The position numbers and the translations under genes are program-made. From NCBI RefSeq assembly GCF_040938485.1, contig NW_027272607.1:186001-250000 (forward strand): DNA of 64,000 bases, read 5' to 3'. Within the stretch, counting starts at the first letter, position 1; each line of letters begins with the position of its first letter. The stretch is from Diadema antillarum. Taxonomy: Eukaryota. A model generated the notes under the pieces. That model saw nothing but the letters and a program-made list of their open reading frames with translations. It was not told the DNA's origin and searched no databases. Positions 1 through 64,000 of this stretch are shown here, piece after piece.

Positions 1-224
1 GCTGTGTAGACACCTACTCTCATAGTAAAATGTACAAAGACTGGGATATCTACACGTACATCATATACAGAAATCCTAATGAGGGTCAGAAATGTACAAG
101 TTGTAGCATCATTCAAAATAATGCATGTCAAAGGTCAAGTGTCTGTGTGTACTGTAGGGTGCATGTGTGTCTCTGTATGTGTGATCATGTTGGCATTTTG
201 TGTACAGTAGGCAGTTTGAATCAT

Positions 225-393
225 ATATTGTGTATTGTGTATTGTGTTTTGTGTATTAATTCCGTGCTTTGCACCATTGCATATGTGTATTGTGTATTGT
301 GTATTGTGTATTGTGTATTGTGTGTTAATTCCGTGCTTTGCATCATTGCATACGTGTATTGTGTATCGTGTATTGTGTATTGTGTATTGTGTA
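225..393. repeat. (TGTATTG)n minisatellite with two copies of TAATTCCGTGCTTTGCA(C/T)CATTGCATA
   Basis: Read directly. Confidence 0.9.
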
Positions 394-2340
394 TGGGGTA
401 CTGTTTGTGTCTTGTCTGTATCCTGGCATACTATCATGCTGTAGGGGCTGGTATATATCCTGTAAAAGAATGTTGCTCACACCGAGAGTTGATAAATATA
501 CACAAAGAGTTGTTTGCACAGTTAAGCCTACCATGAACTTTGGCTTCGCTTCCTGTAACAATGAGTCTGTAGCAGCACGTACCCCGTTAGTCTGACTATA
601 AGTCACCGGCCGAGAGAGGGAGCTATTTCAATCGGTATTATATAATCTTGTTACTCTCTCCGGACGCTCCCCGATGGCAAAAGAAGAATCAAAAGAGCTA
701 ATTTTTGCTGACCAGTCCTTTGACCACGGTTATGTAAAAAGGTACACGTAGGCTTATCCCATAATACTTGCCACGTAGCCCCCTTTCCCTAACATTAACC
801 GTGGACATAGCTTTTTCTCTGACTCTGGCTCCTCAACCTCCAAAGGAGATGGACATAGACCATCGCTCTCCTGCGTCCGATACAAAAGGGAGATGTAATA
901 TTATGCTTTACAGAGTCAAGTCCATCCCGTATTGAGTCAGTTTTACATTGTACTATAATTCTTGGAGTTCATACAATACACCACATCGGTGAGGTGCATG
1001 TTTCAAGCAACATTAATTCTAAATAGTTGTGGAACAATTACTACGAAGATGAGATGCCTTCCTGTCATACTTGCGGACGCTGCATGAGGCTTGCATCAAA
1101 GCTCATCATCTCGCATCTCCTCCCATCGACAACCCCGTCGTCAATGACTAAGGATGAACTTCATCTATGTCCAGCTCACCACGAATTAGCGTAAATTTAT
1201 TGTGCATCTCCAAGTGGGATCGCATCCTTAACAATCGATGTCAACGCTATTGATGTGAGTGCCGGGCGACGACGAGGCGGCGAACACCGGTCCCGTTCCA
1301 GACAGTACGTGTACACGTCAGCATCTCGACCCGGAGTTCATCGTGGCAGTGCGCACTGCAGTTCGCGATCGCGATTGAGGTCCCCTTTGGAGAGTGACGT
1401 GGCCGCTATTTTACGCTGGAAGCGACTTGGGACTCTGTTCGGACTGTCGCGGTGGTTCGTAACTTATGCACCCTTTTATTTGTATTACCGCTCCTAATAA
1501 TTATAATCATATGTATGTCCCCTCAATTTTAAGACCTCCTTTTAAACGTTTTGACCAAATATAATTTGGTGTGATTGCTCATGGAGAGTCGTAAATAACC
1601 AATACACTGATTGATTCATATTCTGGGGGAAATACCCTATAATTATCACCTGCGTGTGATATAATGATGTACACGACAATAAAGCGTGTATAGTATTGAA
1701 ACTTAAATATTCTGTTGTCAACGCCCGTTATTACAATTAGTAAATCGAGTCGAATCACAACTCAAGACGTTGGAATATGGCTGTATGATGAGAGTGTGTT
1801 TGGTGTGTAGTTTGTTACACAACAAAAATAATATCTTGCCACATTAACACGCCCCGAGGCCTACCTTCCAACAAGTCATTCCAGCGATCTAACACTTTGC
1901 CAAGTTTTTAATGGGCTCCACTCAATACCAAGGGATGCAAACAACGGACATATTTACTTCTGACTAAGTTCCGAGAACATTGCAAGCATATCCTAACGCT
2001 CTTGCAATGCAGAGGTACGAACAATTGGTGAACAGCATCTCTGCAATAATTTGTTGATAAATCCCGAATGGGAAATGACAGATAATCGTCTGCAGAAGGC
2101 GACTTGCTACACCCACCCTCAGGCATCCCAACGGTGTCGGACCTACCCTGACAGCATGCAGACCCATTGCAATAGTAATTATAATGATGATGATGATGAT
2201 GATGATGATAATCATAATAATATATTTTCATATAGTGCATTTTAGATTTGACAGAACTCTCAATGCACTTTACATCCAAGATAATACTTTATTCTCCACA
2301 TAAGACCCAACCTCAAGCATCCCAACGGTGTCGGACCTAC

Positions 2341-2577
2341 CCTGACGGCATGGAGAAGCAGGGAGTCTGCCAGCTCCTTGGCCTGGGCGTTGTTGTAGAT
2401 GGGCGAGCGCTGGGCTAGCACAGGGGGGCAGACGAAGCCCCTCATGGCGTCTCTCAGCGCCTCCTGCACCAACTCGACCCCAAACACCTTCTTGTTGTTG
2501 TACGGCAGAAAGGTCTGCTGCAGGACGGAGCGGGACAGGACGCAGGGGCAGTGCTTGCTGAACTCGGCAAAGAAATC
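2341..2577 (-). CDS. NAA35: NAA35 exon (DFFAEFSKHCPCVLSRSVLQ...LLHAVR); last exon in window, gene continues past the left edge
   Basis: Aligns to human [23 protein letters not shown]...HCVR; 237 nt, phase 0/0. No downstream HGHNRARQR exon was found in 1-2340. Confidence 0.95.
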
Positions 2578-2914
2578 CTGATGCATGAAGGAGAAACAGA
2601 ATGCGATAAAGAGGGATAATGCAGCTCATAGAATATATCTTCATGGGTATAGATGTATTTGGTTACTCCTGGTAAGCTATGCAGTTGTACAACATGTTAT
2701 TGTGAAATATATCAATGTGGCTGACATATTTTGGTATCAATATCAATCTTCTGCTTTCTCCTATACACTTACAAGACCTTCATAGAGTTACCACACTGAC
2801 ACAGAGTAAGATTGTCAGAGGAATATTCCTGTTAATTTCTACAGGAATCTAAACTCAGATATCTCTCTCCTTGTAGATTTACCATTGTCTTGAAGTATCA
2901 AAATTCGCTCTTAC

Positions 2915-3093
2915 CACAATGGAATGAAAGGAGGTCACGCTGGTGACCTCGCAGACCGTCCTTAATCTGGAAACTAGCCCTTCAAAGTAGGTTATTGCAT
3001 CTTGCCGGCTGATGATCTTGGCGTAGCGAGGGAAGGTCGGAGGTAGCAGACGCTGGTTGACCAGGGGCTCAAATCCCATCATATTTGGGTAGT
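2915..3093 (-). CDS. NAA35: NAA35 exon ([28 protein letters not shown]...HSIV)
   Basis: [24 protein letters not shown] is identical to the human motif; canonical sites. Confidence 0.97.
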
Positions 3094-3312
3094 CTGAAAA
3101 ACAGGAAGGAAAGAATGACCACTGGGTGCTGTCCATTTAGTTCAAAGGCTTTGCAGGCACATGCAAGAGTGAAACAGAGGCATGTTACCTGCAATTATCA
3201 TCACCAAAAAAAATGACTGAAATTTACAGAGGATGTTGGGCAGCTCCAGATTTCTCCCAGTTTTTAAGACAATTACCAGCAAATGGTGCCAAAGAGAACA
3301 CAAAGAGCTTAA

Positions 3313-3397
3313 CCCATTGAGGACGAGTCCCGAATACACTCAGGCAGGTGTCTATGGGAAATGCGTGGTGTAGCAAAATCACACCGTCCTCAACGGG
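3313..3397. mobile_element. 85-bp piggyBac-like MITE
   Basis: TTAA|CCCATTGAGGACG...CGTCCTCAACGGG|TTAA; a second copy lies at 53149-53233. Confidence 0.85.
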
Positions 3398-3699
3398 TTA
3401 AACTCATCTCCAATGGGATGCCAGCCTTACAAAGAGTACCTCTGGATGGCTTCAGGTTTCGAGTCTTGATTAGTACCTCCACAAGAATTTTGGGTGATGT
3501 TTCTCTAATGGGTTTTCACTTTGACACATTATATCTCAAATTTTTTTCAATTTCAATTCTTTTTCATGTCATTATTGTGCACTAAAAAGCATCAGTCAAT
3601 GTCTATTATTATCGTGATTTCAGTATTATCATTTGATTCATCATTACAGTCATTATTCCAATCCATCTTTTTACTTTCACCACAGTTACAACTTGGCGA

Positions 3700-4127
3700 T
3701 ATCATTCCTCATCATCACTACTAGTTTTGTCTTTTATCATGTCATCACTATTTCAGCACCATCTTCATCATCATTTTACACATCATCCTTATTACCATCA
3801 CCATCAATATCACCATCAATACCATCCTTATCATCCCCATCATCAGCATCACCAGCATCATCATCACTATCACCGTCACCATAATCCTCATAATCATCAT
3901 TATCATTATCATCCTTATCATAATCATTATCAATATCATTAACATTATCATCATCATAACCCTCATCATCACCATCATCTGACCCTTGGATAGGACATTA
4001 AATGGAGGTCCCGTGTGTGTGTTAGCCACCACACACGCACATAAAAAGATCCCACTTCATTCATTCATCGCAAAGAGTCACTGTCACCATAATCCTCATT
4101 ATCATTATCACTATCATAATCATTATC
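3700..4127. repeat. (CAT)n-type low-complexity tract running into a gap
   Basis: Degenerate CATCAT/TCATTA repeats. Confidence 0.9.
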
Positions 4128-4326
4128 NNNNNNNNNNNNNNNNNNNNNNNNNNNNNNNNNNNNNNNNNNNNNNNNNNNNNNNNNNNNNNNNNNNNNNNNN
4201 NNNNNNNNNNNNNNNNNNNNNNNNNNNNNNNNNNNNNNNNNNNNNNNNNNNNNNNNNNNNNNNNNNNNNNNNNNNNNNNNNNNNNNNNNNNNNNNNNNNN
4301 NNNNNNNNNNNNNNNNNNNNNNNNNN
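4128..4326. other. Assembly gap (N run)
   Basis: Ns. Confidence 1.
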
Positions 4327-4327
4327 C

Positions 4328-4466
4328 CTGGTGTGGCAGGCAGCTTCTCGCTGGTCTCTAACTCTGTTTCCAGGGGATTTCCCAGCTCCACGGTCTTCTC
4401 TATGACAGGCAGGAGGTCCTGGGCTAAGAGTAAGAGCTTCCTGGCCTCCTCAATGCTCTGTTTGAC
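4328..4466 (-). CDS. NAA35: NAA35 exon (VKQSIEEARKLLLLAQDLLPVIEKTVELG...PATP)
   Basis: Aligns to human [26 protein letters not shown]. The donor is cut by the N gap (only the first G is visible at 4327); phase 1 fits the next exon. Confidence 0.85.
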
Positions 4467-4877
4467 CTGGGAAGTCACAAGGATGCAGAAAATCAGGGCA
4501 TCCACACAGGATTCCTTTGATGTTGGCATTCATAGAATTCATTTTCACCACACACATACAACCGACAAGTGCATGGCTGTGCAATTCTTGATGCAGTAAA
4601 TGTTACATTCACTGATTTCAGGGCAACACAACTTGTTCCTGGGCAGCATATTAAAGTTAAGGTTGAAGGGCATCTTCCCTTTAACACTTTGAATGATCCC
4701 TGATGTGTTAAATTGCATAATCACAAAGCATACCTATTCACTACATTATTTATGAAGTTACATCATTTATGACGGTGCGACCTTTCAAAATGAAAATGCC
4801 TTGTTACCTGCTACCTTGTTATCATTAAAACTGACAACAGCCAAGTCCACGCAAAGATATCTTGCACAAGGTCTTAC

Positions 4878-4961
4878 CTCTCTCTTGTTGAATGCCAACA
4901 GTGCAGAGTAAAACATCCTGCAGAATTTGATTCTGGAGACAACACCTACACATTGTTCATG
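4878..4961 (-). CDS. NAA35: NAA35 exon (HEQCVGVVSRIKFCRMFYSALLAFNKRE)
   Basis: Aligns to human [28 protein letters not shown]; canonical sites. Confidence 0.93.
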
Positions 4962-5470
4962 CTGCAAAGACAAAATGTTTAATATGATTATGACTCATTC
5001 TTGCACTGTTCATTGTCAAAGATACTGATGTACAGCATTTGACCAAGACCATTTTGAAGTGTGTCCCCTCCTCTTTTTTATATTCCTCTTTCCTCAAAGT
5101 TACGGCATACTCTAATGAATAGAAAATTTATGATTTTTTTTTTTAAATGCTTACATATTTTACAATTTGTTATACAGGATAGATTTCAATAGTATTAGTT
5201 ATACGAATGGAAACAAACCTTTCTTCTTCCTATTTTTGAGAGACATTATTGTTTTTATAGTACTGAATCAAGCTGTACAAATACACTTTGTAAGGAGCAA
5301 CCTCAGATACAGTCATCAAATTCAAAACAGAAGAACAAAATTCTTCCAATTTACTATACCTCTCAATTTACATTGGAATAAAGTGCACCAAGCGACAGTC
5401 TTTGTAAGAACACTGCATTCATGATGAGCAGATAGAACAGATAGTCAAAAGCAATAGAATTAAGACTAAC

Positions 5471-5521
5471 CTCCAGTTCTGTGGCAGTATCTCTGTCTTC
5501 ACCCTGCCTTGCTCTTGTACT
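5471..5521 (-). CDS. NAA35: NAA35 small exon (STRARQGEDRDTATELE), absent from the ORF track
   Basis: Matches human STRSRQGEERDPEVELE; 51 nt, tag acceptor and gttagt donor. Confidence 0.93.
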
Positions 5522-5933
5522 CTACGAAATAATGAAGATTCATGATCATTTGACAGGAAACATTATCAGGTACTTAATTTCAGAGAACTTTCGTCAGTCT
5601 AAGACATCTGGGGATTTAAATCACTATGAGACAAAAGCAACTACGTAAAACTGTTGCTAGCTGTTGCTGGAGCAATTCTGAAGCACTGTCCTAGAGCACC
5701 TTAAACTTATAGGCCTGTCTCCTTGGAAGTTGGAACTGCTTCCAAAGCACTCCTCCTTCCCGTATGAAATGGGTGACAGAACAGTCAAAGAAGTGTGTAG
5801 AAGTATATCATAGCCCTTTACAGTATTATTGATACACAGTGCAGCAGGAGCTATTAGTCTTGGGCTAAAAACTGAGTATAAATCAGGGCTGCCAACATTT
5901 ACACATCAAAATCAGGGCGGTTCCAAACGGCTA

Positions 5934-6141
5934 CTGCAAAACACAATTTTTTTCTCAGCATGAAATTTTCGTGAATTGGAGACGACGGCCTTTTCCGCGG
6001 CATGAAATTTAAGATAGTTGCCTCTAACATTCAATGTGTATAGTGTAGACAAGAACTTTCATGTGCATTTTGATTTTGCGAATCTTGGCTCTCTCAAAAT
6101 TTGCAAAACTAAAATGCACGCGAACATCCCTCATTTTACAG
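5934..6141. mobile_element. TA-flanked CTG(T/C)AAA...TTTACAG element with CGCGAA-type subrepeats
   Basis: Colinear homolog at 63535-63723; related relics near 35930-36070, 39900-40150, 41030-41110 and 47437-47740. Confidence 0.7.
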
Positions 6142-6560
6142 TATCAATGAATTTCTTACATGTCTTTGCTACATGCCTCTCAGCACGCAATTGTAATAAC
6201 TCAAATCAGGGGGGCTTTCTTATTGTCTAGACATGACCAAATATTTGATATATCTGATTCACTGAGCCTCCCACAAAATCAAGAAGACTTGGCAAATCTG
6301 ATACTTTGATATATTGTGACATCATTGCATTCTTTGTGTACCATTATCTAGCTGTCAACTCATTCAGCACATGGTGAGCGTGGAAATAGGGTCAGTGGCC
6401 ATGAATCTACACACATCTTCAACTTGGGCAGTACAGTCCCAGCTCAGGCTATACAATATGTTGTTCCCTCTAGGACCATGAAATATCATGTGATTATCTC
6501 CTCTGCAGTAGCATGTGACATTCTGAATGTCCACACGGGCAGCAGGTGGCCGATTCTTAC

Positions 6561-6671
6561 TCGAACTTTCCTGTTGTACTCCTCCTCGACTTCTTTCAGC
6601 ATTCCCACCACTCTCAGCTCTGTCACATTGTGGGCGAGCTTGAAGCCATATGTCATTGACTGGAAGTCCTC
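6561..6671 (-). CDS. NAA35: NAA35 exon ([37 protein letters not shown])
   Basis: Near-identical to human [29 protein letters not shown]; canonical splice sites. Confidence 0.97.
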
Positions 6672-7176
6672 CTGCACAGGTGTTAAACAGATAACAACTC
6701 TGTGAAAAGTCAAACTTCAACACCTTTGGCAAGATGTGCAAAGTGTATGAAAATAAGCCTGATGAGACTGTTTCATAATACCATTTCTCTGTCATTTTGA
6801 ACAGCTGGTAAGCATAATTCTGAATCAATGCAAACAACTAGTGTCAATTACCTGATCATTTAAGACTTGTGTTACAGTTAAGGGCATAAAAAAATCAAAA
6901 ATATGAAGAAAAAAAAAATCATCCACTTGCCAAATGGGAGTTAGGGCACAGGGCAAACACTCAATAGCAGACACGTACACAATCATTTTTCTGGCCCAAA
7001 AGCGAGTTTTAGTTGCACCGGTCAGGTGAGAAGAACACTGAGAAAACTGCTCACTCTATTTTGTCTCACTCTTCTCCAGTGCTCACCATACAGCAGTAGA
7101 ATATATTTACATCAACTCCCCTGATTCTGTGTTTTTTCCCTTCCAAATTGACTTCAAATTTGCCAAATTGACTGAC

Positions 7177-7344
7177 CTCTTCAAAGACTCCCGCCCTCAT
7201 GACCTTGTCCTTGATGCACTCAACAAGCTTCAAGGTGACCAGAGAGAAGGCCCTCAGACACCTGTCGTCGATCAGCTCAGGGTTGTGGGTGTAGAGGTTG
7301 GTGAACACGGTCTGCGCCAGCGAGTGTCCCTCCAACCACGTTGC
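7177..7344 (-). CDS. NAA35: NAA35 exon ([18 protein letters not shown]...AGVFEE)
   Basis: [13 protein letters not shown] motif; 168 nt, phase 0/0, cag acceptor and gtcagt donor. Confidence 0.97.
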
Positions 7345-8195
7345 CTGGGCAACAACAGCCACGGTGTTGTTTGAAAGTTTGCACGGTGATGCAAATGAGA
7401 AAGAGAGGTTTGCGGTAACACCACATAGTGTTACCACAAATCCTCTCTTCTTTAACAGCAAAGGTGTTTACCCAACAGAAACGCATAACACAAACAGAGG
7501 CACAGACACATTACCCCATTGCCTCCCTATTCACTTGTTTATTTTCTATTTCTTTGTCAATCTTTTTACTTAGGGTTGAGATGTACTTTGTAATCTTGTT
7601 GCTCCTCTTCAATGTGCTCACATAGAAGAGTGCTTCAAAGCAAAATTCCTAAATGTCTTGTAAACATTTATTCCTCAATTATGGTTATCGTACTGATCTA
7701 AGCGAATACAACATCAAAGCAAAGCGAACAGAAGACTTCCAAAAAAGGTATCAGTTTCTCAGCACACAAAACAAAGACACTAGAGGTATGCAGTATAAGG
7801 GACAAGTTCTTGGCTTATATGCCATGTCTATTTATCCCCCTTCCAAGAATGGCCTTAGTGTGTCCTGTATTCCACTGGCACTTTAGAGATTGTTATTTGT
7901 AATTTCAAACTCATCAGAAATAAACTCAAGTGATGAAGCACGAGACAGTGAAATTTTGTATTACATTGTAATTTCCTTTCTCCCCCTTCTCATACTTAAT
8001 CTTCTACATTCAATTAGTCATACCTTCTGGTGAGGTTCACAAATGTTTTACATGGAAAAATCAGAAAACCTGACCTTTGCAATGATATCTCACGGGAGAT
8101 CCACCTACGTATGATAAAATAGGTATACTATGCCCACTTAGTTTATTTGTAAGTGTGCATGTTCCAGTGGAGGGGATGTAAGAAATCACTCTTAC

Positions 8196-8385
8196 CATGC
8201 ATGCAAATGTCGTGTCCATTATTCCGATGAGTTCGCCGTTGGTGAGGTCACTGACCTTCGTTCTCCCAGCATCCACAGACTGCTGCAGGTTGAGGACCTT
8301 GCGCCCGGCCTGGTTGCACATCATGCCCGCATCCATCTTCGGATCCATCATCTCAATGGCCGACATGGCCTCAAAGAGACCAAAG
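8196..8385 (-). CDS. NAA35: NAA35 exon ([21 protein letters not shown]...[11 protein letters not shown]), Mak10 domain
   Basis: Hallmark Mak10 motif [21 protein letters not shown]; AG/GTAAGA boundaries. Confidence 0.97.
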
Positions 8386-8785
8386 CTTTGGTGGCAAACA
8401 ACCATAGAAAATGGCACCAGTTTAAAACGTAACTCATCTGCTATTTTTCTCTCTGATTTGACCAAACTTCCAGCTCTTCTTCCTTCTTCCTTGCATTGTT
8501 ATTTCTCTTGCATCCTCTCTTTAAATATTTTTTTCTTTCTCCATACTGTGCACATATTCACAACACTTTTCAGAAGACTTGTAATTTCCAAAAGCCAAAT
8601 CTGATGATAAAAATCTGTGTTTGCCTTTCCTTTTCAGATTCCTCATGAAAGGCATATCAGGCCAGCTCTTTCATTACATCAGTAAGTCTTTAAAAATGAC
8701 AGGCTTTGACTTGACCCACAATGCAATGATATATTTCTGTTTTTACAAGTTAGTCATCTTTTCATCTTTTGATATCAAATATTAA

Positions 8786-9111
8786 AGGGTGAGTACAGTT
8801 CTGGTTGAGGTGAGGATTTAGCTTTTAACGTTTTGCTTGATGAAAATCGGTTTTGAGATGGCTGAGATATCCCAAAACAAGGCGAAACAAAGAGATCCTA
8901 ATAAAAGGCGTGGCCTCTCGCCTTTTATTATTATCATTTTTTTTTGTGTGTGTGCATATCTCAGCCATTTGAAAACCAATTTTCATCAAATAAACATTGA
9001 ATCCTTCTTAAAATTACATGCTCTTTCCTATTTCATAAGAGATTTCTCATTATCTCACTTATCAATGTTATAAACCTGAATCCCCACCTTAACCAGTACT
9101 GTACAGTCTCT
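8786..9111. mobile_element. TTAA-flanked MITE family A (Kolobok-like AGGG...CCCT/CTCT termini)
   Basis: TTAA duplication, imperfect TIRs, internal palindrome; homologous to 25147-25960 and 28362-28751. Confidence 0.75.
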
Positions 9112-9334
9112 TTAATGTAAAAGTGAGCATTTATTAATGTGAAGGTAAAATAGGCGAGACATACATATGAAGGCGTATCCTCTTTCTTGAATAATGAACA
9201 TCTCAAAAATAAAATTTGATGGATGTTGAGAGGGTTTGCAAACAGAGAGCATCTATTTAAAACACAGCACTGCTCTGAGTTGAAAAACAAACAAACAAAC
9301 AAACAAACGACAAACAATGCAGAACGAAACCTAC

Positions 9335-9431
9335 ATGGAGTCATGGAGAAGCTCCCCAAGCTTGAGGTATGAAGATGCCTCATTGAACTCTTCAGTGATA
9401 TTCTTCCAATTCCTGGGAACATCTTGTCTAC
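9335..9431 (-). CDS. NAA35: NAA35 exon ([31 protein letters not shown])
   Basis: Matches human NAA35 [24 protein letters not shown]; ttctttcag acceptor and gtaggt donor; phase-consistent. Confidence 0.9.
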
Positions 9432-11399
9432 CTGAAAGAAGCAAGACAGAGTAAAGGGATGAGACATGAGAAGCAACGGAAAAGAGAAACAAAGAAAGAA
9501 ATAATAATATTTTCTAACTGAAGTTTCTCCTAAACACTAAATTGTATTAAAATATTGCCAATTCATCTGTCATTATTTTTCTATTGGTGCTTTTTGTCAT
9601 TGCTGTTTTATTTGTCTGTTTGGTGAATTCCACACAATAATTCTATGGATAAGGATACTACATTGTATAATCGTTGTGGGGGGGGGGATGATAAATCAGA
9701 ATTCATTTCCCACTTTCATTTCTAATGCTCTTTCACCTTTTGAGGAATGCACTGTTTAGGGGAAAAAAAAGCAAATAAGACACAAAAGCAAGGAATCACA
9801 GGAAAAAAAGACTCAAATTCACTTTAAACATTTCATCATATTCAGGGACAACTTCTATAAAAAAAAAAATGTGTAAAATACCAGTACAGAATTCTCCTTC
9901 AATCTTTCAAGTAAGATTTGAGGCAAAAGTCAACTATGTGAACCATGCTGCGAATTTCTCCTCTCTGTACATCAACTACAAGTTGAGGTTCCTTTTTGCT
10001 CTTTTTTTTTATTACTATTTCTTCAAATTAAAAGTAGGAGCCTTAGCCTTCATAGACTAAGTTTCACTGTAGAACATCTCTGAAAGTGGAAGGTACTGTA
10101 GGACCTACTGCACATAAACTGGTAATGGAAATACCACTCCAATTGTATACCAGTATCACTGTCAGCATTTTATGACTGTGCCTGATAGCCAGCAAGTTCG
10201 TGCAGTTTTGTTGCATTGCTAGAAGTCAAAACTATCAAGAAAACCTCAAGGCATTTCAATCATTAGCAGTTGAAAAAAAAGGGCTCAAGCATATTTTGAT
10301 GTCTCATTTCACTTGGCCAATCAGATATCCTTTCAATGATTTCAATTTCTCGCTGTTTAACTGTTTTGCTGAGAGTGAAATACATCCGAATCCTCTCATT
10401 TAGATTAAAGATCAATTCAATGAACACATACTAGGCAAATGATGAGTGAAAGCACAGCCATCATGTTCATCAAAGGGGTCAGCTGGTAAAGGCCTTTCTG
10501 AACTGGAATGACAAAAGCATATAAATACAAATCATCTTACAGACATTCAAAGTGTGATTTCATTCAACATTCAATTTGACAATTAGAAAAATATTATGAA
10601 CTGAGTGAAAAGCAGAAGTTTTTTTTTTCAGAATCTCGAATCAAATCTGAATGAAATTTGAAACTTTCACATGTTTTCACCGAGTAGTGATATTGGTGGC
10701 AGCCACATTATTGGAAAGTGAAAAAGACAATGATGTCATAACTTCATAACTCTGCAAAAGGCATGTACACTTAAAACATGACATCTAAATCATGTTTTGG
10801 AATGATAATTTATACAAGTTGTATGATTTCTAGTACCGGTATTAATATTTCCCCTTAATAAGTTATTGTTAGTACTACATTTAGGTTTTGAAAGTCTTCA
10901 GTAATAAGATCAATGCATAAAGTACATTTTACTCTAACTATACACAGCCCAGTCACTGTAAGTAGCGACAGGGCTGTACAGTCATGACCCACAACCACGA
11001 AGAGAGTTCAGCGATCGCATGCAATCGCTTTAAATTTTCATACTTTTAGATAATTTTTTTGTCACCTAAAACTCATCTGATGCAAATCTTCAATAATGAG
11101 ACTTCATATCTATGCTATCAATATTGAAATGCACATTTTTCAACTTACCGATAATGATGATTATATGCGGCACTTGCGAACAGTACATCTGTTCACTCGA
11201 CTTGAATGCACTTTTAAAGGTCACGCTGTCGACCGTGCATGCTGCTACCAAATAGCGCACGCACAAAATAGATCGCTGCAATTCGAGCCAAGCAAAAGCA
11301 CGCATAATTTGCTGAGTAGTCAACTTGCCATTTTGAATTCTGCAACGATGAACCCCAACGGTTGGGGACTCCTGCGCTGTTCTACTGCGCTAGAAAGTG

Positions 11400-11850
11400 C
11401 CATTTTTTGTTCAATGGACTTAATGTGGGCTCTCTATGGACTTATGAACCTTCTGTACTACAAGCATGGACTTAACATGAGTAACGTATACATTTTTCTA
11501 TAAGAAACATATAAATTTTCATTAGTTTTGTAGTTGTGTTGTGCAACAGTAGGGTAGTTTTATTTTGTTTTTATATTGCTGTCTTGTGTATTTTCTGAGG
11601 GTCCCATATCGTACAAGCTCTGCTTCTTAGTGGGACCCTCCACTTCCATCCTCATCCTTAGTTGACTTGTATTATACGCTTTATGTATATATTAACAAAG
11701 ATGTAATTGCATCTACTTCTCATTTTCATACGTACCTTGTCAAATTATGTTCTGCAAGTATTACAAATATCCTGTACATATGCAACGTATATAATTTCTT
11801 TGTTTATTTGATGGAAGTGAAAATAAAGTTGAATCTTGAATCTTGAACTT
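11400..11850 (+). mobile_element. Probable LINE (L2/CR1-like) 3' UTR relic
   Basis: 10-bp stem GAGGGTCCCA/TGGGACCCTC at 11597-11640 and terminal AATAAA plus (TTGAATC)n tail at 11821-11850; left boundary approximate. Confidence 0.45.
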
Positions 11851-12598
11851 GTGGTTCCCCACTTTGAAGGTGCGTGCCTGGACTGTCAGATGCTGTATTC
11901 ACACAGTGTACTAACACTAACAGCATCTGGTTGGGCTAATTTTACTCTTTAACTTATATCATATAAAGAAAGGACAGTATTAAAAAAGATTCACAACACA
12001 GGTCTAACAGTTAATAGCAGACTTGTGTAATTACATTTGCATGTTGCTGCAACTAATAAATCTATCACTGACAATTCATGACAACACATGAACCTTCAAA
12101 GTTCAAAATTCCATCACGCATCACTTCCCATATTGGATAGAAATAGAATCTAGGTCTGATCTTGATGAATCCTCTGCCATTTTGGTCCTCTCTGATTTTA
12201 TTCTAATCTGATTTTGTGACACTACATGTCTGCGTGAAAAAAAAAAGAAAAGAAAAGATGATACTATAAAATGAATGATTCACTAGTCACACTGCTACAG
12301 TGCTAGCGAAGATCAGAGTGAGGCAAATTACGCTGATTCAAACGTTCACTACTCATCATCCAAATCATGGCCAAGCCCAAGGCCACTGATTTGATGAATG
12401 GACTATATTGTTGTTGTTATTTTGATTTTAGGCGCGTGTCATATATTGTTGCTGTTGGTTTTAATAACTCAGAATTGAGTATTTACGCCAATCAATGGCA
12501 TACTCGACTCCTAGCCTCGGCTTCTTCGTCGTGTCATATCTGAACAAGATGACTTCTAAAGTGGGAATTATGTCCACTTCACAGCGTAAAATACTTAC

Positions 12599-12617
12599 TG
12601 ACTACGTGTAACGCCAT
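12599..12617 (-). CDS. NAA35: NAA35 probable first coding exon (MALHVV + 1 nt)
   Basis: ccgATGGCG start, GTAAGT donor at 12598. Phase 1 matches the 2-nt overhang of the 9431 exon (joins as S-RQDVPRNW). Lies in a CpG-rich promoter-like region. An additional small exon between this one and 9431 cannot be excluded. Confidence 0.5.
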
Positions 12618-12960
12618 CGGCCTGATGCGCTTGATTTCACGGGATCTTCAGGAGGTTTGTGTAGTTTCCGATCCGTGAAGTTCCAGTCCAAGTCATCAAG
12701 CTATAACTTTATAAGTCAAGGTCATGGGGGTCAATTGTCACCTGATAGAGTTGGATGTGTCAGTCAGGTGACCCCCTAGTCAGGTTAAAGTCACAGTCCG
12801 GGTCTGGTTAAGGTCGTGAGGTACAGTAAATAGGAGGGGAAGTCAAAGCCGACCATCCCCCAAAACCAAATCCCACTACACTTCTCTGGATAAAGTTACA
12901 TGTAAATAAACGCATGGGACTACACGTTTTCGGAGGCCGTCGAATCGGCAACTCGCGTTG
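12600..12960 (-). promoter_or_regulatory. Probable NAA35 promoter / 5' UTR
   Basis: CpG-rich segment upstream of the ATG with three ACTACA-type motifs (about 12660, 12876, 12899), resembling the ZNF143/THAP11-type housekeeping promoter motif. Confidence 0.4.
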
Positions 12961-13240
12961 TAAACTTCTATTAGCACTAATTATGCTGTCAATATGACTC
13001 TTAATACCCAGAAAGAAGTGGAGCACATAATTGGGTAAAGAATTCGGCTTCAGCCGTTTATAAAACTGGAACATTGAGAGATTAATAAGGTGATTCTTAC
13101 CCAGATTCGGTAACTTGTATCCCAGTCTGCCCGCTCATATTGGCCATATTCATCTGGAAATAGCTAGCAGCCAGTTAGACTTGCGCTAACGGAACCGAGA
13201 GGGCGTCTTTTCGTTTAAAGATCAGTAGGCGATCTTCGTC

Positions 13241-13818
13241 GGTAAGCACTATCTGGGCACCCGTCCCGCTTCATCATGAATATTCATCATCTACATGTAT
13301 CCGTAATACCGTTGAAATACATATTTTTTTCATTTCCCGGCAGCGTTTTTACATTTCTCGGCAAAACTGAACATTTTTCCATCTCCCGACGAGACGTTTT
13401 AACATTCCCCGTTGGTGCAATTTTTCGAGATTTTTACATTTCCCGGCCATACGTTTTGCACGTATCCAGCGTTCTGCCATTTACTAGTACAGTATCTTAC
13501 TGCGTCGTAAGCACTATTTGGGCACCCGTCCCGCTTCATCATGAATATTCATCACGCAGTAAGATACTGTACTAGTAAATGGCAGAACGCTGGATACGTG
13601 CAAAACGTATGGCCGGGAAATGTAAAAATCTCGAAAAATTGCACCAACGGGGAATGTTAAAACGTCTCGTCGGGAGATGGAAAAATGTTCAGTTTTGCCG
13701 AGAAATGTAAAAACGCTGCCGGGAAATGAAAAAAATATGTATTTCAACGGTATTACGGATACATGTAGATGATGAATATTCATGATGAAGCGGGACGGGT
13801 GCCCAGATAGTGCTTACC
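13241..13818. repeat. Perfect inverted repeat: 264-bp arms (13242-13505 / 13554-13817) with 48-bp spacer
   Basis: No mismatch found between the arms by eye; the ORF track shows the same 77 N-terminal residues on both strands. Confidence 0.95.
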
Positions 13819-14984
13819 CACTCCTCCGTCATTCGCCGCTTGGCAGAAAGAGCTATAGAGAAGCAGCAACATCTGTATGTATGTTTTATCGACTACACGA
13901 AGGCGTTTGATAAGGTTAAACATGAAGAATTGTTCAAGACACTCGACAAGCTAGACATTGATGACGAAGATAAAAGGTTGTTGGCAGACCTGTACTGGAG
14001 GCAATCAGCTGCGGTACAGCATGATGGAGAAGTTGGTGATTGGCAGGATATTGAGCGAGGTGTGCGACAAGGATGTGTTGGTTCGCCATACATGTTCAAC
14101 TTATACACAGAGTCAATGGGACGCCTATCGACGAATTACCTGGCTTTGCAATCGGAGGCAGTCAACTCACAAACATGAGGTACGCCGATGACACGGTGAT
14201 TCTAGCTGACAGTGCAGAGAAGTTGCAGGGATTGATGGATGTTGTCTCCAGAGCAAGCGAGGAAAAGGGGCTATCGATTAACATCGCGAAATCAGTAACC
14301 ATGGTCTTCAGCAAAACTGCACAGCCACCTCGATGTTCGATTATGATAAATGGACAAGAGCTGAAGCAGGTGTCATCTTTCAATTACCTCGGTAGCCTGC
14401 TGACTTCAGACAGCCGCTCAGAACAAGAAATCAAGCGTAGAATTGGCATTGGAAAGACAGCGTTTCAGAACATGCGCAAGGTGATGACGAACTGCAAATT
14501 GTCCATCGCCACAAGGAAACGGTTCTTGAAGACATACATAATTATTTATGGTCAGCTATGACATACGGCGCCGAGACATGGACAGTTAATAAGCCGATGA
14601 GACACAGAATAGAAAGTTTCGAGATGTGGTGCTACAGGCGAATGTTGAAAATATCATGGACGGAAAGAAAATCAAACACAGAAGTACTAGAAATGGTGTC
14701 GGCTGAATGTGAGCTGCTCTCCACCATCAGGAAAAGCCAGATGCAGTTTTTGGGCCATGTCGTGAGGAAGAGGCAAACTGAACATCTAGTCCTGTCTGGA
14801 TTTGTGAATGGGAAGAGATCACGTGGACGACAGCGACTCACTTTTCTTTCTGCAATGGCTGGATTAGTCGGCGAGAGAGGATCTACATTGCTGCATTCGT
14901 GCGACGATAGAGGGAGATGGCGGAAACATACTGCATCAGTGATCGCCAACGGGCAGTGACGTCCATGGCAGAACAGAGAGAGAG
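13819..14984 (+). mobile_element. 5'-truncated RTE-clade non-LTR retrotransposon (RT domain and C-terminus, two frameshifts)
   Basis: FIDYTKAFD, GVRQGC, RYADD, FNYLGS, YGAETW, FEMWCYRRMLKISW, RGRQR motifs across ORFs 13810-14178, 14073-14561 and 14558-14959; very short 3' UTR ending in an (AG)n tail. Confidence 0.93.
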
Positions 14985-16399
14985 GCCCTAGATTTTACAA
15001 GACTGCATTACAGTATTTACCAGGGAGTCTCCGTCGCCTCCCTGGTACAGTAATATTTACGCCCGGCTCCCACCCCTGGATCAGGCGGTCAACTGCATGC
15101 ACATAACATTTATTATCTAGAAAATCTACATTTTTATGCGATGTTTGCTCCAGATTCTCAGAGATATGCCCCTTTAGGGATGGCTATATCATGGGTCAGG
15201 ATTGTGACCCTCCTATCACGGGATTTTTGGAAGGGTAGCTATGTAAATGACCCCCTTTCACAGGTTTTGGGATGTGAAGATAGCAATCAAATACAGTACA
15301 TTAATGCCACCTAAAATGAAGGAAGAGTGTCCACAATGTCAGCCCTTCACATACATGGACGGCCACAGTGTCTGGATCCGTATCATACCAGAGAAGATGT
15401 ACTTCACTGGAAAAAGAAGGCCAGTCCGGCGTGTTTTGCAGCTGAACACATCAATCCATAATAATTCACATTCGGGAGAATCGGGGCAAACACAAACTCT
15501 AGCCGCACTACCCCGGAATTTTTCGGGGGTTGAAACTAACCCTGTTCGGGACTCTATTTCACTGTTGGGGAAAGATTGGAAAACCACCCCTGATTAAAAC
15601 ATTAATTCAATGAAAATGCTGTAGGCCCTAAGACTTCCTATTTTAACAATTTTCGGGATTTTTCCCCCCTGAAGTGAACCCCGACCCTTTTCCGAAAAAT
15701 TGGGAACGCGCATGCGGTACAGAATGAAACCTGAGTGGGCGGGTGGGGGGGGGGGGGTATTTACAAGATAGGGGCCTATATAACTAGTAGGACCTATCAT
15801 TGATCTTTACAGGAGGTCTCCTATATAGGGATTGATGCGGGTAATGCCAAAGGACAGGTTTATGATTGTAGGCCCTACTTTCATTGAATGTCGGCCTACA
15901 TTGTGTACATCAAAATATCAAAGCGTGTGTAGACCTATACACAACGTGGGATACATACTTGGATATGTTGATACATGTACATGTATATAAGATTGTATGT
16001 GTTTTTGTTGGAGTTTTTTTTTAATCAAATTCACGAGAAAACTTCAGTTTGACCTTTTTATTTTCTTATTGGATTATCAGTATGATGAAGTTTAATCATT
16101 GCATTGACATAACAAAGTAATGATAACAGTACACTCACAGATGTATTGCAAATGACAACAACAATAAAAAAATGTCAACGTTTATTTTCGAACACAAAGA
16201 AAGATACACTTATACAAAGAGCCTCCAGTAAGTACAGAAGATGGCTGACTGAAATAAGATAATATCATGACTACATCTTGATTGTTACAAACATACCATG
16301 ATTATGAAAGACACAGAAAATAAAAACTGGAGTGGCAAAAGGTTCGATTTCAGATTTTTTTTTTCTTCGAAGTATATTCGAAGTTTAGCCCCACCCCAA

Positions 16400-16609
16400 G
16401 AAGGGTCATGTGACCTGTTTGAACAAATTGAAATGGTATTACCCTATGCACCAAGTGTGGTGAAAATCCGTCATGGGGTTTTCAAGAAGAACTTAAAATA
16501 TCAAAGGCTTAACGTATGGCGCACGACGGACGCCGGGCAATGACAAAAAAAAAATAATAATCGTATACTATAAAAGGTCACTCTAGCATTAGGCTCAAGA
16601 GAGCTAAAA
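16400..16609 (+). mobile_element. Possible non-autonomous Helentron/HINE-like relic
   Basis: GACGGACGCC micro-repeat followed by a degenerate ...GGCTCAAGAGAGCTAAAA end resembling HINE 3' ends; recognition from memory only. Confidence 0.3.
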
Positions 16610-18186
16610 TCGAAGGCAAGTCAAACATTTCGGAACTCTCCCCAATGGAGAGTTATGTATGTCTATCAAACATTCATATGCTTCTAAACATTACATGCAT
16701 ACATTTTGTTATGACTACTGAAAGTTCTCAATAAGATAATTTTCTTTTCTTATTACAGTCTTGTATACGTATCGTTTCATATCTTCTGCATGGACTAGAC
16801 AAAGGACAAACACAAATACAATAAAACGACACCAAGATCTTAAGGCAAGGACCCCGAACAACTTTCAAGGGTTCCACCCATGAAAAAGTACTATAAGCTT
16901 CACATTCCGAAAGGGAACAATCCCTTCACGTCCTCTTTCCGTGAATATTCTTTTTTTTTTCTTTCAGAAGTGATTTCGATCAGTTTGTTTGCTCATTAAT
17001 TTTGCTTTCCCACGTAGATTTGCTGTCATTTGGAAGTCAAGTATATAAGTTACATCGAGAATAATGAAGCAGTAGACGATAATTGCTACATTCGACAACA
17101 AGAACGTATAAACATTTTCAATCTTATATCTTCTATTCACTAACATATTTTGTCCACTTCGAAACGTTCCGCAAATCGAATTTCCACCCAATTAAAGTAC
17201 ACTGATGGTCAGACAAGGCACTCAAAGTTGATACAGAAAATTGACCTTATCTAAAGGTACAGTCCTATGCTTTGTATAAATGTGATGAAATGTAATGCAT
17301 AACGATAGATCAATATGCATAGCCATGGCCACTTGCATATATTGTAAGTTCCTGAAGCCCCTTGTACAATACGCTTTACTTTTACTTTATTCACATTTAT
17401 ACAGATATTCCAAAGTATCTATCACTAAGTTTTAGAAAGAGGAAAATCAGTAGTAATGTGTCATACCTATTTACGTTCACGATGTTTTGCATAATGCCAA
17501 GTTATTCATCCCGTTTTTGTATGTTTTGCTAATGTTTCTGTTTGCATCAGAACATTACCAAAATTAATGTGATATGATTCTGTTCAGCGCAACATATTCG
17601 TCTCACCGACCAACTCCAGTCTATTTTCATTTGAAGACCTAAGTATTGTACAAGTACATACAGTATTTCGTGTCTATGGTTACCTTTTATGGCAATGTTT
17701 ATTTTCTGTCAAAACGAAATTCTTCGAAAATAACGACATTTTCTTTATCATGTCTGCGAAAATACAGTGTTATTATCACTATAAAAATTCTGAGGAAGAT
17801 ATATAGAAGCACTGACGAGTGTAGAACTTTATAATGCAGGTACTGCTTTACAGGTGGGCAGAAAAGCAGCTCAGTAACGAAAGTCTGACACATTCAAACT
17901 AATTTCCCCCCTGGGATTAAGCACCGTGGTCATTAGAGGATTTGCTTACGATGACGAAGTTCTGTGACGTCACAACAGCTCATTTACTATCTATCATGAT
18001 TATGCTTAAGTTTGAAAATAATGCGTACAATGGAGTATTAACAAAAGTTGCATATCAAAATAAAGAACACACATACAAACTAAAACAAAAATTGCATTAT
18101 CATCATGATTAGGCATCATATTGAAATTGATTAACAACTTTCAAAACTCGGCATCATAATCGTTATGCCTACACGTATATACTTTA

Positions 18187-18234
18187 ATGAAAAGTTATAT
18201 CCGGTGATATATGAAAAGTTATATCCGGTGATAT
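18187..18234. repeat. Exact 24-bp tandem duplication (ATGAAAAGTTATATCCGGTGATAT x2)
   Basis: Read directly. Confidence 0.95.
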
Positions 18235-18418
18235 ACTGTACAATGCAGATAAGATCAGTTGGTTTCATTGGGTACTTGGTTTCCATCTAGCATTTGTAAT
18301 TGCTTTTGTTCCCGGCCGAAAAAAAAAATAGTTAGCAGTTGGCTTGTCCGACGCATTCGACCAAGCCAACGGATGATTTTAAAGCAAAGTGAGGTACCCG
18401 CGCCTCGTCATACCATCA

Positions 18419-18725
18419 GGGGCCCTAATACCGTCACCCTGCGTAAAATTGCTACAAGCGCACTGAACAAAAATGTATGCCCAGGACTGTGTTCAGCACG
18501 CTTGAAACTTTGCAGGGTTACTACAACCAAGGAAACTGAGCTGAAATTTGAAAGTCCAAGTTGAAAATTGTTTTTCTTGAAAATCTTAAATCTATATTAG
18601 GAGTACCTGTTATGAGTATCATCACGGTCACCCACACACGTCTTTTACGAGCTTTGTCTATGGGAGCATCACGGTCTCCCGCATACGGTCTTTATGGGAG
18701 CACGGGGTAACGAGGTGCGGGCCCC
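18419..18725. mobile_element. Harbinger-like MITE (GGGGCCC termini)
   Basis: Imperfect TIRs of about 22 bp; flanks TCA / TAA. Confidence 0.45.
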
Positions 18726-19507
18726 TAAAGCACATAACTATTCCGCATCGTTCTCGTTTAACTGGAATATCTGGAAATTTCCGGTATCGATTAGTGAACT
18801 TGTGGTTCCTTTTGAATCTTCAGCATTTTCCTGTACGTGAGTGGGATTTCATAGAATTTCAATGACGAAATGCGATTTACATGCATAAACATATGACAAG
18901 GTGCGGGTCACTCAACTGTATGATGTAGATCTCGTCTCGATCCCTTTGGGATGGTAGGACAGTGTTGTAAATAATTCTTCATTATCTCGCATCTTCTTCA
19001 ATCTTAGCCCTCCCCAGCGGCATTTTGCAACCTATTTCCACATGCAAATTCATATAATGTATCTTCCTATTAATCGCTAATATCACGAAAACAGGTTTGT
19101 TCTTAAACAGGCAAGATGGATAGTAATTATTCTACATCATTATCGTCCCTAATGGCGTTGTATGTATTAACGAAGACATTCGCATATTTATTATATGCAT
19201 GCTAATTCCGTGATTGATCATGATACAATGCCCATAACGATTTAAGGTTATACAATTATAGACATTAGTAAGATCAAGGAGGTACTACATGTACCTCCTT
19301 GGTAAGATTAATATGTAGATTATAAACTGCACTATAACGCCTTTCAATGCAGTGATCTTAAATATAATTGATGATCACTTGATTATAAGACGAATAAAAA
19401 ATGCCAAATTGCCACAGGATAGTTTACACAGCACAGATTCATGGCGAGATTCCGTTTGGCTGATGGGAACGACAGAAACGGGGACAGGAGCAGATGGGTG
19501 ATGCTCA

Positions 19508-19917
19508 CTAGACCGAGGCAGTGGCCGGAGCGGTACCCGATGGAGATGCGGTGGGTTTCACGTCGGATGTTGCAGCGGCGGGAAGACTACTGTCTTCTTC
19601 AGATCTGTCGGGCGGCACATCGATGACTTGGTGGTCTTGTCTTCCCTCTCCTTCTCCTGCTCCTCCTCCCTCTCCTCCTTCTCCTTCTCCTCCTTCTCCT
19701 CCTCCTCCTCCTTCTCCTCCTCCTTCTCCTTCTCCTTCTCCTTCCCCTTCTCCAACTCGCCCTCCCCCTTCTCCTTCTCCAACTTCTTCTTCCTCTCCAA
19801 CTTTCTCTCGTCCTCCTCCTGCCCTCGTACAGCAGGTGGGGAACCACGAGGGACACCATGATGCCTGGCAGGTGGGGCACCAAGATGGCCAGATGGGATT
19901 TGGAGGGGGAAATTCTC
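19508..19917 (-). CDS. Predicted terminal exon of the membrane protein (EFPPPNPIWPSWCPTCQASWCPSWFPTCCTR, (GE)n tract, S/T/A/P tail, TAG)
   Basis: Acceptor ccatttccctctcgtttcaaacag; phase matches the phase-1 donor at 21100. The internal codon repeats differ mainly at synonymous third positions in this frame. Confidence 0.65.
19640..19822. repeat. (CTC/CTT)n tract, read on the minus strand as Gly/Glu codons
   Basis: Read directly. Confidence 0.9.
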
Positions 19918-21099
19918 CTGTTTGAAACGAGAGGGAAATGGAAAGGTGATCGCAGATCGCGACAACTTTCAGAAGTAATTATATCACGAGCAAATCACTA
20001 GACGCAACAGCCGATTAAGCCTTAGCTTCTTGTTCAGTGTTACTGTTGTGGTTTCTTCAATTTAAAGATACAATAAAAGACGCCTAAAATTATTTGAATG
20101 AAACTGTCATGTTGACCCTGCATGGGATTTTTGGTTTAGATTACCGCTTCTTTAATCCACAGTGACATTTGATCTATATTACAATATCAAGTTACATAGT
20201 TAATAGAATCTGAGACGAGACTGATACAAAGTTTTGTGTATACATAGTGACTGTGTCGCAATTACCACAAATGGTGGATAGATTTTGATAAATGGTAATG
20301 ATCAACTGCATACTGGCACAAAAATACTCTCTAGTAGGTCTCATCAAACAAGGTCAAGGTCTCCTTAACTTCCTCTTGAAATGACCATTTCAACAAATGG
20401 CATGAACTAAAATCATACGGGATGTGTGTAACATTCTAACAAATTGCCTGCTATAATAGTGTTATAAATGACAAATGAAATATATTATTTCCCAAACAGT
20501 TATGAGTGAAAATAAAATGTTATATTAGAAATCCGGTTAAGCTACAAAGTCGCCCAAACATGACTTTTCTTACAAGTGGTCTCGCAATAATAGATCCTAT
20601 GGAGTTTTTAATATCGTTATTATTTTAAAGTCCATAACTTTTATGATGAATTGTCAAAGAAAATTGCTTCCACCGTTTACTTTAAGCAAAATAATTGTTA
20701 TTTGTTAATAGCGACAAGGGTATACTAGATGACGAATATTTTATCGAGTGTTCACAACCTGTCCGAGATGGCACAGTGAATATGAGTGTTGTCATTTTGA
20801 CGTTATACCAAAATCTGTGACGTCAACAGCTAAGTGTATAATTTTGAGTAAACAATCGATCCTAACTAACTTTGGTTGGATAAAACTGTTCTCTTTGCAT
20901 GAGAGGGCTGCCTTCGTAAAACATGATGTATTCCACTTTCAAAATAATATTTGTCTTGGTTTTTTGTTTTGTTTGATTGTATGTTTGTTTGTTTGTTTGT
21001 TTGTTTGTTTGTTTTTTGTAAACGCTGAGTTATTGTAGGGATTATTTATTATAAAGCAGCGTTGGTATTAATCCACGATATATACTAGGAGCAGTATAC

Positions 21100-22903
21100 C
21101 TGTTTGGGCGTATTGACGGAGATCCTCCTCGAGTGAGAAGAGCCTGTCCTGGTAGCGATTTTTATCCTTCCCTGTCGAAGAACAAGGGTTGCTCTTGAAC
21201 TTCCCCGTCCCAGCCAGTAGCAATGACCCAAGTGTGATGATGTACTCGGCGACCTTGGGGATGTTCGTTTCCTTGTCGATGATAATAACGAACACAGCTA
21301 TCACGGCAAGGATGACAAGAATAATGACAAGATGCCTGAGGGTCCTGAATAAGTGGAGAATGAGCGGGAGGCGTTTCCTCATGATATCTCTCAGGAGGGA
21401 GGACCGGATGAAAAACTTTGTCTGTGGAGGACCATGAGTTCTGAAGATTCTGTGCTCTGGACCTCCGCCGTCGATTCCCTTCCCGACCGAGTACACCCGG
21501 TTGAAGAGCTGCTGGTAGTGATCGAAAAACGAGACGACGGACACCACGCATGCAACGACGGCAACAGCAATATTGATCCAGGCAGGGTAGATGTGATTGA
21601 GATTTATGGCGATGCCGGCGAGGGTGAGGATTACAATTTCCACGAGCAGTATTACGCTGGCTGAGAAGCGGAAGAAGCATAGAAGGGCTACCGGTATGTA
21701 GTACTTCAATTTCTTTTTATTAACCCGCAGCTCGTCGTACAGATCTAAGTCAAAGTCGACATCGTATCTAAAGACGTAGAACAAGAAGAGCCCCATTCCC
21801 ATGAGGTACATCAGATTAGCCAGCACATAATCAAGGACCACTTCCCGTGTCGAGTAGTCCTGCCCGAGTTGACTCCTGCGAAAGTTGTATTCGTCCTTCA
21901 TCGAAACGGCGTGACACACGTAGGCAATGACATACACCACCAGCGGCAAGGCCAAGACCACTCCCCAATAGACGGCACGAACTATTTGGTGGTACTTTTG
22001 TTGGCGCCACCTCCAGAAGAGAATCAGAGGTGGGATGAAGCCAATCCTCAAAATGTTTAGGTACGGATCATTCTCATTTTGCTGTATCGGCTCTGGGTCT
22101 ACATCGTCTATCTCGGTCCAGCCATTCTTTTGTCTCGATCTTATAAATATCAGGAGGACGATGATCCACACAATTGCCATACCTCCATACGTCAACCCAA
22201 ACGACAAAGGTACGATGGAACATGTAACTTCTTTTGTGAAGCAATCATAGTAAAAACTCGACTGCACTTCAAAAAGACTGTAACCAGGAATTAGGGACCC
22301 TCTGAATGAAGGTTGCGCTGTGCTCTTTTCCTTGCAAAGTAGGTCATTTTCAGAGTTAGGAAGTGACCCACCGGCTGCCTCAACGGTCATCCGAACATTC
22401 CGTATGATGTCTGATAGAGCTACAAATAGACAGGCCTCCATGGTGTCGTTTTGCCCCACCCCTAATGGGCTCTCTCCCAAGTGAACTGTTACTCGCCGAT
22501 TGCCTGGTGACAGCGTGTTAAGCGATAATGGCTCGTAATTGTAGGGAAACGTGAGAAGTGTTTCACCCCTCGTTCCCAAAGACCACACCCACATGTTACG
22601 CTCCATCATGTCTGCATTTGAATCAGCAGTGATGTTGATTCTCAGCATGACTGTGTAATTCCCGGTTAACTCTTCCACAAGCGCGGTAGTGGTAGCATTG
22701 ACGAAAGAGTCTGGAATTTGGCACCGAACATCGGTTATGTTCGGCAAGGAACGAGAAACGCGACTGACGGGAGCTTGATTGGGAGTTTCCCTCTTAGTAT
22801 GGCTGAACAGCACCATGGTGGAGAGAGTGAGAAACGTGGTCAATAAAAGGGCCGCCATCACAAGGCGCCTCGAGACCGAGACCTGTGTCCGAATCGCCGG
22901 CAT
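21100..22903 (-). CDS. Orphan multi-pass membrane glycoprotein, large exon (signal/anchor, about 200-aa ectodomain, about 7-8 TM segments)
   Basis: Long GC-rich ORF. The track's start at 22996 runs through a 3' splice site (pyrimidine tract ...tattgcag, exon begins 22953); first in-frame ATG is 22903. Hydrophobic segments read by eye; five N-x-T sequons. Donor CAG|GTATAC at 21100/21099; the unspliced form would stop at 21068. Confidence 0.85.
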
Positions 22904-24499
22904 GTTCGTTCTTCCTGTGTTGCCACTGCGCCACTGTGCGGCCACTGTCTTGCCTGCAATATTGGGGAACAATGGACAGAGAAACGTCAATAGCAACTAA
23001 TATGATAAACCAAGCAGTCCCATTTTTCAGCGACAGTTTTTGAGATTCGTCCATTTTCTTCTTTTCTGATTTGCAATATTCAGCTATTGGTTGGCTTTTT
23101 TAACGAAAGAAATCTCTGTCGTAATGATTACATTTTAGACGTCATGCCAGAAAAAAAATATGAAATCAGTCTTACGATGGAAGTGACGGAAATAAAATCG
23201 GCTGATTTCTTCACATAGGAAGTCAGGGACAAGACTACGAGCAATATTAGATTTGTTGTATTTTTATGCTCTTGATGCGACAAGGTCAAATGCTGCCAGT
23301 AATATTATTTTCATTGTATTTCACATGCAGCTTTTTCAATCCGGTCATTGTGAAACTCATTATTCTTCATTCTTAGCGAAACCACCTATCCATGCAACAA
23401 TAAACTACCCACATAATGACACCAGCCATTAGCTTTGATTCTTGTTGATAGGCATGTCTTCCTGTGGTGAAATAGAAGAAAGTGCAGAGAAATTTATCTT
23501 ACATTTTCCCTTCCAACTGTCTTTTTCTTTCTATATCTCTTTAGCCATGTTATCTATTTCATTTTCTATCAATGTTTTAAGTACATAACTATACAGTTAT
23601 ATAAATATACACCTTAATTATGAATGATCATATTGCAGAGACTGAGAAAAACGTGGGGTTAATGATCAAAGGTGTTGAACGCAGACTATTTATACCGAAC
23701 GCGCAATCGTACGTGTGACCTTTCTTCAAAAGCTGTATGGAGGGATTACAATGTAGGTTACCAGACGGGCTCTTAAATATACTGATATAAGCCATTGAAA
23801 CTTCACACAAAAATGTATGTTCATGCAATCCTCCCACAAACTTGTTTTATGCATCAGCGCTGTTTCGAAAAATGATGCATTATGTTTCAATTATGCATAT
23901 GTGATCTTTAAAAGAGGCGGGTTGAACACTTCATAAATTTGAACACAAACACCCTATGAAATTGTTTATCTTACGTACAAATTTTGCACTCCATACTTAT
24001 ACATGTATTATCATACTTGTGACATCAAGAAACTAAGAGATGAAAGCAATATGTTATTTGTAAATATGAGAAAAAAAGTAAGCAATGATTTTACTTTATA
24101 ATCCTCTTAGCACTTGTCAAAACACTTGAAATTGTATCATGAAATTCTATTTAAACAAACCAGCCTATCGTCTTAACTGGAGGTGACGAAATATATGTAC
24201 AAGATAATCATTATTATACACTTTTTTTCCATGATTACATGAACATTACAAGCTGGCAAAGTGAAAAGTAATTTCATAACCCAGTGCAAAATTGTGCACC
24301 TCCTGTAAATACAAACAATCATGATAATGTTCTTTAAGCATGATATGTGGATATTCAGGGATTGGTTTCGTTTTTGTTCGTAAACCGCATGAGAGTTCAG
24401 AGCTTATCTTTTTACAGGATATTTCACAGGAAGCATGTGGTGATCGTGGATTATTGTGGAAGCAAGTTGTCAAAGCACGTCTGCACACGGTTTGGACCT

Positions 24500-25010
24500 T
24501 TTCATAAATGTAAGTCAGTATTTATACCATTACAGAAAGAAATGCCCTCCCACTACTCCATTAAAAATATATATACATATACATATTTTTTTTTTTAAAA
24601 CACAGGAAATCTATGCTTCGGTTCAGTGCAGAGAAAGCACAATGTGGTGTACCACTTTAAGCAGTTGAGATATTTAAATGGAATTTTATATATAAGTCAG
24701 AGTTTACACCATTACACAAAGAAATGCCNNNNNNNNNNNNNNNNNNNNNNNNNNNNNNNNNNNNNNNNNNNNNNNNNNNNNNNNNNNNNNNNNNNNNNNN
24801 NNNNNNNNNNNNNNNNNNNNNNNNNNNNNNNNNNNNNNNNNNNNNNNNNNNNNNNNNNNNNNNNNNNNNNNNNNNNNNNNNNNNNNNNNNNNNNNNNNNN
24901 NNNNNNNNNNNNNNNNNNNNNNNNNNNNNNNNNNNNNNNNNNNNNATGCTTCGGTTCAGTGCGAACAAAGCACAATATGGTGTACCGCTTTAAGCAGATG
25001 AGATATAATA
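24500..25010. repeat. Tandem repeat with period of about 182 bp spanning a gap
   Basis: AAGTCAG...CCATTAC...AAGAAATGCC at 24512 and 24694; ATGCTTCGGTTCAGTGC at 24613 and 24947. Confidence 0.75.
24729..24946. other. Assembly gap (N run)
   Basis: Ns. Confidence 1.
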
Positions 25011-25146
25011 ATTCGTAGTGTATCCTTGAGCCATTTCACAAACCCGTCACGCGTCTGATGGTGTAGAGATTGATATTCATAGCCATGGCTGATAAGTGCA
25101 GAGTCCTTCCACTGCGTATCAGATGTCATGCAGCTTTGATGTTTAA

Positions 25147-25960
25147 AGGGATGATATATGATTGGTTGAGATGAGGATTCAGCTTTTAAAGGTATACAGT
25201 TTACCATTGGGAGCAGTCATTTAAGAAATGTTCAACATGTTCAAAATATCACATTATGATGCATATAATGTTATGCCTAGGTCAGTTGTATCACCAACAT
25301 TCTACCATATAAAAAATTCACAATAAAGCATACAAAATGAGAAGATATCACTTTTTTCTCAATAAACCATAACTGTATAGACGATTTAGTCTAGAAACCT
25401 TTTTGTTAAAGTTATTGTTCACATTTTTTTTATATTTTACAATACTTAACATTGACTATACTGATTCAAATCTTTACATTGGTTGTTTCTATATATCCCT
25501 GACTCACATTTTAGAACTATTTTGAAGCACTATACTAAAGGCTGCATTTTTGTTTCATCTGCAAATGGTAAATAATGCCATTAACTTTCTTGTGTGAGAT
25601 ATACTTAGAAACCACTGCATGAAATGTTTTTAAAAATACAATTCTAAGAGGAATTCAAAGTTTATTTGATGAAAATCGGTTTTGAAATGGCTGAGATATC
25701 CAAAAACAAAGTAAGCCAAAGCGAAATATACTAATGAAAGGTGGGTCCCATCTTTTTTTATTTGGATCGCTTTGTTTAGGATATCTCAGCCATTTCAAAA
25801 CCAATGTTCATCAAGTAAACTTTGAATTTCTCTAAGAATTATAATATGCCCTTTCATATTTTTCGTAAGAGGTTTCTCAATATCTCACCAAAAAAAAAAG
25901 AAATCATCAAACAATTTTGAAAACCTGAAAACCCATCTCAACCAAAACTGTACCATCCCT
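25147..25960. mobile_element. MITE family A copy split by a family B insertion
   Basis: Family A left end 25147-25185 and right part 25585-25960, with family B between them. Confidence 0.8.
25190..25580 (-). mobile_element. TTAA-flanked MITE family B (Kolobok-like AGG termini), nested copy
   Basis: TTAA at 25186-25189 and 25581-25584; homologous to 41831-42180, 56365-56722 and 59898-60250. Confidence 0.8.
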
Positions 25961-27459
25961 TTAATATTTTTTTTTTCATTTATTTGCCAATGCATTGCTT
26001 TGAGAAAACGCAATGTGATTCTAAGCTCTAGAAGCATACTCGAGTACCCTGCAGGCGAAGTTATTTGACACTCGATCGTGCTTCGGAAATGTGCGCTCAC
26101 TATTGTATATATTTTTCCTAGTGAGCTTTACTGCCATATAACGAATCCGTTGAATTGAAACGATACACCATGTAGAGCCTACAACGCAGCTAACACAAAC
26201 ATTCATAATCATAATATAGCAAATAATATAGAGCTATAAACTACAATGTCGGAGCTCCGTGATCGTACTGTAGTCCTTTTCTTCCATACTCCGTACTGTC
26301 TGAGACACACTGTCTTCAAAGAAGATTCATTCGTAAGGAATTGCTATTCGTTGGTGAGATCTCAGAACGTATATTTCACGAGCAGGGTGGATATACTTAC
26401 TCTATCTAGTATATTCACGATCGATATGCTCGTCGAAAAGGTCCACTTTCCTTCAATAACTGCATCATGATCAAGTACGCGCGTATGTCTATAATATAAA
26501 CTATCGATTTTTTTTTATTCACAACAGTTCATAATATGCGATGACTCACGACAGGTTAACAACATACCTTCGGCTTCTCAAAGTCTCAATATTATTGATC
26601 CAACATCAGTCCTTCCCTTGTACTGTTGTATCGCATCATCTGCTTTGCACTTGAGCGCAATTGTACATCATGTACATGGGATATTGCAAATGGGTGCGCC
26701 AAAATGTATTCGCGCTCAGCTCTCTGCACCTGCACACAGACAGTGGCAACTGTTTGACATGTATGTCAGGGCGTGGGATGTGGTCCTGTTAGCGTAGAAA
26801 TCTATGAATGCTTCCAGATAAGCACCGCGAACTCCGGATTCACGCTTCCGTACGGCACAAATAAGGCACTGTCAGGCCGTGACTGTGGGCTTCCCCTACA
26901 TGCCCAATATCTGACTCCTTTCATCAATGCATGGGTTAGTTATGTTCGACATTTGAGTATCAGGGCACAAATGAAATTGGCTTCCGTTGGAAACCCAAAT
27001 TTATCACATATTTTCCGTGGTAAAACAATACCGGTACAGATATCATATACCGGATGCATCCGTGAGTGAAAATTTACTTGATATCAAAGACAGGCACTAC
27101 TCATGACATCCATTGCCGATGACAAAGCTAGTATACACGGAACTAGAGCCGTCGTCATGGTAGTTATATAGTTCCGGGCTGGTGATTTTTTTTTGTGAAG
27201 CGTTGCGACATTATGATCACGAGACACCATGACTAAGAGCTAGAGTGCAGAATGAAACCCACACTAAGAATCATTTATTTTCCCTCCCTAAACAGCTGCT
27301 CTCAGTGCTCGCAGTACTGAGTGACCTAAAACGTACTCGTGAATTGCCAGCCGCGGGCACCTTGCTGGTATTGTCTACCATTTTTCATACAGACGGGGGA
27401 TATCATAATCTGATCAAAAGCTATTATCTGTTTCTATACCTGTCTGTCCTTCCTTTCGT

Positions 27460-27640
27460 NNNNNNNNNNNNNNNNNNNNNNNNNNNNNNNNNNNNNNNNN
27501 NNNNNNNNNNNNNNNNNNNNNNNNNNNNNNNNNNNNNNNNNNNNNNNNNNNNNNNNNNNNNNNNNNNNNNNNNNNNNNNNNNNNNNNNNNNNNNNNNNNN
27601 NNNNNNNNNNNNNNNNNNNNNNNNNNNNNNNNNNNNNNNN
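27460..27640. other. Assembly gap (N run)
   Basis: Ns. Confidence 1.
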
Positions 27641-27825
27641 CATAACGACCACTTCCCACACGTCGAAAATCCCATATCACCAATAAAAAACCAACACAGC
27701 ATTTCTGTTGGTTTCTATTGATTTCTATTGGTTTCTGTTGGTATTGTTGGATTTTTTAAATACAAATTCCTGAGAACGGCAGCCAGTACCTAACCCCGGA
27801 TCGATCTGTCATTATCATGAACCTG

Positions 27826-27987
27826 GGCCCCATTTCATAAAAGATGTTAGGATGACAACTCTTGCTGGAATGACAACTTTCCACAGCAAACAACCAATCA
27901 GGAAGCTGTATTCTTGTCGTTACCATGACGATAGTCATTCCAGCAAAGAGTAATTGTCTTCAAATAAACTCTTTATGAAATGGGGCC
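27826..27987. mobile_element. PIF/Harbinger-like MITE with CTG target duplication
   Basis: CTG|GGCCCCATTTCATAAA...TTTATGAAATGGGGCC|CTG. Confidence 0.75.
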
Positions 27988-28361
27988 CTGGTTCTCACAT
28001 TGACTGAAATGGCACAAAATAATTACAGGAAGAAATCACATAAATATTTTGTCATAAACATGCAATAACAAAGATAAAAATGTATAGTCTTTCATACTAT
28101 ATCCACTTGTGAAACGTATACAAGAATAAAATTGATGCTGCACTTCTTATTAGGAGAGATTTTTTCTTTCTTTTTTTAAGTATAGAAATGTGCGTTGCGT
28201 TTTCATTCGGATATAAGAGTCTCATAATCAAGGTATCACCATGAAATACATCATATCGGAATATAAGAACAAGTCGTTCGCGCTGAATCTATTGTTGCAG
28301 TCATCGTTTAATTGCCTATATACCGACTATGAATTGCAGGGTGTTAGGGAAAGAAATTTAA

Positions 28362-28751
28362 AGGGATGGTACAGTATTGGTGGAGATGAAAATTGGGCTT
28401 TTATAACTTTTTGCGAGATACCAAGAAAACACTTATGATGTAGTACAGAGCATACTATTTTAAGTGGAATTCAAAGATTATTTGACGAAAATCCGGTTTG
28501 GAATGACTGAAACATCCAAAAACAAAGTAAAACAAAGCGATCGTAATAAAGTGTGGGTCCCACACTTTATTAGAATCGATCTTCTTCTTTTTTGGATATC
28601 TCAGCCATATCAAAACCAATTTTCTTCAAATAAACGTTGAATTCCTCATAGAATTACATGTTCTTTCATATTTCATAAGAGGTTTCTCATTATCTCACCA
28701 AAAAATGTTAGAAACCTGAAATTAGGTCTCAACCAAAACTGTACAATCCCT
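28362..28751. mobile_element. TTAA-flanked MITE family A copy
   Basis: TTAA|AGGGATGGTACAG...CTGTACAATCCCT|TTAA. Confidence 0.8.
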
Positions 28752-29229
28752 TTAACGAAAAAAAAAGTCATATTTTCAAATAACATTTTTGCGTAAGCCC
28801 ATGCTGGAGAGTTTCAAGGTGTGGGAGGGGTGTGGTTGCGACCAATTTAATAATTTTGCATAATTTTATCACTTTTCGTAAAAGCATTGTCTGGTTTGTT
28901 CTATTCAGGGAGATGGCATGGATCGCCCTCAAATATCCTCTCTGTATGTAACTAAACTCAACTACACATACAGTAGCCATGGACAACGGGACCAGAGGCT
29001 TGGGTGGAAAATGAAAACAAAGTAAAGAAAGCAAAAGGCAAAGAAAATAAAAAACGCATGGCTTTCCGATAGTTCATTCCTAGATTCCTAACGTCGAAGG
29101 GGGCGGGGCGCTAGTGAGTATTGACCCTTGACCCTGCCATATAGGCACGAGCACATTCACTGACAGAAAATCCAGAGAATTATCGCCCTGTTTCCCAAAC
29201 TGCAGTTATGAGTTATGAGTTATGAGGAA

Positions 29230-30575
29230 GGAATCGACACCTCACAGCAAATCGATGCTGCAACTCTTGGACTTTACTAAAGATTTTGATTGTGTACTGG
29301 TTATCTCATGAGCAACTTAAATAAAAATTACACCACTATATGGAGTTAGAAATAAGGTCCTCATCTGCATCAGTATGTTCTTGACCAAGCGACAACAAGG
29401 TGTCAGCATTTAATGGAGAAACTTCCAATGGCATCCAGTAATACTAGTAACAGATCGGGAGTTCGGCAAGGGACTGTGTTGGCTCCATTATTCTTCCTCA
29501 TTTATCTACATTAATGATATCGTTGAGGAAACTTCAGTGCGATATACGTCTATTTGCGGATGACTGCATCATATGCACCGCTGTTTCAAACGTTCAGGAT
29601 TGTAACAAGCTATACAAAAAAGATCTGGACACTGTTTGTCAATGGGCCTCCAAGTGGCAGATGACTTTCAACCCTAAGAAATGTAACCGTGGAGTTGAAG
29701 AAACCTAAACTCCTCCACAAATTACACCATGCTCGGAGCAACCCTGAAACCCAAGTTCAGAAACATACCTTGGAGTAATAGGCTACTAATGATATTTCTG
29801 ATGATCTCTCTAGGAAGTCACATTATCGGCGTATAACAATCGTCAATAAAGCTAATACAGTTCTTGGTATTCTCCTGAGGAATGTTCACCAGTGCAGTTC
29901 CGGTAGCAAAGGTAAAGCTTACCAAGCTCTTATTCGACGGCATCTTGAATATGCATCTGCTGTCACCGATCCATATCAAGCCAAATAGGTGCCCTACATT
30001 CAGATGTTGGACCATAGATCAAAGAATAGCCGCTCGCTTTGTGGCCAGTGTTACCGATGTCATGGCTGGCGCCACATTTACAAAAGTGTGGGGGGGGGGG
30101 CGGGAACCACTTCCGGGTTTCATGAGCTAACAAGCAAAAAAAAAAAAAAAAAACCTTCAGCGCAACTTCTGCTGGCACTTTCGGGTTTCTTCAACTTACA
30201 AGCAAAAAAAAAAAGTAACCTTATTCCACTTATTGCACTTCTGGGTTTCTCCAGCTGACAAGCAAGAAAAAAAAAGGTCTAAAAGTGGGGAAACAATAAA
30301 CAATAATAGAAGTAGGAAAGCCAGATGGAGCCAGTTTTACTTGAATTACAAGGGGGATCCCCAGTAACATTAACCAAGCTCCATCTCAGTAACTCTAACT
30401 GCTCAAGTCGGCGTTATACACCTGATGCCTATAATAATAATCGAGTCCAGAATAGATAGGCACTCGTACTCTTTTCTACCAAGACCATGCGGGACTGGAT
30501 CTATGGAATGATCTTCCCATGTAGTTGTACATCAATGCCATCTCTAAATTCAAGGCCGCATTAAATGAATTATGA
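29230..30575 (+). mobile_element. Degraded CR1/L2-group LINE RT relic, interrupted by a tandem-repeat insertion
   Basis: Broken-frame motifs QIDA..LDFTKDFD, SGVRQGTVLAP, IRLFADDC, WQMTFNPKKC, KANTVLG, LEYAS, YSFLPRTMRDW; many frameshifts. Confidence 0.85.
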
Positions 30576-30659
30576 TAAGTCGCATCTGCACCCGACCACA
30601 GCGTCATAGAACATTCGTTTTGTTGTTGTGTATCCGAAATGATGACGATGACATCCTAC

Positions 30660-31122
30660 GCTGCCCCCCATGGTAACTGTTTAAGGTGTAATTTTGGAAG
30701 TTCACCGTTTTCTACCAAGTTTACCTACAGTTTCCGAACTCGATGTCAGACTGAACAATAAAGGACTAGCGCCATCTTGCGATAGCTTACCAGCCACACA
30801 CAGGACTGAGGATCTGAACACAGCTGTATTTTGTACACTCGATTCCGATACGATCTGCCAAGCATATTGCATACAGTAAAGGGATAACAACTTCGAGCTT
30901 ATACTTTGGCAGATTTAGTCTCCATAATCAATGACAACCCAGCAATGATTCTCAGCTTAAAAGCTTGTACGTCAGTGAGCTGTCTTCCCCTTTAAGGTTG
31001 ATCTGTACGGATCGGGACATCGAACACGACGCTGAATTCAGTCTCTTGTGAGGTTGAGTGATTACGTCAGATTTGGTGATACAAATATCGTAGACTGATT
31101 ATCAACTCCGCAAATCGTAAGT
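30660..31122 (+). promoter_or_regulatory. Candidate ARNT promoter / non-coding first exon
   Basis: CpG-rich; YY1-type GCGCCATCTTG at 30769-30779; GTAAGT donor at 31117. Linkage to ARNT is inferred only from position and strand. Confidence 0.35.
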
Positions 31123-33566
31123 CGACTGTAGGAAACCTTCTACTACCTACTCGTGTACGGTATGAACAACACCGTGATGGGTATTCGAGATGGTCTCCAT
31201 TCATTGTTTATGGTTGCAGCCGCAGCCTATCCCTTGGCTATGCTATGCTACACTAGTACTTCTGTAATTTATGTCCCATAATCCATCTAATAGAATATGA
31301 ATAGCAGACTAATTACCTTATTACATGTACCCCATTACGGCATGCCATTAGATCTAGTTGTTCCCTTTTATTTATTACCGGATCTATCGTAGCCGTAGGG
31401 CTAACCTAGGCCTACTGGAAAAATGCAGAGATTGCTCTGCATTTGCTTGTATGTAGGGTATACGACTCGAGTTTAGAGAGATAGAGAGCTCTTCTCTGCA
31501 GCTGATTTTCCAGGTCAAACAGTGTACAGTACACTGTAGGCCTACTGTATCTCTCTCTTCTACACTATTTATCGCATCCTCCTCGCCACATTGTAATTTG
31601 TAGTTCTGTGTAACGGTTAGTTGGTTGGGTTGACTTTTTGTGTTTGTGTATGTGCAGTGACCGTGTGTTGTGCATGGTACTGATTTGCTGATAGTGATAT
31701 GGGTATCTGTACTAGTATGATGGGGGGTTGTGTTTCCGGACACTTAAGTTTGCGCGTGAAAACTTAAACGTTTACCCATTTTACATAGAATATGCACCCT
31801 TCTTTACCTCAAAAGACTTGATATAGACTCCTCATATACGTGTACTAGACAACATACTCTGAAAACGGCGTGAGAATTCCTGGGTGCGTCATTTTCATTA
31901 CAGACACACTTACAATACGTGTCCGGCCCCACCTGTCCGATCCCACGACGCTTGGTCATACTAGTGTAATAATACATAGAGTAACATGCCCAAGTTTGGT
32001 AACACACTTTGAAACAGTATTTGTGCTATGGTTCCTAGATGAAGTATTGAGTGTGTCTTTTGGAACATTGTGTGTCAATATAATAACATTCTAAATGCAT
32101 ATTTAAGATATACGAATTACATAAATTATACAAATTACATTATACATAAGAAATTTTGAAAAAAAAAATGTTTTGTATGTTACCTTCTTTGATGCCATGA
32201 TTGGGACACCTCACCCTTGATTGGTACACACAGATGATTTGTATGTGCTGTAGTACAACTTCATTCATTTGCACACATCAACATTATCACCCATAAGAAT
32301 CATGTACCTGTGTACCAATCATGGCACAGCGCTGTCTGGAGGCAAGGCCGACAGTAATATGTACATCTATGTAAATACCTCTATGAGCTCACTAGTCATT
32401 AGTAATCTGGCTGCTGTTGACTGAACATCATGACCAACTTCACTTGCACAAAAGATGACTATATATATATATTCACCATTCAGTGCACAACAACTGGTAA
32501 ACAGCGGTCCAAAATGAGGACTGCATCTTAGCTCACCTGCTAATTTCCAGCTAGAAATCTAGTTTGGCAAGAGGTCATGAAGATCAAAAACTTTTTGTAA
32601 AAAATTTAGCTTTACTGGTCTTTGTTGCCCTGTTTACTGCTTATTTTCAGAGGTAAGAGGCTACATCTTTCAAACATACATACAAGGCTAAGAATTATTT
32701 ATTAGCTTCAGTGTGTCAAAGAATACTAGGCTGCAAACAATACTAGGCTGTACCAATCATGGAGCTGTACCAATCATGGGCTCGTTACTCAGTGCACTGC
32801 ACTGATATTTTACGAGTATGATAAATGATATTCTCTGTTTATCAAGTCGACAAGATGTCTAACATAGAGTAAACCAACCAGAATTTGGCCACTTACAATG
32901 TATTTAAGACTGAAGCTTTTCTGCAACATTTATTCAACTAAATTAATACCTACAAAATTATTTATCTACAACAGTGTACATACGATGTAGGTCCTATGTT
33001 GAATATTTGAAATTTCTTTTATCTCAATTTTGATTTTGTTAAGTACATCCTAGAATTTCAGAAAATCCCCAATTTATACCAGTACACATCATCTGTAAAT
33101 CGCTATGATAACCAACCAGAATCCATCCGCCCTGGCCATAATTCAGAACGGGTGCTTCAGTGTATGCACATTCAATGTCAATGCACGTACAGGGCCGCTG
33201 AAAAAAATGTGCGTACACAGGTAGGCCTACACATCTGATGGTATTAACCAATACTCTCAACATGACTGTACAGTGTAAAAAAAATTGAAAGCATTCTTGA
33301 TTCTTCGAGTTCTAATGTAGATGGCTAGATCATGCAGATTCTGTGTGTTAAAACTTGGCAATAGAGCTAAATGCAGTTTCATACTCTCCATGAATAAAAA
33401 TGCGTCATGATATTGACTGTATTTAAACACTAGTGTAATGTTTGATAGATTCATCACTACTAAATCCTTTGTTTTATGATAAACCCTTTTACTTTTTTTT
33501 TTGGGGGGGGTAGAAAGTAGATTAACTGGCAGAAAAAAAAATAGCAATATACCTAAACTGCCTTAA

Positions 33567-33923
33567 AGGGGAAGGCTAGTAACTGATCAGTGGGAATCAG
33601 TGGAAATGCTGGGAGATGATTGTTCCAATCCTTATGGGATTCATTCAAGAGTTCATTGTATATCTATTGTTGTGTGAAAATGATTTGCTTCAGAATGGTC
33701 TCATATTCAAGTAATGTGCAGTTTAATGCTTCCAGGTTAGCGTCCCTGGTCAGTGACGGAGCATTAATCTGCACATTACTTGAATATGAGACCGTTCTGA
33801 AGCAAATCATTTTCACACAACAATAGACATACAATGAACTCTTGAATGAATCCCATAAGGATTGGAACAATCATCTCCCAGCATTTCCACTGATTCCCAT
33901 TGATCAGTTACTAGCCTTCCCCT
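33567..33923. mobile_element. 357-bp foldback MITE (166-bp arms), TTAA-flanked
   Basis: TTAA|AGGGGAAGG...CCTTCCCCT|TTAA; five mismatches counted between the arms; 25-bp spacer. Confidence 0.9.
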
Positions 33924-36900
33924 TTAAGAAACTCTGATTGTGTTCTGCTCACAATACATTGCCTGTTGACAAATTTCACTCACACTGACGCTGACAACAG
34001 GAAACCATACACACTGTTGAAAAGTGTAGGACATGTGATGATGGTTAAAGTTAGCAACTGCGGTGGTAGGTGTACAAACTTAAAGTGGCGTTTTGGTAAT
34101 TTTTTTTTTTTAAATCTCCCATTGCTGCTTTCCCATGAAGCAGAGAATAGCAGTGCAGCTGTGAAGTACAACCTTTAATACAACTTATACGTGTATAACT
34201 GTACATCTCTTTTTGTCTCTCCTGTGTCATGTATTTGTGAATGCATCATCAACAGCTCAATACTGTGTTTGGTATTAAACGGCATGTAGTTTTCACTGTA
34301 CTTCTCCATCAAAGTTTTCTCAGAGATATTTTGGAGTCAGACAGTGAAATGATTTTGTGTTTAAAGTCTTACTTTATTGCTTTCTTGGTTTTTTTTTAGT
34401 ATTTCACTAGTGTGCAAGGACATTTTTTCTCATTCTTTTACGTGCTTCAATAGAAAGCTGTTATAAATAACAATTGAATTGACCAATATTGTTCACTTTA
34501 TTTCTCACTATCAAAGTATTCTTGTAGGACATACATTTGGGTTAAATCCTATATCCAGATGCATTTTTGACATTTCAGCAATCCTGTCCATTCAAAAAAA
34601 TAAATTATAGATCTAGATACAATGTATGACATGGCAGAACATGATTCTTGCATCTCATCTATGTAGTGGTAAGTGCTATTGAAGTTCAAACAGATTTAAT
34701 ACCGTGAAGTAAGCTGGAAAAATACATTACAGCCCCTGAGTGAGGTATGAAAAAAAAAATGGTCGCTACAATGTACATAAAAACTAAATAAATCTTGTAA
34801 ATCTTATACAGCTGTACATAATAGATTTGATAAGTTCAAAGGAAATTTTTCTAAAAACACAAACTGACAACATGTCCTACCATATCCTGTCATCAGTGCA
34901 CACAGGGCAAGTGACTTTGAATGTTCAGTGTGAGTAGAAAACGGTGGAGTTTCTTCAGCTATTGCCATTTTTGTACCATAATACCTTCCCTTTGTCAATA
35001 CAGTCTCTTGATTTAAAAAAAAAAAGAAGGATTGGGTGGTGACATACGGTGTATCGATGTATCTTGATGAGTAGGAAACTGCATTTGCACCCTTTATCCT
35101 ACTCTTGTTTCTATAAACAGTTTTTAGATCTAGAATGTCGAGATCTAACACACTGTAAAGCACTGTGCACTTGTTCATCAGAAAATTTGTCACTATCAGG
35201 TTGTAGATGGCATTTCTGCAGGAAATCTACATAAATATCAATTGCTCCATATTTCCCTTTTAGTCAGTTCTCTGCTGTAATAGGTGAATTTCAATTTGAA
35301 AATCAAATGAAGTAATTCAAGGCATTCTATTGCTATACTGTAGTAGCTTCCATCTTTAATAAATGTGGAAAATGTAAAATTAGTAAATACAAATAATGTA
35401 CATTACAGAGGGCATTAGTAAGAATTATGCACTTGATAGTACTAGTAACCTTGGAACAGTCTGAACATACATTGTACAAGAGGATGCCGAGTATGTTTTG
35501 GACTGTCCAGAGCTACAGAGGGTGGGTCATTCCGGCTATAAGTAATGTGCATTATTTGTTTTATAGAAGGCTGACATGCTTTGAACTTTATCATTTGATA
35601 ATGAAACTTAAACTCTTTACATGTACGTACATGTATGTACCACGCTCGACATTCGCAAGCGCAACTGAGTCAACGACATGCCTAGTTCGCATATATATTC
35701 TGTGCAAACGTACAATTAAAGCTGCATGTAATTGTGAAACCACCAAAGATTAAACCTAATATACTAGTATGCATTATCAATGCTGTACATATTAGACACA
35801 GATTCATTTTTTATTGATCCCATTTTACGTGTGTTTGTGTGTGTTGTGGTTTTTTTTTAAATATGCTGCTGCTGAAGAGAACAATCATGTAAAGGAAGCC
35901 AAGCATGTACATGTATTGCACTGTACTACTGGGTATGCTGTACAGTGTATGTATTTTGCAAATTTTGTGAGTCTGGTGCTATTTGCGAATTTAACAACAC
36001 GTGAAAATATTAATTCTGATTCTGACATGAATGCGACAAGCATGCGTCCATTTCTGCATTCGTTACTGTACTCCATGACTGCAAATTTAAATTGTTGCCA
36101 AGTCCCATTTCACAAAAAATTTGAGTCACCAAATATACATTGTATAGCTTACATGTTATGCAGTACATGTACAATGTGCATTGTATTTAATACAAGGGTC
36201 ACCCTGCAATAGTAAAGAGGTCTATTGATCTAGATGTGATTTCCATTAGCATGTGCTGTTCCTACCTAAGCAGCAAAAATGGAATGAGGTGAATACCAAA
36301 AGTACAACAGTGTATGTACAGTACCAAGTATACCCTCTATAGTGAATATAACGTGATGCAATCATACAGTGTAGCTGTCGTTCAAACTTCTCAGTTAGTG
36401 ATGTCAGAAGTGATAGTACTAGTTCTTTCCACTCGTGTGTTTTTCAAACAGTGAGAGAGGAAGCAAAGGATCCTGAATCCACAACAAAACATGGAAACAT
36501 ACTGTACACGACATAACAAGGGGACTTTTTGCTCTGTTTCATACACTGTACTCATTACATATACATGGAAGATCCCTTTGTGGTGTACAAAAAGTACCAG
36601 TACAATAGTGTACATTGTAAGTCATTTTTGTTTCAGTGGTACACAATTGAGCCGCAGCAGTGTTTGACAGCAAAATTGAAATTGAGTTTCATGCAAATGG
36701 GGCCTAGGGTCTGTACAACAGAAAAAGAAATAAAAATCTAAATAAAACCTAACTGGTACTGAAATTCACAGACATAAATCATGTACGATGTCCACTTTGC
36801 GCATTCCCTAAATGTGTGCTTACTGAAGACTTAAATATAGTTTATAGTGTATGTATACTGGTACCATATGTAAGTGTACATGTGGCATTATACAAGATTG

Positions 36901-37330
36901 GTTTAGTACATTGTATGGCTTCTAATATTGGAAGGTTATTGTTTTCATAATATCCTTTTCTATGTTGATATTGTGCATGAACATTCAGACTTAATTTCTG
37001 CAATTTGGGCACAGATTGCATTTCTAATTACATTTGGGATCTACAATGTACGGTGATTCTAATTTAGACTCTAATAATCTTCCATACAACAGGGCAATTT
37101 ATGTCTGTATTGTCTGCGACTGCCCTTTTACATCCACAAGGTTCCTACATGTGCATGCCCAAATCAATTTAGCACACGGTATGACCTCTTTTTACAGCAG
37201 GCATTCCATAATATCATAGTACTGCATTCTCATGCACCCCCCTTTGCAGTCGGTCAGTCGGGGAGAGTGGTTTTATTCGTATTGGCCAGTAAGGTGATGT
37301 TATCTCTTCCCTTTCATTTCCTCTCAACAG

Positions 37331-37393
37331 GACAAGACCCAGAGACATGCAGCAGCCTCCCCCTCCCCCACAGCCGCGGAAACGCAAGGCAGG
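37331..37393 (+). CDS. ARNT: ARNT first identifiable coding exon (ATG at 37347: MQQPPPPPQPRKRKAG)
   Basis: Strong acceptor and GTAAGT donor; basic RKRK cluster corresponds to the human ARNT N-terminal KRRPG NLS region; in frame with the next exon. Confidence 0.8.
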
Positions 37394-63781: not shown

Positions 63782-64000
63782 AAACATGCAACAGCCCCAT
63801 GGAGGGCCAGAGTTGGACAGCACCAAGCACAAGGCCCCTGGGGAGCCAGTCGCCTCCCTGACAGCCTACGATGCTTACCCTAATTCAGCCACGGCAGCAA
63901 CGGACACCTTGGCTGACCGCCACACGGCCACGCAGGCCGACAAGCCCAGCACCAGCTCTAAGACAGACTCCTCCATGACAGGAATTCGCATGGGGCAGGA
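63782..64000 (+). CDS. ARNT: ARNT post-PAS exon (NMQQPHGGPELDSTKHK...), open to the window end
   Basis: ttttaacctag acceptor; phase matches the AA overhang of the previous exon; no stop before 64000. Sequence is divergent, so the assignment rests on position and phase. Confidence 0.8.

Follow-up and report, generated by a model that had tools for sequence, protein, structure and literature searches.

Gene organization in the window

The window analyzed here is the whole stretch of 64,000 nt from Diadema antillarum, and all positions given below refer to it. Its minus strand is highly likely to carry a two-exon gene interrupted by a phase-1 intron, with 19508-19917 as the true terminal coding exon (Table 1). 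Comparison with related genes makes it very probable that this stretch is the real last coding exon of an uncharacterized sea-urchin membrane-protein gene. The first ATG of exon 1 is at 22903 and its homologous part closes with LEEDLRQYAQT. The donor base at 21100 is the first base of a codon, and the frame opened by the acceptor at 19918 continues for 136 codons up to the TAG at 19508-19510. The donor GTATAC is without the usual G at position +5. The GC content changed in steps along the locus, being 0.46-0.54 in exon 1, 0.29-0.36 in the intron, 0.52-0.59 in 19508-19917 and 0.31-0.41 beyond it.

The exon 2 frame was absent from the list of open reading frames because it lacks its own start codon, and the list contained only the two other minus-strand frames over the tract. 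This agrees with a first-pass annotation of the window, made from the sequence alone, which had pointed out the missing frame. The same annotation had assigned a CAG/GTATAC donor of matching phase to 21100 and an acceptor to 19918. Both were located: the exon ends at 21100 in phase 1, and a pyrimidine-rich tract followed by CAG precedes exon 2. The translation from 19915 reads EFPPPNPIW, PSWCPTC, QASWC, PSWFPTC and C, followed by a Gly/Glu tract of ~58 aa and a tail rich in S, T, A and P. It reproduces the order described earlier (PIW-PSWCPTC-QASWC-PSWFPTC-C, acidic linker, S/T/A/P tail), in which the linker had been given as about 55 aa. Exons 1 and 2 were translated, searched and aligned as separate pieces, and the searches and folds of this gene reported below concern single exons. 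The two-exon model would correct the ORF-based reading, in which the protein ends 136 residues early and 10 intron-encoded residues replace the real tail.

Table 1. Features of the predicted two-exon gene and of its terminal exon (window positions).
Feature	Position	Strand	Description and evidence
Exon 1, coding part	21100-22903	-	601 codons plus the first base of a Gly codon; ORF; aligns from Met1 with urchin homologues
Exon 1 product (predicted): N-terminal signal anchor, glycosylated ectodomain, multi-helix membrane core	21100-22903	-	AF2 model, mean pLDDT 75.7
Splice donor CAG/GTATAC	21094-21102	-	Last exon base 21100, phase 1; same position in 13 other genome copies, L. pictus and two ENA contigs
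Intron	19918-21099	-	1182 nt; GC 0.29-0.36; (CAAA)n array at 20950-21019 (TRF); AATAAA at 21045-21050
Polypyrimidine tract and CAG acceptor	19918-19945	-	17/22 pyrimidines before the AG; paralogues have the same AG/GA acceptor, then [EK][YF]P
Exon 2 (very likely the last coding exon)	19508-19917	-	Finishes the Gly codon, 135 further codons, TAG at 19508-19510; GC 0.52-0.59; first residues and layout homologous to urchin tails
Cys/Trp/Pro module	19829-19915	-	29 aa with 5 Cys, 4 Trp and 8 Pro, CC at its end; translation; identical in the second haplotype; Cys-rich counterparts in L026, L027, P0001 and P0002
Gly/Glu low-complexity spacer	19643-19819	-	GGA/GAA-type microsatellites; TRF, repeat search and haplotype comparison
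Distal polar tail rich in S/T/A/P	19511-19642	-	Ends in ASV; translation; polar or acidic disordered tails of relatives end in V or L
Candidate poly(A) signal AATAAA	19187-19192	-	First after the stop codon, 316 nt downstream; consensus match only

The exon junction in related genes

A word search with exon 1 retrieved three sea-urchin proteins with 35-36% identity, 91-99% coverage and E values of 1e-97 to 3e-104. P0001 from Lytechinus pictus (XP_054756453.1, LOC129262369) and P0002 from Strongylocentrotus purpuratus (XP_011664681.1, LOC100888318) are related to the exon 1 product at these values over the whole body. In both proteins YAQTGEFP is uninterrupted in one chain, while in the window YAQT stands directly before the donor and (G)EFP directly after the acceptor. 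Past this point P0001 and P0002 continue with a block of Cys, Trp and hydrophobic residues that ends in CC, and then with an acidic or polar disordered tail. The Diadema copy differs from them in the duplicated Pro-rich unit of the PSWCPTC type and in the Gly/Glu insert.

The intron was also found in relatives. The L. pictus gene encoding P0003, the third of the urchin proteins (locus L001), is interrupted as ACAG/GTAATG ... CCTAG/GC, at the identical codon and in the identical phase. In the Diadema genome, CAG/GT follows YA.T in 13/13 other copies with a locatable site, a set that includes the second haplotype on contig C963 and several near-duplicate pairs. Five paralogues have a downstream AG/GA acceptor followed by an exon starting with [EK][YF]P. 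One of their tails is that of the RefSeq model P0012 (XP_071503406.1, Diadema antillarum), whose gene sits on contig C677, and another is nearly equal to P0007 (XP_072176098.1, Diadema setosum). A scan of the paralogues for Cys-rich second exons matched only L022, and a relaxed scan found Cys absent from most tails. For the L014/L015/L016/L025 group, L019, L020 and L023, a second exon was not found within 8 kb.

Thirty-two relatives came out of a profile search against 1.84 billion representatives, and every named one was from an echinoderm (Asterias, Amphiura, Diadema, Lytechinus and Strongylocentrotus). The nearest two, P0004 (40% identity) and P0005 (36%), come from separate contigs of a single ENA assembly. 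On each contig a GT donor interrupts the same codon and the intron measures ~380-410 nt, after which an exon starting G TFP encodes 9 or 6 Cys in its first 45 residues and a polar tail, with the stop after 91 or 77 residues. A phase-1 intron in the Gly codon after YA.T, with the next exon starting [EKT][FY]P, is therefore shared by the window, L. pictus, the Diadema paralogues and the ENA contigs.

The homologous continuation in the relatives and the conserved intron together identify the frame at 19508-19917 as a homologue of a conserved terminal exon. The spliced C-terminal tail proposed in the first-pass annotation, with 21100 joined to 19917, is thus strongly supported by the homologues, the L. 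pictus intron and the genome copies. That annotation had also considered that orthologs might keep the alternative frame or no frame at all. The urchin homologues follow the exon 2 frame, with GEFP, the Cys/Trp block and a polar tail.

If no splicing occurred here, the protein would end at the TAA at 21068 (GILLLVYIVD), and 19508-19917 would be an untranslated or non-genic microsatellite with a frame that is open by accident. There is no stop in any of the three frames across the purine-rich tract, so the openness of the exon 2 frame carries no weight. The sub-consensus donor and an AATAAA 18 nt after the unspliced stop would also fit this reading. However, the homologous proteins continue as the exon 2 frame does, the position and phase of the intron are conserved, and the peptides read through past the donor have nothing in common among the paralogues. 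A single AATAAA is not beyond chance in 150 nt of AT-rich intron sequence, and the signal is present in only 2/12 other introns, which belong to a near-identical pair. We consider the absence of splicing very improbable.

A milder alternative, compatible with the spliced gene, is that the spliced mRNA is accompanied by a tail-less isoform, produced by intron retention or by polyadenylation within the intron. The weak GTATAC donor is kept in the second haplotype, and in both haplotypes the stop lies 10 codons into the intron with the AATAAA following 18 nt later. The read-through peptide is not conserved, however, and a poly(A) signal within the first 150 nt of the intron is common to only one other near-identical pair of copies. 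Such an isoform seems unlikely on this comparison, though less so than a gene that is never spliced.

Protein family and predicted fold

The gene can be assigned with good confidence, from similarity along the full-length membrane body, to a multi-copy family of polytopic membrane glycoproteins that has so far been found only in echinoderms. Conserved blocks include CFFRFSA..LLVEI and FFD.YQ.LF. In its own genome exon 1 matched at least 15 further family loci with 31-34% identity, which are clustered (contigs C1630, C21, C2, C247 and C677; loci L013-L025); since the assembly holds both haplotypes, such counts of paralogues include allelic pairs, probably C21/C2 and C247/C677. Two family loci, possibly pseudogenes, contain an in-frame TAG, and in one of them there is a TGA as well. 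Members at a greater distance (23-26% identity) are located on C1725, C45, C41, C727 and C1025.

The exon 1 protein was absent from the matches in libraries of 5.8 billion clusters and 1.84 billion representatives, in which the same assembly is represented by RefSeq models of paralogues. The gene may be unannotated, or it may merely be absent from both libraries. Pfam gave no match above threshold for either exon or for six relatives, and none at E<=1 for the exon 2 peptide; P0004 carries the tag "DUF8415 (weak)" in a precomputed table. A feature search of a protein atlas yielded no usable match, and when the tail region of P0001 served as the query of a word search, the three urchin proteins described above were the sole matches. 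A literature search by locus names and DUF found no paper naming these proteins or the family.

AF2 was run on exon 1 with 25 family sequences and gave a model with pTM 0.72. In it, an N-terminal membrane helix is followed by an ectodomain of mixed alpha/beta structure (residues ~34-229) and then by seven more long helices. The ectodomain after TM1 contains five N-glycosylation sequons and five Cys. No PDB entry matched the exon 1 model in Foldseek at E<=0.001, and the weak rows for TRP channels had TM scores of ~0.1. In a wide VIA-align search the highest Z was 6.6, for a piece of three helices, which is under the noise level of helical bundles, and a shape search of the ESM atlas with the same model gave TM <= 0.26. 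None of these structural comparisons produced a convincing relative.

The comparison defines a C-terminal layout for the family, consisting of a conserved helix, the phase-1 intron, a start with [EKT][FY]P and an optional Cys cluster. This layout exists already in predicted proteins of two other urchins, which are annotated as uncharacterized. New are the assignment of the exon to the Diadema gene, the in-frame duplication of the PSWCPTC-type block, and the Gly/Glu expansion with its haplotype difference. None of these results would be surprising to a specialist.

Composition of the tail

The repeat units quoted in the first-pass annotation (CCA TCT TGG..., GCA TCA TGG TGT and CCC TCG TGG...) were located at 19868-19888, 19853-19864 and 19832-19852. 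The two long units form a 24-nt direct repeat with 83% identity and an in-frame spacing of 36 nt, and the Cys/Trp/Pro module arose by in-frame duplication. Codon-level selection on this repeat, which had been claimed from its silent third positions, was not borne out: 4/6 differences among the repeat units are silent third-position changes (binomial P=0.10). The excess of such changes in the internal repeat is no more than suggestive.

In the group of relatives with GxFP, five tails bear Cys, with 3, 4, 5, 6 and 9 Cys in the first 45 tail residues and a spacing that is not conserved. A CC doublet beside W, F or L recurs in the Cys-bearing tails of the close relatives. The tails of P0003, P0007 and P0012 contain 0 Cys, so the Cys module is optional and not essential in the family.

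The Gly/Glu tract is a fast-changing spacer of variable length. TRF detected period-6 and period-18 arrays at 19643-19753 and a further period-18 array at 19768-19803. The region of P0001 that matches the distal tail was modelled by AF2 with a pLDDT of 33-45.

The C-termini of the closest group are hydrophobic, being ASV (19511-19519), PDV, SSV, SSL and PAV in the window product, L026, L027, P0001 and P0003. The exception is P0002 with ARR, whose distal part resembles an artefact of the model. A C-terminal PDZ ligand was rejected because the end is A-S-V and position -2 is neither S nor T. The hydrophobic last residue could be a terminal Val/Leu sorting signal, or it could be due to chance.

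Comparison of the two haplotypes

A second collinear copy of the whole region was found on contig C963, with 99% identity over exon 1 and 89-99% in the flanks. It is most simply read as the other haplotype. C963:271571-303242 is collinear with window positions 5000-36000 in inverted orientation (89-99% identity), and the assembly appears to hold both haplotypes here.

The haplotypes differ in exon 1 by 5 synonymous and 4 non-synonymous changes. In the intron they are separated by 12 substitutions and by indels of 11 and 2 nt, neither length being divisible by three; the longer indel falls within the (CAAA)n array at 20950-21019. In exon 2 there are 2 synonymous and 9 non-synonymous changes, together with one in-frame indel of 6 nt. 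All of the exon 2 differences are downstream of the Cys/Trp block, the block itself is identical in both haplotypes, and the frame is kept. In the Gly/Glu tract the differences are the 6-nt indel and mostly replacements between G and E.

Because 9/11 of the exon 2 differences change the protein and all lie outside the Cys/Trp block, the Gly/Glu tract is without visible purifying selection. The frame being kept across the 6-nt slip is not evidence of selection either, since the repeat has a period of 6. The 6-nt in-frame indel and the period-6 and period-18 arrays bear out the earlier proposal of a microsatellite-encoded spacer with variable length. The tract provides a clean example of haplotype variation within a single animal in a coding microsatellite.

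Membrane topology of the tail

Charges around the last two predicted helices were summed over 13 family members. There are 48 K+R and 17 D+E before TM7, 8 K+R and 18 D+E in the 7-aa loop between TM7 and TM8, and 56 K+R and 16 D+E after TM8. This positive-inside signature of a TM7-TM8 helical hairpin places the C-terminus on the cytoplasmic side. The tail is probably cytoplasmic on this pattern, in agreement with the earlier annotation, which had called it "probably cytoplasmic". The side of the membrane is not certain because TM8 was modelled at low confidence (pLDDT ~50-60) and has a modest mean hydropathy of 1.19 in the window copy.

The same low confidence and modest hydropathy would fit a tail that is real and extracellular or luminal, in which a weak TM8 does not span the membrane and the cysteines form disulfides. 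However, the charge pattern of the 13 relatives fits the hairpin with a cytoplasmic C-terminus, and an odd and variable number of Cys (3-9) is a poor fit for a disulfide-bonded fold. An extracellular tail therefore seems quite improbable.

In an AF2 model of the natural full-length P0001, a C-terminal helix at residues 603-627 (pLDDT 94-96) stops exactly at the exon boundary. The Cys/Trp block forms a short weak helix in this model, with disorder beyond it. The Cys block lies ~35-65 residues past TM8 and is not juxtamembrane. In the window, N-P-C-S follows right after the last hydrophobic helix (~21182-21193). P-C-S or P-C-L is kept at this place in the Diadema copies and in the ENA relatives P0004 and P0011, and the camarodont urchin proteins are without it. 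This may be a second candidate acylation site, nearer to the membrane.

Possible function of the cysteine-rich block

We propose that the tail follows the TM7-TM8 hairpin and the C-terminal helix, which ends at the exon boundary, and that it is cytoplasmic. The Cys/Trp/Pro block with its CC end would be an interfacial segment whose cysteines are S-acylated. Once acylated, the block would anchor the C-terminal helix by its end to the inner leaflet of the membrane, which might affect the sorting or the conformation of the protein. The Gly/Glu tract would be a fast-evolving, length-polymorphic and disordered acidic spacer derived from a coding microsatellite, and not a sequence-specific element.

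According to a review of S-acylated channels (PMC4035745), no consensus motif exists for S-acylation, which is promoted by proximity to membranes and to hydrophobic or basic residues. The tails show the corresponding properties, with Cys amid hydrophobic or basic residues, variable spacing and CC doublets (criterion from PMC4035745). S-acylation is favoured over a metal or disulfide site because the Cys spacing is unconserved and the CC doublet recurs beside W, F or L. We rate an S-acylated block that pins the helix end to the inner leaflet as an even call.

Alternatively, the tail could be real and its cysteines could bind metal or act as a redox centre instead of carrying fatty acids. W-C-P-T-C occurs once in the module and resembles the thioredoxin-type W-C-x-x-C active site in its letters, the dense Cys resemble a metallothionein, and 9 Cys fall among the first 45 tail residues of the relative L026. 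However, the exon 2 peptide has no Pfam match at E<=1 and no thioredoxin or other domain, and the module is short (~30 aa) and contains 8 prolines. The CxxC is broken in the second repeat unit, where Phe takes the place of the first Cys, and the motif is kept in none of the relatives. Conserved number and spacing of ligand Cys, as expected of metal or redox sites, were not seen in the five relatives, which have 3, 4, 5, 6 and 9 Cys. The block is also rich in Trp and Phe, which to our knowledge is unlike metallothioneins. Metal binding or redox activity therefore appears improbable, about as much so as an extracellular tail.

S-acylation of the block would have counterparts in known systems. 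In rhodopsin-type receptors, helix 8 is followed by a palmitoylated CC. Viral glycoprotein endodomains, such as those of coronavirus S and influenza HA, have Cys clusters on the cytoplasmic side without fixed spacing, often followed by an acidic tail (PMC8227752). The clusters of both the receptors and the viral proteins are within a few residues of the membrane helix, whereas the Diadema block is placed well beyond the last helix, after a separate C-terminal helix. A closer parallel in layout is the BK channel, in which a dicysteine in the alternatively spliced STREX insert is acylated and tethers the C-terminus to the membrane (PMC4035745). In both cases a module on an exon of its own belongs to the cytoplasmic C-terminal region of a polytopic membrane protein. 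The proteins are unrelated, and STREX is an internal cassette after a polybasic stretch, whereas the Diadema module forms a terminal exon in which the Cys lie among Trp and Pro, and its acylation is inferred.

A broader and more doubtful possibility is that these proteins form an echinoderm-restricted class of eight-helix glycoproteins in which a C-terminal "cysteine string" has been repeatedly rebuilt by in-frame duplication (3-9 Cys). Together with the Diadema microsatellite spacer, which is length-polymorphic in one individual, such a string might act as a fast-evolving, tunable lipid tether or sorting signal.

Repeats elsewhere in the window

Two dispersed repeats were detected outside the gene. 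At 8780-9147 there is a repeat of ~280-340 nt, with copies of 88-92% identity on more than 35 contigs and a reversed match of ~73%. At 33558-33934 there is an element of ~370 nt with more than 40 copies on many contigs (98-99% identity), each of which also matches in reverse at ~93%. The latter is therefore near-palindromic, and it is very young, in the manner of a MITE or foldback element.

Follow-up and report, generated by a model that had tools for sequence, protein, structure and literature searches.

A gene beside NAA35 in Diadema antillarum belongs to an old, multi-copy invertebrate membrane-protein family and likely encodes a cell-surface sensor of uncharacterised type

What kind of membrane protein is encoded beside NAA35 in the sea urchin Diadema antillarum, and does it fall into any known class of receptor, channel or transporter? 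The locus lies in a window of 64,000 nucleotides (positions 186,001 to 250,000 of contig NW_027272607.1), the whole stretch of DNA that was analysed and to which all positions below refer. The initial annotation described an orphan polytopic membrane glycoprotein between NAA35 and ARNT. Our analysis identifies the gene as a member of an old, multi-copy and functionally undescribed family of invertebrate membrane proteins, and its product is likely a cell-surface sensor of uncharacterised type. NAA35 is borne out as the left neighbour by matches to the Mak10 and TPR_NAA35 profiles, and the right neighbour has a PAS exon. Between NAA35 and the gene lie broken reverse-transcriptase (RVT_1) fragments on the plus strand, likely from a LINE (13789-14959); two copies of a very high-copy MITE-like element with inverted-repeat joints and extreme contig depth are found at about 25580-25960 and 28400-28760.

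The gene is real and occupies the minus strand, in a stop-free frame of 642 codons (21068-22996) in which all the sequence features listed earlier were found again. The interval first given, 21068..22953, captured this frame and misplaced its ends: base 22953 is the first after an acceptor-like AG (22955-22954), the start methionine lies 50 nt further on at 22903, and 21068 is a read-through stop beyond the likely exon end at the GT donor 21100/21099. With splice sites predicted from the DNA, the main exon spans 21100..22953 and comprises the 50 nt leader and codons 1-601, followed by the donor GT at 21099-21098. Both ends are mirrored in paralogs, five of which carry TTT...ATAG/G (the slash marks the junction) shortly upstream of the methionine; the donor GT follows base 21100 after codons for YAQT, and ACAG/GT recurs at the same codon in 6/6 close paralog loci with the junction printed (L004, L005, L007, L008, L009/L010 and L012). 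The main exon is likely spliced across a phase-1 GT...AG intron (19918..21099) to a tail exon (19508..19917), which would encode GEFPP, a Trp/Cys cluster ending in CC (about 19829-19917) and a Gly/Glu-rich low-complexity stretch before the stop. The same junction is seen when paralog L007 is compared with the Diadema setosum RefSeq protein P0005; L007 has a tail exon of its own, which begins there and shares 92% identity with the tail of the D. setosum RefSeq protein. Splicing to 19917 continues as TG-EFPP, like the Lytechinus and Strongylocentrotus proteins, giving a product of 737 aa, and the tail exon matches the TGEFP...W...CC pattern of P0002 and P0003. The Gly/Glu stretch is encoded by a GA-rich microsatellite (19640-19820) that lies within this exon and shows in-frame indels between haplotigs; these indels notwithstanding, the tail frame is unbroken on both. 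The Cys/Trp tail that had drawn attention earlier is present throughout the ortholog group but is not a feature of the whole family; its Cys cluster is predicted to be palmitoylated.

The protein is conserved far beyond chance, with homologs at E=1e-98 to 2e-105, and the gene is intact on both haplotigs. A contig of a relative spans the exon without a break; over 1,851 bases it differs in 80 letters, and there is a net deletion of three bases in the stem. Among 77 substitutions of the listed class, the 40 examined (codons 263-601) comprise 23 synonymous and 17 non-synonymous changes, the remaining 37 including those in the ectodomain; for codons 263-601 this yields a dN/dS of about 0.21 and a synonymous excess with a binomial P=2.7e-6. 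A retrogene origin had been suggested. The phase-1 tail intron lies at the same codon in L007, three other sea-urchin proteins match the junction, and the methionine of the five paralogs follows an acceptor-like site; a recent retrogene is therefore unlikely. The long-form relatives L021 and L024 (see below) likewise consist of one long frame.

The protein begins with a hydrophobic stretch (residues 13-35), of which residues 13-33 (22805..22867; hydropathy peak 2.19) form a signal anchor or a signal peptide with putative cleavage. Both basic motifs reported behind it, TKR and RVSR, are present. RVSR (residues 48-51; 22751..22762) is a predicted convertase site, and under a permissive pattern the basic stem motif occurs in 5/5 ortholog-group proteins versus 0/16 other short-clade rows, five of which are without the N-terminus; the earlier idea of proprotein-convertase processing thus retains its motif, the cleavage itself being a prediction. 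An alpha/beta ectodomain follows (residues 55-229; 22217..22741), with the five N-x-T sequons noted earlier (positions 55, 69, 82, 90 and 152) and near-invariant C61, C190 and C221 among five cysteines before TM2 (also C158 and C228). Within it lies the family signature (residues 103-135; 22499..22597), W-x-W-x2-G-x2-G-x2-LL-x2-P-x6-S-x2-TL-x2-G, the best-conserved region over all members (G113 in 59/59, S127 in 57/58, L131 in 58/60 and W105 in 55/59 rows); the segment MWVWSLG...SPG singled out earlier was also located in the protein.

The count of seven to eight helices stands: seven Kyte-Doolittle segments exceed 1.6, including the N-terminal anchor, and an eighth, weaker one (551-565) appears in the structure model. 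TM2-TM4 (21764..22216; helices 230-263, 302-334 and 348-380) include a variable acidic loop and a short outer loop with R342 (45/53 rows). TM5 (21602..21718; helix 396-433) bears a polar stripe of R412, E422 (42/58), T427 (44/60), G430 (59/61) and N434 (43/60), defined by row conservation and ideal-helix angles, which put these polar residues in one 140-degree sector. The next segment (21269..21586) comprises TM6 (440-478), a predicted cytoplasmic subdomain and TM7 (514-545); the subdomain consists of D461-x-Y463, a beta hairpin, a helix (501-511) and P513, with Y463 in 55/60 and P513 in 59/61 rows. The last segment of the main exon (21101..21253) holds the short, weakly hydrophobic TM8 (551-565) and a conserved C-terminal helix (576-600) ending in YAQTG (Y598 in 47/57 rows). 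The near-invariant positions are C61, W105, G113, S127, L131, C190, C221, G430, Y463 and P513, whereas R342, E422, T427, N434 and D461 are conserved in 72-85% of rows (E422, T427 and N434 in only 72-73%); no charged residue is invariant among the aligned family rows. In the short clade, conservation peaks in the signature loop (0.57), the cytoplasmic subdomain (0.55), the C-helix (0.53) and TM5 (0.51), and is lowest in TM2-4 and TM7 (0.40-0.43).

The AlphaFold2 model, built from 66 aligned rows, is confident (pLDDT 82.9, pTM 0.80), as is that of the ectodomain alone (pLDDT 84.0, pTM 0.80), which shows five strands and two long helices; a strand and a short helix are modelled between residues 479 and 513. 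Because of its sequons the ectodomain would lie outside, and helix alternation would place residues 461-513 and the tail inside; we only infer the side of the tail, since TM8 falls below the hydropathy threshold. Searches against solved structures returned nothing above the noise level, a result that is no proof of a new fold, and neither a 7tm nor an Orco-like fold is among the matches listed, which is not the same as its exclusion. We could not place the modelled family in any solved fold; its newness would hinge on PF28478 and the AlphaFold DB holding no characterised relative.

The family is unnamed and lineage-expanded, as had been proposed, but the gene is no orphan, its homologs extending to molluscs and Trichoplax. 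Three merged searches identified 31 loci on 18 contigs of the D. antillarum assembly, which at 1.75 Gb includes haplotype duplicates (e.g., C963, 99%); there are at least this many loci, but fewer genes. A HMMER search over 1.84 billion representatives gave 53 matches at E<=0.001, of which 30 were looked up: 20 were without a name and 10 were named (Diadema setosum, Asterias, Apostichopus, Anneissia, Antedon, two from Amphiura, Littorina, Mytilus and Trichoplax). No vertebrate, insect or nematode name occurs among these 30, a sample that cannot show absence. With the three closest named homologs and Asterias amurensis, which came in through a cluster, the named representatives number 14, and every one of them is annotated as uncharacterized, hypothetical or unnamed. 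The family has two forms, a short one with a core of about 620 aa and a long one (740-1,100 aa) in which about 120 additional residues, including a hydrophobic segment, are inserted between TM4 and TM5; by HHalign the two are homologous over their whole length (99.9%, 533 columns). In a FastTree phylogeny of 54 rows and 552 columns (15 rows <550 aa dropped, three own loci added), arbitrarily rooted on Trichoplax, the short forms make up one clade (0.99), and our protein groups with those of Lytechinus and Strongylocentrotus and with P0006 (0.80), separate from the tandem paralogs.

These paralogs display a birth-and-death pattern of tandem clusters, broken copies and fast divergence. Five short-form paralogs (L003, L007, L008, L013 and L015) lie within 550 kb of one contig (G000:C1630:405000-955500), three of which are disrupted, and similar pairs occur on C21, C2, C247 and C677; stops or frameshifts affect L003, L011, L013, L014 and L015, and assembly errors may account for some of these defects. 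L007 and the D. setosum protein share 94% identity. Whole-gene dN/dS (Nei-Gojobori) for all eight paralog pairs, three of which include broken copies, is 0.44, 0.45, 0.73, 0.80, 0.83, 0.91, 0.94 and 1.00; the two pairs among L007, L009 and L012 give 0.44-0.45, and the three in the intact L017/L018/L020 clade 0.73-0.91. Since the excess is not concentrated in the ectodomain and three pairs contain broken copies, relaxed selection explains the high values equally well. L017, L018 and L020 form a divergent intact subclade, with an ectodomain dN/dS of 1.71 for L017/L018, and on these sequence comparisons it is a candidate for positive selection.

How might such a protein work? That it is a sensor of one kind or another, either a channel or an adaptor-coupled receptor, we consider fairly probable; that it is specifically a ligand-sensing cell-surface protein with a channel output is our tentative preference, possible yet short of probable. 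The N-terminal anchor would insert the protein into the ER, with N-glycosylation of residues 55-229 on the outside, followed by the seven predicted helices and a cytoplasmic tail. In this ortholog group a convertase might cut RVSR and free the ectodomain from the anchor. The signature loop could couple the disulfide-bonded ectodomain to the outer helix ends (R342, N434), such that ligand binding outside would shift TM5 and the long TM6/TM7 pair and let ions or small solutes pass along a TM5-lined path, the working unit probably being a homo-oligomer that the cytoplasmic subdomain would keep together. Among the tandem paralogs the range of ligands would widen, and the single-copy gene would keep a fixed role. 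The polar residues conserved along a single face of TM5, together with near-invariant Gly430 and Pro513, are suggestive of conduction.

Insect OR, GR and GRL proteins, which are seven-transmembrane ion channels (PMC7746228), offer an analogy to this channel reading. They have about seven helices, long helices reaching into the cytoplasm, a conserved C-terminal core and lineage-specific expansions; their N-terminus is cytoplasmic, without an ectodomain. Our family is alike in all four of the first features, and its split between conserved core and periphery loosely resembles that of odorant-receptor channels; it differs in its predicted 175-residue glycosylated ectodomain, the opposite topology suggested by it and the absence of a 7tm profile match. 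Membership by way of a cytoplasmic N-terminus was rejected on the anchor and the five-sequon, conserved-Cys domain before TM2, their sidedness being predicted.

Close behind, and likewise short of probable, comes a non-conducting signalling receptor, which would bind a microbial, self or environmental ligand outside and recruit adaptors inside, as UNC5-type receptors do. It draws on the predicted N-out, seven-helix, C-in layout, the conserved cytoplasmic subdomain, the fast birth-and-death evolution and a brittle-star protein (P0047; Amphiura filiformis XP_072044695.1), which matches the family profile over residues 1-407 (E=3e-42) and joins the ectodomain and TM2-TM6 to ZU5-UPA (residues 526-793; ZU5 at E=6e-12, above the cut-off, UPA below it), with matches to ZO-1 and UNC5B. 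This fusion fits the predicted topology and a sensor role, and it favours adaptor signalling over conduction, resting on one gene model. However, the module occurs in only 1/66 aligned rows, the near relative P0041 ends before it, and other members have tails of unrelated, low-complexity sequence. UNC5 itself is single-pass with Ig/TSP ectodomains, and the sea-urchin protein is without ZU5-UPA. The P0047 C-terminus may by eye be a death domain, for which there is no Pfam match; in P0052 (Mytilus edulis), likewise a single gene model, a u-PAR/Ly6-like piece (residues 11-91) that scores slightly below the Pfam cut-off precedes the family ectodomain. Adhesion, class C and Frizzled GPCRs also share an ectodomain, seven helices, an N-out/C-in layout as predicted here, possible ectodomain processing and a tail Cys cluster, but the family has no 7tm match: none is present among the 25 shown of the 26 families matched at E<=0.1 by the 66 rows, nor does our protein match one at E<=5.

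Improbable, next, is a transporter or a lipid scramblase capped by a domain on the luminal or extracellular side. The polar TM5 residues, the Pro/Gly kinks (P320, G430, P440, P513, P560) and the hydrophobic insert of the long forms would suit it, but no transporter profile matches consistently over the family rows, no internal repeat is apparent on inspection of the helix list, and housekeeping transporters do not usually show such fast turnover of paralogs. The initial annotation's failure to recognise a GPCR, channel or transporter signature is upheld by the profile searches. GOST proteins (TMEM87, GPR107/108/180), CLPTM1 and TM9SF are built of a luminal domain followed by 7-9 helices. This layout is shared, but without a profile match, and the GOLD domain of GOST proteins is all-beta, whereas our modelled ectodomain is alpha/beta.

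Slightly less probable still is a diverged branch of a characterised family that PF28478 or the AlphaFold DB would name. The long-form homologs P0017 and P0067, which are homologous to our protein's clade over their full length, carry precomputed PF28478.1, alone among the rows showing Pfam; curators have therefore catalogued at least part of the family, and the entry may carry a function. Against this, the three closest named homologs have no precomputed Pfam match, the literature search found the accession in no paper, and the named homologs are uncharacterized throughout. Least probable is a membrane-embedded glycosyl- or acyltransferase-type enzyme with its domain in the lumen, because the residues kept nearly constant are Gly, Cys, Pro, Leu, Trp, Tyr and Ser, with no invariant charge among them, Wzy_C matches only 1/66 rows (16.3 bits versus a cut-off of 31.7) and the EmbA structural match covers 109 residues at rmsd 10. 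GT-C/Wzy enzymes were rejected for want of an above-cut-off profile shared over the family, as were SLATT 2TM effectors (14 bits versus 41; 1/66 rows).

Only a small number of folds is known for the ligand-gated channels and receptors of animals. A coral study reports that 115 of the 161 annotated conserved 'dark' orthogroups are putatively membrane associated (PMC13044578). We regard it as doubtful, if worth stating, that the present family is a structurally new ligand-gated channel-receptor class, with its own ectodomain and membrane folds, dating from the placozoan-bilaterian ancestor and enlarged several times over among marine invertebrates into a repertoire for chemosensation or immunity. 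If true, this ancient family, whose fast-evolving copies number in the dozens in one echinoderm genome, would constitute a sensing system missed by annotation pipelines, and the conserved single-copy member described here would be the best entry point to it.
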